Positions 1-64,000 of a stretch of 64,000 nt of DNA are shown in pieces. This DNA comes from Desulfomonilia bacterium. Its GTDB lineage: Bacteria; Desulfobacterota; Desulfomonilia; UBA1062. The DNA lies in assembly GCA_963664325.2 (NCBI GenBank), contig CAXXDQ010000004.1:640001-704000 (forward strand), given 5' to 3'. Below the pieces are notes generated by a model. It searched no databases. It saw only the letters and a program-made list of their open reading frames with translations, and was not told the origin of the DNA. The position numbers and the translations under genes are program-made. Numbering within the stretch: position 1 is the stretch's first letter; every line of letters begins with the position of its first letter.

Positions 1-1196
1 CTTCCGAATGCAACGATGAGCATGCTTATGATAACCGGGCCGAATCCTTTGCCGAGATCGTCGGTCAGATTGAAAAGCGAGAAAATCGATCCCCTTGTTT
101 CCGGGGAGTTCACGTTCAGAACGATTGCCTTTGTATTCGGACCGGTAATAGCCACTATGAAACCTGTTATGAAGCCTACAATTACAGGGATTATATAGGC
201 CGGGTTGTGAACGCCTGCCTGTGACGGATAGTTAAGCAGCAGCGCCATCGGGATCACACCCGCTATTGTGGTTGTACCGCAGAGCAGGGGAAGGTATTTC
301 GGATTTTTTTTGTAAACTTTATTTCCTATCAGTCCGCCTGCAAATCCTCCGAGGATTGCGCCTGCACCCACAACCATAACGATCAGCGTAGCCGCCGCAA
401 CGCTGAACCCCTTTTCCTGCGAATAGAAATCATTGAGATAAATGAAGAACACTCCCCACGGGATAGTGCCGGGAATTCCTTCAAGGAATATAAGAAGATT
501 TGTCCTTATCCTGAACATGTCCTTGTAGACATTCCAGTTTATCTTTGCCGTGTAGGCTTTGCCGCTTTCGATAAGCTCTTTGAGACTGTCTTCGGTCCTG
601 CCGCGGGCCGGTTCCTTTACTGAGAACCAGAAGACCAGTATGAATATGAAGTTTGGGACTCCGACAAGAATAAAGGGCAACCTCCATCCATAAGCAGGCC
701 CGATCATTCCGGCAAGCAGCTGTCCGGCGGCAATACCCAGGCCTTGAGCCAGTGATATCCACCCGGCCGCCGCTGCCCTGCTGTTATGTGAGAAGTAATC
801 GCCTATCAGGGAATATGTAAGCGGCAGGGCGCCTCCAATTGCAATACCGGTAAGCGCCCTGAGCCAGAAAAGCTGTGTATAGTTTTGCGCCAAACCGGTA
901 AGTATGCATGGTATCTCACCCAGGATAATCGTTGCAATGAACAGGTTCTTCCTTGATATCAGGTCGGTAAGATATCCTATTCCCAAGGTGACAAGACCCC
1001 CTATTACCCAGAACATGAATGAGATGTTGCCGCCAAGTTTAACGTCGCGCTCGTTCGGGGAAAAGCCGAAATCGTTCGCAATCTGTGTAAGGTTAGGGGC
1101 CATGAGGTTCTGGTCAGCAAAAAGGAAAAACCCGATCAATGCTATAAGCACCACTGAATACAGTTCGCCTTTTTCAAATCTTCCTTTATTCCGCAT
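1..1196 (-). CDS. MFS transporter (Spinster-like), 3' end beyond window start
   Basis: Manual translation from ATG at 1196 (GGAG RBS): MRNKGRFEKGELYSVVLIALIGFFLFADQNLMAPNL...GYLTDLISRK (MFS motif A-like), multiple TM segments; not in the ORF track because it runs off the window. Confidence 0.85.
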   Translation of the reverse strand, partial: MRNKGRFEKGELYSVVLIALIGFFLFADQNLMAPNLTQIANDFGFSPNERDVKLGGNISFMFWVIGGLVTLGIGYLTDLISRKNLFIATIILGEIPCILTGLAQNYTQLFWLRALTGIAIGGALPLTYSLIGDYFSHNSRAAAAGWISLAQGLGIAAGQLLAGMIGPAYGWRLPFILVGVPNFIFILVFWFSVKEPARGRTEDSLKELIESGKAYTAKINWNVYKDMFRIRTNLLIFLEGIPGTIPWGVFFIYLNDFYSQEKGFSVAAATLIVMVVGAGAILGGFAGGLIGNKVYKKNPKYLPLLCGTTTIAGVIPMALLLNYPSQAGVHNPAYIIPVIVGFITGFIVAITGPNTKAIVLNVNSPETRGSIFSLFNLTDDLGKGFGPVIISMLIVAFG

Positions 1197-1232
1197 GATT
1201 CGTCTCCATCAGAAATATTTAAGCTGAAAAGG

Positions 1233-2498
1233 TCATGCCGGTGTCCAGTATGGCCTGTATTTCCTGACGATTTCTTCTGTTATTCCGTTCGCGCCGGCGA
1301 TCTCGCCGAACATCTCGCCGCTTGGTTTGACAGTCCTGGTCTTTTCCGGTTTTGAATGGTCGACATGGATCAAACCGAATCTGGCGTCGAGCCCCTCGGT
1401 GTATTCGAAGTTGTCCATTGTGCTCCAGTGGCAGTAGCCTTCAATACCGACGCCGTCCCGAACGGCCCTGTGCATCTGGTTTACATGATCGAGTATGAAA
1501 CCGGGTCTCATCTCGTCGTTGTCATCACAAACTCCGTTTTCAGTGACGAGAATGGGAAGATGGTACATGTCCCAGAACCGTTTCAGCACCTCGTAAAAGC
1601 CTTCCGGGTCGATGTCCCAGCCGAGCTTGTTTTTGGCGAACCTGTCGTCAGGAACCGTTTCGTTGAAGAATTTTATCCTGTCGGATGAATAATAATTGAT
1701 GCAGAAAAGGTCGATTGTCTTAGATCTCCTGTTGATCTTTTCAAGAAAGTCAAGGTTGATTATCCTGTCGCGCAGCCTGGCGGCAAATATGTCAAACGGG
1801 CTTTTCGGATTATTCGGCCTTACTGGCCTTACATGGTGAGCAAAGCCCACTCTGGGGACTCCCCAGCCCTTTTTTGAAAAAGTCTCATGAATGGTCTCAT
1901 AAGCAGCGACATGCGCTTTGGCCATATTGGCAGCGCACTTGAACATAAGCCTCATGCTGAATGTCTGCGGGGGGAAAAGACCCATCATATAGGCTTCAGC
2001 CGCATATATCACGGGTTCGTTTATCGTAAGCCAGGTATCTGTCAGATCACCGAAAGATTCTATCGCTTTTTGCGCGTATTTTCTAAAATCTCCGATGACG
2101 CTTCTGTTCAGCCAGCTTCCCTTCCTGCACAGCCACAACGGATTCGAGTGGTGATGTATATCGATGACTGGCTTGATTCCTGCTGATATGACGGAAGAGA
2201 TGATTTTTCTGTAATGGCGGACGGCTTCTTCGTCGTACATGCCCTCTTCAGGTTCTATCCGCGCCCATTCGACGCTCATCCTGAATATTTTGTGGTTCAA
2301 CCGGCGCATAATCTCGATATATTCATTATAATATTCCCAGAAACCCACTGCGTCGGCTGCGCTGCTGCCGTCCTTGACCTTTCCCGGACCGGACATTGCG
2401 CTCCAGTCGTTTTTAATGCGGCCGCCTTCGGTCTGAAAGGCGGAAATCGCGCTGCCCCATAAAAAGCCTTGCGGGAAAATCATATCGATCGGTTTCAT
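1233..2498 (-). CDS. Glycoside hydrolase family 1 (beta-glucosidase-like)
   Basis: FPQGFLWGSAISAFQTEG N-terminus, TINEP acid/base, VTENG nucleophile, WSTMDNFEY motif. Confidence 0.93.
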   Translation of the reverse strand: MKPIDMIFPQGFLWGSAISAFQTEGGRIKNDWSAMSGPGKVKDGSSAADAVGFWEYYNEYIEIMRRLNHKIFRMSVEWARIEPEEGMYDEEAVRHYRKIISSVISAGIKPVIDIHHHSNPLWLCRKGSWLNRSVIGDFRKYAQKAIESFGDLTDTWLTINEPVIYAAEAYMMGLFPPQTFSMRLMFKCAANMAKAHVAAYETIHETFSKKGWGVPRVGFAHHVRPVRPNNPKSPFDIFAARLRDRIINLDFLEKINRRSKTIDLFCINYYSSDRIKFFNETVPDDRFAKNKLGWDIDPEGFYEVLKRFWDMYHLPILVTENGVCDDNDEMRPGFILDHVNQMHRAVRDGVGIEGYCHWSTMDNFEYTEGLDARFGLIHVDHSKPEKTRTVKPSGEMFGEIAGANGITEEIVRKYRPYWTPA

Positions 2499-2508
2499 TT
2501 ACACTCCG

Positions 2509-3624
2509 TCAATCGCTGTTGCGCGCTAAAATCCTGGCCGGATTCAGGGTGGTCAGGTTTGAGATGTCCGTTTCCTGGATACCGGCCTCTCTGAGCACCG
2601 GGACGACATATCCGGTGAGCCTGCAATAGCCTTCGCCGCCGCACCTCCTTGTCATCAGCTTCAGGTATACGTCCGTTCCCAGGACAATCTGCCGGGAATA
2701 CCCGGCCTTGACAAGTTCGATAAGCCCGGCAAGCCTCTGCCAGTCACTGGTGATGATCTCGCCTATCGGTTCGGTGTCGTAGCAGTGTCCGAACGAGTCG
2801 ATCGATATGTTGAAGCCCTTGTCAAGAAGATGCTTAGCCAGGCTGACATCGAGCCTCCATGATGAGGGATCGGTTACCAGTGTCATGAGCTTTTGGGAGA
2901 CGAAGAATAGCTCCTGATGTGCGATCACGGTTTTTGCCGGATTGACGCCTTCATTGAGCATGAAATCCGCCACCTCGACAACGCGCTCCCTGAAATCGAG
3001 AGGGGGATGAACACTAAGAGCAAAGCCCGTATCGTTTGACACCCTGACCGCACCCTTCAGCATGGCTTTCTGGCGGTCGCTGAAGGGGGTGACGGAAAAT
3101 GCACCGCTGTCTGTTATTGCGGCCTTGACATGTCCCGCTTTAATATCCTTGCCGTCGATGCCGTATTTTATTTCTTCTTTCATGAAATTTTCAAAATCGA
3201 CGGCGTTATATCCGCAAAACCTTTCCGGCCAGGAATCTTCAGCATAAAAACCGGTCGAGGCTATTATATGCAGCCCCGATTTTTCAGAAATGCGTCTGAC
3301 TGCCTCAATGTCCGTGCGCAGACCGGTAACGCTCATGTCGACGATGGCCCTGCCGCCTGATTTTGCAAAGTCGGCGGCCTCGGCCGTAAATAAATCCTCG
3401 TCATTCATGTCCAGGACATCCCGGCTGAGAATTACGGCATGCTTCAGTATGTGAAGGTTGGAGAGCCTGATGGGATCGTCATAAGAAACGGGCAATTCGG
3501 ATGGAAGAAAGGCCTCGTACCTGCGCCTGAACATGGTCATGTCGCATACGGTGTGTTCGTGCATGGATGTGAAGCCGAGTTCTTCGGGCCGGATGTTTCC
3601 AAGGACTGTAGTGATATAAGACAT
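2509..3624 (-). CDS. Phosphotriesterase-family (PTE/PHP) metallo-hydrolase/lactonase
   Basis: ITTVLGNI..LGFTSMHEH metal motif, IIASTGFY, SVH, IAH, LGTD motifs. Confidence 0.88.
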   Translation of the reverse strand: MSYITTVLGNIRPEELGFTSMHEHTVCDMTMFRRRYEAFLPSELPVSYDDPIRLSNLHILKHAVILSRDVLDMNDEDLFTAEAADFAKSGGRAIVDMSVTGLRTDIEAVRRISEKSGLHIIASTGFYAEDSWPERFCGYNAVDFENFMKEEIKYGIDGKDIKAGHVKAAITDSGAFSVTPFSDRQKAMLKGAVRVSNDTGFALSVHPPLDFRERVVEVADFMLNEGVNPAKTVIAHQELFFVSQKLMTLVTDPSSWRLDVSLAKHLLDKGFNISIDSFGHCYDTEPIGEIITSDWQRLAGLIELVKAGYSRQIVLGTDVYLKLMTRRCGGEGYCRLTGYVVPVLREAGIQETDISNLTTLNPARILARNSD

Positions 3625-3628
3625 GCGC

Positions 3629-4771
3629 TTACACCTTCACCCATACGCCTTTTTTATTGGATTCGACAACGGCTTTTAAGATGCGCATTTCTTCAGCACC
3701 GGTTTCGAACGTCGGACGGGGGACCGGCCTGTCGGCCCTTTCTTTCCCGAGCCGGACATCATCATAGAAATCCCTGAAGAGGTTAAGCACGGCATCATGG
3801 TAGCCCAACGGATGCCCGGCAGGCAGGGTAGCATAACCTGATGCGGCCGGATTCATTAAGGACGGGTTTTCAATCAGAATCTCGTTCGGGGTATCTCTGT
3901 GGCCTATCCAGAGCTTGTTCGTCTCGGCGTGATCCCAGGCCAGGGAATATCCGGATGCGTTTATCATGAACTCGGGAGCGGATTTTACGCCATTGACAGT
4001 CTGGCATGCAGTGAAGGTTCCGGGAGCGCCGTTGTCAAGCCTGAACATGACAGCCGCGTATTCTTCGAGCGCAACATTCACCTCTTCGAATTCGCTTGAG
4101 GTTGATGATTCGAAGGCTATCACCTGGTTTTTAGGCTTACGCCTCACCGGGATTATTGTAGCGAAGTCGGCCATAACGTCGGTTATTTTCAGCCCTGTAG
4201 CAAACTGGATGAGGTCGAACCAATGGCTTCCGAGGTCGCCTGCAATATTGGAATTTCCTGACTGTGCTTCTTCAAGTCTCCATGTCCAGTCCGATGCTTT
4301 TGAAAGCCAGTCCTGGAACCATGTTCCTGAAACCATCCTGACAGTACCTGCATCGCCGCTCTTTATGCGCAAGGCAGCCTCGATGACGGATGGATAATAC
4401 CTGTAGCAGAAATTGACCCCGGTAATCGTGCCTTTTAGGCGGGCCAGATCGGTTAGTTCCTCCGCCTCTTCAAGTTTCATGGCAAGGGGTTTTTCGCTCA
4501 TAATGCTCTTGCCTGCCTTGACGGCGGCTTTGCTCATTTCAAAGTGCATGCAGTTTGGCGAGCAGATGTGGACTGCATCGACCGAGGGATCGTTTACCGC
4601 TTCCTTCCAGTCTTTATAGACTTTTTCTATGCCGAATCTGGAAGCGGCGCTTTCAGCCAGTTTCATGTTCGCATCACAGACGCCCTTGACGTTAACATCT
4701 CCGAGACGGCGCAAGGCCTCGATATGAATGGGTCCGATATAACCGGTTCCGATTACTGCGACTGTTATCAT
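3629..4771 (-). CDS. Gfo/Idh/MocA family NAD(P)-dependent oxidoreductase
   Basis: Start refined to ATG 4771 (GGAGA RBS); GTGYIG Rossmann motif, SEKP, DLGSHWFD. Confidence 0.9.
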   Translation of the reverse strand: MITVAVIGTGYIGPIHIEALRRLGDVNVKGVCDANMKLAESAASRFGIEKVYKDWKEAVNDPSVDAVHICSPNCMHFEMSKAAVKAGKSIMSEKPLAMKLEEAEELTDLARLKGTITGVNFCYRYYPSVIEAALRIKSGDAGTVRMVSGTWFQDWLSKASDWTWRLEEAQSGNSNIAGDLGSHWFDLIQFATGLKITDVMADFATIIPVRRKPKNQVIAFESSTSSEFEEVNVALEEYAAVMFRLDNGAPGTFTACQTVNGVKSAPEFMINASGYSLAWDHAETNKLWIGHRDTPNEILIENPSLMNPAASGYATLPAGHPLGYHDAVLNLFRDFYDDVRLGKERADRPVPRPTFETGAEEMRILKAVVESNKKGVWVKV

Positions 4772-4796
4772 ACTGACATGTCTCCCGGAAATAAAT

Positions 4797-6029
4797 TTAT
4801 AATGACTCCTTAACTGCATTAATAAACTGATTTGCCCTGTTTTCAATATCCTCATCCGTCGAATTCGGGTTTATTCCGAAGGCGGCCCCCAGTCCGCGGT
4901 CGACAACGCCGACAGATAGATTGACAGTGCGCTCCAAAATCCCGTCTGTTTGCGGCAGCATCCCTTTTTCATATTCCTGAAAACAGGGATAGCAATCGCA
5001 CTTATAGGGACATCCATGTTCGGTGGTCATCCTTTTCCCGAGCAAATGCTCCATATTGCCGTAAACATGCCAGCCGCTTTTGGCCACAGTCGCCGTATCA
5101 AGCTTTGACGCGGCTTTTTCGGCAGAAGCGCTATCAGGGAAAAGAACGGTCAGAATCGTGCAGCATTCTCCGTCAGCATCGTTAATCCTGCGAAATGTTA
5201 TGCCAGGGGCATGGTTTATATGTGCCCTGAATCTGTTTTTCAGATATTTAAGCCGTTCAATGATAGCATCTATTTTCCTGAACTGGGCGATCAGGACAGC
5301 ACCGGTCAGTTCGTTCATCCGGTAATTCTGGCCGATTATTGAACGGTTGCCGACTTCGACTCCTGCTCGGCTGGGGAAATGTCCCTGATCATGGTATCCG
5401 AAAGCCCTGAAATAGAGCTCGTCGTCATCCGTCACCACCATGCCGCCGTCACCTGAATTGATTGTTTTGAAGATGTTGAAAGAGTATATGCCCATTCTGC
5501 CTATAGTCCCTGTAGCTCTTCCTTTGTATGACGCGCCGAATGACTGGGCGGCGTCTTCCAGCAGGTGAAGTCTGTGCTTTTCTGCGATTGATTCGAGCTT
5601 CTCCATATTGCAGGGATTGCCCAGCATGTGTACGGCGATTATTGCCTTTGTGCGCCGGGTTATCTTTTTTTCCACGTCGTCCGGGTCAAGTGTGAGGCTG
5701 TCGTCAATTTCTGCAAGAACAGGTACTGCCCGGGCAGCAATTACCGATGAGATTGATGCGATGAAGGTATATCCGGGCACTATCACCTCGTCACCGGGTC
5801 CAATGCCCAGTGCCGATAGCGAGGTTATAAGGGCTGCAGTTCCCGAACTGACGGCAAGGGCATGTCTGACTTTGAATTTTTGTTCAACCATTTCTTCAAG
5901 AGTTTTTACCTTGCGCCTGAAGGCGGGATTTTTTTCATCGCCGTACCTGAAAAACCAATGGCTTTTAAGCACATCCAAAACTTCGGCTTCCTCTTCTTTT
6001 CCGATCCATTCAAATCCCGGTCCTGGCAT
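4797..6029 (-). CDS. DegT/DnrJ/EryC1/StrS PLP sugar aminotransferase
   Basis: Start refined to 6029 (GGGAG RBS); SSGTAAL, GPGDEVIVP, EDAAQS, SFNIFK (PLP Lys), GDGGM. Confidence 0.92.
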   Translation of the reverse strand: MPGPGFEWIGKEEEAEVLDVLKSHWFFRYGDEKNPAFRRKVKTLEEMVEQKFKVRHALAVSSGTAALITSLSALGIGPGDEVIVPGYTFIASISSVIAARAVPVLAEIDDSLTLDPDDVEKKITRRTKAIIAVHMLGNPCNMEKLESIAEKHRLHLLEDAAQSFGASYKGRATGTIGRMGIYSFNIFKTINSGDGGMVVTDDDELYFRAFGYHDQGHFPSRAGVEVGNRSIIGQNYRMNELTGAVLIAQFRKIDAIIERLKYLKNRFRAHINHAPGITFRRINDADGECCTILTVLFPDSASAEKAASKLDTATVAKSGWHVYGNMEHLLGKRMTTEHGCPYKCDCYPCFQEYEKGMLPQTDGILERTVNLSVGVVDRGLGAAFGINPNSTDEDIENRANQFINAVKESL

Positions 6030-6062
6030 ATTGAAAACTCCCAATAAATAAAATATCAACAC

Positions 6063-6091
6063 TAAATACCCTTAAAAAGATAGCAGGTCAA
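6063..6091 (-). promoter_or_regulatory. Putative sigma70 promoter of the aminotransferase operon
   Basis: Minus strand TTGACC-17 nt-TATTTA. The AT-rich divergent region also has an imperfect palindrome TTAAA-N6-TTTAA at 6150-6165, a possible ROK operator. Confidence 0.4.
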
Positions 6092-6186
6092 GGCAAATAA
6101 TATAAAAATGGAATAAAATATAATATCAAATAATGGCAATAAGTAGTAGTTAAAATATTATTTAATGTTTACTCTTTGAATATTTT

Positions 6187-7428
6187 ATGTCATTACCGCA
6201 TTTAAATATGAAATTAAATAATCAGGAAACCAAAGTTCTCAATGCCGTATGTTTTTTACAAGAGCCTACAAGAACGGCAATAGCCGTACATGCCGGAATA
6301 AGTACGGTATCGGCAGCGGCCATACTCGAAAAGCTTAGCAGGGAAGGCATCATTAAAACCGCAGGAACTGTCAAAGGCCAGGGCGGAAGGCCTTCGGTTC
6401 TTTATTCATTGAATGAATCCCTTGGCTATTCTGTCGGAGTTTCGATTAACGAGGGTGTTTCCAGGATAGCATCAACAGATATGGCCGGCAACGTTGTTGA
6501 CGAACATAAATTTATCATAACCCTGTCGGAGAAAAACTCTGAACATGTTTCCGAAATTGTCAGGCAAACTGCACAGGAATTAAAAAATTTTCTTAAGAAA
6601 AAAGGGAACAGGCAGTCACGGATGATGGGATTGTGCGTTGCGCTGCCTGGTATGGTCGATTCAAAAAAGGGAGTATGGCTCCACGGTCTGCAGGTTTCCG
6701 GCATTGAACACATTCCATTGGGCGACATGCTTGAAAAAAAGATCGGTTTTCCTGTCATGATCGAAGACAAGTCCAGGTGTCTAGCCTTTTATGAGATGTC
6801 AAAGCCCGGAAATGTTAAAACAGATGATTCCGCATTTTTGTATCTGGGCGAAGGCATAGGTACAGGGCTGACTTTCGACGGAGAGCTTTATTATGGGGCA
6901 AGAGGCCTTGCCGGCGAGATCGGCCATCTGACTGCGGAACAGGACGGCTCAAGATGCGTTTGCGGGAATACCGGATGTCTGGAAACCATTTTATCCGCCT
7001 CCGCGATAATCAAAAGGTTCAGAAAAAGGCTGGAAGAGGGGGTTAAATCAAGTCTACAGCTGATTGATACCGGCGGCCTGGACCTTGATCATATTCTTGA
7101 GGCGGCAAAGAATAACGACCGTCTCGCTTTAAACACGCTCTTCGAAACCGGGGGGTATGTTGGAGATGCATGCTCAACCATAATACAGATGTTCAATCCT
7201 CAAAGGCTTACCGTGGGCGGACCGGTCGCCGTCCTTTCTGCCTTTTTCAAGGATGCTGCGATGCAGAGGATAAAGCAGCGGGTTATCCCGGAAATGCTGT
7301 GCGGCATGGAGATTGATTTTGCGGTATCTGGAGAATGGGATGAAGCCCTGGGGGCCTGCTTCATAGCTAAAGATAATGCCATCAAGAAAATAGGCACGCT
7401 GCTTGACGGCCTGAACCGGCAGCAGTAA
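6187..7428 (+). CDS. ROK family transcriptional repressor (NagC/XylR-like)
   Basis: N-terminal HTH with GGRP; GIGTGL, GEIGH, CVCGNTGCLE Zn motif; divergent from the sugar operon. Confidence 0.92.
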   Translation: MSLPHLNMKLNNQETKVLNAVCFLQEPTRTAIAVHAGISTVSAAAILEKLSREGIIKTAGTVKGQGGRPSVLYSLNESLGYSVGVSINEGVSRIASTDMAGNVVDEHKFIITLSEKNSEHVSEIVRQTAQELKNFLKKKGNRQSRMMGLCVALPGMVDSKKGVWLHGLQVSGIEHIPLGDMLEKKIGFPVMIEDKSRCLAFYEMSKPGNVKTDDSAFLYLGEGIGTGLTFDGELYYGARGLAGEIGHLTAEQDGSRCVCGNTGCLETILSASAIIKRFRKRLEEGVKSSLQLIDTGGLDLDHILEAAKNNDRLALNTLFETGGYVGDACSTIIQMFNPQRLTVGGPVAVLSAFFKDAAMQRIKQRVIPEMLCGMEIDFAVSGEWDEALGACFIAKDNAIKKIGTLLDGLNRQQ

Positions 7429-7577
7429 GGCGTTTTCCTTTCACGGTTGCTTATCTTCTCCCGATTGGTTACGAATATCATGGATAAATCCGAAAAGGAT
7501 AATATGATGTCACGGCTATGCGACTTGAAACAGCATCCCGCTTCCTTGGATGCCATGCATAAAAGGGGGAAATGAAT

Positions 7578-8444
7578 ATGCAAATTCTCAAGACCATTCC
7601 TGAGATGAAGGAATATGTTTCAAAAATCAAGGCTGAAGGTGGCAAAATAAGCTTTGTACCGACCATGGGCTACCTGCACAAGGGACATCTCGATCTGATG
7701 GTGAAGGCGAAGGAATATTCGCCGCATGTTGTCGTAAGCATATTCGTCAACCCAACACAATTCGCTCCGAATGAAGACCTTGACAAATATCCGCGTGACT
7801 TCGAGCGCGACGAGGAACTGTGCAGGGAGGTGGGAGTAGAGTGCATATTCTATCCTGAGCCGAAAGAAATATACCCTGACGGATATGCCACCTATATAAC
7901 CGTGGAAGGCCTCAGTGAAGGCCTGTGCGGTGTTTCAAGGCCCATCCATTTCAGGGGTGTGGCAACCGTTGTCGCAAAGCTTTTCAATGTCGTCGAGCCG
8001 GATTTTGCCGTATTCGGAGAAAAGGACTACCAGCAGCTTGCGGTAATAAAGCGTATGGTGAAAGACCTCAACATGAGGGTCGTGATTATTGGTTACCCCA
8101 CGGTCAGGGAAAAAGACGGGCTCGCGATGAGTTCACGCAATGCTTACCTCAGTCCTGACGAAAGGAAGACAGCCACTGTCCTCATCCGTTCGCTGAGGCA
8201 TGCGCTGAGCCTTTTCAAAAGCGGGGTTACCGATGCAAAAACCCTCAGGAACGAAGTGGCCTCGATGATAGAGGCCGCACCCGGCTGTATAATCGATTAT
8301 GTGGAAATTGTTGACGGTGTATCGCTTGTCCCTGTCGAAACGGCCACAGAGGGTTCGGTTATGGCCATTGCAGTAAAGCTTGGCAGAACAAGGCTTATCG
8401 ATAATATAAGCTTTTTCCTCGGAGTGTCTGAAGTTGCCCCTTAA
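7578..8444 (+). CDS. panC: Pantoate--beta-alanine ligase
   Basis: VPTMGYLHKGH, SIFVNPTQF, RPIHFRGV, FGEKDYQQ, LAMSSRN, RLIDN. Confidence 0.97.
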   Translation: MQILKTIPEMKEYVSKIKAEGGKISFVPTMGYLHKGHLDLMVKAKEYSPHVVVSIFVNPTQFAPNEDLDKYPRDFERDEELCREVGVECIFYPEPKEIYPDGYATYITVEGLSEGLCGVSRPIHFRGVATVVAKLFNVVEPDFAVFGEKDYQQLAVIKRMVKDLNMRVVIIGYPTVREKDGLAMSSRNAYLSPDERKTATVLIRSLRHALSLFKSGVTDAKTLRNEVASMIEAAPGCIIDYVEIVDGVSLVPVETATEGSVMAIAVKLGRTRLIDNISFFLGVSEVAP

Positions 8445-10282
8445 TGGGGATTTTCGTCCGTTACTTTTTCGAGGACGGTATCCCCCCAACTGTCTGTAAC
8501 CCTTGTCCTGATTTTAAGCAGTGCCCTGATTTTCAATGCTGCCGAGGCCATTATTATGATGATGAGCAGCATTATAAGACCGCAAAGGCCGGCCAGCAGG
8601 TACAGGCCTTTGGGCAGGTAGTTCACGGTTATGCTCAGATAGCCGCTCCACAATGTTATAACCGCCATGGCGGCTCCCGGGATGAGGGTGATCCATATAT
8701 ATTTCAATCTGTCCATGCGAATCAGCATGGTACTGACGATTATAAGAGCGCATGCGGCCAGCAGCTGGTTGCTGATGCCGAATAAGGGCCAGATCGTGGC
8801 GATGGATCCTGTGTAAAGGAGATAGCCCCATAAAAATGAAAAAACCGTTCCGGTTATTATTATCCCCGGTATCCAATGATGGTCGTTAAATTTGGGGATA
8901 AACTTTCCCACCATCTCCTGCAGGAGAAACCTGCCCGCCCTGGTTCCTGCATCGATAAGGGTCAGTATGAAAACAGCCTCAAACATTATGGCGAAGTGGT
9001 ACCAGTACGAAAGGAACTTGTCCATTGAGGGGATCTTTGAGAATACGTAAGACATCCCGACCGCCAGGGAGACAGCCCCGCCGGGCCGGCCCTGGAGCTT
9101 TTCTTCAAGCACGCTGGAAAGCCAGGGGAGATCAAAAGGTTTCATCCCGAGTATGGCGTATTCGCTGGCGGACGAATTTATTGCAAAATAGTCTGCAGGT
9201 ACAAGGACACAGGCCGCAATCAGGGCCATCATTGCGACAAGGCCTTCAAACAGCATGGCACCATATCCGACAAAGAGGATATCCTTTTCGCTTGCGATCA
9301 TCTTGGGCGTGGTTCCCGATGCGATCGTAGCGTGAAAACCCGATATTGCGCCGCATGCAATCGTAATGAATATAAATGGAAAAGCACTGCCCGGAACCAC
9401 TGGACCTCCGCCGTGAACAAAGCCGGTTAAAGGGGGCATCTGCAGCCTGGGCTGCATAAACACGATGCCCACGGCTAGCGCAAAGATCGTGATGATCTTC
9501 AGGAATGTCGAGAGGTAATCCCTGGGTGCAAGCAGCAGCCATACGGGAAGGACCGATGCTGCAAAGGCATAAAAGGGCAGGGCCAGTGAAATCTGTTTTT
9601 TTGTCAATCTGAACATGGAAGCGATAAACGGGATATCGGTGACATTGTTGCCCAGGAACACCGCTGAAAACAGGATTACGACACCGACTATGCTTGCGAT
9701 GACAATACCCCTGTTGCCCGTATTTTTCATTATCAAACCCATGATGATGGCCGCAGGTATGGTTGTGGCTACGACAAACATCCCCCAGGGGCTGTCGGAA
9801 AGGGCATTGGTCATCGCAATTGAGGCCCCGGCGATGGTCAGGATAAGTATCAGGACAAATGCGATTGAGGCGACGGAACCGGCAGTCCTGCCGATTTCAT
9901 TCCTGGCTATGACCGCCAGGCTTTCACCCCTGTGCCTTATCGAGGCAAAGAGCACAACTATATCGTGCACCGATCCTGCAAGAACCGCCCCGATCAGAAT
10001 CCATAGCGCACCGGGCAGAAACCCGAACTGGGCTGCCAGGACCGGTCCCATCAGAGGGCCTGCACCTGCTATTGCAGCGAAATGGTGCCCGAAAAGAACA
10101 AAGCGGTTTGTCTTATGATAATCGATACCATCGGCCATGCTTTCTGACGGTGACCTTCGCGACGGATCGACTTTTAAAACTCTTGAGGCAATAAACAATC
10201 CGTAATACCTGTATGCAAGGGCAAAGACACACAGGGCAACGAACACAAGCACTGCTGAATTTAGACCGGTCAGATACTCCAT
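8441..10282 (-). CDS. cstA: Carbon starvation protein A (CstA/BtsT family transporter)
   Basis: FGHHFAAIAGAGPL, ITIACGAISGFH, DAGTRAGR, IWPLFGISNQLLA. Confidence 0.95.
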   Translation of the reverse strand: MEYLTGLNSAVLVFVALCVFALAYRYYGLFIASRVLKVDPSRRSPSESMADGIDYHKTNRFVLFGHHFAAIAGAGPLMGPVLAAQFGFLPGALWILIGAVLAGSVHDIVVLFASIRHRGESLAVIARNEIGRTAGSVASIAFVLILILTIAGASIAMTNALSDSPWGMFVVATTIPAAIIMGLIMKNTGNRGIVIASIVGVVILFSAVFLGNNVTDIPFIASMFRLTKKQISLALPFYAFAASVLPVWLLLAPRDYLSTFLKIITIFALAVGIVFMQPRLQMPPLTGFVHGGGPVVPGSAFPFIFITIACGAISGFHATIASGTTPKMIASEKDILFVGYGAMLFEGLVAMMALIAACVLVPADYFAINSSASEYAILGMKPFDLPWLSSVLEEKLQGRPGGAVSLAVGMSYVFSKIPSMDKFLSYWYHFAIMFEAVFILTLIDAGTRAGRFLLQEMVGKFIPKFNDHHWIPGIIITGTVFSFLWGYLLYTGSIATIWPLFGISNQLLAACALIIVSTMLIRMDRLKYIWITLIPGAAMAVITLWSGYLSITVNYLPKGLYLLAGLCGLIMLLIIIIMASAALKIRALLKIRTRVTDSWGDTVLEKVTDENPH

Positions 10283-10390
10283 GCTTCAAATCCCCTGGTA
10301 ATGTGATGAAATAGTTATCGGAACCAATACAGTCTTACTTGAGCTGTTAAAAAGATACCTGGCTGATTTTACTCATGTCCCCGCACGCGG

Positions 10391-11512
10391 CTACAAGCCG
10401 CTGAGGAATCCTTTGATGATCTCCGTCAGGTGTCTTGTATCCGTGAGAAAGGCGTCATGCCCGTGGTCGGTTTCGATTTCGGTATATGAGACCCTGACAT
10501 TGAGCGCGGTAAAGAACTTCACGATTTCGCGACCCTGCGACGGCGGGTACAGCCAGTCCGAGGTGAAGGTCACGACAAGGCCTTTCTTTGATCCGAGATC
10601 AAGCACCCGGCCCCTGGCCCTGCCCTCGCCTCGCGTTCGTGTCGGGCCGGAGAGAGATGTTATCAAATCAAAGTTGTCGACCGCGTTCGTTATATAAAGA
10701 TAGCTGTTTGCATCAAAGCGCTTAACAAAGGATATGCCCTGATAATCAAGATAGTGTTCTATCTCAAACGAAGGCCTGAAAACATTTTTAGTGGCAGCGC
10801 CTTTTTTTGAACGGCCGAACTTCTCCTGCATCATCTGCTCGGAAAGGTAGGTGATATGGCCGATCATCCTCGCTACCGAGAGCCCTGCTTCCGGTGAGAT
10901 CTCGCCGTAATAATTGCCTTCGTTCCAGCGGGGGTCCGACATTATAGCGCGCCGGCCGACCTCGTTGAACGCTATCTGCTGGGCCGAATGCTTGAGCGCC
11001 GTGGCGATCGCTATGAAGGAATCGGTCATGCCGGTATAGTCCCCGAAAAGCTGCAAGGCCTGCATGCCGCCCATGGAACCGCCTACCACGCACAGCAGAC
11101 GTTTGATTCCCAGCTGGGACAGCAGGGCCCTCTGAACCTCAACCATATCGCGGATTGATATCACCGGAAAGGCAAGCGCCCATGGTTTGCCTGTTCCGGG
11201 GTTGATCGAGGCGGGGCCGGTCGTTCCCTTGCAGCCGCCTATCACGTTTGCACAGCATATAAAATACCGGTCCGTATCAAAAGCCTTGCCCGGGCCTACC
11301 ATCAAGTCCCACCAGCCGGGCTTGTTTTCACCTTTATGGAAAAATGCGGCATGGGCGTCGCCGGAAAGCGCATGCTCGATAAGTATTGCGTTATCACCAG
11401 CCGGGCTCAAGGTCCCGTAGGTTTCGTACGCTATGTCGATCTCAGGAAGGACAGCCCCTGATTCAAGCGTAAAGGGCCTCTTTAACTGCAATATCTTCGT
11501 TTCAACGATCAT
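10391..11512 (-). CDS. metX: Homoserine O-acetyltransferase
   Basis: HALSGD, GWWDLMVGPGKAFDT, GGSMGG nucleophile, RFDANSY, HGHDAFL. Confidence 0.95.
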   Translation of the reverse strand: MIVETKILQLKRPFTLESGAVLPEIDIAYETYGTLSPAGDNAILIEHALSGDAHAAFFHKGENKPGWWDLMVGPGKAFDTDRYFICCANVIGGCKGTTGPASINPGTGKPWALAFPVISIRDMVEVQRALLSQLGIKRLLCVVGGSMGGMQALQLFGDYTGMTDSFIAIATALKHSAQQIAFNEVGRRAIMSDPRWNEGNYYGEISPEAGLSVARMIGHITYLSEQMMQEKFGRSKKGAATKNVFRPSFEIEHYLDYQGISFVKRFDANSYLYITNAVDNFDLITSLSGPTRTRGEGRARGRVLDLGSKKGLVVTFTSDWLYPPSQGREIVKFFTALNVRVSYTEIETDHGHDAFLTDTRHLTEIIKGFLSGL

Positions 11513-12108
11513 GCCCGCCTCAGACTGAAAAGCCCGCCCTTGACAAGAAGATCCGGAAAGGGCGGTTTTTTGACGGCAACATGCCCGAACGGCATGAAAT
11601 ATCTTGCGTCCTCGATAACAACCCCCATTTCATGAAGCAGGTCCTCGAACTCGCTCACGGTGAAGAACCTTATGACAGGGCTGTCATGCCACGAGCCGTC
11701 AAACCTTATATCGGTGCTGATCCGGCCTTTTAAAAACATGTGAAGCCTGTTCGCTATATAGCCGAAGTTTGAAACGGAGATAATTGCGTTAAGCCCCACC
11801 CTGAGCATTTCCTCAATTACCCTGTGGGGTTTGTTGATCACCTGGAGGGTTTCGTTGAGTATTACATATTCAAAGCTCATGTCATCAAGGTTTGAAATCC
11901 CTTCGTCGATGTCGTCCTGATAGACGCAGATGCCGTTTTTGAGGCACTCGATGATCTTTTCCTCGGATATTTCAACACCGACGGTATAGGCATTTTTATT
12001 CTCGGCCAGCCTTTTGAGCAGCCTTCCGTCACCGCAGCCCAGGTCCAGGACCCTGGCGCCCGGCCTTATCCATTGCTCGATTATTGAATGGTTGCGGTCT
12101 GTGTCCAT
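11509..12108 (-). CDS. metW: Methionine biosynthesis protein MetW (SAM-binding)
   Basis: RVLDLGCGDG; overlaps the metX start by 4 nt. Confidence 0.88.
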   Translation of the reverse strand: MDTDRNHSIIEQWIRPGARVLDLGCGDGRLLKRLAENKNAYTVGVEISEEKIIECLKNGICVYQDDIDEGISNLDDMSFEYVILNETLQVINKPHRVIEEMLRVGLNAIISVSNFGYIANRLHMFLKGRISTDIRFDGSWHDSPVIRFFTVSEFEDLLHEMGVVIEDARYFMPFGHVAVKKPPFPDLLVKGGLFSLRRA

Positions 12109-12302
12109 CTGTCAGTTTTAATGCGAAAAGGACGTTGTCAGCACCGTCCGTGTTTTTCGGTTGTTCGTAGTGATGCGGTATTTTCAGGTGTACTTTTAAT
12201 TCTACCTGCCGCCATGTTTGGCAGTTTAGCTCGATAGCCGATGAGCAGGATCAATTTCTCCACCCGGCAGAGCAACGGCCACCAGTCTGTCAGCCGTGTT
12301 TT

Positions 12303-12530
12303 CTATACAGACTCCACCGCTTTTACGCCGGGAACATCCTGCTTTACGATTTTTTCAATCATGTTTTTGAGTGTGACCGTGGCCATCGGACAGCCTCCGC
12401 ACGCGCCCTGAAGCTTGACCTTCACAACCCCGTCGTCTGTTACATCGATAAGCTGGACGTCGCCGCCGTCGCCTCTCAGGTATGTCCTTGTCTTATCCAG
12501 CGCCTTTTCAACTTCTTCCTTTGTTACCAT
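12303..12530 (-). CDS. NifU/NfuA C-terminal domain Fe-S carrier
   Basis: DGGDV..GACGGCP motif; start refined to ATG 12530 (GGAGG RBS). Confidence 0.92.
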   Translation of the reverse strand: MVTKEEVEKALDKTRTYLRGDGGDVQLIDVTDDGVVKVKLQGACGGCPMATVTLKNMIEKIVKQDVPGVKAVESV

Positions 12531-12615
12531 AATTTTTCCTCCTGTGCTTTCCATGCTGTTCTCAGCGGTTTATGTGAACTCCGCTTACCAGCACCGGGCT
12601 TTTGCGGTCAAGTGT

Positions 12616-13548
12616 TTATATTCCGTCACCTTCCGAGAAACTGAGTTCTTTAAAGCCGTTCTGCATGATCCTGCTTCCCGGGGGAAGACTGTGTGTGAGC
12701 CATACGTTGCCGCCGATTTCCGAGCCTCTTCCGATTGTGACACGCCCGAGAATCGTCGCCCCTGCATAAATTACAACATCGTCTTCCACGATCGGGTGCC
12801 GCGGGATGCCTTTCATCGGGTTACCCTCGGCGTCCAGCGGGAAGCTTTTCGCTCCGAGTGTTACTCCCTGATAGATGCGCACATTTCTGCCGATCACTGT
12901 CGTCTCACCCATAACCACACCCGTGCCGTGGTCGATAAAGAAATACTCCCCAATGGCCGCGCCGGGATGGATGTCTATGCCCGTCTCGGAGTGCGCCAGT
13001 TCGGTAATGATCCTCGGGATAAGCGGCACTTCGAGCATATAGAGTTCATGGGCAATCCTGTAATTGGTGATGGCCTTGATGCTCGGGTAGCAGTATATTG
13101 TTTCCCCGTGGCTCTTTGCAGCAGGGTCGCCGTCATACGCAGCCTCGACATCTTTTGACAGCAGAGCCCTTATATGGTGCAGCCTTTTTAAAAATTCCGT
13201 GGTCAGATGGCTTGCACGGTCAAGGCATTCCGGTTCACACGGGTCCTTGTCAATGTCACATGAGAAGCAATAGCCTCTTTTTATCTGCTCAAGCAGGTTT
13301 CTTGAAACCACATCCAGGGTTGAACCTACATAATATGGCATGGTCTCGATCGTGAATTCCGATATGCCGAAATAACCCGGGAATAAAACCGACCTCAGGT
13401 TTTCAACTATAGTATTAAGTATCTCAACAGACGGCATCGGTATGTGATGGTTGCTCCTGTGCGACACCACCTTGTAAGATTCGGGCGCGCATAGATCTTC
13501 TACCACCTTGGTTAACGTTTCCTGTATATCAGCGATCTTGTCTTTCAT
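12616..13548 (-). CDS. cysE: Serine O-acetyltransferase (EpsC-type CysE)
   Basis: GDPAA, TGIDIHPGA, FFIDHGTGVV, YQGVTLGA, RHP hexapeptide-repeat motifs. Confidence 0.95.
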   Translation of the reverse strand: MKDKIADIQETLTKVVEDLCAPESYKVVSHRSNHHIPMPSVEILNTIVENLRSVLFPGYFGISEFTIETMPYYVGSTLDVVSRNLLEQIKRGYCFSCDIDKDPCEPECLDRASHLTTEFLKRLHHIRALLSKDVEAAYDGDPAAKSHGETIYCYPSIKAITNYRIAHELYMLEVPLIPRIITELAHSETGIDIHPGAAIGEYFFIDHGTGVVMGETTVIGRNVRIYQGVTLGAKSFPLDAEGNPMKGIPRHPIVEDDVVIYAGATILGRVTIGRGSEIGGNVWLTHSLPPGSRIMQNGFKELSFSEGDGI

Positions 13549-13578
13549 GGCATATAACTATACCACAAATAAATATTT

Positions 13579-13604
13579 ATTCACTACCGACTTGCTAGAT
13601 TTAT
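13579..13604. promoter_or_regulatory. Possible Rrf2-family (IscR/CymR-like) operator upstream of cysE
   Basis: Imperfect palindrome ATTCACTACC-GACTT-GCTAGATTTAT about 30-55 nt before the cysE start. Confidence 0.3.
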
Positions 13605-13767
13605 TATAAATATTCTTACGGGCGGGAAGCGGGAAGGAATAAAGCAGCACTCTGCACGAGTAAGCAGCTGTCAGGCTGTCGAACTGATGAGCTGTCGGCA
13701 GGTGAGCTGCAAAATTGTAAAACGGAATCAAAATCCGTCCGGCTAATCAGCCTGTCAGGTTAAAGGC

Positions 13768-14226
13768 TCATCCCTCCAGCGCCTTAAGCGCAAGAGGTAC
13801 GGTATCCTCGGGCGCGATCTTGTATGATGCGCCAAGAACGATGCCTTTTTCATCAATTAATATTACCGAGCGGATGATCCCGGACACCTCTTTGCCGTAC
13901 ATCATTTTTTTGCCGAATGCCCCGTATGCATTTGCAACAGCCTTGTCCGGGTCTGAAAGCAGGGTGAAGTTGAGGCTGTATTTTTCATCAAAATTCTTAA
14001 GGGTTTCGGGTTTGTCCGGGCTTATGCCGATTGCAGCAATACCCTTTTGCTTCAGCTCGTCAAGAGCGTCCCTGACCGAGACGGCCTGCCTTGTTCACCC
14101 CGATGTGAGCGCCTTGCCATAAAAGTACACAAGGACTTTCTTGCCTGAAAAATCAGTTAGTTTGACAGTTCTTCCGTTCTGATCCAAAAGCGAAAACACC
14201 TGGGCAGAATCACCTTTCTTCAACAA
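13768..14226 (-). CDS. bcp: BCP/PrxQ peroxiredoxin, probable selenoprotein (Sec at codon 44)
   Basis: GGAGGTG RBS, TTG start; MLKKGDSAQVFSLLDQNG...VYFYGKALTSG-TGA-TRQAV...GISPD...FTLLSDPD...GIIRS...EG*. The in-frame TGA at 14095-14097 sits at the peroxidatic Cys position; 152 aa. Confidence 0.88.
14061..14093 (-). promoter_or_regulatory. Bacterial SECIS-like hairpin of bcp
   Basis: After UGA: CAAG..CGTCTC-GGTCA-GGGACG..CTTG; G-initiated apical loop begins 17 nt after the UGA. Confidence 0.7.
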
Positions 14227-14375
14227 GTATCACCTCCTGTTGTTTCTATATCTGATTTCGTGATTTTTTCAGAATAACATTAGCAAATTCCTTGATTCGC
14301 TCATCTTCAGACATATAATCTTTATTAAAGAACTTTGTTTCTTGTTACCTGATATTTGAGAAGGGGGGTTGTTTG

Positions 14376-15833
14376 ATGAAATGCTGGAATTTGATAATGG
14401 CATTTGTTGTTCTGCTTTTAACCGCCTGCGTTCCCGCAAACCTGCCTGAAAAGGTCTATTTCAAGGGCAATACGAGGTCCATGAACAGCCGCTATTATGC
14501 CGCAATCAGCAGCGGGAATATCTGGGTAAAACCCAATGTCGAGCGGACAGGCCTAAGCGGTAAATGGGTTATGCTTGAGAACCTGCCGTCGGGCCTTGCT
14601 GGCAAGGTGACGGAGTTTGCCATGGATGACGAGCATATCATCGCATTGAACAGGGAGCGTCAGATTTACACCATGTGGAACGCCCTTGATGAAGTCTCAA
14701 AATTCAGGTGGCAGAAGCAATGGGGCCTGCCTTTCTGGTATGGCCCGGGCATGAAGCTGAGACCGGATGTCATGAAATGGGATTTCTCTGTGGTATCAAT
14801 ACCTGAAGACGGCTACTGGACTGACCCGGCAGGCAACTTAAGGAAAGTGGGCTCCGCCAAGTGCTCGCATATAATCATGCTCAATTCCGGCGGACAGACC
14901 ATCACGTTCAACGACCCGTGGCTGCCGCGCGATTACAGTTACGGGATCGGTACGCCGTTCAGGGGCAGGTTCATCTCGGTCAACCTGAGCTCGAGCGGTT
15001 CAACGCATTTCATAATCAACAGATACGGCGATATGTTCACGAGGATGTTCGACTTCGACATATCAGGGCTCGATCAGTTCATGCCGTATTCTTATGAAGA
15101 CCAGCGGGGCATTTCGGGAAATCCCGATTCCATATTCCAGGTTATCCAGCTTCCGGCCGAGGACTGGCTCAAACAGCCGAAAATCTTGACAACAGGCAGG
15201 GCCTCAATTACGGACCGCATCAGCATCCAGAAGATAGGCAAAAACTGCATTCACAGGACGCTTCGTGTCGAAGGCACGGATGAGGGCGGCAATACAGGCT
15301 TTTATGAAAAGGATATAAGGGGAATCGGAAGCGCCTCCTGGGTGTTTCATAAAACCGGTGAGAAGCTTGCCGGGAAGACCCTTGATAACAAACCCTATGA
15401 CAGCTCTGCCGAGGCTCTCGGCCAAAGCGACGACCTGGCCTATTCAATGAAGGCTGACGGCTTCACGGCCAGCATCCCGGATTTCAACTGCTACAATCCG
15501 CCCGCGACGCTCGAAATAAGACTTTCAGGAGGCAGCTCTATAAGCCTTCCCCTGCACTACCGGGAGACCATAAGGGTCAGCGAACGCGCAGCAGGAATCG
15601 ACAATGATCCCAGGCTTTTCCTGGGCGCGATAGAAGCGCCGCAGACGTTCATCGATTCGCTGAAGGAAGCGCCGGAAGAGGTGAAGGCCTTTGCAGGGAA
15701 ATACCTCGAAACCGATGACGGCCGCTTTACCGAAATACGCATTACAGTAGCGCTCGATTTGCTCGAAATCAAAAGTACGAATATCGGTTGGCTTTTCGAG
15801 CGCCTGGAGCAGGATAAAGATCAGGCCCGGTAG
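14376..15833 (+). CDS. Hypothetical lipoprotein (beta-rich)
   Basis: Lipobox LLLTAC after a hydrophobic stretch; about 485 aa; no recognisable family. Confidence 0.75.
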   Translation: MKCWNLIMAFVVLLLTACVPANLPEKVYFKGNTRSMNSRYYAAISSGNIWVKPNVERTGLSGKWVMLENLPSGLAGKVTEFAMDDEHIIALNRERQIYTMWNALDEVSKFRWQKQWGLPFWYGPGMKLRPDVMKWDFSVVSIPEDGYWTDPAGNLRKVGSAKCSHIIMLNSGGQTITFNDPWLPRDYSYGIGTPFRGRFISVNLSSSGSTHFIINRYGDMFTRMFDFDISGLDQFMPYSYEDQRGISGNPDSIFQVIQLPAEDWLKQPKILTTGRASITDRISIQKIGKNCIHRTLRVEGTDEGGNTGFYEKDIRGIGSASWVFHKTGEKLAGKTLDNKPYDSSAEALGQSDDLAYSMKADGFTASIPDFNCYNPPATLEIRLSGGSSISLPLHYRETIRVSERAAGIDNDPRLFLGAIEAPQTFIDSLKEAPEEVKAFAGKYLETDDGRFTEIRITVALDLLEIKSTNIGWLFERLEQDKDQAR

Positions 15834-15951
15834 AAGACAGGCTGTTGCAGAAAAATATCCATGAAAGGGCCAATGAAAACCCAGCCACGATCTCATTGGC
15901 CAATGAAAGATTAAAACGCCGGAAAAATTCAATGCCGTCCAAAGAGAACCG

Positions 15952-15990
15952 TTGACAACCGTATAAAAAAGTCATATTGGTTGAACCAAT
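15952..15990 (+). promoter_or_regulatory. Sigma70 promoter overlapped by a FadR-type operator
   Basis: TTGACA at 15952-15957; palindrome ATTGGT-TGA-ACCAAT at 15976-15990 (TGGT-N3-ACCA box) over the -10 region; a second palindrome TCATTGGCCAATGA at 15893-15906. Confidence 0.7.
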
Positions 15991-16034
15991 GATTCACTGA
16001 ATCAATTATATGTTTAACAGAAAGGATGTATACG

Positions 16035-16742
16035 ATGCCAGTTCACACAGTCATTGCTCACCCGCTCATGCGTTCCCGTCTCAGCGAGGAAATCGTCACC
16101 ATCATCCAGAAACAGATCATGTCCGGTGATATAGCTCCGGGCGCTAAACTGCCCACAGAACGCGAACTGGCAGAATCGTTCAAGGTCAACCGCACTACAC
16201 TTCGCGAGGCCCTGCGCCGACTTGAGAATCTTGAGCTTCTTGATATCCGCCACGGTGACGGGGTGTATGCAAAAGATTTCCTTCAGAGCAGCAACCTCGA
16301 TCTGATCAAATCCGCTTTCGCCATGGATGAGCACAACGAAACTTTCTTTAATGTGCTGGAAGTGCGCCGTATCGTCGTGCCGGAAATGGCCGCTCTTGCG
16401 GCACAAAGGCGCACAACCGAAAATTTGGCGGAACTTGAACAGGTCATTTCACGCCAGGATATGTCCATACTTGAGCAGGACATCAAGGTCAATCAGCTGA
16501 TTGCCCGTGCCACCCGCAATCCGGTTTATACAATCATGCAGAACTTCTTCTATCAGATCAACCGCGAGTACACTTCCCTGTATTTCAAAAACAAAGATAT
16601 GATTGAGCGGACCCGCAATTTCCATCACAGGCTGTTTAATGCCATCAAAAACAGAGATGCATCTGAAGCCCGCCGCATCATGCTGGAGGGAATGGTACAT
16701 TCGGAAGAAAGGCTCAGGAAGTATCTGTCCGGAAAAAGATAA
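16035..16742 (+). CDS. GntR/FadR family transcriptional regulator
   Basis: PGAKLPTERELAESFKVNRTTLREAL wHTH followed by an FCD domain. Confidence 0.93.
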   Translation: MPVHTVIAHPLMRSRLSEEIVTIIQKQIMSGDIAPGAKLPTERELAESFKVNRTTLREALRRLENLELLDIRHGDGVYAKDFLQSSNLDLIKSAFAMDEHNETFFNVLEVRRIVVPEMAALAAQRRTTENLAELEQVISRQDMSILEQDIKVNQLIARATRNPVYTIMQNFFYQINREYTSLYFKNKDMIERTRNFHHRLFNAIKNRDASEARRIMLEGMVHSEERLRKYLSGKR

Positions 16743-16761
16743 TCATAAAGAGGGATGCTTC

Positions 16762-18396
16762 ATGCACAGATTTATCGAAAACCACAACAGCGAACATTTC
16801 GATGTTATCGTGATCGGCGGAGGCATTACCGGCGCCTCAGTGGCCTATGAGGCAGCCACCCGGGGGTTGAAGGTGGCGCTTGTGGAGAAGCGGGACTTCT
16901 CCTGGGCAACTTCGGCAGCCACTTCCAAACTGATACACGGGGGTTTGCGATATCTTGCAACCGGCGAGTTTGGCCTTGTGCGCGAGTCACTTCGCGAGAG
17001 GCGTGTGCTGGGAAATATCGCCCCCAACTTCGTCTATCCCCATCCTATGATGATAACACATTCTCACACTCCTATTAACAACAACAAATGGGTCGTTAAA
17101 ATCGGCATGGTAATGTACGATGTCCTTTCGTACGACAAGAATTATACCTGGGACGCAAGCAAACGCATTCCCATGCATCAGAGCATCTCCAGGGAAGAGG
17201 TGCTGCGGAGCGAACCGAACGTAAGGGCAAAAGACCTTACCGGGGCCTCGATTTACTATGACTGCATGAGCATCTTCCCTGAACGCTTGACGCTTGCCTT
17301 CATCAAGTCTGCCATTGCCTACGGCGCCAAGGTGGCCAATTACGCCCGTGTCGAGAGATTCACTTTGGACGTCAGGAACAATGTAACTGGCGTTGAGGTC
17401 AAAGACCTCTTAAGCGGCAGTATACATACAATCAGCGGCCGCATCACCATAAACTGCGGCGGGCCCTGGGCGGATATCGTGCTCGGTCTGGCCAGACCGG
17501 ACGGCAAGGTATATTCGCTCAAAAGGTCAGAGGGTATCCATTTCATCACCGGCAAACGCCTTATATCAGGAAAGTATGCGGTAGGGTCCCAGACCCCATC
17601 GGGGCGTTTCTTCCTAATCCCATGGCGCGGGTACACCCTCGTCGGCCTCACGGACAAACCATTTACAGGCAACCCGGACGAGTACCGGGTAACCAGGCAG
17701 AGCATTCAGGAACTGATTGACGAGGTGAACAGTTCTTTCGGGGACGGCAAGCTCACTTATGCAGATATTCGGCATTCCTATGGCGGTCTGAGGCCCCTGG
17801 TGGAAGACCAGACAAAGGAGACCTATTCTTCTTCGCGCAGATACGAGATCTACGACAATGCAGACGACGGGCTGGATGGTCTGATAACTGTCGAGGGCGG
17901 CAAATACACCACCAGCCGCAACCTGGCCGAGAACTGCCTGAAGCTCATCGAGCGAAAACTGGGCCGAAAACTGCCCCTCTCAATCACGAAACAGCGCTTC
18001 CTGTCCGGCTGTTCGATCGTTGACCTGAACGCTTTCTTCTATGCAGTCCAGCGGGACAACAAGGATTTCAGCGGGCCGACGCTCGAGTATCTCAGCCGCA
18101 ACTACGGCACCGAACATGCCATGGTCCTCAAGATGGCGCGAGAGGACAAGGCCCTGGCCGAAACGCTTAATGCCGACGGCGAAATCCTGGCCCAGGTCAT
18201 TTATGCCATACGCCATGAGATGGCCCGCACCCTGAGTGATATCCTGATGCGCCGTACCGGTATCGGCACGCTGGGTCATCCCGGTGAGGAGATATTGCGC
18301 AAGGTGGCGGCACTCGCAGCCAGAGAGCTCAAATGGGATGCAATGAGGATGGAACGGGAATTCACGGCCGCCAATGACCTGCTCACGCTACCGTAG
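16762..18396 (+). CDS. FAD-dependent glycerol-3-phosphate dehydrogenase/oxidase (GlpD family)
   Basis: Start refined to 16762; IGGGITG, TSKLIHGGLRYL, GLRPL, GGKYTTSR, RRT motifs. Confidence 0.9.
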   Translation: MHRFIENHNSEHFDVIVIGGGITGASVAYEAATRGLKVALVEKRDFSWATSAATSKLIHGGLRYLATGEFGLVRESLRERRVLGNIAPNFVYPHPMMITHSHTPINNNKWVVKIGMVMYDVLSYDKNYTWDASKRIPMHQSISREEVLRSEPNVRAKDLTGASIYYDCMSIFPERLTLAFIKSAIAYGAKVANYARVERFTLDVRNNVTGVEVKDLLSGSIHTISGRITINCGGPWADIVLGLARPDGKVYSLKRSEGIHFITGKRLISGKYAVGSQTPSGRFFLIPWRGYTLVGLTDKPFTGNPDEYRVTRQSIQELIDEVNSSFGDGKLTYADIRHSYGGLRPLVEDQTKETYSSSRRYEIYDNADDGLDGLITVEGGKYTTSRNLAENCLKLIERKLGRKLPLSITKQRFLSGCSIVDLNAFFYAVQRDNKDFSGPTLEYLSRNYGTEHAMVLKMAREDKALAETLNADGEILAQVIYAIRHEMARTLSDILMRRTGIGTLGHPGEEILRKVAALAARELKWDAMRMEREFTAANDLLTLP

Positions 18397-18455
18397 GGCA
18401 TGACAAATAGTGAGCGACAATAAAAAACAAACGAGTTTATAAGGAGGATATACAA

Positions 18456-20156
18456 ATGAAGTTGAAAAAATTCAGGCCTGACTGGTCAGAAAAGGCCCCA
18501 ACACCAGGAACCTTTCGTGAAATCGTCAAGTACGGCGATCCCCATCATTTCAAGCATCCCAGCGATGCCTGGGTGAAGATGATGATGCAGGAATTTGGCA
18601 TGACCGATGCGGACTTCTCGCATAAGATAAATGAGGGACACGAGGAGGTGGTGTTGAACCGCCCGTCAGCGCTCAGGCCTGAACAGATAGAGGCGCTCGC
18701 TGCCATCGTTGGAAAGGAGAACGTTGCACAGGACGACTACTCCCGCGTCAAATACTCATCCGCCAAGACCTCCGAGGAGATGTGGGAGCTGCGCCAGGGC
18801 GTCATCCGCGAGGTCTCCGACGTTGTGGTGCATCCGCGCGATAAAAATGACGTGCAGAAGATCGTTAAGTACTGCGACGCCGAGCAAATTTCTGTCACGG
18901 TCTTCAGCGGAGGCTCTTCCTGTAACTTCGGCTGCCGGCCATACAAGGGCGGTGTGTCTCTGGTAATGAGCACACACATGAACAAGCTCCTCGAGATAAA
19001 CGAACTCGCACAGACCGCACGCGTACAGCCCGGCATGTTCGGCCCCGCCTATGAGGAGGCCCTCAACAGCGCCCCGGAGCGCTTCGGCTGCAAACGCCGC
19101 TTCACATGCGGACATTTCCCCCAGTCTTTCGAATATTCAACAGTGGGCGGCTGGGTCCTGACACTGGGCTCTGGCCAGGCCTCGACCTATTACGGCGACG
19201 CCTATCATATCGTTTTCAGCCAGGAATACGTCACCCCGGCAGGCTGCTTCAAGACACTCGATTACCCGGCCACGGCTACAGGCCCCAAGGTAAACGACAT
19301 CATGAAGGGCTCGGAGGGCACCTTCGGCATCCTGGTCGAGGTCACCATGAAGATTTTCCGCTACATGCCTGAAAACCGGCAGCACTTCAGCTTCATGTAT
19401 CCAACCTGGGAGGCAGCGGTTGCTGCCAGCCGGGAGATCATGCAGGGCGAGTTCGGCCTGCCCGCTGTCTACCGCATCTCCGACCCGGAGGAGACTGAAC
19501 GCGGTTTGAAGCTTTACGGTGTGCCGCCATTATTTGATGCGCTGCTCGCCCGCAGGGGTTTCAAGCCCATGCAGCGCTGCCTGTGCATGGGAACCGTCGA
19601 GGGCGACAGGGACTACACCCGGCTGGTAGCTAAAAAGATCAAGGCAATTGCCAGCAGGTATGGCGCCATATCGCTCACCGGCTATGCAGCGCGAAAATGG
19701 GAACATACCCGCTACACCGAACCGTACATGCGCGAGGACTTCATGGATTACGGCCTCTTTTCCGACACTCTGGAAGCCAGCGTTACCTGGGACAACCTCC
19801 ACCGCCTGCATGAAGGTGTGCGCGCCTTTGTCAAGAGCCGTCCGGGCACCATATGCATGACCCATGCCTCGCACTTCTACCCTCAGGGTACAAACCTCTA
19901 CTTCATCTTCCTGGCCCGTATGGATGTGGATGAATTCGTAGCCTTCCAGAATGGCGTCATCGAGCAGATGCTGAAATACGGCGGGACCCTGAGCCACCAC
20001 CACGGGGTGGGCCGCCTGCTCGCGCCCTGGATGGAAAAACACCTGGGGAAGGAACAGATGGCGGTCCTCAGGGCACTGAAACACCACTTCGACCCGAATG
20101 GAATCATGAACCCGGGCGGCCAGCTCGGGCTCGACGAGATCCCTGTCCGGAGGTGA
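18456..20156 (+). CDS. FAD-binding oxidoreductase, alkyl-dihydroxyacetonephosphate synthase-like (VAO family)
   Basis: GHFPQSFEYSTVGGW, GSEGTFG, HASHFY, SHHHGVG, DPNGIMNPG motifs. Confidence 0.88.
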   Translation: MKLKKFRPDWSEKAPTPGTFREIVKYGDPHHFKHPSDAWVKMMMQEFGMTDADFSHKINEGHEEVVLNRPSALRPEQIEALAAIVGKENVAQDDYSRVKYSSAKTSEEMWELRQGVIREVSDVVVHPRDKNDVQKIVKYCDAEQISVTVFSGGSSCNFGCRPYKGGVSLVMSTHMNKLLEINELAQTARVQPGMFGPAYEEALNSAPERFGCKRRFTCGHFPQSFEYSTVGGWVLTLGSGQASTYYGDAYHIVFSQEYVTPAGCFKTLDYPATATGPKVNDIMKGSEGTFGILVEVTMKIFRYMPENRQHFSFMYPTWEAAVAASREIMQGEFGLPAVYRISDPEETERGLKLYGVPPLFDALLARRGFKPMQRCLCMGTVEGDRDYTRLVAKKIKAIASRYGAISLTGYAARKWEHTRYTEPYMREDFMDYGLFSDTLEASVTWDNLHRLHEGVRAFVKSRPGTICMTHASHFYPQGTNLYFIFLARMDVDEFVAFQNGVIEQMLKYGGTLSHHHGVGRLLAPWMEKHLGKEQMAVLRALKHHFDPNGIMNPGGQLGLDEIPVRR

Positions 20157-20330
20157 ATAGTGGACAATCCTTTTTTCATATTGGTTCATAATCAAGTGCC
20201 AAAAACTTGCTACCGGTCTAAATACGAAGGTGGCCAGGCTTTGCTGAAATAGCTGATATTTTGCTGGATGCTGGCCAATAAAAGCTTACGGTTAGATATT
20301 TAATCAAGCCAAACAAGAAGAGGAAGATAA

Positions 20331-21704
20331 ATGAGTGAGAAGCCGAGAGTAGCGATAGTGAAAAAGGAAATACCTGTTGCTGCCGCCGATATAAGTGAGA
20401 TGGTGCACAAGGCCATTGACCTCATTGGCGGACTTTCAGGGAAATTCAAGAAAGGCGGCCATGTAGTGATAAAGCCGAATCTCTTCGCGCCCTATCCGCC
20501 CCCCATCTCTGTTGACCGCCGTGTAATTGCTTCGGTTGTATCTCTTGCCCGCAAGGCCGGGGCCGGCAGGGTGACGGTGATCGAGGGTGTTAGCATGGGC
20601 ACGCTGATGAAGAGAGTCAACCCTGCACTCTCTGGCGTATGCATGCGGCGCGGGTTCAGCACTATTGAGGTGATGCGGATGCTGGGCGTGAAGAAGGCGG
20701 TTGAGGATGCGGGCGGCGAGGTGCTCGGGGTCGAGGACGCAGAGAAGGTCACAATAGACATAAAAGGGGGCATGGCTCTGCACCGTGTAGAATACCCGAA
20801 GGTGATTCTCGAGGCCGATTATTTCATCAACATGCCGGCCCTCAAGACGCACGGTATGACCATGGTGACGCTTTCATTAAAAAACCTTCAGGGGCTTCTT
20901 GATGAAAAGAGCCGGTATTACTCTCATCGCGACGACCTGGACCAGCACATGGTCGACATCAACAAGATCCGGCTGCCGGACCTTGTAATCCTGGACGGCC
21001 TTATTGGCATGGAGGGAATGGGCGCGGGAGAGGGCGGAACCCCTGTGGATATGGGGATAATAATGGCCGGGCACGACCCGGTTGCCGTGGATTCCATTGC
21101 CTCGATGTGCATGGGGATCGAGAACCCGTTTGTCGTGGGCACCACGCGCATAGCAGTACATGACGGCCTGGGGTGCGCAAACCCCTTCCTTATCGAGGTA
21201 GTTGGTGAGAGAGTGGAGAGCGTAAAGAAGAAATTCATGCTGCCGATAAATTTCACGCAGCCTGTGGAAAGTCTTGTCACAGGCATTTTTCCCAATATCG
21301 ACCTCTATATCGGCGGCGCCTGCTCCGCGTGCTGGCTCAATACCATACTGGTTCAAGGCCTGCTTGCCGGGGTGCCCGAGCGATTTTCCCTGATCGTGGG
21401 CGTCGATCCCAAGGTTCCTCAAAATCTTGCAACAGACCTCGACCATACCTTTTTCCTCGGGGAATGCGCCCTTGCAACAGGCGGAGATCTGCGCGACATG
21501 CGAAACGAGATGCAGCTCAAGGGGAAGGACATGTTCCTCGGCGGATGCCCGCCGTATGAGCAGGCGCTGGTGAAACTGGAGGATATGCTTGTGCGCCTGG
21601 GGCACCTGAGCGAAAAGAAGATGATAGAAAAGGCGCATGAGCAGCGGAAAAGGTTTTTCGACTATTACCGCGCCCGCGATGCCACATGGGTGCCGGAGGT
21701 GTAA
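20331..21704 (+). CDS. DUF362 family protein with C-terminal Cys cluster
   Basis: VVIKPNL, PALKTH, SLKNLQG, DPVAVD; C-terminal ACSAC..GEC..GCPP Fe-S-like motif. Confidence 0.85.
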   Translation: MSEKPRVAIVKKEIPVAAADISEMVHKAIDLIGGLSGKFKKGGHVVIKPNLFAPYPPPISVDRRVIASVVSLARKAGAGRVTVIEGVSMGTLMKRVNPALSGVCMRRGFSTIEVMRMLGVKKAVEDAGGEVLGVEDAEKVTIDIKGGMALHRVEYPKVILEADYFINMPALKTHGMTMVTLSLKNLQGLLDEKSRYYSHRDDLDQHMVDINKIRLPDLVILDGLIGMEGMGAGEGGTPVDMGIIMAGHDPVAVDSIASMCMGIENPFVVGTTRIAVHDGLGCANPFLIEVVGERVESVKKKFMLPINFTQPVESLVTGIFPNIDLYIGGACSACWLNTILVQGLLAGVPERFSLIVGVDPKVPQNLATDLDHTFFLGECALATGGDLRDMRNEMQLKGKDMFLGGCPPYEQALVKLEDMLVRLGHLSEKKMIEKAHEQRKRFFDYYRARDATWVPEV

Positions 21705-21733
21705 CGCGGCGAATAATACGCAAGGAGGTTGAT

Positions 21734-23302
21734 ATGGCCGGGAAAGAATACGTGATCGCGATTGATTCAGGGACACAAAGCGTGCGTGCCATAATGTTCG
21801 ACCGCGAGGGAAAAGAGGTGGCCGCAGCACAGGCGCAGCACGAACCCTATTTCTCGCTGAACCCCGGCTGGGCCGAGCAGAACACCGAAGATTACTGGTC
21901 AAAGCTCTGCCAGTGCACCAGGGGGCTGATGGACAAGGTAAAGATCGACCCCAGGGAGATATCCGGCATAGGCATCACCACCCAGCGCGCCACGGTCATA
22001 CCTGTCGACAAAAATGGAAATGCCCTGCGTCCGGCCATCATTTGGCTGGACCTGCGCACAAATCCCAATACAACGGCCATGGACAAGACCATCGAGTTTG
22101 CCGGCAACATGTTAGGCGGCCTTGCCGGGGCCCTCATGTATGCCCATCAGAATTCCAAGTTTCTGTGGATCAGGCAGAACGAACCGGACATATACAAAAA
22201 AGCCCATAAGATCATGCATGTGTCAGGGTGGTTCGTTCATAAGCTCACCGGGGAGTTCAAGGATTCGTATGCCATGCTTGCCGGCATCTACCCGTTTGAC
22301 TACAAGGCGCTCTGCTACTTTGGTGCAGGCATGGGCTTTGTATATGACTCCCTTGGTATCGAGAAGGAGCAGTGTGTCGACCTCTACCCGCCTGACACCA
22401 TCCTTGGCCAGATAAGCGCCGCGGCAGCCGCCGAGACAGGACTTCCTGCCGGCCTTCCCGTAGTGGTCGGCGCTGGCGACAAGCAGTCGGAGCTGCTTGG
22501 CACAGGCGCAATCGATTCCAATATAGGCGTCATCAGTTACGGCACCGCAACCATGATGGAGATTATCACGCGAAAGTTCATTGCCGGGCAGAACATGACA
22601 TTTTTCACCTGGCCTGCTGCAATTCCCGGAATCTGGGACATCGAAATGATGATCCCGCGCGGTTTCTGGATGGTCTCATGGTTCAAGCAGGAGTTCGGCC
22701 ACAGGGAAATGGTGGAGGCCGAAAAAAGGGGGATCGCTCCTGAAGCGGTTCTCGATGAGGTAATACGCGACATTCCCCCCGGAAGCATGGGGCTCATGCT
22801 CCATCCATACTGGTACCCCATAGGGAATGACGCCTACTCAAAAGGCTCCATCATCGGATTCGGCGATGTTCATACCAGGGCTCATATCTACAGGGCCATA
22901 CTCGAAGGCCTGGGGTATGAGCTGAAGAGACTTTCAGGAATCGTAGAAAATAAAACAGGAATTCCCCTCAAAGAAATCAGGGTGGGAGGAGGCGGATCAA
23001 AGAGCGATATGACCGTGCAGATCGCCGCTGATATTTCCGGTCTTCCGACATACAGAATGGCGACACCTGAAACCTGTGCACTAGGCGCTGCAATTGACGC
23101 CGCTGTTGGAACAGGCATGTTTGATAATTTTGAAGATGCAGTAGCATCAATGACAAAAAGGGGAAGAGTCTTCGAGCCTGATAAGGAGAATGCGAAAATA
23201 TATAACGATCTGTTCAACGAGGTATACATGAAGATTTGCAAAACCATGGCGCCTCTTAATAAAAAGATTGCAAAGATCACCGGGTATCCGGCGGTAAAGT
23301 AA
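21734..23302 (+). CDS. FGGY-family carbohydrate kinase
   Basis: Start refined (AAGGAGG RBS); AIDSGTQSVR, IWLDLR, GDKQ, GGGSKS. Confidence 0.92.
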   Translation: MAGKEYVIAIDSGTQSVRAIMFDREGKEVAAAQAQHEPYFSLNPGWAEQNTEDYWSKLCQCTRGLMDKVKIDPREISGIGITTQRATVIPVDKNGNALRPAIIWLDLRTNPNTTAMDKTIEFAGNMLGGLAGALMYAHQNSKFLWIRQNEPDIYKKAHKIMHVSGWFVHKLTGEFKDSYAMLAGIYPFDYKALCYFGAGMGFVYDSLGIEKEQCVDLYPPDTILGQISAAAAAETGLPAGLPVVVGAGDKQSELLGTGAIDSNIGVISYGTATMMEIITRKFIAGQNMTFFTWPAAIPGIWDIEMMIPRGFWMVSWFKQEFGHREMVEAEKRGIAPEAVLDEVIRDIPPGSMGLMLHPYWYPIGNDAYSKGSIIGFGDVHTRAHIYRAILEGLGYELKRLSGIVENKTGIPLKEIRVGGGGSKSDMTVQIAADISGLPTYRMATPETCALGAAIDAAVGTGMFDNFEDAVASMTKRGRVFEPDKENAKIYNDLFNEVYMKICKTMAPLNKKIAKITGYPAVK

Positions 23303-23338
23303 TTTGAAGGGCAATAATTAAAATAAGGTGGTGCGAAC

Positions 23339-24709
23339 ATGGAAAAGGAAAATTCAACAACCAAATCAGCTGATAAAATCTCCTTTGGCGAATCGGTCGG
23401 ATTCGGGCTCGGCAATTTCGGCGCCATGTTTGTCTGGAATACCATGACTCTGTTCATGGTGTATTTTCTGACCGACGTGGCCGGGGTGGTGGCTGCCATG
23501 GCAGGCGTCATCGTTTTTTCTGTAAGGTTCTTTGACGCTTTCATCGATCCGTTAGTTGGGTTCATCTCCGATCGCACGCACACCCGCTGGGGCCAGAAGC
23601 GGCCCTTTATACTCATAGGTGCGGTCCCGCTGGCCGTCTTCTTTGCCTTATGTTTCATGGTGCCGGATATTGCCCCGGGCGGCAAGTATTTCTACTATTT
23701 CCTGATGCTGCTGCTGACATGGGTAGCCTATTCCGTTTACAACATACCTTATAATGCACTGCTGTCGACCATGACTTTTGATGCTGTAGAGCGGTCAAGG
23801 GTTTCAGGATACTACCAGATTTTAACTTTCATAGGGATTATAATTACGGCAGCATTGACCAAACCATTAGCGGCCGCTTTCCCCACGCCGCAGATCGGTT
23901 GGCAGATGGTGGGAATTATCTTTGGCGCAATCACGCTGATCTCGCTCTTGGCGACATTCTGGACTGTTAAGGAGAGGTACGCAGCCGAGCCAGGCGTACA
24001 TTACAAGACAAAGGATATAACGCGCCTGCTGTTCCGTAATAAGCCGTTCATGATACTGGCGGCAGCAGCCATGTGCATATTCATGTCTTTCACCCTGTGT
24101 GGCACGATGCTGAACTATTTCTTTAAATATAATATGGAGAATGAGGGGCTTTTCTCCGTTGCCATGGGAATCACGATGGTGGTTGCCCTGCTGTTTATAC
24201 CGGTGTGGGTATTCATTTTCGGCAAGATCGGCAAGAAGGCGGGCTACATACTCGGGCTCTGCATATATGCCGTCTCGCTAGCTGCTATCTATGTGCAAGC
24301 GTTTATCCCCAAGCCGGAACTGACTATCCTGGTGCCCCTGTTCGTATTTGCCGGCATCGGCAACAGCTGTTTTCAGCTGGGCTTATGGGCGCTGCTGCCG
24401 GACACGGTTGAATATGCACAGTGGAAGCTGGGGGCGAGGACCGAAGGGATTCAGTACGGCTTCTACCTGTTCGTCGGCAAGCTCGGGTCCTCCCTGGCGA
24501 TACTTTTGGCAGGCTGGAGTTTGGGCCTGTTCGGATATGTGGCCAATGTCGCCCAGTCGGATACCTCACTTACGGGTATAAGGCTGCTGAGCAGCTTCGG
24601 CCCAGCGGTTCTAATTATCATAGCAATTATAATCCTCAGTTTCTATCCCATAACTGAGAAAATGCATAAAAAGATTGTAGATGAGTTAAGCCAGAGATCA
24701 GCAGCATAA
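23339..24709 (+). CDS. GPH/MelB-family MFS symporter
   Basis: DAFIDPLVGFISDRTHTRWGQKRPF, PDTVEY, RTEG motifs. Confidence 0.92.
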   Translation: MEKENSTTKSADKISFGESVGFGLGNFGAMFVWNTMTLFMVYFLTDVAGVVAAMAGVIVFSVRFFDAFIDPLVGFISDRTHTRWGQKRPFILIGAVPLAVFFALCFMVPDIAPGGKYFYYFLMLLLTWVAYSVYNIPYNALLSTMTFDAVERSRVSGYYQILTFIGIIITAALTKPLAAAFPTPQIGWQMVGIIFGAITLISLLATFWTVKERYAAEPGVHYKTKDITRLLFRNKPFMILAAAAMCIFMSFTLCGTMLNYFFKYNMENEGLFSVAMGITMVVALLFIPVWVFIFGKIGKKAGYILGLCIYAVSLAAIYVQAFIPKPELTILVPLFVFAGIGNSCFQLGLWALLPDTVEYAQWKLGARTEGIQYGFYLFVGKLGSSLAILLAGWSLGLFGYVANVAQSDTSLTGIRLLSSFGPAVLIIIAIIILSFYPITEKMHKKIVDELSQRSAA

Positions 24710-24756
24710 GTGCCTGTAACACAGACTGTATATTTACTGATCATTAAGAGGCGATT

Positions 24757-24906
24757 ATGGCAGACGAAATGTTTATCCCAGATTGGACAAAGAATAAACC
24801 GGCGCTCAATCATCTGCAGGAGATTCTTTCAGTCCGAGCCGAATCACTTAGAGAAGATGAAGGCAAAGAAAGAACAGGGATTCCCCTGACGGAAATCCGG
24901 GTGTGA
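24757..24906 (+). pseudogene. Probable 5' remnant of a second alkyl-DHAP-synthase-like gene
   Basis: AAGAGG RBS; MADEMFIPDWTKNKP resembles the N-terminus of 18456 (FRPDWSEKAP), then the similarity is lost; 49 aa. Confidence 0.4.
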
Positions 24907-25442
24907 GGTGGCGGATCATAACGGCAACACGGGCTTTTATGAAAAGGACATAAGGGAGACAGAAAGCTTATCCTGGGTGTTTCATAAGACCGGGGAAAAA
25001 CCTACGGGCAATATCCTTGAAAACAAACCATATGACAGCTCCGCCGAGACTCTCGGCCAAAACAACGACCTGGCCTGTTCAATGAATACTGACGGCTTCA
25101 CTGCCAGCATCCCTGATTTCAACTGCTACAATCCGCCCGCTACGCTCGAAATATGACTTTCAGGAGGAAGCTCTATAAGCCTTCCCCTGCACTACCGGGA
25201 GCGGGCACGCGGCAGGAATCGACAATGATCCCAGGCTTTTCCTGGGTGCAATAGAGGCACCGCAGTCATTCATCGATTCACTGAAAGACGCACCTGAAGA
25301 GATGAAGGCCTTTGCAGGGAAATATCTCGAAATAAATGACGGCCGCTTTACCGAAATACGCATTACAGTGGCGCTCGATTCGCTCGAAATCAAAGGCTCT
25401 GGGCTTGACTGGAGTTTTACTGGAAACGGAAACGTGAACTGA
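24898..25442 (+). pseudogene. Decayed 3' copy of the 14376-15833 lipoprotein gene
   Basis: Aligns to about 15264-15773; AGA>TGA nonsense at 25154-25156; 14-nt deletion near 25201; no 5' part. Confidence 0.9.
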
Positions 25443-25453
25443 TGGAGAGAAAA

Positions 25454-25642
25454 ATGAAACCTGGAATTCTATTAGTTGCCTTCATATTGTTTATTCCTTC
25501 TCTTGCCGGTGCGGATGTGTTGGAGCCTGTTCAAGATACGGAATTATAAAAGATACTTGCCAATTTGGAAATTCTTGCAGAGACCAGCAGCGTCATTTCC
25601 AAAGTTTGTCTTCAGGTATTTCGTAGCCATAAATCAGGGTAA
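25454..25642 (+). pseudogene. Decayed exported-protein gene
   Basis: GGAGAG RBS; MKPGILLVAFILFIPSLAGA signal peptide, TAA after 31 codons, and the frame stays open beyond it. Confidence 0.35.
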
Positions 25643-25806
25643 CTCTGATTGTGAACACCTTCCAAGATTTATATCAATAGGTTCATGATTTATAGAGAGT
25701 ATCTGATTCTGAAGTCAGATTGTATCCAAGCAGCAAAATATAGTTAGCAGCAGTTGGGAAACCCAAGGTTTGGATAAAAACCTAAATTGGAAAGGAGGAA
25801 TGGAAG

Positions 25807-26016
25807 ATGCTTAATTTCACAGGAAAAACTCCACAAGGAGAGATAATAAATTTTAAATTTAACGAGATCAGGCATATTATGAAGAATGCTGACCTAGTAA
25901 TCCTGGAAAGACCCAGGGATGTTCTCGTAAAATTCTCCACCGTCGAAGTGAAAAACTACGGGAAGAGAAATAGCGACTCATATTTTCGGTTGGCCGGCTT
26001 AGCCTCCAGGTTGTAG
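25807..26016 (+). CDS. Small hypothetical protein or remnant
   Basis: AGGAGG RBS, 69 aa; no recognised family. Confidence 0.4.
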   Translation: MLNFTGKTPQGEIINFKFNEIRHIMKNADLVILERPRDVLVKFSTVEVKNYGKRNSDSYFRLAGLASRL

Positions 26017-26114
26017 AAATGCCGTCCATCTATAGGAGGTGATATGACTGAATATTTTCCCTGTATTTCACTGTTAGACAGAACAACATACCCAAAAAAC
26101 AGTAGGTAATCGCG

Positions 26115-26486
26115 ATGATCCCTGAAAAACTGTTGGAAATTATGAAAAAAGATGGGGTTGTTGCCATTGCGACATTGGGAAAGGATGGACCGCATATGGT
26201 CAACACCTGGAATAACTACATCAGAATATCATCAGACTGTCGATTGTTCATTCCTGCAGGTTACATGCATAAGACAGAGGCTAATATTGCCCACAACCCC
26301 AATGTGCTGATTACGCTGGGTAGCAGCAAGGTTGAAGGCCTGCACGGTGCAGGCGCCGGGTTCTTGATCAAGGGAAAGGCGACTTTCATAACATCAGGAC
26401 CTGATTTTGATTTTATGAAGGCAAAATTCAGTTGGCTGCGAGCCACCCTGGCCGTTACCATCGATTCTGTCACTCAAACCTGGTGA
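26115..26486 (+). CDS. Pyridoxamine 5'-phosphate oxidase family / FMN-binding split-barrel protein (cassette 1)
   Basis: DGVVAIAT..GPHMVNTWN..PAGYMHKTEAN..TLGS motif of FMN-binding proteins. Confidence 0.88.
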   Translation: MIPEKLLEIMKKDGVVAIATLGKDGPHMVNTWNNYIRISSDCRLFIPAGYMHKTEANIAHNPNVLITLGSSKVEGLHGAGAGFLIKGKATFITSGPDFDFMKAKFSWLRATLAVTIDSVTQTW

Positions 26487-26562
26487 TGGTGATTGGGTAG
26501 TCTGTACGATACAGTTTAGTGATTTTGGCAGGCATGTGAAAAGTTTAGATCATAATTAAACT

Positions 26563-26622
26563 GTCTAACAATCGCATCCACACGGACGCGCTTACGTTCG
26601 CCGGTGATGCGTGCAGTTAGGC
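26563..26622 (+). repeat. attC site 1
   Basis: R'' GTCTAAC, L'' CGCATC(C)AC with an extra base, L' GTGATGCG, R' GTTAGGC; 60 bp. Confidence 0.85.
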
Positions 26623-26672
26623 GCATGCGGCACCGCCTTCAAATGCCGCAACAAAAAAAAGGAGGTTTTTAT

Positions 26673-26978
26673 ATGAAAATGTTACTTACAGTCGAATTCC
26701 CACCTGAGCCTTTCAACTCCCTCGTCAGAAACGGCAAGGTGGGCGAGGTCATCGGGCGTATCCTCGATGCAATCAAGCCAGAGACAGCCTATTTCACGGA
26801 TCAAGATGGAAAACGGGGAGCAATTTTTGCGGTTGATGTAAAAACGCCATCAGATGTGCCCTTCTTTGCAGAGCCCTTCTTTCTCAACTTCCAGGCCACT
26901 TGTAAATTTCACATTCTAATGAGCCCAGAGGATCTGCAAAAAGCTGGCCTAGACGATCTAGGTAAGAAGTGGTCATGA
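26673..26978 (+). CDS. Small conserved hypothetical protein (DUF3303-like; cassette 2)
   Basis: AGGAGG RBS; PEPFN..KPETAYF..GKRG..AEPFFL..MSPEDL motifs; 101 aa. Confidence 0.75.
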   Translation: MKMLLTVEFPPEPFNSLVRNGKVGEVIGRILDAIKPETAYFTDQDGKRGAIFAVDVKTPSDVPFFAEPFFLNFQATCKFHILMSPEDLQKAGLDDLGKKWS

Positions 26979-26983
26979 AATCA

Positions 26984-27045
26984 GCCTGACAATGCGGTCA
27001 ATGGGACGGCGTAAAAGCGCGCCGCCCCTTACCTTTACGTTATTA
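26984..27045 (+). repeat. attC site 2 (degenerate)
   Basis: R'' GCCTGAC (one mismatch to GCCTAAC), GGT(C)AA/TTACC L boxes, CGGCG/CGCCG stem, R' GTTATTA. Confidence 0.7.
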
Positions 27046-27405
27046 TTTTCAAAGGTTATTTGTAGTGAAATCTTCTTATATAAAACTGCAAATAATGGCG
27101 CGTCATCTTCAAATAATTGTACTTCCTGAAAGTCCAGATATCTTGATGATATCAAAGCTCAGCTTGTATTAAAACATATTCCCATAAGATCATGAGCCCA
27201 GGCTTTTAGATTGAATGACAAGGTCATATCTTACCGGGATGATCTTTCAGATCGGATCTGGATTTTTAAAAATAATTCAATATAAATATCTATTAAATTA
27301 GTCTGTTTTTAATTTGTCCATATTCAAGCCCTCTTTTTTCTGTCGCGGTCCCCTTTATTATGTCATTAAGAAAAATATCAATAAAATCTGTTGAGGGGAG
27401 AGCTT

Positions 27406-28869
27406 ATGGGAAACAAAGATGTAAACGGTAAACTGAAGCTCGGCACCAAGATCGGCTATGGCATGGGCGACATATTCGGCGGCGGGTCAATCACCGTCGT
27501 AACCATGTACTACATGATATTCCTGACCGATGTTGCAGGGATAAGCCCGTACCTGATCGCAATAATCTTCCCCGTGAACAAGATATGGAGCGCCATAGCC
27601 GACCCTCTCATAGGCATCATATCCGACCGTACGCGCACTGGCATGGGCAGGCGCAGGCCGTTCTTCCTGGCCGGCATATTCATGATAATCCTGTCTTTCT
27701 TCATCATGTGGTTCCCTGTCAGGACTGAAAATGAAACGCTCAAGTTCTTCTACTTCCTGTTCACGTTCCTGGTATATTCGACGACCTTTTCCCTGGTCTG
27801 GGTACCATACACGGCGCTTGCCAGCGAGATGACCGAGGACTACGACGAGCGCACCAAGCTTGCCACCTACCGCATGGTGTTCTCGGGCCTTTCAAGCATA
27901 GTCTGCGCGACTCTTCCCATGGTTGTCGTCAAGCAGTTCGGGGACATCAGGACCGGCTACATGGTCATGTCTATCGTGTTCGCCCTGTTCTTTGCGCTAC
28001 CGTATATCATGGTCATAAAGACCACCTTCGAGAGGGAGGATTTCCACAAGGACGTCTCTCACATAAAATTCAGCCGGTTCGTGAAGGAGAACTTTTTCGC
28101 GCCCTTCAAGCTCAAGCCGTTCACACTGGTTGCGCTCATGTACCTGACCGCATTTGTTGCTACAGATATAATTATGGTGCTCCTGGCCTATTTCATGACC
28201 TATTACATGAGGAACAAGGGGCTCATGGAGCTTCTGACCGCAGTAGTCTTCGGCCTTATGCCGTTCATCATACCTCTTGTCGAGATGCTGGCGCTCAAGA
28301 TAGGAAAGAGAGGGACATTCATAGCCGCCGCATGCCTGTGGATCCTGTCTTTTCTTTACACGTTCACAATGCATCCGGGCTCGTCCACGCCGATGCTCGT
28401 GGTTTTCGGAGTCATGTTCAGCATAGCGACCGCTGGCATACATGTTATGGTGTTTGCCATCTTCCCTGACATACCGGATGTCGACGAGCTGATATCAGGC
28501 CAGAGGAGGGAGGGCATTTTTTCGGGCCTGTTCTCGTTTTTAAGAAAAGTGGGCTCGGGCATCGCCTTGTCAGTCGTGCCTCTGTGCATCGGCCTTGCCG
28601 GCTACGTCAAACCCGTACAGACCGTGGTGAACGGCCAGACGAAGCTGATCGAGCAGGTACAGTCCGAGGCCGTCATAACGACTATAAGATATCTTTTCGG
28701 TCTGGTCCCGATAGCGCTCGCCTGCATAGCGCTGCTTATATGCATCATGTATCCGGTGACCAGGGAGGCGCATGCAAGGCTTCGCACATACCTTGATAAA
28801 AAGCGTGCCGGCGAAACCGGTCCTGATATGGATGCCGAAGCTGCATGGCTCATGGAGAAACTGCTTTAA
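27406..28869 (+). CDS. GPH family symporter (UidB/MelB-like), copy 1
   Basis: DPLIGIISDRTRTGMGRRRPF, RREG motifs; paralog of 31676. Confidence 0.92.
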   Translation: MGNKDVNGKLKLGTKIGYGMGDIFGGGSITVVTMYYMIFLTDVAGISPYLIAIIFPVNKIWSAIADPLIGIISDRTRTGMGRRRPFFLAGIFMIILSFFIMWFPVRTENETLKFFYFLFTFLVYSTTFSLVWVPYTALASEMTEDYDERTKLATYRMVFSGLSSIVCATLPMVVVKQFGDIRTGYMVMSIVFALFFALPYIMVIKTTFEREDFHKDVSHIKFSRFVKENFFAPFKLKPFTLVALMYLTAFVATDIIMVLLAYFMTYYMRNKGLMELLTAVVFGLMPFIIPLVEMLALKIGKRGTFIAAACLWILSFLYTFTMHPGSSTPMLVVFGVMFSIATAGIHVMVFAIFPDIPDVDELISGQRREGIFSGLFSFLRKVGSGIALSVVPLCIGLAGYVKPVQTVVNGQTKLIEQVQSEAVITTIRYLFGLVPIALACIALLICIMYPVTREAHARLRTYLDKKRAGETGPDMDAEAAWLMEKLL

Positions 28870-28958
28870 TCCTGGGAATAGTTTTATCGGGACGGCTGGC
28901 ATGCTTCAGGGGCTTCATAAGGGGCGATTATGGCGCCATCCTTGGACTTATGGTTTTT

Positions 28959-30032
28959 TTAGTAATCACCGCGCCAGAGCTGGTGAGCTGTACGGTCGGT
29001 CGGAATGGCATCCGCAAGTGCAACCGGCTGCTTGCGGTTGGCGCTCAAGGCGGCCGCCAGCAAAATGGCCAGAACATCCCTGCCATCCTGGCCGTTTTGG
29101 CGCGGGGTCACTCCCTGACGGAAACAATCAGCGAAGTGTTTCATCTGGGTGTTATATCCATTGTTGGCAATAAATTTTCTGAGGTTGAAATTGAGCCGGC
29201 CCGGGAAATCAATATCGCGACTCACCCCCTCTGGCGAGACCAAAGAGATCCAATGGGGAAGAGTGTTAGTTACCTTAAGCGTACCCCTCGTTCCGCTTAT
29301 CTCATAGAACTCTTCGTCCGGAGGGGCTTCCCATGAGCCCTTCAAATCGATGATGATGCCACCTGCGGTCTCTACCTTGACCTCGGTTAAAGTATCGATA
29401 TCTCCGATGGCTGACTTAAGCATACTGGCCGCGGCGACGCGCAGGACCTCGGGTTTGTCAAGCAGATAAAGCGAGCCCGAGAGTACATGCGGAACAAGGT
29501 TAACGACGACTCCGCCGCCCGAGAGTGCCGGATCCCAGAACCAGCAGATCTCCCGTCCGCCATGGACGGAAGCCGCCTTGATGGTGTGGACGTTCCCGAT
29601 TTCGCCCGCGGCGACGAGCTCGCGGGCTTTTATGAGAGGGGAGGAGAAGGCATGGTTCTCGGCGTAGCCGATGGCGACACCCGCTTTGGCCGCCGCAGCG
29701 ATGATGGCGTCAGCCTCCTTAAGGGTCATGGCCATGGGCTTCTCGATCACGATATGCTTGCCGGCCTTGATCGCCGTCAGGCTGTGCTGCAACCGGAGAT
29801 AGTTGGGACCCTGGATGAAGACGACATCCACATCCTTGCGGCCGCACATGGCCTCGAGTTCGGCAAAGGCATACGGCGCAACGTCAAACAGTTTCGCGCG
29901 GCGCTTGGCCGCGGCGGGGTTGTTCGAGGCCAAGGCCACGACCTTGATATCGGAAAAGTCGAGCGAGGCCAACATGTGCATCGAAGCAATGGAACCCGCC
30001 CCGGCAAAAGCGATCCCTAAAGGATTATTCAT
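28959..30032 (-). CDS. Gfo/Idh/MocA oxidoreductase
   Basis: GAGSIA, IEKPMA, SGGG motifs. Confidence 0.9.
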   Translation of the reverse strand: MNNPLGIAFAGAGSIASMHMLASLDFSDIKVVALASNNPAAAKRRAKLFDVAPYAFAELEAMCGRKDVDVVFIQGPNYLRLQHSLTAIKAGKHIVIEKPMAMTLKEADAIIAAAAKAGVAIGYAENHAFSSPLIKARELVAAGEIGNVHTIKAASVHGGREICWFWDPALSGGGVVVNLVPHVLSGSLYLLDKPEVLRVAAASMLKSAIGDIDTLTEVKVETAGGIIIDLKGSWEAPPDEEFYEISGTRGTLKVTNTLPHWISLVSPEGVSRDIDFPGRLNFNLRKFIANNGYNTQMKHFADCFRQGVTPRQNGQDGRDVLAILLAAALSANRKQPVALADAIPTDRTAHQLWRGDY

Positions 30033-31165
30033 TGGACACCTCCCTGGCGAGTACGGGTGACAATCGCATGCACGATATCCTCGGAGAGCTTGAGATCCTT
30101 GTAAGCTTCCTGGATGCCCGTGATCGGCGTAGCGCCATTCACGACGACATCATAGAGGTGCTTCCATTCGCCGTGGTATCCGCTTTCATACTTGTTGCTA
30201 TAGATTTCCTCGAGAGTCATGCCGTCCTGCTCCGTGGTCACCTTAAGCTGTGCGGGCATGTTGCCGCCGAAGGAACTTGGATACTTGACCTCCAGGTGCA
30301 TATCATCGCGCCGGAGCTTGAAATGCTGGTCGAGCATCTTAATGGCCTGTACTTCGATCTGCATGTTGACTCGTCCCAGGCCGTAGTCCAGGATCACATC
30401 GATCCCGATCGAGGTCTCAGCCGTGGCAGGATCGGTCGGTATGCCCATGATCTTTGAACTGGCGTATAGGATTTTAAGCGGGTCGCCCAGGAATCGTCGC
30501 ATCACCGGGATATCGTGACTCGCCAAGCCTAGCATAATTATCTGCGCCAGGATATCCATCACTTCTATGTCGGTGCCTTCGCGCTGGGCGGTGGTTATGG
30601 CGTAATCGAATAAGCCGATCATGCCACTGGCAGAGGATACCCGCTGCGAGGTACGGATGAGCTGCACGCAATCGGCCAAAATCTTTTTATTCTGTCCGAT
30701 GACACAGTGAAATTCACCGTACTTGAAGGAATCGGGCTTGCCCCAGCGTTCCAGGGCCTTGGTCACCATCGGATTGTAGACATGCGGGTAGGCCACAATC
30801 ACGGGGACCCCGTTCGTTTCCGAGGCCTTGACCATCTCGGCCGCCAGCCGGGTGTCGAGGGCCAGGGGCTTCTCCACTAGGACAGCGCGTTTTTTTGCCT
30901 CGCAAGCGGCGATGACATGCTCGTGATGGAGATTGTCCGGTGTGGCCACCAAAACAACATCCACATCCGGCGCTGCAATCAGCTCATCCGCATCGGCCAC
31001 GGCGCGGGCGCCGGTACGCGCGGCCAGTTCCTGCGCCACGTCATCAAAGGCATCGCACATGGCCGTGATGCGGAACTGAGCGGCCAGCGAGTTAAGTGCA
31101 TGAAGATGGATGGCTTGAATCGCCATGCCGCAGCCGAGAATGCCGACGCGCAGGGGCCCGCTCAT
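30029..31165 (-). CDS. Gfo/Idh/MocA oxidoreductase
   Basis: GILGCG, VEKPLA; ATGA overlap with the downstream gene. Confidence 0.9.
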   Translation of the reverse strand: MSGPLRVGILGCGMAIQAIHLHALNSLAAQFRITAMCDAFDDVAQELAARTGARAVADADELIAAPDVDVVLVATPDNLHHEHVIAACEAKKRAVLVEKPLALDTRLAAEMVKASETNGVPVIVAYPHVYNPMVTKALERWGKPDSFKYGEFHCVIGQNKKILADCVQLIRTSQRVSSASGMIGLFDYAITTAQREGTDIEVMDILAQIIMLGLASHDIPVMRRFLGDPLKILYASSKIMGIPTDPATAETSIGIDVILDYGLGRVNMQIEVQAIKMLDQHFKLRRDDMHLEVKYPSSFGGNMPAQLKVTTEQDGMTLEEIYSNKYESGYHGEWKHLYDVVVNGATPITGIQEAYKDLKLSEDIVHAIVTRTRQGGVQ

Positions 31166-31675
31166 TGTTCGCCTCCCCTGGTTGTCTTACGAATACGGGC
31201 TTGCTGAATACTCATCCACTAACCTCCTTTGTTGGCTTTCTAAGGGGATGTCCTTGGCCATGAACAGGACCTTGGATTCACGGCCGGCATGGTAGTACTT
31301 GCGGCGCTGGATTCTGGCCCTGCCCATTCCCATTCCTCCGAATACATTTCCGCTATATAATACCACCTGCGCAATTGGTAAATAAATGATAAATTGGCAG
31401 CTTCAACTGGAGTTTACAACAGGAACATGCCAATCTGATAAATAATTATGGACCATGATAGGATAATTGAGATTGTTTTTTTGCTCTTGAAATTCAATAA
31501 TGCCATTAGAGTGTCCCCGATCCCTAAGCAGGAATATTAAACGATATAAAGAGATTGGCAGTACGAAAAAGAGGTGGGTATGCAAATAACAAGACTTGAC
31601 CCCAAGATGCTTATGCCGTGCCCTTTATTATGTCATTAAGAAAAATATCAATAGAATCTGTTGATGGGGGAGTTT

Positions 31676-33139
31676 ATGGCGAACCGAGATATAAACGGTA
31701 AACTGAAGCTCGGCACCAAGATCGGCTATGGCATGGGTGACATATTCGGCGGCGGGTCTATTACCGTCGTAACCATGTACTACATGATATTCCTGACCGA
31801 TGTGGCCGGAATAAGCCCGTACCTGATCGCAATAATCTTCCCCGTGAACAAGATATGGAGCGCCATAGCCGACCCTCTCATAGGCATCATATCCGACCGT
31901 ACGCGCACTGGCATGGGCAGGCGCAGGCCGTTCTTCCTGGCCGGCATATTCATGATAATCCTGTCTTTCTTCATCATGTGGTTCCCTGTCAGGACTGAAA
32001 ATGAAACGCTCAAGTTCTTCTACTTCCTGTTCACGTTCCTGGTATATTCGACGACCTTTTCCCTGGTCTGGGTGCCCTACACGGCGCTTGCCAGCGAGAT
32101 GACCGAGGACTACGACGAGCGCACCAAGCTTGCCACATACCGCATGGTGTTCTCGTGCCTTTCAAGCATAGTCTGTGCAACTCTTCCCATGGTCATCGTC
32201 AAGCAGTTCGGGGACATCAGGACCGGCTACATGGTCATGTCTATCGTGTTCGCCCTGTTCTTCGCGCTGCCGTATATCATGGTTATTAAGACCACTTTCG
32301 AAAGGGAGGATTTCCATAAGGCTGTATCTCATGTAAATTTCAGCGCATTCATCAGAGAAAACTTTTTTGCGCCTTTTTCGCTCAAGCCGTTCAGGCTGGT
32401 TGCGCTTATGTACCTGACTGCGTTTGTTGCAACTGATATCATTATGGTGCTTCTTGCCTATTTTATGACTTACTATATGAGGAACAAGAAACTCATGGAA
32501 CTGCTGACTGCTGTAGTATTTGGACTGACGCCGTTCATCATTCCCCTCGTTGAAATACTGGCGCTCAAGATAGGGAAACGAGGAACCTTCATTGCTGCTT
32601 CCTGTTTATGGATTTTGTCTTTCCTTTACACTTTTACCGTACATCCCGGCTCATCAACGCCTATGGTCATTATCTTCGGTCTCATGTTCAGTTTTGCCAC
32701 AGCCGGCATACATGTGATGGTTTTCGCCATATTCCCGGATATACCGGATGTCGACGAACTGATATCCGGCCAGAGGAGGGAGGGTGTGTTCTCCGGTCTG
32801 TTCTCTTTCCTTAGAAAGGTCGGGTCAGGAATCGCATTGTCAATCGTCCCATTATGCATAGGGCTTGCAGGTTACGTCAAACCTGTACAGACCATTGTTA
32901 ACGGCCAGATGAAACTCATTGAGCAGGCTCAGACAGGTACAGTCATTACAACAATAAGGCTGCTTTTCGGACTGCTGCCGATTGCCCTTGCTTGCATTGC
33001 TCTCTTAATCTGCATTATGTATCCGGTTACAAGAGAGGCGCATGCAAGGCTTAGAACTTATCTTGACAAAAGGCGGGCCGGTGAGACCGGGCCCGAAATG
33101 GATGCCGAGGCCAAGTGGCTGAAGGCCAAGCTGCTCTAG
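31676..33139 (+). CDS. GPH family symporter (UidB/MelB-like), copy 2
   Basis: Near-identical protein to 27406; first gene of the GH2-uxaC operon. Confidence 0.92.
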   Translation: MANRDINGKLKLGTKIGYGMGDIFGGGSITVVTMYYMIFLTDVAGISPYLIAIIFPVNKIWSAIADPLIGIISDRTRTGMGRRRPFFLAGIFMIILSFFIMWFPVRTENETLKFFYFLFTFLVYSTTFSLVWVPYTALASEMTEDYDERTKLATYRMVFSCLSSIVCATLPMVIVKQFGDIRTGYMVMSIVFALFFALPYIMVIKTTFEREDFHKAVSHVNFSAFIRENFFAPFSLKPFRLVALMYLTAFVATDIIMVLLAYFMTYYMRNKKLMELLTAVVFGLTPFIIPLVEILALKIGKRGTFIAASCLWILSFLYTFTVHPGSSTPMVIIFGLMFSFATAGIHVMVFAIFPDIPDVDELISGQRREGVFSGLFSFLRKVGSGIALSIVPLCIGLAGYVKPVQTIVNGQMKLIEQAQTGTVITTIRLLFGLLPIALACIALLICIMYPVTREAHARLRTYLDKRRAGETGPEMDAEAKWLKAKLL

Positions 33140-33157
33140 ACTGAAGGTGCCAAACAC

Positions 33158-35194
33158 ATGAAGCGGCTGTTTTTATTTGTTGCAGGATTGATTGCGGCGG
33201 TACTTGCCGGTGGATTTTATTTCCTTTTCAGGGTCTTTCCGAGATTCGATACGAAGGCATTCCCCACTGGCGCAGACGCACACGGAGAAGGTTGGAAGAT
33301 TGACTCATGCGGGGACATCCCTTTTCTTATCAGGAACGGCATACCTTTCCCTTCCGGATTCGACGCGTCGAACAGGCCAGTACAAATGCTTAACGGGCCC
33401 TGGCGTATGAGGCTCGACCCGGATGATGCAGGGAAGGGTCTGCACTGGGAAAGGCTTAAAAAAGCAGGAAAGGGATGGAAGCAAATCGACATCCCCTCGA
33501 CATTCAACGCGGCCCTGAGTGAAGACCCGAATTATCAGGGCCCTGCGTGGTTCTTTCTCAAGTTCATTCCTGATCTGAAATGCGACGAAAGCCGCTGGCT
33601 CAGGCTATGCCTGGAAGGCGTGCTGATAAGGAGCAGGGTCTGGCTGAACGGAGAACTGATTTCAGAACATGAAGGAGGATGGACTCCTCAGTATGCGGAT
33701 ATCTCTGACGTAATCAGACCCGGTGTTGATAATATATTGATCATAAGGGCCGACAACAGGCTTACCGGCGTGTCGCTGCCGCCTAAACTGCTTAATCACC
33801 ATATGCCGGGCTGGCATCCGTATGGAGGTGTGTACAGAGATGTGTACATAGAGAAGCTTCCCAAAGACTACATCTTCAAGGCGGACTATTCATGCCGCCT
33901 CGGTCAGGACCGGGTCCTGCTGAAGATTAGTGTGCTTGCTTCAAGGTCCGGGAAAACCGGCGGCGCGAAGTATTCAAGAGAAAAAGGCCTTAGCTGCACA
34001 ATATCCGGCAACAATGGGAAAATCAAGGTCAAGACTTCGCCCGGGGTCTCGGACAGAGGCATTGTCAAATATTCCTTCGATATCGATATCGAAAACCCCA
34101 GGCTCTATTCTCCCGCATCGCCCGAGCTTTATGAAGTGAGCCTCGCTTACGGCAGGGACAGGGTCTCATTCATGGCTGGCCTGAGAACGATAGAGATAAA
34201 GGGCGGAGAGATACTGCTGAACGGGGATAAGATATTCTTAAAGGGCATAAGCAAGCATGAAGACCACCCGTTGCTCGGCGCGAGCCAGACGCCGGAGCTT
34301 ATCGAAGACGACCTTGAGCTGATAAAAAATATGGGTGCAAATTATGTGAGGCTCGCGCACTATCCCCATCACAGGGGAGAACTCGGGAAGGCGCGTGACA
34401 TGGGGCTAATGCTGGCCGAAGAGATACCCCTTTATCAGGCGGGTATCGGCTTTGCCGCATGGTACGGGGAAAAGAGGCCGCTTCTGGAATTTCCATGGCA
34501 GACGTTCGGCAACAGGCAGCTTCAGAGCAGAGACCTCTTATTGAACGCTCAGCGCCAGCTTGTTGAGATGATCGAGCGTGACCGTCTAAACCCTGCAATA
34601 ATCATATGGGGTGTGGCGAACGAGACCTACACGCTCGATGAGGCATCGGGCGGAGTTCACGGCTGGCTGGCCGACACCGCAAGGGCGCTCGACAGTTCGC
34701 GCCTTGTCACGATGGCGGAACTTACCTATGATATGCCGGTTTTCGACAACCGCCGGGAGGCGGGCAAATACATGGACGTCGTTTCAGTCAACATCTATTC
34801 CGGCTGGTATTATGGAAAGACTGAAGATGTAAAACGCCATATGGAAAAGTTACATGAGCGCTTTCCGGGCATGCCCGTAATCATTTCCGAATGCGGGGCC
34901 GAGGCGGCTCCGGGCCGCAGCGACAGCGACGGTATATGGATTGCGGAAAGAGTGCCGCCCGGCAAGACATATTCGGAAGAATATCAGGAAAGACAGCTTG
35001 AACACTATGTGCGATACGCCTTGAAGACGCCTTTCATTGCAGGCATATCTCCGTGGGTGTTTGCAGATTTTTTCTGCCCCGAGTTTCCGGGCAATCCCGT
35101 GCCTTACTACAACACGAAGGGTATTGTCTCGAAAGACCGCATACCCAAAAAGGGATACCGGATGTTAAAGAGGTTGTATCGTGAAGGTGTTTGA
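33158..35194 (+). CDS. GH2 beta-glucuronidase-like hydrolase with N-terminal membrane anchor
   Basis: KGISKHED, RLAHYP, WGVANE, ISECG and the glucuronidase NxKG motif (NTKG); hydrophobic N-terminus. Confidence 0.88.
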   Translation: MKRLFLFVAGLIAAVLAGGFYFLFRVFPRFDTKAFPTGADAHGEGWKIDSCGDIPFLIRNGIPFPSGFDASNRPVQMLNGPWRMRLDPDDAGKGLHWERLKKAGKGWKQIDIPSTFNAALSEDPNYQGPAWFFLKFIPDLKCDESRWLRLCLEGVLIRSRVWLNGELISEHEGGWTPQYADISDVIRPGVDNILIIRADNRLTGVSLPPKLLNHHMPGWHPYGGVYRDVYIEKLPKDYIFKADYSCRLGQDRVLLKISVLASRSGKTGGAKYSREKGLSCTISGNNGKIKVKTSPGVSDRGIVKYSFDIDIENPRLYSPASPELYEVSLAYGRDRVSFMAGLRTIEIKGGEILLNGDKIFLKGISKHEDHPLLGASQTPELIEDDLELIKNMGANYVRLAHYPHHRGELGKARDMGLMLAEEIPLYQAGIGFAAWYGEKRPLLEFPWQTFGNRQLQSRDLLLNAQRQLVEMIERDRLNPAIIIWGVANETYTLDEASGGVHGWLADTARALDSSRLVTMAELTYDMPVFDNRREAGKYMDVVSVNIYSGWYYGKTEDVKRHMEKLHERFPGMPVIISECGAEAAPGRSDSDGIWIAERVPPGKTYSEEYQERQLEHYVRYALKTPFIAGISPWVFADFFCPEFPGNPVPYYNTKGIVSKDRIPKKGYRMLKRLYREGV

Positions 35195-36182
35195 TTTTAC
35201 CCGTTTTGAAAAGGATTTTTATCCCGAATGGGAATCGAGGTTCAGGATTGGAGGCGGTGCAGGCGATTTCAGCTACGCTCCTGCCGGCAGGCCCTGCCTC
35301 TACGGTACGGCAGACATAATTTTATGCCGGGCCGTAATGAACCGGCTTGAACTTGCGGAAAATCTGAAGGACGAATGGGCAGCTACGATCAACTCATTCC
35401 AGGATTCACACACGACCTGGTACAGAAAAGTCTATACACTAAACCATTTCAGGGAGCATACGACCGCCTATGCCGTTGCGGCCCTTCACCTGATTGGCAG
35501 GAAACCGGCCCATGAATTCCTCTGGAGAAACAGGCTTTTATCGTCGAAGGATGAAATGGAGCGCTGGTACGGTAAAATCCCCTGGTCTGTAATCTGGCCT
35601 GCATCACACATCGTTTCAGGACTCCCTGCGATCATGGCCATGCTCGGCAACGGTTCGGATGAATTCTATGCATGGTATTTTGACAGACTCGACAGGGATG
35701 CCGATCCTCTGACCGGCTTCTGGAAAAAAGGGCTCATTCACAGGCTGGGTATAATCAAAAGGAGCACCAAGCACGAGTTGGGCGGGGCCTTTCATATGTA
35801 TTTTGTCTATGAGTACATGGCCAGGAAATGGCTGTATCCGGAAAGGGTCATTGACGAAACGCTCAGGCTTCAGCATGCGAACGGACTCTGGGACAAGGAT
35901 GTAACCTACTGCATAGACCTGGACGGAGTTTATTCGCTGCTCCGCTCCTGCAGAAATGCCGGCGGCTACAGGGCGAAGGATGTCAGACAGGCCTGCATGC
36001 GCTATCTTGAAGCAGCAGAGCGGATATTGAATGACCGGCAATTTTTCTTTTCTCGCTACACGAATACGCATCTCCTGCCGGGTGCGCTGGGCGCGGTCGC
36101 CGAGTGCCAGAAGTTTTATCCCGAACTTGTGAAGACAGAGCGCCCCTGGGTTCAGACGCTTGACAAGGCATGCTTTATTTGA
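35181..36182 (+). CDS. Hypothetical protein (helical, Trp/His-rich) in the uronide operon
   Basis: 333-aa ORF overlapping the GH2 stop and directly upstream of uxaC. Confidence 0.75.
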   Translation: MKVFDFTRFEKDFYPEWESRFRIGGGAGDFSYAPAGRPCLYGTADIILCRAVMNRLELAENLKDEWAATINSFQDSHTTWYRKVYTLNHFREHTTAYAVAALHLIGRKPAHEFLWRNRLLSSKDEMERWYGKIPWSVIWPASHIVSGLPAIMAMLGNGSDEFYAWYFDRLDRDADPLTGFWKKGLIHRLGIIKRSTKHELGGAFHMYFVYEYMARKWLYPERVIDETLRLQHANGLWDKDVTYCIDLDGVYSLLRSCRNAGGYRAKDVRQACMRYLEAAERILNDRQFFFSRYTNTHLLPGALGAVAECQKFYPELVKTERPWVQTLDKACFI

Positions 36183-36200
36183 AGGAAGAAAGGATTTGGC

Positions 36201-37607
36201 ATGAAAAAATTCATTCATGAAAATTTTCTGCTTGAAACACAAGAGGCGTCCATCCTTTATCACGAATACGCAAGAGACATGCCGATCATTGACTTCCATA
36301 ACCATCTGCCGCCTGATGAGATTGCCGGGGATGCCCGGTTTGAAAATATTACAAAGGTCTGGCTCGGAGGCGATCATTACAAGTGGAGGGCGATGCGCAC
36401 CCTGGGGATTGACGAGAGATTCATTACAGGCGGAGCCACCGATTGGGAGAAATTTGCATGGTGGGCCGAGGCCGTCCCCTATTGTCTGAGAAATCCTCTT
36501 TATCACTGGACGCACCTGGAGCTTGCCCGGTATTTCGGCATCGATGATAAACTTATGGGTCCCGATACCGCTAGAGAGATTTATAATCATTGCAACGAGA
36601 TGCTGGAAACCGAGGAGTTCAGCACGATAAGGCTGCTCAAGCGCATGAGGGTCGAAGCGCTCTGCACAACGGACGATCCGGTTGATCCGCTTAAACACCA
36701 TATTGCATATAAGAAGGTTGACTCAGCCCCTGCGCTGTTCCCTGCATGGCGGCCTGACAGGGCGATGAAGATAGAAGATTCCGAGACGTTTAATGCATGG
36801 GTGAACCTGCTTGAAAATGCATCAGGCATGAACATTTCAAACTTCAACGATTTTATCGATGCCCTTGAAAAGAGGCAGGCCTTCTTTCATGAGCACGGGT
36901 GCAGGCTCGCGGATCACGGGATAGAGACCTTTTACCCGTCAGAGGCACGCGAAGGAGAAATAAACAGGATCTTCAACGACGTTAGAAGCGGCATACAGGC
37001 AAGCCCTGAAGAAACGGCCAAGTTCAAAGGTTATATGCTTTACCGCCTTAGCCTTATGAACCATGCCAAGGGCTGGGTCCAGCAGTATCATTTCGGGGTG
37101 CTCAGGAACAACAGCTCCCGCATGTTCAAAAAACTCGGGCCGGATACGGGCTATGACTGCATGGGAGATTCCAATCACGCACAAAATCTTGTTGCCCTGC
37201 TTGACAGGCTCGATTCCGAAGAGAGCCTCGCCAGGACCGTCCTTTATCCGGTAAACCCTCCGGACAACGGCATTGCGGCAACGATAATGGGAAGCTTCCA
37301 GGAAGGCCCGGCCAAAGGCAAGCTCCAGCTGGGCAGCGGGTGGTGGTTTCTCGACCAGAAGAACGGGATGGAAGAGCAGATGGATACGCTCTCGCTTATG
37401 GGCCTGCTGTCCACTTTTATCGGCATGACCACTGATTCGCGCAGCTTCCTTTCTTTTCCTCGCCATGAATATTTCCGCCGCGTCCTCTGCAACCTTTTCG
37501 GCAACGACATGGCCAAAGGCCTTTTACCGGCCGACTTCAATCTTGCCGGCCGCATCATAAAGGACATTTGCTACAACAACGCCAGAAAATATCTAAGACT
37601 TGAATGA
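36201..37607 (+). CDS. uxaC: Glucuronate (uronate) isomerase
   Basis: PIIDFHNHL, GDHYKWRAMR, NPLYHWTHLEL, GSGWWFLD, TDSRSFLS..RHEYFRR. Confidence 0.97.
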   Translation: MKKFIHENFLLETQEASILYHEYARDMPIIDFHNHLPPDEIAGDARFENITKVWLGGDHYKWRAMRTLGIDERFITGGATDWEKFAWWAEAVPYCLRNPLYHWTHLELARYFGIDDKLMGPDTAREIYNHCNEMLETEEFSTIRLLKRMRVEALCTTDDPVDPLKHHIAYKKVDSAPALFPAWRPDRAMKIEDSETFNAWVNLLENASGMNISNFNDFIDALEKRQAFFHEHGCRLADHGIETFYPSEAREGEINRIFNDVRSGIQASPEETAKFKGYMLYRLSLMNHAKGWVQQYHFGVLRNNSSRMFKKLGPDTGYDCMGDSNHAQNLVALLDRLDSEESLARTVLYPVNPPDNGIAATIMGSFQEGPAKGKLQLGSGWWFLDQKNGMEEQMDTLSLMGLLSTFIGMTTDSRSFLSFPRHEYFRRVLCNLFGNDMAKGLLPADFNLAGRIIKDICYNNARKYLRLE

Positions 37608-37772
37608 CGCATATCAGCCATTGCATGGGACAGGCCCTTTAGCATTCTTATAGGAAGCATATCTCGTGCCATTTCGATCTTTTTTCGGTTAAGGTGTATT
37701 TTTGTATATATATTATTAGCAGATCATGACTTATCTGATTTCGCTCAAGTTATCATCTGTCGCAGTTGTATG
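37462..37772 (+). repeat. Direct repeat C, left copy (uxaC 3' end plus downstream DNA)
   Basis: Matches 46190-46498; 89-bp identical core 37526-37614 = 46254-46342. Confidence 0.92.
37656..37671 (-). promoter_or_regulatory. Possible sigma54 -24/-12 promoter pointing antisense into uxaC
   Basis: TGGCACGAGATATGCT on the minus strand (GG-N10-GC spacing). Confidence 0.4.
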
Positions 37773-38397
37773 AATTATGTATGACGGAATATGGCTTATT
37801 ATAGCTCTTTCACCCGTAATTCGATAAATTCAGGAGATACCTGAAATTTTTCTGGTCGGGAAATGTGGTATCCAAGGAGCAGGTCCTCATTCCTTGTAAA
37901 GCAGAATAGCTTGTGCTATACTTTATCTTCTAGCCCGCAGTGTTTGAGATGGGTGATTTGGGGTGTTAACAATCACTGAGGAGGTAGAATGGGGAGTAAA
38001 TCGGTTTCATTAAGTCTCCTTATGGTTTTAATAAGAATATCAATGTCAACCGCTCTTACGAAGTCATCGAATGACAATGAACAAAAATACGGAATTCCCC
38101 CTGAACCATATCAAAAGAATCTCAAATCAGAACTTGTAGATACACTATACCTTTCAGAAAATATTCTAAAAAGCCCAAGCGAGGTAATGGCTGTTTCATT
38201 TTCCCTTGATCAGCGCTGCGGGATTACCGGCAGCGATGAAGCGCCAGGGCAATGGAATTCAGCCTCCAGGTCACCAGTTAGATCATTTTCAAAGCATCTA
38301 TACGATATGCCGAATGTTATATTTTCTCTGAATGGCGACTATGCTATATCTGTAGATAACAAGGGTTCCAAAATGAGCAAAACAGCGGGCTGAAGAC

Positions 38398-39372
38398 ATG
38401 ATAACAGAATACCCCGACCAATCCTTGCAAGAATTTATCGCGCGGAGATATTCCACCGGAAGCGGCTGGCAGGATCTTCGCCGGCGCCTAGAAGCAATGT
38501 CCGATGAGGAGCTGACTGATCTTTACTATAAACTGCGTGACGCCCGCCAGATATCTCCAGAAGGCAGGTTTTATCCGAACATCCAGATCCTGTGCGCCAC
38601 TCCTTTCGAACGGGAAAAAGACCGCCGGGAACAACGGCGTATTTCTGATGAGTCCGGCAGCCTCTCCGAGGTGGTGAACTGGTATCGTCAGGCCAGGGAG
38701 AAATCCTGCGACTGGTGGCTGGAAAACCATGTCATCGCACGGCATGCCCTCAGCAGCTGCATGAGCTGCGGTGCATGCACCGCACTTTGCCCTGCCGCTG
38801 AATTCTATGAATTCAACCCGCGCACCATAATGTCCGCGGTTCAGGAAAAGGACGAGGCCGAAATTGTGGAGCTCCTCAAATCTGATACGATCTGGTATTG
38901 CCATCAGTGCGGCTCGTGCAAGACGAAGTGTCCCAGACAAAACAGCCCCTTCGGGATGATCTCGTCCCTTAGGCAGCTGAGCCAGCTGAAAGGCTACCAT
39001 ATTCACAGTGTCCGCGGCCGGCAGCAGTATTTTGCCCGCCACTTCTGGGGAGGCAACCTCTGGAACCGTGCGTGCACCCTCTACTTCCGGAACCCAGACC
39101 CGGAAAGCCACAAGGATTTCGGTCCGCGTTTCGCGGCGTATTTTCAGAGAAAGGAAGAATACATGCGCAGGATAGGCGCTCATCCCGACATGGACGGTTA
39201 TTTGTCAGGGCGCAAGGTTCAGCCGGAAACGCTGGAGGAATTGCGTACGTTATGGACTGCCGGCGGGGCACTCTATCTCTGGTCGTGCATTGAGGAAGCG
39301 GCTGAACAGCAGGCAGCTGACATGGGCATGACGATCGATGAATACCTCATGCATGTGATGTCTGAAGGCTGA
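38398..39372 (+). CDS. HdrC-like 2x[4Fe-4S] protein with N-terminal extension
   Basis: CMSCGACTALCP and WYCHQCGSCKTKCPR. Confidence 0.88.
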   Translation: MITEYPDQSLQEFIARRYSTGSGWQDLRRRLEAMSDEELTDLYYKLRDARQISPEGRFYPNIQILCATPFEREKDRREQRRISDESGSLSEVVNWYRQAREKSCDWWLENHVIARHALSSCMSCGACTALCPAAEFYEFNPRTIMSAVQEKDEAEIVELLKSDTIWYCHQCGSCKTKCPRQNSPFGMISSLRQLSQLKGYHIHSVRGRQQYFARHFWGGNLWNRACTLYFRNPDPESHKDFGPRFAAYFQRKEEYMRRIGAHPDMDGYLSGRKVQPETLEELRTLWTAGGALYLWSCIEEAAEQQAADMGMTIDEYLMHVMSEG

Positions 39373-39387
39373 AAAAAGGATACGGGT

Positions 39388-40416
39388 ATGAACCTTTATA
39401 ATCACTTGGGACGTCAATCGGCGTGGCAGCGTTATATAAAGGATATTCCCGATAACAACTACTTCCTGACCTTCAGCTGCATCCTCGGGAGTTTTTATCC
39501 CGCCTCGGAAACCATGGTGCCTAAGATATATGATTTGCTTGGTATAAAATGGACGACACGGCACGAATCCAATTCGGGATGGTCTTGCTGTACCGCCATC
39601 GGTTATCATGGAGACATCATGCCTATCGAATCCACCCTGCTGACAGTCGCAAGATTGTGGTCTATAGCACGAGAAGCGGGCGCAGAGGTCATTACCCCGA
39701 CATGCGTCACATCCTTCGGGACATACTGCGAATGCCAGGAACTCCTGGAACATGAACCCGACCTCAGAAAGAAAATCGCCCGCCTTTTGAAAGAGACCTG
39801 CGGGAGGGAATTCGACATCCCACGACGCCTGGTGCATACGAGCGATATATACTACCATTACCGGAAACGCCTTTTTAAACTCTTCAAATACCGCCTCGTC
39901 GAAGCCGGTACCGGCCGCCCCCTCAGGGTCGTCGATCATGTCGGATGCCACTATTCCAAACTGTTTCCTGAGCGGCATGTGGTCGGGGGCTCCGAATACT
40001 GTGATGTTCTGGCAGGCATGGTCAGGACATGGGGCGGCGAGAATATAGACTATCCCGAGCGGAGGCACTGCTGCGGTATGGGGTTCAGACAATGCATGAT
40101 ACCGCCCAACCGGGGTGCCACACTGGCCAACACCTATAAAAAATTCAAGAGCATGGCGCCGTTCAAGCCGGACCTGATCGTGACCAACTGCCCGGGTTGC
40201 CAGGTTTTCCTGGACAAGGAGCAGTGGGCGATCCAGGAACTTACCGGAGAGAAATACTTCATTCCGGTCGTCACCTACCAGGAACTGGCAGGGCTTCTCT
40301 TGGGGTGGGATCCGTATGAAGTAGTGGGGATCGATTTTCACACCGTGCCGGTCGAACCTCTCCTGGAAAAACTCGACATTCCCTATGATCCATTGAAGTC
40401 CTGGCAGACGGAGTGA
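39388..40416 (+). CDS. HdrB-like CCG-domain protein
   Basis: SCCTAIGYH, HVGCHY, HCCGMG, NCPGC. Confidence 0.9.
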   Translation: MNLYNHLGRQSAWQRYIKDIPDNNYFLTFSCILGSFYPASETMVPKIYDLLGIKWTTRHESNSGWSCCTAIGYHGDIMPIESTLLTVARLWSIAREAGAEVITPTCVTSFGTYCECQELLEHEPDLRKKIARLLKETCGREFDIPRRLVHTSDIYYHYRKRLFKLFKYRLVEAGTGRPLRVVDHVGCHYSKLFPERHVVGGSEYCDVLAGMVRTWGGENIDYPERRHCCGMGFRQCMIPPNRGATLANTYKKFKSMAPFKPDLIVTNCPGCQVFLDKEQWAIQELTGEKYFIPVVTYQELAGLLLGWDPYEVVGIDFHTVPVEPLLEKLDIPYDPLKSWQTE

Positions 40417-40447
40417 TAGACGGAACATTTGATGGAAGGTAAAATAT

Positions 40448-41548
40448 ATGAGTCAACAATCACCTGAAAATCACTCAGTCATGATAATTGGCGGTGGCGT
40501 GACCGGCCTGGGTGTTGCCCTTGCCCTGGATGGTTTAGGCATCAATTCTGTAATCGTGGAAAAAAGCCCCAGGCTGGGAGGCAAGGTCAAGGATTACTCA
40601 AAAATATTCCCCGATTTCATAAGCGGCTGCGATATCGTCGGAGAAATGATCGCCAATGTGGAGCGCAATCCCCGAATCACCTGCCATGAGGATACGGTTA
40701 TTACAGGGGTTGCAAATGCTGACGGAGGGTTTGAAGTCCGGACCTCAGGGCACCAACGTATCGTGGTCAGGGCCATTGTCCTTGCGTGCGGTTTCGATGT
40801 CTTCGATGCCCGCTGCCAGGCGGAATATGGATACGGCATCTATCCCAATGTCATCAACGCCCTCGATCTTGAATCATACCTTAATCCGGATGGGCCGACC
40901 GGCGGGGCTCTGCTGCGGCCTTTCGATGGAAAGCCGGCCCAGCGAATCGCCATTGTCTTCTGTGTCGGATCCCGCAGTAAACGGCTTGGGAACCCTTACT
41001 GCTCCAGGATTTGCTGCTCTTACAGCACCAAGCAGGCCATAGAAATCATGGAGAACAATCCCGCAGCCAGCGTCACATGTTTCTATATGGATATTCGCAC
41101 CTACGGCCGGGGATTCGAGGAGATGTACCAATATGCGCAGGAACTGGGTGTCAAGTTTGTCCGCGGGCGCGTATCCGAATGCAGTGTTACGGCCGACGGC
41201 GACATCCAGGTCAGGACCGAGAATACCCTCCTGGGAAGACCCATGCAGGGCGTCTTCGACCTTGTATCCCTGTCGGTGGGCATGATGCCCTGTGTCGATG
41301 CTCCGTTCCTGACAGATCTGCTTCACATCGAACGCGGCACGGACAAATTTTTCTCCGCGAGAGACAACTATCTTGCACCACATGATACACACCAGGAGGG
41401 CATCTTCCTGGCGGGAAGCGTCACCGGTCTCAAACCTATCCAGGATTGCCTGAAGGAGGCCATGTCGGTAGCCGGCCGCGTTTTATCCTATCTCAGGACA
41501 TCAGATGGAGGAGCTGAAACAGGAGCGGAGAACCATGTCAGAGATTGA
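40448..41548 (+). CDS. Short HdrA-like flavoprotein
   Basis: IIGGGVTG, EYGYG, CVGSR..YCSRICC cluster motif, YMDIR, GIFLAG; lacks the ferredoxin insert. Confidence 0.9.
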   Translation: MSQQSPENHSVMIIGGGVTGLGVALALDGLGINSVIVEKSPRLGGKVKDYSKIFPDFISGCDIVGEMIANVERNPRITCHEDTVITGVANADGGFEVRTSGHQRIVVRAIVLACGFDVFDARCQAEYGYGIYPNVINALDLESYLNPDGPTGGALLRPFDGKPAQRIAIVFCVGSRSKRLGNPYCSRICCSYSTKQAIEIMENNPAASVTCFYMDIRTYGRGFEEMYQYAQELGVKFVRGRVSECSVTADGDIQVRTENTLLGRPMQGVFDLVSLSVGMMPCVDAPFLTDLLHIERGTDKFFSARDNYLAPHDTHQEGIFLAGSVTGLKPIQDCLKEAMSVAGRVLSYLRTSDGGAETGAENHVRD

Positions 41549-42779
41549 TTATGGCTGGAAATTGAAAGGCATACCGGTCCGTGTCTGTGCGGACCGCTCT
41601 CTAATGTCGGATGAATCCACACATCAGATGGAGAAGGCGCTCCGGCAAATGAGCATGGAGTATTATGCACTGGATAAGTGCATGCAGTGCGGCATATGTT
41701 CCAGTTCATGTCCGAACGGTCTTGTGAATGACAACGCACCGTTTTCACCGAGGACATTCATCCAGCGCGTACGCTTGGGATTGCTGAACCTGTCGGAAGA
41801 CGAGCTTTGGAAATGCACCCATTGCGGGAACTGTCAAATGATGTGCCCCTATGAGATACCGTTCCTTGATGTCATGAACAGCCTGCGCAATCTGGTGATT
41901 GAACAGGGCGTGGGGCATGTGCCCGTCTCCATCAGGAGCGCCCTGGCGTCCATTGCTTCCTGCGGGAATCCCTGGAAGACGGATGCTGCTGAAAGAATCG
42001 CCTGGCTTAAGCAGCTGGACATCCCGCGTGGTGCCGGAGACGAGGAAACAACGGTATATCTCTTTCTGGGATGTATGGCCGGGTATGATCAAAGGTCTCG
42101 CAGGACTGCTGAAACTGCCATGCGGCTGCTTGCCAGAGCCGGAATGGCGTTCGAAATTCTTGAGGCCGAGGAGGTCTGCTGCGGGGATTCAGTCCGTCGC
42201 GTCGGCGACGTTGCCACCTTCAACAAGGTGATGCGGACGAACAAGCAGAGCATGGTGTCCAAAGGCGTCCGGACGATCTATACACTCTCTCCACACTGTT
42301 ATGAGAGCATACATGACCTTTACGAATGGGAAGAAAGTCAGAAAATCAGGGTCATTCCCTTCTTGACGATACTGCACCAGTGGATGGCTGATGGAACATT
42401 CTCTCCGATGAAGGAACTTAAGGAAAGGGTCACCTTCCATGACCCATGTTTTTTCAGCAAGCATCTGGGTCTGGTGGATGAACCGCGACATATTCTTGAA
42501 AGTATCCAGGGGCTGGAATATGTTGAAATGGAGCATTACGGGAAGAGAAGTCTGTGCTGCGGCGGCGGCGGAGGTGGAATCTGGCGGGATGCGGCAAAGG
42601 GTGAACGGCTGGCCGAGCTGCGATTGGCGGAGGCCTTGAAGACTGGGGCGGACAGAATTATCACTAGCTGTCCCTATTGCCAGGCCATGCTCGAGGATGC
42701 CAGAAAAGGGGATGAAAGGTTTTCACAGCTGGAAATCATGGACATATGCGAATTGGTCTGGAAAGGAATAACCCTATGA
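41535..42779 (+). CDS. Fused HdrC/HdrB-type (HdrD/GlpC-like) Fe-S oxidoreductase
   Basis: CMQCGICSSSCP, CTHCGNCQMMCP, two CCG domains (EVCCG; HDPC..LCCGGGGG..SCPYC); start refined to 41535. Confidence 0.88.
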   Translation: MSEIDYGWKLKGIPVRVCADRSLMSDESTHQMEKALRQMSMEYYALDKCMQCGICSSSCPNGLVNDNAPFSPRTFIQRVRLGLLNLSEDELWKCTHCGNCQMMCPYEIPFLDVMNSLRNLVIEQGVGHVPVSIRSALASIASCGNPWKTDAAERIAWLKQLDIPRGAGDEETTVYLFLGCMAGYDQRSRRTAETAMRLLARAGMAFEILEAEEVCCGDSVRRVGDVATFNKVMRTNKQSMVSKGVRTIYTLSPHCYESIHDLYEWEESQKIRVIPFLTILHQWMADGTFSPMKELKERVTFHDPCFFSKHLGLVDEPRHILESIQGLEYVEMEHYGKRSLCCGGGGGGIWRDAAKGERLAELRLAEALKTGADRIITSCPYCQAMLEDARKGDERFSQLEIMDICELVWKGITL

Positions 42780-43157
42780 TGATAATCAGCTCAGGAGATC
42801 GCCTGATAACGGAACGTATTTCCAAGGCATGGACGTGCAGCAGTCCGCCCCGCTGCAAGGACTGTGTTCAGCCCCGCAATATAAAATTATATCTGACCGC
42901 CATGCCGCATGTCTTGATAGAAGAGGACGCTGATGCCGGAATCGGGGCTTGTTTCCAAGCTGGCCGGGATGTGCCCGATAAAAAGATTTTGCTTGGCAAT
43001 ACAGCTCAATTCTTTAAATAACATTTAAGGGGAGAAAAAATGAAAGCTATCCATCACATTGGAAATTGCAGTTTGTGCTCAGGACAGGGCCGGCAACTGT
43101 TTGTGGAAGGGGGTATGGAGCAATGGCTGAGGCATTCAAGCGAGCAAGGGTGCTGTC

Positions 43158-44765
43158 ATGAGTAACGCAGCCAATCCGGCCAGCCTCGATCTGTCGACTG
43201 AGGAATTGCTCACATTTGGGGGAGACAGCAGGAGTCTGATAGGTAGCAATGGCCTTACGCAATATGGTACCTGTTCTTTTCCCAGCCAAGCCGTTCCGTT
43301 CGGCTCCTGCACGGCTTCTTCGCCAATCCAGCGCGTTTACGATGCCGCTGTGTCCATGCACGTATTGCTTCGCAACGCTCATGCCAGGGGAGAATTGAAG
43401 CAGCAGATCCGCCGGAGCTATCAGCAGATCGATGCGGCTATTCACCATTATCTGAATATCGCGAAACAAGACGTCTGCGTAGCATTAACGCCTTCGGGTA
43501 CCGATGCCGAATTCATAGCCCTGGTGCTGGCACTCGGCGACAGGAGCCGTCCGCTCTGCAACATAGTGGTAGGTCCCCAAGAGATCGGGAGTGGAAGTTC
43601 TACCGCGGCGGCGGGGTTATATTTCGATTCTGTTGTGCCGCATGGTCCCTCCCAGACAAAAGACACTCCGGTCGCATCAGAGATTGCCGGCCTTGTACAT
43701 GTGGAGACGATCTCGCTTCGCGATGCTGACGGTCGTGTCCGCGAACCAGATAATCTCGACGCCGCGACTGAAGAGTTGGTGCATCAGGCGATAGCGAAAA
43801 ACGAACGCGTGCTCATCCACCTTGTGGCCCATAGTAAAACCGGGGTCCACGCGCCCAGCATATCGATGGTACGTACGCTTCAGCGTAAATACCCCGGTGA
43901 TATAATGGTCCTGGTTGATGCCGCCCAAGGGCGCTTCAGCCGCCAGGGATTGCTCTCCGTGTTGTCTGACGGTTTTCTGGTCCTGATCACCGGCTCCAAG
44001 TTCTATGGAGGGCCTCCGTTTTCCGGCGCTTTGATGGTCCCGGGGTGCTATGATCGCATTGTAAGGACGCTGCCGCCCCTTCCTGTCGAGTTTGGGAACT
44101 ACTTCAGCCGGTGGGACTTCCCAAAAGAATGGTCAAACATAACCTCTGAACTTCCTCACGACTATAATCTAGGACTGCTGGTCCGATGGGCTGCTGCCAT
44201 AGAGGCATTTCGTGCTTATTACTCGGTTCCAGGGCTTACCCGATTCGCCATCTTGCGGCGTTTTGAGGGTGTCGTACCGCGGGAATATGCGAAGTTCCCC
44301 TGGTTCGAACTTGACCGGGTCGTTCCCGTGCAATTTCCGGCCGGCGAGGAAAGGCTGCTGGAGTCGAAGACAACCGTGTTCCCTTTCCGCATGCGTATGC
44401 CCACATCCACCGGAGAGCCGAAATATCTGTTAAACGCTGAGCTGAAACGTGTATTTGAGTGGCTCAATGAAGACATCTCGCGCTTTGCAGCTAATGATTC
44501 CATTGCCACCAGAAGATCACTCGCTTTGAAGTTCCATCTTGGACAACCGGTTTTTAAAGGAGACGCGAAACATCCGGCCGTGCTGCGGATCGCCCTGGGC
44601 GCTGCCCTGGTGACGGAAGTGGGGATGAACCGGTCCTACGGCGCTGCACTGGACGATCGTCTCAATTGGCTCGATGATCAGGTCCGAATGGTGCTTGCCA
44701 AGCTGGACTGGATTCACAAACATCATGACATGCTTGCAGCCGGCAGTAAGGACCCTTCCCGGTGA
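43158..44765 (+). CDS. Uncharacterised fold-type-I PLP-dependent enzyme (class V-like)
   Basis: TPSGTDAE, VDAAQGR, ITGSKFYGGPPFSG (putative PLP Lys). Confidence 0.75.
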   Translation: MSNAANPASLDLSTEELLTFGGDSRSLIGSNGLTQYGTCSFPSQAVPFGSCTASSPIQRVYDAAVSMHVLLRNAHARGELKQQIRRSYQQIDAAIHHYLNIAKQDVCVALTPSGTDAEFIALVLALGDRSRPLCNIVVGPQEIGSGSSTAAAGLYFDSVVPHGPSQTKDTPVASEIAGLVHVETISLRDADGRVREPDNLDAATEELVHQAIAKNERVLIHLVAHSKTGVHAPSISMVRTLQRKYPGDIMVLVDAAQGRFSRQGLLSVLSDGFLVLITGSKFYGGPPFSGALMVPGCYDRIVRTLPPLPVEFGNYFSRWDFPKEWSNITSELPHDYNLGLLVRWAAAIEAFRAYYSVPGLTRFAILRRFEGVVPREYAKFPWFELDRVVPVQFPAGEERLLESKTTVFPFRMRMPTSTGEPKYLLNAELKRVFEWLNEDISRFAANDSIATRRSLALKFHLGQPVFKGDAKHPAVLRIALGAALVTEVGMNRSYGAALDDRLNWLDDQVRMVLAKLDWIHKHHDMLAAGSKDPSR

Positions 44766-46072
44766 GCACATCAGAGTCTATGCCGAGCGAGAGAATCCCT
44801 GTCGACGTTGCAGCTGAGGTATTTCGCAGGGCCCGCGCGTCCGGGATGCTTTCATTGCTAGACACAGCCGTCATTTTTCACGATCTCGGCCGGCTCTCAG
44901 ACCGAATTGCATTGCTCCGGCAACTTTTTCCCGAATCCGCCCTCCATACACTGGCAGTCAAAGCCAATCCCCTTGTCGCGGTGTTGAGGCATGCAGTCAA
45001 ATCCGGAGCCGGTCTTGAAGCGGCATCAATGGAGGAGGTCCACCTCGCAATGGCAGCCGGCTGTCCCCCAGAGATGATCCTCTTCGATTCTCCTGCCAAG
45101 ACCACCGGCGAACTGGCCTTTGCTCTTAAAAAAGGTATTCGCATCAATGCGGACAGCCTTGAAGAGCTTGAACGGATCAAAGCCCTTCATGCCGCCGGGA
45201 ATTCAAACGGAACTGTCGGGCTGCGCGTCAACCCGACGGTAGGCAGCGGTTCCATCGCCGCAACCAGCGTAGCAACACGAGGCTCTCGCTTTGGAGTTTC
45301 GCTCGATGATGGTGGCGAAGCGGCCGTGGTTGAGGCTTTCAAGTCCTGCCCGTGGCTATGCGGTCTGCATGTCCATGTGGGTTCCCAAGGCTGTGAACTG
45401 CCTCTTCTCACAGCAGCGGCAAAACGTGTATGGCAACTCCGGCAAACCATACATAATGAACTTCGACGTACCCAGGTCGGCATCGTCGATATCGGCGGGG
45501 GTGTTCCGGCTATTTATTCCGATTCGGATCATCATTTTTCGTTTCATGATTACGCTGAAGCACTTCGGATTGAAGCTCCAGGACTCTTTGCTCCTGATGT
45601 GAGGCTCATTACCGAGTTTGGCCGGGCCATCCAGGCGAACTGCGGTTTCACCGTTGCCCGGGTCGAGTATGTCAAGCGTGCTCACAGCACAAATGTTGCC
45701 GTCATCCATCTCGGTGCGGATTTCCTGTTGAGGCCTGTTTATCAGCCGGAGTTCTGGCACCACGATTTCGCACTCCTTGATTCTCAGGGAGAAGTGAAAT
45801 CCGGGGCAGTCGAACCCTGGTCGCTTGCAGGTCCTCTTTGTTTTTCAGGAGACTACTGCGCCAGGGGTGTGATGCTCCCGCCTCCAAGCCCTGGTGACCA
45901 TATACTCATCCGGGACACCGGAGCCTACACCCTGGGGTTATGGTCGCGTCACTGCAGTCGCGCCATTCCTCTGGCGCTGGGATATGACGACTCTGGCAAA
46001 CGGCAGGATGGCTTTGTTACCCTGCGTCATCGAGAGACCTTCAACGACATCGTATCATTCTGGAGTCCATAA
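44762..46072 (+). CDS. Diaminopimelate-decarboxylase-like PLP enzyme (Orn/DAP/Arg decarboxylase family)
   Basis: AVKAN (PLP Lys), EAASMEE, HVHVGSQ, DIGGG, EFGR, GPLCFSGD, DTGAY; GTGA overlap with the upstream gene. Confidence 0.88.
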   Translation: MSTSESMPSERIPVDVAAEVFRRARASGMLSLLDTAVIFHDLGRLSDRIALLRQLFPESALHTLAVKANPLVAVLRHAVKSGAGLEAASMEEVHLAMAAGCPPEMILFDSPAKTTGELAFALKKGIRINADSLEELERIKALHAAGNSNGTVGLRVNPTVGSGSIAATSVATRGSRFGVSLDDGGEAAVVEAFKSCPWLCGLHVHVGSQGCELPLLTAAAKRVWQLRQTIHNELRRTQVGIVDIGGGVPAIYSDSDHHFSFHDYAEALRIEAPGLFAPDVRLITEFGRAIQANCGFTVARVEYVKRAHSTNVAVIHLGADFLLRPVYQPEFWHHDFALLDSQGEVKSGAVEPWSLAGPLCFSGDYCARGVMLPPPSPGDHILIRDTGAYTLGLWSRHCSRAIPLALGYDDSGKRQDGFVTLRHRETFNDIVSFWSP

Positions 46073-46189
46073 GGCATGAAAACAACAAGAGGTCAGGAAT
46101 CTTCAGATTAAAGAGGTCATGTTCATAGGCATATTTTACAATCCTATTAGGCCAGCTAAAAGTTATTTAGGAATCAACGTCGCCTTTTG

Positions 46190-46498
46190 GCCGTGAAATT
46201 TTCCGCCGTATTCTCTCTAGCCTTATGGGGAACGGCATGGCCAAAGGCCATTCACCGGCCGACTTCAATCTTGCCGGCCGCATCATAAAGGACATTTGCT
46301 ACAACAACGCCAGAAAATATCTAAGACTTGAATGACGCATATAAACCATTGCATGGGACAGGCCATTTTAATTATGATTGAAAGTATATCCTGTGCCATA
46401 GTGATCCTCTTTCGGTCGATATGTATATTTTGTGTATATCGTCATCAGATCATAATCTTTCCGGTTACATTGAAGTTGTCATCTGTCACAGCTGTATG
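46190..46498 (+). repeat. Direct repeat C, right copy (uxaC 3' fragment)
   Basis: Encodes REIFRRILSSLMGNGMAKG..PADFNLAGRIIKDICYNNARKYLRLE*; offset 8728 from the left copy over the core. Confidence 0.92.
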
Positions 46499-46761
46499 CA
46501 GTTTAAGTTGATGCTCCAAATCCTGTATTTACAGATTGCAAGTCTGAAATAATTAGGTCTTCTTAAAATCAACATCTGTCGCGATTGATATGTAATTGCC
46601 TCCTGCTGCAAGGCATCTTTATATGTAAAAGCAAACTTTCATTGCAGTGCAATAGAATGATGATTAATAATTATATATCTTAGAAACAATTAATTCTGTT
46701 TTAATGACCCTCTAATAACACAGGGATTAAAGGTAAACAAAAAAACAGGAGGATTTAATCA

Positions 46762-47058
46762 ATGAAAAAGGCAATAGTTGGTTTTTTGGTACTTGTAGCA
46801 TTCACATTCATGGTAACCGCGGCATTTGCAGCAGATGCGGCAGCACCAGCGGCACCGGCAGACAAGGCGGCACCGGCAGTAACAGCAGACAAGGCGGCAC
46901 CGGCGGCTGACAAGGCGGCACCGGCAGACAAGAAGGCGGAAAAGAAGGCAAAGAAAGCAAAGAAGTCAAAGAAGGCAAAGAAGACGGAAAAGAAGGCAGA
47001 CGCAGCGGCACCGGCAGCGCCGGCTGAAGCAGCGGCACCGGCAGCACCGGCAAAGTAA
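46762..47058 (+). CDS. Small exported Ala/Pro/Lys-rich low-complexity protein
   Basis: AGGAGG RBS, signal peptide ending AFA, ADKAAP repeats (GCAGACAAGGCGGCACCG), central Lys-rich block. Confidence 0.85.
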   Translation: MKKAIVGFLVLVAFTFMVTAAFAADAAAPAAPADKAAPAVTADKAAPAADKAAPADKKAEKKAKKAKKSKKAKKTEKKADAAAPAAPAEAAAPAAPAK

Positions 47059-47087
47059 GATAGGTAAACGGAATAAATGGTCCGTGA

Positions 47088-47453
47088 ATGAAAAAGCTAA
47101 TAATACTGCTGATCATTCTCGGGCTGACTTTAATGAATTGCTTTGCAGAAAAGGCGGCAGTCCCGAAAAAGGATGCCGCTTTTTCAAATAAGGAAGCTAA
47201 GGAATTTGTAGCAACCGGATATGTAGAGACAGTCATTTCTGCCGATCCTGAACAAGGCCAGAAATCAAAAATAATCATTGTAACGGATGATGGCAAAAGG
47301 ATAATCTTTTTTGTCAGAAAGACCACAACAATCTATGACAGTGATATGAAAGACAAAAGCCTTTCAAAAATACTTATCAAAACAAGGGTGAAAGTAGGAT
47401 ACAGATCAGATAAAGACGGGTTCTATGAAGCCCTTTCTATTACTGAGATATAA
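47088..47453 (+). CDS. Hypothetical exported protein (possible OB fold)
   Basis: Signal peptide; short beta-strand pattern; 121 aa. Confidence 0.7.
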   Translation: MKKLIILLIILGLTLMNCFAEKAAVPKKDAAFSNKEAKEFVATGYVETVISADPEQGQKSKIIIVTDDGKRIIFFVRKTTTIYDSDMKDKSLSKILIKTRVKVGYRSDKDGFYEALSITEI

Positions 47454-47556
47454 AAAATGCGCAAAACAAACATATGTAGGATCAGGTGCACTATAGTAAA
47501 AAATTCCCGGAATAGATATTATGATATTTAAGGAATAAATTAATAAGGAGAATATT

Positions 47557-48558
47557 ATGAAGAAATTGGTCGTTGTTTTATTTATCATGGCGCTAGCTGC
47601 AGCAGGTTGTTCAAAGAACAAGGAAGAAACAGCTAAACCCGGAGAAAAGCAGATAAAATTTTCGCCTAACGTTATCGCAAAGGTCGGATCAACAGAAATC
47701 AAGGAATCTGATATTGATGCGATTTTGTCACAGATTCCCGAGCCGTACCGTGCGCGTTATGCGACGCCTGAGGCGAAGAGGGAGATCATCGAGAAGATGG
47801 CTGAAGTCAAAATGATGGCAATGGAAGCGAAGAAGAAAGGCATAGACAAGAAGCCTGCCACGAAACTGAAGCTGGAGTATATCGGAGACCAGATACTGGC
47901 GCGGGACCTTGAGGAATCGGCGGTGGAGAATATAAAGATCAGCGATGCCGACATAACCAAGTATTATAACGACAACAAGGATAAATTTGCACAGGGGCCG
48001 AGGGTTAAGGTAAGGCATATCCTTGTCAATACGGAACCTGAGGCAAAGGCCATCCTTGCCCAGTTAAAAGGTGGCGCCGACTTCTCCAAACTTGCAAAGG
48101 AAAAGTCAAAATGTCCTTCGGCACCTAGAGGCGGAGACCTTGGATGGGTGACACAAGGCAGAATGGACCCGGCGTTCGAAAAGGCCGCATTTGCTCTCAA
48201 GAAGGGACAGATGAGCGGGATCGTGAAATCCTCTTTCGGTTATCATATTATAATCTGCGACGATATCGAGGCCAAGAAAGAAAAGGACCTTAAAGATATC
48301 AAGCCTCAGATTGAGAAACAGCTGCAGAGGGAAAAGAGAGAGGAAGTTACAAACAAGCTCAAAGAGCAGGTTAAGAAAGATTTCCCGATTGCAATAAACG
48401 AGGAATATTTCAAGAAGGCGAAGGAAGAAGCCGCCAAAAAGGCGCCGGCTGCTCCTGGTGAACCCGGTGAAGGAATGCCTGGCGCGCCGGCTCCGGCACC
48501 AAAGGCCGGACAGCAGGCTCCGGGCGCAGCAGCTCCGCAGGCAAAACCGGCAAAATAA
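47557..48558 (+). CDS. PpiC/parvulin-type peptidyl-prolyl isomerase lipoprotein (PrsA-like)
   Basis: Lipobox AAGC; VRHILV, FSKLAKEKS, GGDLGW, FEKAAF, SSFGYHII. Confidence 0.93.
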   Translation: MKKLVVVLFIMALAAAGCSKNKEETAKPGEKQIKFSPNVIAKVGSTEIKESDIDAILSQIPEPYRARYATPEAKREIIEKMAEVKMMAMEAKKKGIDKKPATKLKLEYIGDQILARDLEESAVENIKISDADITKYYNDNKDKFAQGPRVKVRHILVNTEPEAKAILAQLKGGADFSKLAKEKSKCPSAPRGGDLGWVTQGRMDPAFEKAAFALKKGQMSGIVKSSFGYHIIICDDIEAKKEKDLKDIKPQIEKQLQREKREEVTNKLKEQVKKDFPIAINEEYFKKAKEEAAKKAPAAPGEPGEGMPGAPAPAPKAGQQAPGAAAPQAKPAK

Positions 48559-48569
48559 GGTAATCAGAA

Positions 48570-48598
48570 TGAGGGATGCTGAATCTGGCATCCCTCAT
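48570..48598 (+). terminator. Stem-loop after the PPIase gene
   Basis: TGAGGGATGC...GCATCCCTCA inverted repeat; no U-tract, so it may be leaky or stabilising. Confidence 0.5.
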
Positions 48599-48658
48599 GA
48601 AAGTGAGCAGTTCTAAATGGATGATGAGAATTATATTATGTATTTCGGAGACTTTTGA

Positions 48659-49360
48659 ATGCTGAATCCGAAAAAAATCATTACAGGTTTAACTGTTATT
48701 TTGTTTCTGATCATCTCTGCCAATGCGAGTGCGGCTCCTAAAGCTTTGGTTAACGAACTTGAGTATAACGTTGGAGAAATCCCGCAAGGGAAACCGATTA
48801 TTCATGACTTTATTATCAAAAATACTGGCGACAAGCCTCTGGAAATAAAAGTCGGACATTGTTGAGGGGTTAAAATCAGTGCCCCGGCGGGGCCGATCAA
48901 ACCAGGAAAATCAGGAAAAATTAGAGTGGAGATAAATTCATCCTATCAAAAGGATTCATATAAGAAAGATATAGAGGTCACCACAAATGATCCTGATAAA
49001 AGCACTTTTAAACTAACAGTTCTTGCCATGATCAGGGAGAGCCTTTCGATTATTCCGCAATATGTAAATTTCGGTTCCGTGCCTGCAAATGCAAAGCTTG
49101 ACATGCCCGTTAAAATTACAAACAAAGGCAAGGATAACGTAACTGTAAGTCTGGTTAATGTTAATCCTGCAGCCAACTTCAGCATTTCACCAAAATTTAA
49201 AAACATGCTCATCAAGCCTGGCAAAACAAAAGATTTATTATTAAGACTGGATTCAGGTATGAAATCCGGTGTGATTGAAGGGTCAGTTTTAATCAGAACC
49301 AGCCTTCCTTATATTCCCCAAAAGATCATACCAGTAAGCGCAGCGGTAATTCCCCGCTGA
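48659..49360 (+). CDS. Exported DUF1573-like Ig-fold protein, probable selenoprotein (Cys68-Sec69)
   Basis: ORFs 48659-48865 and 48926-49360 are in one frame, joined by a single TGA (48863-48865): HDFIIKNTGDKPLEIKVGHC-U-GVKISAPAGPIKPGKSGKIRV...TNDP; signal peptide; 233 aa. Confidence 0.8.
48875..48897 (+). promoter_or_regulatory. SECIS-like hairpin of the DUF1573 gene
   Basis: ATC..GCCCC-GGC-GGGGC..GAT; G-initiated loop 20 nt after the UGA; a GC-rich island in an AT-rich gene. Confidence 0.65.
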
Positions 49361-49455
49361 TCATTATGTAAAAAAAGACCTCCAGTCAGAAAATAGAGTA
49401 TTTGGCAAAACATATTATCACTGCTAAGGATCTTGTAAGGAGGAGTTTTTAATTT

Positions 49456-49986
49456 ATGAAAAGGAAAATTCACTTCTTCATGCTTTCACTGACACTTGTT
49501 GTCGTTACTGCCGCATGTTCGGGCAAACCACCAAAGGAAGAATTTGATAAGTTTGCCCTTGATGAATTTCATAAGAATATCTGTGAAAAAAATTACTGCC
49601 AGTCGGACAATGACAGGCTTTGCTCTTACGTTCATTATAACAATGCCAATCCTTGCCAGGTATTTGCAACCTTGTTCTATTTTCTCGGAACTGAGATTGT
49701 TAAAAATGAAAACAGGGAAGAAGCGGGGAAATATCCTTTTGCGGGAAATTCATATTATTTACTTGTAACAGTGCACACCACGGAATGCAGTGACTTCAAC
49801 AGGGAATCCTGTAAAAAGGCCTTTGAAGATAAAGTGAGCAAACTGAAGATCGAAAATCTTAAAAATACCGATTCCATAAATATTGAAGGGCCTGGTATGC
49901 CGCCAATGTCAGATAACAAGATTTACAGTGAACAGTTCAAATGGGATAAAGTGACCAAAAGATGGCAAGTAAAGATAAATGAATAA
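49456..49986 (+). CDS. Hypothetical Cys-rich lipoprotein
   Basis: AGGAGG RBS; lipobox TAAC; six further Cys; AT-rich. Confidence 0.75.
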   Translation: MKRKIHFFMLSLTLVVVTAACSGKPPKEEFDKFALDEFHKNICEKNYCQSDNDRLCSYVHYNNANPCQVFATLFYFLGTEIVKNENREEAGKYPFAGNSYYLLVTVHTTECSDFNRESCKKAFEDKVSKLKIENLKNTDSINIEGPGMPPMSDNKIYSEQFKWDKVTKRWQVKINE

Positions 49987-50270
49987 AAACGTTATCATGC
50001 ATGCAATATTGAAACTATATTTAATCCCCATCTAAGTAAATTGGTACCTGTCTGCAGAAAAATACATTCCTCATAGGCATAACTATCCCTATAAGGTATC
50101 ACAATGATTGATATCTTGAGGTAATCTATAGCAAGCCGGCTGTGAGGGTATCAAATTGAGATATTTACTGTCGGACCATTGGTCATGGGTATAGCTCTCT
50201 GCAATATATCCAGGATTTTGGAATATCAATGTTGGCCAACCTGTCAGATAATGCCATGTCCGATCAACTT

Positions 50271-51590
50271 TCATTTGCCCTCAGAAAGGTTTTCATTAAC
50301 GGCTGAAGGAGGGTTTATCGTCACATCCACCCAGGGTCCTTTTATGAGAGATAATGCCGCCTTCCGGACCTCGGGCAGGGTTAGCGCCGCAATATCCGCC
50401 AGAAATTTCTTGTCGAAATCAAGCGGGATACCCTGAAAGACATAACCCATTGAATGCGAGATTATCCCGCCGGGCGTGTTGTATTCGGTTGCAGCCCTGT
50501 TTATTATGGTTGCCTTGGCCCAGCTGACCTCTTCATCAGTAATGCTTTCTTCTGCGAGAGCGAATGTGCGCGCCAGGGCATCCCTCACGTTCTTGAGCTC
50601 CTTCGGTTCTGTAATGACGATTATGCCGGATGCCCCCCAGAGCGGAGAGGCCTGGTAAAAACTGTCCGCCGAATATGCCAGCCCCGCCTTGGTCCGTACC
50701 TCCTTGACGAGAAGCGAGTTGAACCCGCCGGAGCCTATTATAAGGTCTGCGGCCACGGTTGCGGCATAGGAAGGGTCCTTCATGTCGGGCGCCTTATGGA
50801 TCATAAGGACAATACAGTGCTTCTGGTTCGCCAGGCCGGTGAATGAGCCATAATCAGGATTAGGGGGGTAGGTAAGTTTCGATGTCGAGAACTTGCCAGG
50901 GAATTCGTTTTTCAGTTGACGGGTGTTTTTTTCATCCAGGCTGCCGGTTATTCCTATCAGGGGTTTCGAATTGAATATTTCCTTGTGCATTTCAAGCATG
51001 TCCTCTTTTGTGATGGCATCGACGCTATTTGCCGTCGGCCTTTCGGCCCTGGGATCATCCCTGTAGTAATGCCTGTAGTATATGGTATATGCCTGTTCGA
51101 TAGCCTCGTCGTCCTTGCGTATAATGCCGTCTTTCATTATGCCCCGTTCCAGTTCGACACGCTTTGTGTCGAGCCTCGGTGATTTGATGATGTCGACAAG
51201 GAGCCTGATCGCCTTGTCCGATACATCCGGCAGGAATGACATCCCGACCATTGTATAGTCTCTCTGGGGAGAGACGGAGATGTCTATGGCCAGCGAATCA
51301 AGGAGCTTATCCATTTCTTCCGGGCCGATATCTTTGGTCCCTCCTGTGACAAGTGATGAACAAAGGAGATCCGCAGTTCCTTCCGCCCCTTTCTTATCCA
51401 GGATCGTCCCGCCGGGGAAAAGCAGAATTACATGGGTCACGCCCGTACCCTCAAGCCTGTATATGCCGTCAACGGGGCTCGCCACCGGAGGAACGGCAGT
51501 AACCGGTATTTCTGCAAGAAGCCTTGGGTCGGCTGTTGTGGCGCACCCCGCAAAAATCAACAAAACAAAAATGATAATGGCCTTTTTCAT
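50271..51590 (-). CDS. M16 peptidase, non-catalytic subunit (lipoprotein)
   Basis: Lipobox FAGC; lacks HxxEH; VRTKAGLAYS motif. Confidence 0.88.
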   Translation of the reverse strand: MKKAIIIFVLLIFAGCATTADPRLLAEIPVTAVPPVASPVDGIYRLEGTGVTHVILLFPGGTILDKKGAEGTADLLCSSLVTGGTKDIGPEEMDKLLDSLAIDISVSPQRDYTMVGMSFLPDVSDKAIRLLVDIIKSPRLDTKRVELERGIMKDGIIRKDDEAIEQAYTIYYRHYYRDDPRAERPTANSVDAITKEDMLEMHKEIFNSKPLIGITGSLDEKNTRQLKNEFPGKFSTSKLTYPPNPDYGSFTGLANQKHCIVLMIHKAPDMKDPSYAATVAADLIIGSGGFNSLLVKEVRTKAGLAYSADSFYQASPLWGASGIIVITEPKELKNVRDALARTFALAEESITDEEVSWAKATIINRAATEYNTPGGIISHSMGYVFQGIPLDFDKKFLADIAALTLPEVRKAALSLIKGPWVDVTINPPSAVNENLSEGK

Positions 51591-51591
51591 C

Positions 51592-53064
51592 TCACTCCTC
51601 CAGGTATGCAGTGGTGGCATTCTCCCTTACAAGGTATTTAGAAGAACATTCTTTTATCTGACCGGATTTCAGACCCTGAAGGACTTCAAGATTTTTGAAC
51701 ACGTATTTCCAGTCCCCGGCAAGCATCTCATAAGTGGACAGGACGGATGCGGCCCCGGCATCGGTTTCAAGGGATGTCAGGATGGATTTCGTGAGGACCC
51801 TGACGGTCTGATCGAGTTCCTCTTTTGTAATACCCTCTTTTTTAAGCAGTTCGATCTCTTTCCATATTATATCTTCGAGCTCTTTATTCGTATGCGGGCT
51901 TACAGGGTTTGCCGAGATTATGAAAAGATTGTCAAGCCTGCTTCCGGGCAGGCCGTTATATGTGCTCACATCCGAGGCAAGGCCTTTTTTAACCAGAGCC
52001 CTGATCAGCCTTGAGGTCTCGCCGCCTGCAAGCACCTGCTCGATAACATCGAAACATGTGTCGTCGACAGACGGAAGTTTTGGTTTTTTCACCCCGATGA
52101 TGATGCTCGGCTGTTCTTTGGAGGATATCCTGACTTTTATATTCGCCCTGCGGGACGGCTCGTCAAGGGCTATTGATTCGGTCTTGCCCCGGTTGGGAAT
52201 TTTTCCGAAATACCGGGCCAGTATTTTTTTTGTCTCTGCAGGATCAAATCCGCCGGCAATGGCGACCACCATATTCCTGGGAATATAGTGTTCAAAGTAG
52301 TAATCCTGCAGGTCTTTTCTTGTGAGGCCTTCGATATCCTTCCTGAACCCTATGACAGGGTACCTGTAAGGAGATGCCTCGAAGGAATGAAGAAGGAATT
52401 TTTCGAATAAAGTCCCTTCATCCGAAAGGTCGATACTCTGCGAACGCTCTTTCAGAACCACGTCCCTTTCCGAATAGAATTCCCTGAAAACGGGCTTTCT
52501 CATCCGTTCGCTTTCAATGGCCGCCCAGAATTCGATCCTGCCTTTGGGCAGGCTCACATGATACGAGGTCAGGTCCGCGGAAGTGGAGGCGTTAAGGCCG
52601 ACGCCTCCGGCCAGGGAATACAGCCTGTCAAGCTCACCCGGCACCTCGAAGGCGGATGCCTTCTTTGTCAGTCCGGCCATTTTGTCGTTCAGGGCTTTGC
52701 TGTCCTTAGGTGACGCGGTCTTCATCTTTTCAGCAATGTCATCCATTTCATCAAGCAGTTTTTTTTCCTTCCGGTAATCGGTGGTGCCTATGGTGCCGGT
52801 CCCTTTGAACATCATGTGTTCCAGCATGTGGGAAAGCCCGGTCTTTCCCGGGTGTTCGTCGATGCTGCCTACTTTGACCCTGACCTCGAAAGAGACCGAG
52901 CTGGAATCCCTGGGCAGCAGAAGAAACGTCATGCCGTTGTCAAGCACGTAGCGCTCGACATCAGGCAGTTCCGTTGACAGCGAATATCCGGGAACGAAGA
53001 GCAAAATAAGAAATATTACAGCCGTCAAAAACTTTGTCTGCTTGTAAATGGTACCTGCGTTCAT
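51592..53064 (-). CDS. M16 (pitrilysin) zinc peptidase, catalytic subunit
   Basis: GLSHMLEHMMFKGT, NASTS, ER..V..ER. Confidence 0.93.
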   Translation of the reverse strand: MNAGTIYKQTKFLTAVIFLILLFVPGYSLSTELPDVERYVLDNGMTFLLLPRDSSSVSFEVRVKVGSIDEHPGKTGLSHMLEHMMFKGTGTIGTTDYRKEKKLLDEMDDIAEKMKTASPKDSKALNDKMAGLTKKASAFEVPGELDRLYSLAGGVGLNASTSADLTSYHVSLPKGRIEFWAAIESERMRKPVFREFYSERDVVLKERSQSIDLSDEGTLFEKFLLHSFEASPYRYPVIGFRKDIEGLTRKDLQDYYFEHYIPRNMVVAIAGGFDPAETKKILARYFGKIPNRGKTESIALDEPSRRANIKVRISSKEQPSIIIGVKKPKLPSVDDTCFDVIEQVLAGGETSRLIRALVKKGLASDVSTYNGLPGSRLDNLFIISANPVSPHTNKELEDIIWKEIELLKKEGITKEELDQTVRVLTKSILTSLETDAGAASVLSTYEMLAGDWKYVFKNLEVLQGLKSGQIKECSSKYLVRENATTAYLEE

Positions 53065-53153
53065 GCATTTCTCCTCTCACGTGAGCGTATAACCTATTGC
53101 CCGAGCAAGGTCTTGCTAATTATAAGATAAATGTACTATTTGTAAAAGCGCGC

Positions 53154-56100
53154 ATGAAAAAAACCGTTAAAACCATTATTGTCCTGCTGCTTGCGATAGC
53201 CATCGTCCTTGCAGCGTTGTATCTTGCGGCATGGTATTTTATTACGCCCGAACGCTTCAGGACAATTGCCGAGTCTGCCATCAGCGAGATGCTGGGCAAA
53301 GATGTGGTCATCAAAAATATACACATAGAGCTTTTCGACAATCCCTATATCAGTGTTTCAGGCATCGAACTGGGCAGCAGGGATGAGGTATTCCTTAAGG
53401 CGGATGCAATAACCGCCCGGTTTTCAAAATGGGGGCTGCTTTTCGGAAGGGAGGGCATTAAATCGGTTGACCTGACCAATCCCTTTATCATCGTGCATGC
53501 GGACAAAATTAAGAAGAATGAAAAAACACCCGAAGTGCCTCTTATAAGAACAAATAACGCCATATGTATCGTGTATTATAAAAACAGGTTTATTAAGATT
53601 GATAACATTAGAGGTTACGTAAGCTCTTATCTGGCTGATCTGAATGCCGATGTTCTGGACGGCAAAATCAGGGTTATGGCGCTCAAATCCGCAGGTTCGT
53701 GGAAAGCCCAGGCTATATTGAAAAACCTGAACCTTTTCATGCTGGATAAAAACCTGGCCGGCTATTCTGACGGTGATGTTTCGTTCACAACAAAGAACGA
53801 CGACATGACAGTGAATGCATATCTCAATTTCAAACAGCTGGGCCTTCCCGGGGGTGTCAGGGCCGGGTTAGTGAATCTGAAGGCCGATGCTGATAAAAAG
53901 GGCGATAAATATTCCTGCGATTTAAGGCTTGATACAAAAGGAGTTGGCCTTCCATGGGCTGCCGGTGTTGAGCGTCTTGATATTAGATCCCGGATAAACA
54001 CTGATTTGAAAGACATTTACATCAAAGACCTTCAGGTTAAATCCAGCCTGATAGATTTATCGGGAACGGCAGCGATAAAGGGTGTTGATAAAAAAGGGGA
54101 AATGTTCCTTGAAATGAATATCAAATCGGAAGAATTCGATTACGAACCATTTGTGGACTTCCTTCCGGTTAAAGAGTTTCCGGACTGGCTGTATGATCTT
54201 CTTAAAAAACAGGCCCGGAAAGGCCGGGTGCAGATCAGCCATGCAGGTTTCAGGGGAAAGGTCAAAGACTTTGGCTCATATAACACCTGCATAAAAGACC
54301 TTGATATCGCACTTGCCCTTAACGGACTCACATTCAGCTCCAGGCCTGGAAACATGGTAAAAAACATCAAAGCTTTGCTTGTTACCAAAGATGGAGATAT
54401 CAATGTCCTGAACATTACCGGCACTGCCGGCAAATCAGAGCTTAAATCCGTTACTCTGCGATTCCCGTCTACGCACAAGGATGATTTCAAAATCGGCGTT
54501 GAAGCGGACCTTGACATGGAAGCCGCCGACTTCATGCAGGCCTGGCGTGCAGGGGTGACAGCAATGAATGTCAATACCTTCCTCGACCCGGTCAATCAAA
54601 TCAGGGACGGTCGTATTTCAGCAAAGGCAGAAGTTTTTTATGAGAAGAATACCGGCGGTGCAAGGGTCAGGGGGAATGCCGTTCTTTCCGGTGTTGACCT
54701 GAACTGGGACAAGGCCGTCATCAGGGACCTTTCCGGGACCTTAAAAGACCCTGAATATTTTCAGCCTCTCCTTGTGGGCGTCAAAGGTGTTTACAATGAT
54801 ATTAAGGTTGACAGGTTGAACATGAATATCATGGATCCTTTTGGCAGGATCCGTTTTACATATGACCTGAAAGCAAGGGGCTTGCCAGGGTCAGAGGCTT
54901 TCAGCCTGGATAAGGACACCGCCGTAACGGCTTCAGGTAAAGGGATATGGCCTGAACTTGGTGGAAGTCTGATTGTCGAATCAAGAGATTTCACAGTCTA
55001 TGGTACCCAGATAAAACCCAGAACCGGCATGGTTTCAGGATCGGGCGATTTTTCTGCAAGAATAGGTTCAGGAACCTTTATTGATATCCCTGAGCTAAAC
55101 ACTATCCTGGGCGAAACAAACATCAAGACAAAAATATACGCCTCTGAAGAGTATTCATCCTTCAGTCTTGCCGGAAGGGTCGACCTTTCCGCGTTCGATA
55201 TCCTTGAGAAAGGGGATTTCACACCCTATTCGGGTCTTGCTTCGGGCGACTTTTCCATACGGCTGGGAGAAGATGCAAAATTCTTCGGCAGGTTGAACCT
55301 TAACAATGTCCAGTTTGAACATAAGGGAACGATGACGGCAATTGACGGCGATTTAACCATGGATAAGAAAAACATCGGGCTTAAGGATATAAAGGTGGTT
55401 CAAACCGGAGTAAACGCAGTGCTGAATGGGACTTTGACGCTGAATGAAATTCCGGAATTCAAAGGGGATGCAGTAATAGCAGATCTTAAAATCGGAGGGG
55501 AAGGGAAATCACCATCAACGGACAATTCCTTTGGTAAAATCAAGGTGGATGCCAAGGTCAGGTTTGCCAATATAAGTTTTTCAGGAGTCAATATCCCGCA
55601 GGGCACCACCGGGGTTCAGCTTGAAAACGGTGTCCTCAAGCTGCTCGGAATGGATATGAAAGTGCCTTACGGGTCGGTTACAGGCTCAGTAATGATACCC
55701 CAGGACGGCAGTAAAATTTACGATCTCAACATAAACATTGATGATGCACCCATAACAGAAGCCATAAAAATGTATTCAAAGGATAAACCCTGGATAACAG
55801 GCACAATGAATATGCATGGAAGGCTCTGGAATACAGGTGATGCCGTAAACGGGGATATCAAGTTCAAGGCCACAAACGGCATAATCGACAAGTATAATCT
55901 CGTCTCGAGGATTTTCAGTGTCTTGAACCCGTATAAAATCATCAAGACAGGGGAGTTTGACCTCACGCATGTCGGATTTCCCTATAACCATCTGTCTGCC
56001 AACTTTACCATAAGGGATTCATATGTTACATTCGACGATTTTTATCTGGACAGCAATTCACTGCAGGTTTCAGCAGTAGGGAAATACATGCTCAGGACAA

Positions 56101-56396
56101 ATTATATGGATGTCATAATGGGAATCCAGCCGCTCGAAACCTTTGACAAGACTGTCGGAATGATTCCTATTGTGGGATGGGTGCTTACCGGTGATAAAGG
56201 CACCCTTATTGTCATAAGCCTCAAGGTGCGGGGCCCGGTTGACGACCCGTCAGTAAAATATCTGCCAGCAGTCTCGATTTCGCATCCTGTCGAGCAATCG
56301 CTGCTGCGCGTTCTGAAACTTCCCGTTGATCTGCTTACCAGACCCGAGGAGGTGATCCTGCCCAGCATGAATAAAGAAGACAAAAAAGGGCAGTAA
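53154..56396 (+). CDS. AsmA-like / YhdP family bridge-like lipid transfer protein
   Basis: N-terminal TM anchor, long beta-rich body, C-terminal IPIVGWVL..VRGPVDDPSV. Confidence 0.85.
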   Translation: MKKTVKTIIVLLLAIAIVLAALYLAAWYFITPERFRTIAESAISEMLGKDVVIKNIHIELFDNPYISVSGIELGSRDEVFLKADAITARFSKWGLLFGREGIKSVDLTNPFIIVHADKIKKNEKTPEVPLIRTNNAICIVYYKNRFIKIDNIRGYVSSYLADLNADVLDGKIRVMALKSAGSWKAQAILKNLNLFMLDKNLAGYSDGDVSFTTKNDDMTVNAYLNFKQLGLPGGVRAGLVNLKADADKKGDKYSCDLRLDTKGVGLPWAAGVERLDIRSRINTDLKDIYIKDLQVKSSLIDLSGTAAIKGVDKKGEMFLEMNIKSEEFDYEPFVDFLPVKEFPDWLYDLLKKQARKGRVQISHAGFRGKVKDFGSYNTCIKDLDIALALNGLTFSSRPGNMVKNIKALLVTKDGDINVLNITGTAGKSELKSVTLRFPSTHKDDFKIGVEADLDMEAADFMQAWRAGVTAMNVNTFLDPVNQIRDGRISAKAEVFYEKNTGGARVRGNAVLSGVDLNWDKAVIRDLSGTLKDPEYFQPLLVGVKGVYNDIKVDRLNMNIMDPFGRIRFTYDLKARGLPGSEAFSLDKDTAVTASGKGIWPELGGSLIVESRDFTVYGTQIKPRTGMVSGSGDFSARIGSGTFIDIPELNTILGETNIKTKIYASEEYSSFSLAGRVDLSAFDILEKGDFTPYSGLASGDFSIRLGEDAKFFGRLNLNNVQFEHKGTMTAIDGDLTMDKKNIGLKDIKVVQTGVNAVLNGTLTLNEIPEFKGDAVIADLKIGGEGKSPSTDNSFGKIKVDAKVRFANISFSGVNIPQGTTGVQLENGVLKLLGMDMKVPYGSVTGSVMIPQDGSKIYDLNINIDDAPITEAIKMYSKDKPWITGTMNMHGRLWNTGDAVNGDIKFKATNGIIDKYNLVSRIFSVLNPYKIIKTGEFDLTHVGFPYNHLSANFTIRDSYVTFDDFYLDSNSLQVSAVGKYMLRTNYMDVIMGIQPLETFDKTVGMIPIVGWVLTGDKGTLIVISLKVRGPVDDPSVKYLPAVSISHPVEQSLLRVLKLPVDLLTRPEEVILPSMNKEDKKGQ

Positions 56397-56407
56397 TCCG
56401 GCTGATA

Positions 56408-58171
56408 TCATTGTTTAGAAACAGCCGTGTTTCCTTGCTCTGCAGGCTTTTCAATCTTTACATCAGGCGTTTTAACTGTTAACCCCAGGTCTTCATACCT
56501 GTTGGTACCTCTTGTCGAACTGTTCAACTCGAGCCCGTATATGGCGCATAGCGTGAGGGCAATATCCGATATCCTGTAGTTATTTTTATATCCCGGGTCG
56601 GGTATGGCCTTTGCTCCGGGAATACCGCCGCCCTGGAATGCCATGACAATTGGTGCCGTATCCTCGGCCCCGTGCCCTCCAAGCAGATAATTTAAAGGGG
56701 GTAGCCATGCGGGCAGTTTGGCCCCCAGGTTATTGGCAATACCAGTTGTAACAGGCAGCTGCCACCCGTTTTTCATGAAGATGAATATATCAGGCCATAT
56801 GAGGCTGTCAGGGGCATTCTTATCTGCAAAATAGCCATGATATAGCTCGCCTGGCTCAATTACGCCCGGTATGCCTATTCTCATCTCTTCCGCCGTTGCA
56901 ACCGTAAAAGGGCACTCATAATTGCCGGTTGCAGGATTTTTTATCCTGTAGGCATTGAGCGCAGCCCTGGCCAGGGATGCCTTGGCTCTGCGCCCGTCGA
57001 GGCTGGCGGCCTGGAAATAGATCTCCCCAATTGAAGCTATCGAATTGACGGTAAAACCCTTTCCCATTTTTTCTTCTTTTGTAATTGCTTTGTATTTATA
57101 CAGGATGTCGGTGACATTGGTGTTGAGTGAGGGGCAGACGTTTGACTCGAAAGTCTCATTGTAGCTCATGTGACCGTGATCGCTGTACAGGATGATCAGT
57201 GCGTCTTCATAGCCTGGTATGCCCCGGATATCTTTAATCAATTTTCCGAAGCCGTCATCAACAAGCTTCATGGCTGCCACGACAGGCGCCCTGTGCACAT
57301 CCGGATTCCTTTTATCCTTTACTACGCAGCAGGTTTTTTCAAATTCATCTGGCGTCCTTATGCTTCCCAGCGCATGCTGCAAGTCATCCATCTCTGCCAG
57401 GATGATCATGCTGACTTCCGGCTTTTCCTTTTTCATTACCGCTATCGAGGCTTCAGCGACCCAACTGTCAGGCGGGAACCTGTCTTCACGATCTTTGTAT
57501 GCAATACCGAGAAACCGCTTCTGATAAAGGCTTTTACGGGCGCAGAAACCTGTCTTGCCGTTTTCATCTTTCGGGTCAAAATCCCAGGGCCATGGTTTTT
57601 CAACATAGTCAGGGCGGTTAGTCCCTGTAACCATAAAATCTATGCCACTGTCCGGCACATCGAACATTGTAGCGACCCAGCCTTTGCCCGTGGCCAGCAT
57701 CGCCTTTGATTCCGGTGATTTCCTTTTGAAAGCCTTGAAAATAGTATCTACCGTACGACCCTTGTCGTCTTTCGCATATGACATGCTTGTATTCTGGTAG
57801 ACGGCCTTCCCGTTTTTGTCCCATTCCCTGAACTGTTGTGAAACACCTATGATGCCCGTCAGAGCAGATGTCGTGCCGGCAACAGCATTGAGGTGATTCA
57901 TGTCGGTTGCAGCCGGAAGCCAGCAGCGCGAATTTTCAAACCATACAGAGCTTTCCAGGAATTCTCGTATATTGGGAAGAAGCCAGTCGCCGGGTTTTCC
58001 TCCGCGCTCTCCTCGACTGTTGAGAGACATCACAGAAGGGTCAAGTGAATCAATGGATACAAGCACCAGTTTGGGCAGGACTGCAGTTTCACTGCAAAAT
58101 GAACTTGCAGGTAATATTAACACAGCAAATAACAAAAATGCCATTAGGTAAGAAAATATGCGTGCCTTCAT
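56408..58171 (-). CDS. Exported alkaline-phosphatase-superfamily (NPP-like) phosphodiesterase
   Basis: VLVSIDSL, T nucleophile region (AATDMNH), DDLQH, YSDHGH, GGHG; signal peptide. Confidence 0.85.
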   Translation of the reverse strand: MKARIFSYLMAFLLFAVLILPASSFCSETAVLPKLVLVSIDSLDPSVMSLNSRGERGGKPGDWLLPNIREFLESSVWFENSRCWLPAATDMNHLNAVAGTTSALTGIIGVSQQFREWDKNGKAVYQNTSMSYAKDDKGRTVDTIFKAFKRKSPESKAMLATGKGWVATMFDVPDSGIDFMVTGTNRPDYVEKPWPWDFDPKDENGKTGFCARKSLYQKRFLGIAYKDREDRFPPDSWVAEASIAVMKKEKPEVSMIILAEMDDLQHALGSIRTPDEFEKTCCVVKDKRNPDVHRAPVVAAMKLVDDGFGKLIKDIRGIPGYEDALIILYSDHGHMSYNETFESNVCPSLNTNVTDILYKYKAITKEEKMGKGFTVNSIASIGEIYFQAASLDGRRAKASLARAALNAYRIKNPATGNYECPFTVATAEEMRIGIPGVIEPGELYHGYFADKNAPDSLIWPDIFIFMKNGWQLPVTTGIANNLGAKLPAWLPPLNYLLGGHGAEDTAPIVMAFQGGGIPGAKAIPDPGYKNNYRISDIALTLCAIYGLELNSSTRGTNRYEDLGLTVKTPDVKIEKPAEQGNTAVSKQ

Positions 58172-58367
58172 AAAACCTCCTGATTTATAAATTATAATAG
58201 CGGGTGCCAAGCAATCAAGAACGGGGCTGATTTATGGTTCATGTACCACAGCAGTTCTCTTGACATTATGGCTGCACCGCCATACCTGAAATTCATTTTT
58301 AATATACCGGGAACAAGCAAGACCGTAAAAACAACAAGTTAAAACAATTCCCCTGCTCATCAAATGC

Positions 58368-58383
58368 TGGCACGGGAATAGCA
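58368..58383 (+). promoter_or_regulatory. Possible sigma54 promoter
   Basis: TGGCACGGGAATAGCA (GG-N10-GC), with an IHF-like AACAA-N4-TTA site just upstream (about 58330-58341). Confidence 0.5.
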
Positions 58384-58416
58384 ATGATAGATGTAACATT
58401 TGGAAAGGAGAGAGCT

Positions 58417-58692
58417 ATGAAAGCCATCAATATGAAACGTTGCACCGTATGCGGCAAGGCTGAAGCTGTAGATGTATGCGATACCTGCGGCAAGCCGTTA
58501 TGCAGGAAGTGCCGGAAGCTCGAGGTATGGGGTACAGGCGCGGAAGATCTTACATTCAAGCATCTCTGTCCGGCTTGCAAGGATAACCCGGAGATCAATC
58601 CATGGGGGGCCGTTCCCGAAGAATTCGGTCTTGGCGAGGTCCTTGAGATAATAAATTCAACGGAGAAAAGGGATCTTCCGCTTGCGGCATAA
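58417..58692 (+). CDS. Small Cys-rich zinc-finger (B-box-like) protein
   Basis: AAGGAG RBS; four CxxC pairs (CTVC, CDTC, CRKC, CPAC). Confidence 0.82.
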   Translation: MKAINMKRCTVCGKAEAVDVCDTCGKPLCRKCRKLEVWGTGAEDLTFKHLCPACKDNPEINPWGAVPEEFGLGEVLEIINSTEKRDLPLAA

Positions 58693-58823
58693 CAGTAAAC
58701 ATGGACGGTATAGCCGACAAGGAATCCAGGCAGGAGGCTCTGCTTTTTGGGAAACGGTGCCGGAATGCCACGGGAAAAGGGGATTACCCGGCAAGCTTGA
58801 AAGGCATATAAAAGGAGCATGTC

Positions 58824-59000
58824 ATGGGTGTGTATCAGGCATCGGTAAGCAATAATATAATAAGGTTTAAAAGACATAGTGCCTGGTTAAGCCTGAAGGC
58901 AGTTTGTGGAAAATACTTCACGGGCCTGACCTGGGTGAGTACGGCAGCTGAAGACGGCTTGAGAACGGCTTTTAAGGAATTATCGCGAAACATAAAGTGA
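58824..59000 (+). CDS. Unannotated 58-aa small protein
   Basis: AAGGAG RBS 7 nt before ATG; MGVYQASVSNNIIRFKRHSAWLSLKAVCGKYFTGLTWVSTAAEDGLRTAFKELSRNIK*; immediately followed by a terminator. Confidence 0.5.
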   Translation: MGVYQASVSNNIIRFKRHSAWLSLKAVCGKYFTGLTWVSTAAEDGLRTAFKELSRNIK

Positions 59001-59010
59001 ATCAACCCTG

Positions 59011-59060
59011 AGCCGGAAAACCGGGTATTCCTTCCCAGCCCGGTTTTCCGGCTATTTTTT
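59011..59060 (+). terminator. Rho-independent terminator
   Basis: Perfect 15-bp stem AGCCGGAAAACCGGG / CCCGGTTTTCCGGCT followed by a T-run. Confidence 0.8.
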
Positions 59061-59152
59061 CCTTGATGCAAACCTGACTGCGGCATCATTTGAAACATGT
59101 GTCATAAAATTGTTAAACCATTCGAAACCCGGACTTTATTGAAAGGTATAGT

Positions 59153-60232
59153 TTAACACGGCTCCTGCTTGCTGTGAGGGATGAACATTTCGCTGAAAAG
59201 CCTTAGAAAACCAGTATCAGTAAGTCCGGCGATATAGTCTCTAGAAATCTCCGCAGGCTTAAGGCCTTCCGTATAACCCTTTTCGATTCGGGAAATGAAT
59301 TTGGCAACGACAGGGGAATAGTCATTCCCCTTTTCGATATCGCTGACCAGCCTTTCAAAAACAAGATTGTACATGCCCCCGATCTTTTCCGATTCCGCTT
59401 TTACACGGGGATTCAGATAGATATTTTCATAGTTGAATTCTTTAAGGGCCTTTAGTGCGGAAAAAACCTCGGGTGAGTAATAAATCTTTTCGGGTGATGA
59501 GTTTTCAATTAAATCCTCTACAAGGCTGTAGACTATCTTACCGTTTGTGTCGCCGAGAATGGAAGCTGATTCTTTGGGGATATCACGCCGGGAGATGATG
59601 CCAAGCAATATGGCGTCCTCGATATCGCGCCCTATATAGCTTACCGTATCGACAAAACGCACAAGACAGCCTTCCATTGTTGACGGTTTCGGGATTTTTC
59701 CTTCAAGGCAGGCCCTGATTTTATTGTCCAGTTCACTAAAGGAGACGGCATTGTCAGGCCTGATGCCTTGTTCCGTGGTTTCCCCGTTATGGCAAAGGAT
59801 ACCGTCTAGAACGGCCAGGGACAGGTTCAGGCCTTTTCCTTTTTTCTCTATGCGCTCAAGTGTCCATACTCCCTGCACATTATGCGCGAACAAGCCGATT
59901 CCTGCCATACGGCAGAGCCTGTCAAGGTAGTGTTCTCCGTCATGGCCGAAAGGCGGATGGCCTATGTCATGCCCTATGGCTATGGCTTCTATCAGGTCAT
60001 CATTAAGGCCCAGTCTCCTGCCTATTGTACGCGCTATCCGCGAAAGGAGCTGCACGTGTATCACCCTGTGGGAGATGCCCTGATGGCCGATAAGGGAAAA
60101 AACCTGTGTCTTGTCGATATAGGACGTATATGCAGCCGAATGCAGGATGCGATCGCAGTCAATGGAGAAGACATCCCGCATATCTTTTCTAAGGTCTTCA
60201 GGATGCCTTCTTGAAGTTAATAATTGTTTCAT
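59153..60232 (-). CDS. dGTP triphosphohydrolase-like HD-domain protein
   Basis: DCDRILHS, KTQVF, HDIGHPPFGHDGE, DIEDA, DYIAGLTD; start refined to ATG 60232. Confidence 0.9.
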   Translation of the reverse strand: MKQLLTSRRHPEDLRKDMRDVFSIDCDRILHSAAYTSYIDKTQVFSLIGHQGISHRVIHVQLLSRIARTIGRRLGLNDDLIEAIAIGHDIGHPPFGHDGEHYLDRLCRMAGIGLFAHNVQGVWTLERIEKKGKGLNLSLAVLDGILCHNGETTEQGIRPDNAVSFSELDNKIRACLEGKIPKPSTMEGCLVRFVDTVSYIGRDIEDAILLGIISRRDIPKESASILGDTNGKIVYSLVEDLIENSSPEKIYYSPEVFSALKALKEFNYENIYLNPRVKAESEKIGGMYNLVFERLVSDIEKGNDYSPVVAKFISRIEKGYTEGLKPAEISRDYIAGLTDTGFLRLFSEMFIPHSKQEPC

Positions 60233-60238
60233 ATGAAT

Positions 60239-60385
60239 TAGTGGTGAGTGGTAAGTGGTGAGTGGTGAGAATAAATAAGAGAAAAAAGTATGATTTTTCT
60301 GCCCCTTTTGCTGGAGGAGCAAAACAGGAAACATGATAAATCGTGGGAAACTTGTTTTATCTCACCACTCACCACTCACCACTTA
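60239..60385. repeat. Inverted pair of heptamer (AGTGGTG)n arrays
   Basis: About 4 units at 60240-60270 and about 3.5 reverse-complement units at 60360-60385. Confidence 0.8.
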
Positions 60386-60393
60386 TAACTGTT

Positions 60394-62460
60394 TTATGTA
60401 GCTATAGCTGAAAATTTCGCCACCCTTGAGAACATGGAAACGATGTTTTTAAGAAGAGCCAGCCTGTTGGCGCGGATATGCATATCCTCGGCCATTACGA
60501 GCACCTTGTCGAAAAATGCGTCTATCGGGTCTTTCATCCCTGCAAGAAGCTTTAAGGCTTCGGCATACTCTCCTTTTCCCGCATAAGTCACAAAAGGCTT
60601 TTCTACCGACTTGAATGCCTTGTAGAGTTCAATTTCCGGCTCCTGCGCGAACAGACTTTCCTGGATGTCGTCTCCGGCATCGGCCTTTTTCAGGATATTT
60701 TCAACGCGCTTGGATGCGGTGCAGATAGAGGCGAGCCACTCTTCGTTTTTGATTGCGGAAATTGCATCAGCCCTTTTGAAGGTGTCAACCGGGTCATCGA
60801 ATGAACCGGTGACCGATTCGATAACATCGCCCGTGATCCCCTTTGACTGCAATATGCCGGTAAATCTCTGGCGGAAATATTCCAGGACTTCTGATCTGAC
60901 ATCGGAGGCGGGTTTTTTGATTTTTGAACCCAGGGATTCAACAGCCTTGTCTATCATTTCAGTGATCGATATCCTGTAGCCCTTGCCCAGGATTATGTTT
61001 TCAATGGCAATAGTCTGCCTTCTAAGGGCATAGGGGTCGGATGTACCCGTGGGGGGCATGCCGATTCCGAAACAACCGCATATGGTATCTATCCTGTCGG
61101 CAATACCGGTAATATCGCCTACCGCACCCGACGGAAGTGTGTCATCGGCTGATGCGGGCAGGTAATGCTCGCTGATTGCATCGGCCACCTCGGGATCAAC
61201 CCCCTGGAGCAGGGCATATTCCCGGCCCATGATACCCTGGAGTTCCGGGAACTCATATACCATCAGGCTGTTCAGGTCACCCTTGCATAGAGAGCAGGCG
61301 AGCCTGACCTTGTCCGTTTTTTCAGGCGAGAGCCGGCCTGACAGCCAAAGGGCATTTTCCGTGAAGCGCTCGACCTTGTCCAGGCATGTACCGAGGTCTT
61401 TATGATAAATCACATCCTTCAGTCTGGCTGCGTATTCGGCAAGAGGTGTTTTCTTGTCCTGCTCGAAAAAGTAGTTGCCGTCATCGAGTCTTGCCTTCAA
61501 GACACGCTCATTCCCGGCGCATACAACCGTATCGTCTTTGGGCACGATGTTGCATATCGTTAAAAAGAACGGCTTGAGTTTTTTCCCCTTTTCATCGGCA
61601 TACATGGGAAAATAGCGCTGATGATGCTTCATAACCGTCACAGGGACTTCTTTCGGGAGTTTTAAAAATTCATCCCTGAAGGCCCCGACAATCACATGAG
61701 GCCATTCGACCAGGTTGACCACCTCATCAAGCAACTCCCTGTCAAGCACGTAACCGCCATTTTCTTTTGCCGCTTTTATGAGGCCCGTCCAGATGAGTTC
61801 CTTTCTCGTGTCAATTCCGGGGACAACGAAAACTTTCTCCAGGATATCCTCATAATCGGATGGACTGTTCACCTTTACCGCTCCCGGCGCCATGAAGCGG
61901 TTGCCGTGCGTAAGGTTGTCCGATTTAAGGTTTCCGAATTCTACATTCAGAACACGGTTTCCATAAATTGCCAGTATCCAGTGAACAGGTCGGGCAAATG
62001 TTACGCCGGGATTTGACCACTTCATGTTTTTGGGAAACGGAATCTTCACCATGAGTTCGGTAAAAAAACCTTGCAGGAATTCCGTGGCCGGTCTGCCAGG
62101 GATTGTCCTGGTCAGGCTCAGGTAGACGCCTTTTTCAGTCTCGGCAAAACCTACTTCAGATATATCCACACCAAGATTTTTTGCAAAACCGAGGCCTGCC
62201 TTTGTCGGTTTTCCATCTTTGTCAAAGGCCGCGTTCTTCGGAGGGCCCATTTTTGTTTCGGTAATATCGTCAAGCTTTTCAGGAACATTCTTGATTCTTA
62301 TTGCAAGCCTTCTGGGCGTGCCGAAAACATCTATTCCGCCGCTATTTAGCCTGACCTCTGCAAATGCCTTTTCGGTGTATGCCTTCATATATTCGAGTGC
62401 AGGGACGACAAATCCCGCGGGTAACTCTTCTGAACCTATTTCAAAGAGAACATCGGCCAT
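60394..62460 (-). CDS. glyS: Glycine--tRNA ligase beta subunit
   Basis: LFEIGSEELP, TPRRL, FARPVHW, GNERVLKARL, EFPELQGIMG, DPYALRR, NRLALL. Confidence 0.97.
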   Translation of the reverse strand: MADVLFEIGSEELPAGFVVPALEYMKAYTEKAFAEVRLNSGGIDVFGTPRRLAIRIKNVPEKLDDITETKMGPPKNAAFDKDGKPTKAGLGFAKNLGVDISEVGFAETEKGVYLSLTRTIPGRPATEFLQGFFTELMVKIPFPKNMKWSNPGVTFARPVHWILAIYGNRVLNVEFGNLKSDNLTHGNRFMAPGAVKVNSPSDYEDILEKVFVVPGIDTRKELIWTGLIKAAKENGGYVLDRELLDEVVNLVEWPHVIVGAFRDEFLKLPKEVPVTVMKHHQRYFPMYADEKGKKLKPFFLTICNIVPKDDTVVCAGNERVLKARLDDGNYFFEQDKKTPLAEYAARLKDVIYHKDLGTCLDKVERFTENALWLSGRLSPEKTDKVRLACSLCKGDLNSLMVYEFPELQGIMGREYALLQGVDPEVADAISEHYLPASADDTLPSGAVGDITGIADRIDTICGCFGIGMPPTGTSDPYALRRQTIAIENIILGKGYRISITEMIDKAVESLGSKIKKPASDVRSEVLEYFRQRFTGILQSKGITGDVIESVTGSFDDPVDTFKRADAISAIKNEEWLASICTASKRVENILKKADAGDDIQESLFAQEPEIELYKAFKSVEKPFVTYAGKGEYAEALKLLAGMKDPIDAFFDKVLVMAEDMHIRANRLALLKNIVSMFSRVAKFSAIAT

Positions 62461-62462
62461 TG

Positions 62463-63314
62463 CTAACCTTCCTTCCTGCCGGCAAGATAAAGTGTTGCAG
62501 CCAGCTTGGCCAGTTCGCGCACCCTTGCAATATAGGTCGTACGTTCGGTTGTGCTGATTGCATTCCTGGCATTAAGCAGATTGAAAATATGCGAACACTT
62601 GAGGCACATGTCATAAACCGGCAGCGCCAGGCCCCTTTCCGCGGCAACTCGCTTTCCTTCTTCCTCGTACATCGAGAACTGCTTGAGCAGCATGGGGACG
62701 CTTGCCACCTCGAAATTATAGATGGACCATTCAACCTCTGAACGGTGGTGGACATATCCGTAAGTGATATCATTCTTCCATTTCATGTCATAGACCGAGT
62801 TGGTGCCCTGAATGCAGGATGATATGCGTTCGAGCCCGTAAGTAATCTCTGCACATATGGGATCAAGCTCTATTCCGCCCACCTGCTGGAAATATGTGAA
62901 TTGGGTGATCTCCTGGCCGTCCATCCATACTTCCCAGCCCAGACCCCATGCACCGAGTGTCGGAGACTCCCAGTCATCCTCGACAAAACGGATTTCATGT
63001 TCCAAAGGGTCGATTCCCAGGTGCTTCAGGCTCGCCAGGTAGACCTCCAACACATCGATCGGCGAAGGTTTTAGAATTACCTGGTACTGGTAATAGTGCT
63101 GAAGCCTGTTCGGGTTTTCGCCATAGCGCCCGTCCGTTGGCCTGCGCGAAGGCTCGACATAAGCAACTTTCCAGGGGTCAGGCCCTAGAGCCCTCAGAAA
63201 AGTATGGGGATTGAAAGTCCCCGCCCCTACCTCCAGGTCATAGGGCTGGCCGATAAGACAGCCGTAATCCGACCAGAAGGCCTCCAGTTTCATTATCATG
63301 TCTTGAAAGTCCAT
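62463..63314 (-). CDS. glyQ: Glycine--tRNA ligase alpha subunit
   Basis: [39 protein letters not shown]; start refined to 63314. Confidence 0.97.
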
Positions 63315-63423
63315 AAAATTGTTCCTATCACCCATAGGTTGGACGGTCAAGAAACTTGGCAGGGACCTTGCTGGAAAAAGGCTTGACACTATTAAACCTA
63401 TTGGATATTGAACCCAACAAGAC

Positions 63424-63496
63424 GGGCCCTTAGCTCAATTGGTAGAGCCACCGGCTCATAACCGGTAGGTCCCTGGTTCGATTCCAGGAGGGCCCA
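63424..63496 (+). tRNA. tRNA with CAT anticodon, most likely tRNA-Ile2 (lysidine)
   Basis: Cloverleaf GGGCCCT/AGGGCCC, anticodon loop CT-CAT-AA, TTCGA T-loop, A73; CCA not encoded; TTGACA at 63383 upstream. Confidence 0.9.
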
Positions 63497-63550
63497 TTAT
63501 ACAAAAGGAATTAATGGTGAAATCGTTAGTCATTATTAGAGAGACAAATA

Positions 63551-63586
63551 TAAAAGGGGTGCATTTGATGCACCCCTTTTATTTTT
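63551..63586 (+). terminator. Rho-independent terminator after the tRNA
   Basis: TAAAAGGGGTGCAT-TTG-ATGCACCCCTTTTA followed by a T-run. Confidence 0.85.
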
Positions 63587-63593
63587 CTGTCCT

Positions 63594-64000
63594 ATGAAGC
63601 TGCTGGATGTTCTCTCATTGCTGAACAGCATTGCGCCTTTTGAGCTTGCAGAAAAATGGGACAATGTTGGATTGCTTGTAGGAGATGCTGATCAGGAAAT
63701 AAAAACGGCCGTCATTTCCCTTGATCCCGGTTTCGATGTTATCAAAAAGGCCGAGGAGGAAGGCTGTGATCTGATCATCACCCATCACCCCCTGTTTATC
63801 GAGCCTATAAAAAACCTGAACCTGAATAACGCCACCGCGTTGAAGGCCAGCATGCTTTTAAAAGCGGGCATTTCCATGATTGCCATGCATACAAACCTTG
63901 ATATGGTTGATGGAGGTGTTGCCGATGTACTTGCACAGACACTTGGTCTTTCCGGTATAGAATCAAAAGGTCTGTTCAGGACAGGAACGATCAGTCCGGT
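63594..64000 (+). CDS. Nif3-like dinuclear metal centre protein (partial)
   Basis: IAPFELAEKWDNVGLLVGD, ITHHPL, MHTNLD; runs off the window. Confidence 0.92.
   Translation, partial: MKLLDVLSLLNSIAPFELAEKWDNVGLLVGDADQEIKTAVISLDPGFDVIKKAEEEGCDLIITHHPLFIEPIKNLNLNNATALKASMLLKAGISMIAMHTNLDMVDGGVADVLAQTLGLSGIESKGLFRTGTISP

Follow-up and report, generated by a model that had tools for sequence, protein, structure and literature searches.

A predicted exported DUF1573 selenoprotein with an adjacent Cys-Sec pair in a Desulfomonilia bacterium

The window, the whole stretch of 64,000 nucleotides of Desulfomonilia DNA that was analysed, contains a gene that translation with table 11 divides into two open reading frames, 48659-48865 (68 amino acids) and 48926-49360 (144 amino acids). 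Both are in the same frame, and between them lie the TGA at 48863-48865 and then 20 open codons. Read-through of the TGA gives a product of 233 residues, ...IKVGHCUGVKISAPAGPIKPGKSGKIRV..., in which H-C-U-G-V corresponds to residues 67-71. A preliminary description of this DNA had regarded the two frames as one gene split solely by the TGA, with intervening codons that continue the domain, and both statements were borne out: the Pfam match to PF07610, with 78 bits against a cut-off of 26.1, runs from residue 32 to residue 121 across the TGA, and the 20 codons are conserved in the homologs. The features of the gene are collected in Table 1. The segment 48600-49400 is identical in three Logan re-assemblies, runs of one sample that probably come from the source sample of the assembly and are hence not independent; an Rfam scan of the same segment gave three sub-threshold snoRNA/sRNA chance matches and nothing else.

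Table 1. Features of the gene, with positions counted from the first nucleotide of the window
Feature	Position	Strand	Description and basis
Whole putative selenoprotein gene	48659..49360	+	233 codons plus terminal TGA stop 49358-49360; full-length homologs share the architecture
Shine-Dalgarno-like GGAG	48647..48650	+	8 nt 5' of the ATG; read from the sequence
Predicted Sec-pathway signal peptide	48659..48733	+	About residues 1-25: KK, hydrophobic core, A-N-A-S-A; by eye and from model helix 4-21
First Ig-like domain, DUF1573 (PF07610)	48752..49021	+	Residues 32-121, holds C68-U69; Pfam, model
Cys68 codon TGT, partner residue at -1	48860..48862	+	Sequence; comparative counts of the -1 Cys
In-frame TGA read as selenocysteine U69	48863..48865	+	Conservation, alignment with Cys/Sec of other DUF1573 proteins
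Bacterial SECIS-like hairpin	48876..48897	+	Core stem GCCCC 48881-48885 paired with GGGGC 48889-48893, loop GGC 48886-48888; fold and covariation
Possible bulged extension of the hairpin	48876-48879/48894-48897	+	Part of the 48876..48897 element
Second Ig-like (PapD-like/ASH) domain	49043..49351	+	Residues 129-231; PF14874 28.5 bits, PF22544, model strands

The protein had been expected to be exported and to adopt an Ig fold, and the predictions agree with this, a putative signal peptide being followed by two Ig-like domains in Pfam, in the structural model and in Foldseek. The AlphaFold2 model, obtained from an alignment of 45 sequences, has a pLDDT of 95.2 and consists of an N-terminal helix (residues 4-21) and two beta-sandwiches, the strands of the second domain (129-231) reaching pLDDT 96-98. 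The model puts C68 and U69 in the loop that connects strands 63-65 and 71-74, and the protein further has an invariant N110-D111 loop. The N-terminal domain of DsbD, a periplasmic redox domain with an Ig fold, might offer an analogy for the DUF1573 site. Among the 50 matches listed by Foldseek against the PDB there were neither a known oxidoreductase nor a DsbD chain; they were generic ASH, PapD-like, HYDIN and CEP192 Ig domains together with 2qsv, an uncharacterised P. gingivalis protein, and therefore gave no functional lead. A sequence search of the PDB with the window protein yielded 0 matches at E ≤ 1.

The TGA at this codon is not unique to the assembly. Whole-genome searches with stops read through detected a homolog at E ≤ 1e-10 in 34 of 41 relatives, and TGA-bearing homologs extend down to 30% identity with the window protein. 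In the complete class sample, a member of the clade at E ≤ 1e-22 was found in 49 of the 51 other genomes of the window's GTDB family (f1) and in none of the 70 genomes of the sister family (f2), and in this class search 59 of the 69 clade matches, in one GTDB family, had exactly one TGA, at the same codon. All 41 distinct TGA-bearing sequences that were extracted have the motif x-U-G-[V/A], typically within K-P-C-U-G-[V/A]-K, and in Cys-form relatives the TGA is aligned to Cys. The comparison shows that the UGA at 48863-48865 behaves as a conserved sense codon.

The genome of the window (G000; 4.3 Mb in 9 contigs, 95.6% complete) has the machinery for Sec insertion, comprising a tRNA-Sec of 67.5 bits (threshold 47) and selA, selB and selD with 507, 275 and 380 bits, respectively, each over its curated cut-off; selD carries a TGA of its own. 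A second TGA gene lies within the window, on the minus strand at 13837-14214, and encodes a Prx/Bcp protein (AhpC/TSA, 109 bits) with one TGA, in T-S-G-U-T-R-Q; it had been put forward as an independent Sec gene, and it is indeed present. A natural control is offered by L037, the ortholog in genome G023 (98% complete), which reads P-C-C-G-V-T-V-S-A-P-G-G-P, with Cys replacing Sec and the same downstream peptide, and keeps only 2 of the 4 core pairs of the hairpin considered below. In G023 selA was not found even at E ≤ 0.001, no tRNA-Sec exceeded the threshold (best 44.5 bits versus 47) and no selB exceeded the cut-off, the best match (187.8) being EF-Tu-like. The single ortholog with Cys at the codon therefore sits in a genome in which no Sec machinery was found, in agreement with a TGA limited to Sec-capable genomes. 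For 11 of the 52 family genomes the search for selA came back empty, a point against Sec decoding. The four selA-negative family genomes with a TGA copy that were examined all contain tRNA-Sec and selB, and a search of four selA-negative relatives for SepSecS (TIGR03531), as a substitute for selA, gave no match.

The GC-rich hairpin with a G-initiated loop that had been noticed downstream of the TGA is present, its loop starting 20 nt after the codon. Folded alone, the window hairpin is not above chance (z = 0.42, with 141 of 200 shuffles equally or more stable), and the support for it comes from comparison. An alignment of 25 TGA-bearing genes has 88.7% of the cells paired in helix columns 26-31/37-42, which correspond to offsets 16-21 and 27-32 counted from the T of the TGA, and sliding the 3' partner by 1-3 columns lowers the paired cells to 31-59%. 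Compensatory changes on both sides occur in 4 of the 6 pairs, and neither the covariation nor the paired fraction was equalled in any of 500 shuffles. The compensatory change in L038, from C-G to U-A, converts Gly to Glu on the 3' side; since pairing is kept at the cost of this substitution, the RNA pairing, and not just the A-P-G-G peptide, appears to be under selection. When the core pairs were counted in a fixed register over all extracted loci, all four were kept in 40 of the 41 distinct TGA forms, as against 2/9 of the TGA-less clade members, 0/16 of the other Cys forms and 1/26 of the UGC forms. In L100, the sole TGA form without the pairs in this register, the deletion of one codon has displaced the same hairpin by 3 nt. 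The window hairpin has 4 of the 6 pairs, without the two outer ones found in most homologs; across homologs the element is positioned 16-32 nt after the T of the TGA and the loop is GGN or CGGGN. Passages of two papers describe the bacterial SECIS as a stem-loop just 3' of the UGA with a G in the apical loop (PMC1976440, PMC2398784), which is the arrangement of the window hairpin, and an example SECIS in a portion of the BSepDB paper has a similar GC stem and a GGC loop. The comparative data show that a covarying G-loop hairpin, a putative bSECIS, stands at a fixed distance after the UGA. Taking into account that (i) the Sec machinery, (ii) the conservation of the codon, (iii) the hairpin and (iv) the natural control of G023 agree, the TGA is, on the sequence evidence, a Sec codon.

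Current annotation obscures this gene. A collection of 5.8 billion proteins returned 20 matches, 18 of which are C-terminal fragments of 143-166 residues, and the C-U clade is hence systematically mis-called. Among the 18 fragments are one NCBI record and the fragment of the window gene itself. The remaining two are a full-length form read with W and a distant S-C-G-C protein. The form read with W comes from a metagenomic relative that shares 75% identity with the window protein and has TGA at the codon too; W also stands at the terminal TGA of that record, so that the reading is a code-4-style calling artefact.

DUF1573/OS_HP2 as a family has been known as a published selenoprotein family since the 2007 work of Zhang and Gladyshev. 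OS_HP2 is listed among the new selenoprotein families defined from the symbiont metagenome of Olavius (PMC1976440, Table 2), is given as pfam07610 with the motif UxC in a table of the GOS paper (PMC2398784), and appears as 'DUF1573 domain-containing protein', with the motif UGC only, in tabulated parts of two reviews (PMC9312934, PMC13188914). A DUF1573 form with C-U is not mentioned in the excerpts of these four papers and of the BSepDB supplement text that were consulted, and DUF1573, OS_HP2 and PF07610 do not occur in one text file of that supplement. The earlier designation of the candidate as a little-known selenoprotein consequently has to be dropped for the family but stands for the Cys-Sec arrangement, which is missing from the tables of these papers. 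The best NCBIfam match of the window protein is NF041425, 'OS_HP2 family (seleno)protein', with 75.8 bits, below the cut-off of 100; in a genome scan with this model the window copy obtained 65.4 bits and 0 of the 5 copies in the genome exceeded 100. A phylum-wide scan placed NF041425 over its cut-off in 31 of 401 genomes, and the loci from the 30 best matches were 25 x-U-G-C and 5 Cys forms.

The published U-G-C (UxC) motif is absent from the window protein, which has C-U-G-V. In the MAFFT alignment U69 shares its column with the U of the U-G-C selenoproteins and the leading Cys of S-C-G-C; the match to this Cys had been proposed, together with the preceding Cys, and the C69 and G70 columns are nearly invariant (alignment A2). 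In the clade position +2 is Val or Ala and a Cys is at -1, and the spacing to the downstream I-x-P-G is identical to that of these aligned forms. What is new is therefore the apparent move of the partner Cys from +2 (U-G-C) to -1 (C-U-G-V/A) with the Sec column unchanged.

A quick IQ-TREE phylogeny of 69 rows, with SH-aLRT support and a midpoint root for drawing only, was computed without six sequences whose aligned parts were under 150 residues (L047, L048, L050, L055, L063 and L068), the duplicate of the window (L002) and a fragment (L087). The canonical U-G-C/C-G-C proteins make up one group (support 98). The 36 rows of the f1 clade form a group of their own (97), which has the f2 proteins with S-C-G-C as its sister and is composed of 26 C-U, 2 T-U, 1 C-C, 3 C-G-C-G-G and 4 C-x-S-C-N-G proteins. 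Outside f1, a sample of 394 genomes of the phylum gave four matches at E ≤ 1e-20, all of them S-S-C-G-C-T or T-S-C-G-C-T without TGA; S-C-G-C is the form both of the f2 DUF1573 proteins and of those in four other genomes of the phylum.

The OS_HP2 proteins of NF041425 resemble the window protein in having PF07610, a signal peptide followed by the DUF1573 Ig-like domain and a further beta-domain, and the Sec column, and they occur in the same phylum. They differ from it in the motif, G-U-G-C with Cys at +2 instead of C-U-G-V/A with Cys at -1, they belong to a separate clade (split support 98), and the SECIS of their UGC genes is in another register, whence the 1/26 with pairs in the register of the C-U genes. 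Cys-form DUF1573 proteins (S-C-G-C-T; f2 and PDB 2qsv of Porphyromonas gingivalis) agree with the window protein in fold and in the order of the domains, and the leading Cys of their C-G-C is aligned to U69; they have no TGA, the hairpin in 0/16 and a C-x-C pair rather than C-U. As judged from these comparisons, the window gene is a real selenoprotein gene of the DUF1573 superfamily that falls outside the curated OS_HP2 model.

The residue at -1 is Cys in 38 of the 41 distinct Sec forms, with Thr in both genomes of genus g9 and Ser in one gene, and a Cys partner is thus not obligatory. It is Cys in 9/9 of the TGA-less clade members, whose second Cys is at the Sec position (C-C), at -3 (C-G-C-G-G, C-S-C-G-G) or at -4 (C-[D/E]-S-C-N-G). 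Hence a two-chalcogen site is found in 38/41 Sec forms, as C-U, and in 9/9 non-Sec members, and is, at the level of the aligned sequences, a conserved feature of the clade, and the case for a dithiol-like redox or a chelating function rests chiefly on it. The Cys paralogs are nested inside the C-U clade in the quick tree (99 for a group of 15 rows), which suggests that they gave up Sec and gained another Cys upstream, the direction of the change hanging on the unverified root.

Three Sec copies are present in the genome of the window, namely the window gene, C3:314402-315094 by murJ, and C3:150051-150698, in addition to two Cys paralogs. The core ortholog G000:C3:314402-315094 ends 34 nt 5' of murJ. 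In the set of 26 loci taken with about 1.5 kb of flank each (L003, L005 and L017-L040), murJ, identified as PF03023 (392 bits in L018), lies directly downstream on the same strand in 22, with a gap of -4 to 174 nt; the four loci without it are the window copy, L005, L023 and L024. Since the genome has three Sec copies, with the murJ-linked one elsewhere, the window gene is a dispersed duplicate of the murJ-linked core gene, and outside that context it could have diverged or have a reduced role. Identity between its protein and the core copies of the genus is 61-62%. Around it in the window lie a PPIase of the PpiC type whose N-terminus resembles SurA, two M16 peptidase-like ORFs, an AsmA/YhdP-like protein and a Cys-rich ORF of 176 residues with a lipoprotein-like N-terminus; these neighbours are not conserved beside homologs, tblastn having matched just the window's own loci. 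Same-strand ORFs upstream of the gene in four homolog loci had no Pfam match.

The redox centre of mammalian thioredoxin reductase is a C-terminal G-C-U-G in the flexible tail of a cytosolic flavoenzyme. Centres of this type occupy the penultimate C-terminal position on a pyridine-nucleotide disulfide oxidoreductase. The window protein had been said to be reminiscent of G-C-U-G, and this holds for the Cys and Sec that stand side by side ahead of a Gly and could, in both proteins, form a vicinal selenenylsulfide. It fails for the position and for the flavoprotein domain, the motif of the window protein being at residues 68-70 of 233, in a loop inside an Ig-like domain that is predicted to be exported, and no flavin domain being present, so that the protein does not have a centre of the thioredoxin reductase type. 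The resemblance is chemical, with no homology. A 'CU' motif is also listed, in the consulted part of a review, for the MerB-like SaoL (NF040728) and for the Csac_0668 2Fe-2S family (PMC13188914). These share the adjacent Cys-Sec with the window protein and have unrelated folds and families; both are absent from the NCBIfam matches of the window protein reported at E ≤ 1.

We propose, with a probability of about 0.85, that the gene encodes an exported DUF1573 (OS_HP2-related) selenoprotein whose Sec69 is decoded by SelB and which would have a periplasmic redox site of the vicinal-selenenylsulfide type, its function being deduced. In the model, SelB and Sec-tRNA(Sec) would bind the hairpin while the ribosome is on the UGA, and Sec69 would be inserted. 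The N-terminal signal peptide would direct the unfolded chain through the Sec translocon, and the mature protein, of about 208 residues, would fold in the periplasm into two tandem Ig-like beta-sandwiches. There, Cys68 and Sec69 would form a reversible vicinal selenenylsulfide and exchange electrons with thiols or disulfides of envelope proteins. The C-U pair would carry out the same task as the one we assign to the C-G-C/U-G-C of other DUF1573 proteins, with the resolving Cys at -1 instead of +2.

A non-Sec reading of the TGA, either as a plain stop that leaves a peptide of 68 residues and a protein of 144 residues with a start of its own, or as Trp or Gly in an altered code, is what the gene callers imply with 18 of 20 database matches reduced to C-terminal fragments and one record printing W. 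It is extremely improbable: the 20 codons between the frames continue the domain and are conserved, Sec-specific machinery and the hairpin are present, the record with W also prints W at its terminal TGA while the window gene itself ends in TGA, and the ortholog in G023, where no Sec machinery was found, has Cys, neither Trp nor Gly. The decay of the window copy into a pseudogene of the murJ-linked gene, yielding no functional protein, would fit an extra paralog that lacks the conserved murJ context, shares no more than 61-62% identity with the core copies of the genus and has 4/6 hairpin pairs. This too is very unlikely, if slightly less so, as the frame of 233 codons is intact with GGAG and ATG, signal peptide and both domains, the model is confident and the four core pairs of the hairpin are kept; furthermore, the 75%-identical metagenomic relative also has TGA at the codon, which indicates that the lineage of the window paralog is itself conserved.

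The main rival to the redox reading accepts the same selenoprotein and takes the Cys-Sec dyad as a ligand of a soft metal or metalloid (Cu, Hg, Zn, As or Se species), the protein acting as a periplasmic chaperone or sensor. Paired chalcogens are retained across the clade, and metal-related selenoproteins with neighbouring or close Cys and Sec are tabulated in a part of one review, such as the MerB-like SaoL ('CU') and CopZ-like proteins ('CU' and 'GxUC') (PMC13188914). However, the conserved neighbour is murJ and no metal-handling gene is found in that role, no other conserved residue that could serve as a ligand came to light around the site, and 3 of the 41 members have a single chalcogen. 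We consider metal binding unlikely, though it deserves far more weight than either decay of the gene or a TGA that is not Sec.

The proposal of an exported selenoprotein with a selenenylsulfide site could be carried further, to a C-U clade that constitutes a functionally distinct envelope redox module, present in almost every genome of one family of its phylum. Such a module would be the first example, among exported bacterial proteins, of a switch of vicinal Cys-Sec, like that of thioredoxin reductase, on an Ig fold; it would be co-transcribed with murJ (lipid II flippase) and act on an envelope substrate tied to the export of peptidoglycan precursors, and where Sec was lost, Cys (C-C) or a new Cys 2-3 residues upstream (C-x-C, C-x-x-C) would have replaced it. 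This extension is speculative, and we regard it as doubtful, even more so than the metal site.

No new principle emerges from these results, since the DUF1573 family and Cys-Sec dyads were both known already, and the selenoprotein specialist would find them unsurprising. They add a well-supported bacterial selenoprotein sub-family, backed by 41 distinct sequences, by covariation in the SECIS and by a natural control in which Sec is replaced by Cys, that has been missed by current annotation, 18 of 20 relatives being fragmentary and the NCBIfam model remaining below its cut-off. In this sub-family the redox pair would be rearranged around a fixed Sec position, from U-x-C to C-U, and the apparent compensation of Sec loss by new cysteines is useful for understanding Sec retention. 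Moreover, the tight linkage to murJ provides an experimental handle on the function of DUF1573 domains.

In 22 of 26 loci of the C-U clade, most of whose DUF1573 selenoproteins carry a Cys at position −1 to Sec, murJ is located directly 3′ of the selenoprotein gene (L003, L018-L022, L025-L040; the L018 copy is listed in the table as an example). Because both genes lie on the same strand and directly adjoin, the spacing between them ranging from −4 to 174 nt, they probably form a single operon. Upstream of the C-U gene, L018 encodes a divergent protein with TPR and HTH parts. The window gene itself is surrounded by an envelope-flavoured gene set that spans window positions 46762-56396. Neighbouring copies were also observed: two C-U paralogs, both TGA-bearing, are arranged in tandem on one contig (L024 and L082, G005:C96:14359-15918), and on contigs G395:C18 and G080:C37 a copy of the U-G-C form adjoins one devoid of TGA.

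Location of the genes and open reading frames considered
Feature	Location	Strand	Remarks
murJ of L018	L018:2219-3679	same as C-U gene	
selD	G000:C3:477478-478392	+	380 bits; one in-frame TGA
selB	G000:C4:883195-885037	-	two abutting matches; separate open frames listed
Cys paralog L001	G000:C4:204501-205145		
Cys paralog L004	G000:C6:126992-127657		
Prx/Bcp gene	window 13837-14214	-	AhpC-TSA match, 109 bits
Read-through ORF containing Prx/Bcp gene	window 13558-14505 (as listed)	-	
Exported Ala/Pro/Lys-rich low-complexity ORF	window 46762-47058	+	98 residues
PpiC-type PPIase	window 47557-48558	+	SurA-like N-terminus
Cys-rich ORF	window 49456-49986	+	176 residues; lipoprotein-like N-terminus; without family match
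Two M16 peptidase-like ORFs	window 50271-53064	-	
AsmA/YhdP-like protein	window 53097-56396	+	1099 residues

The Prx/Bcp gene, with a single in-frame TGA at the peroxidatic position (T-S-G-U-T-R-Q), is a second selenoprotein gene of the window. SelD of the same genome carries an in-frame TGA, and is therefore a selenoprotein itself. The selB pieces cover model positions 1-45 and 45-579; a frameshift, a split start or a fault in the assembly may account for this division. In the GTDB family of the window genome, 11 of the 52 genomes gave no hit for selA (TIGR00474), namely G013, G021, G483 and G016 (96-99% complete) and 7 others. The first four, which were checked and carry a TGA copy, possess tRNA-Sec (72-76 bits) and selB (329-355 bits), and gave no match to SepSecS; the missing selA may be due to assembly gaps or to a divergent SelA.

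P0002, a 240 aa JGI metagenome protein, is 75% identical to the window protein. Since W is printed at the Sec position (H-C-W-G-V-K) and also as the final residue, matching the place of the TGA stop of the window gene, its contig was evidently gene-called with TGA as Trp.

The site itself varies within the clade. Two Sec forms from one genus (L030 and L033, H-T-U-G-V-S) and a third one (L090 on G485:C54, P-S-U-G-V-R) lack the −1 Cys with the SECIS-like hairpin intact, and would be single-chalcogen versions of the site. The Cys paralogs L001 and L004 and their orthologs (L077-L081, L089) are nested inside the Sec clade; here the Sec position is occupied by Gly or Asn and a new Cys appears 2-3 residues upstream (D-C-G-C-G-G-V-K; S-C-D-S-C-N-G-F-K), which looks like a loss of Sec compensated through Cys recruitment.
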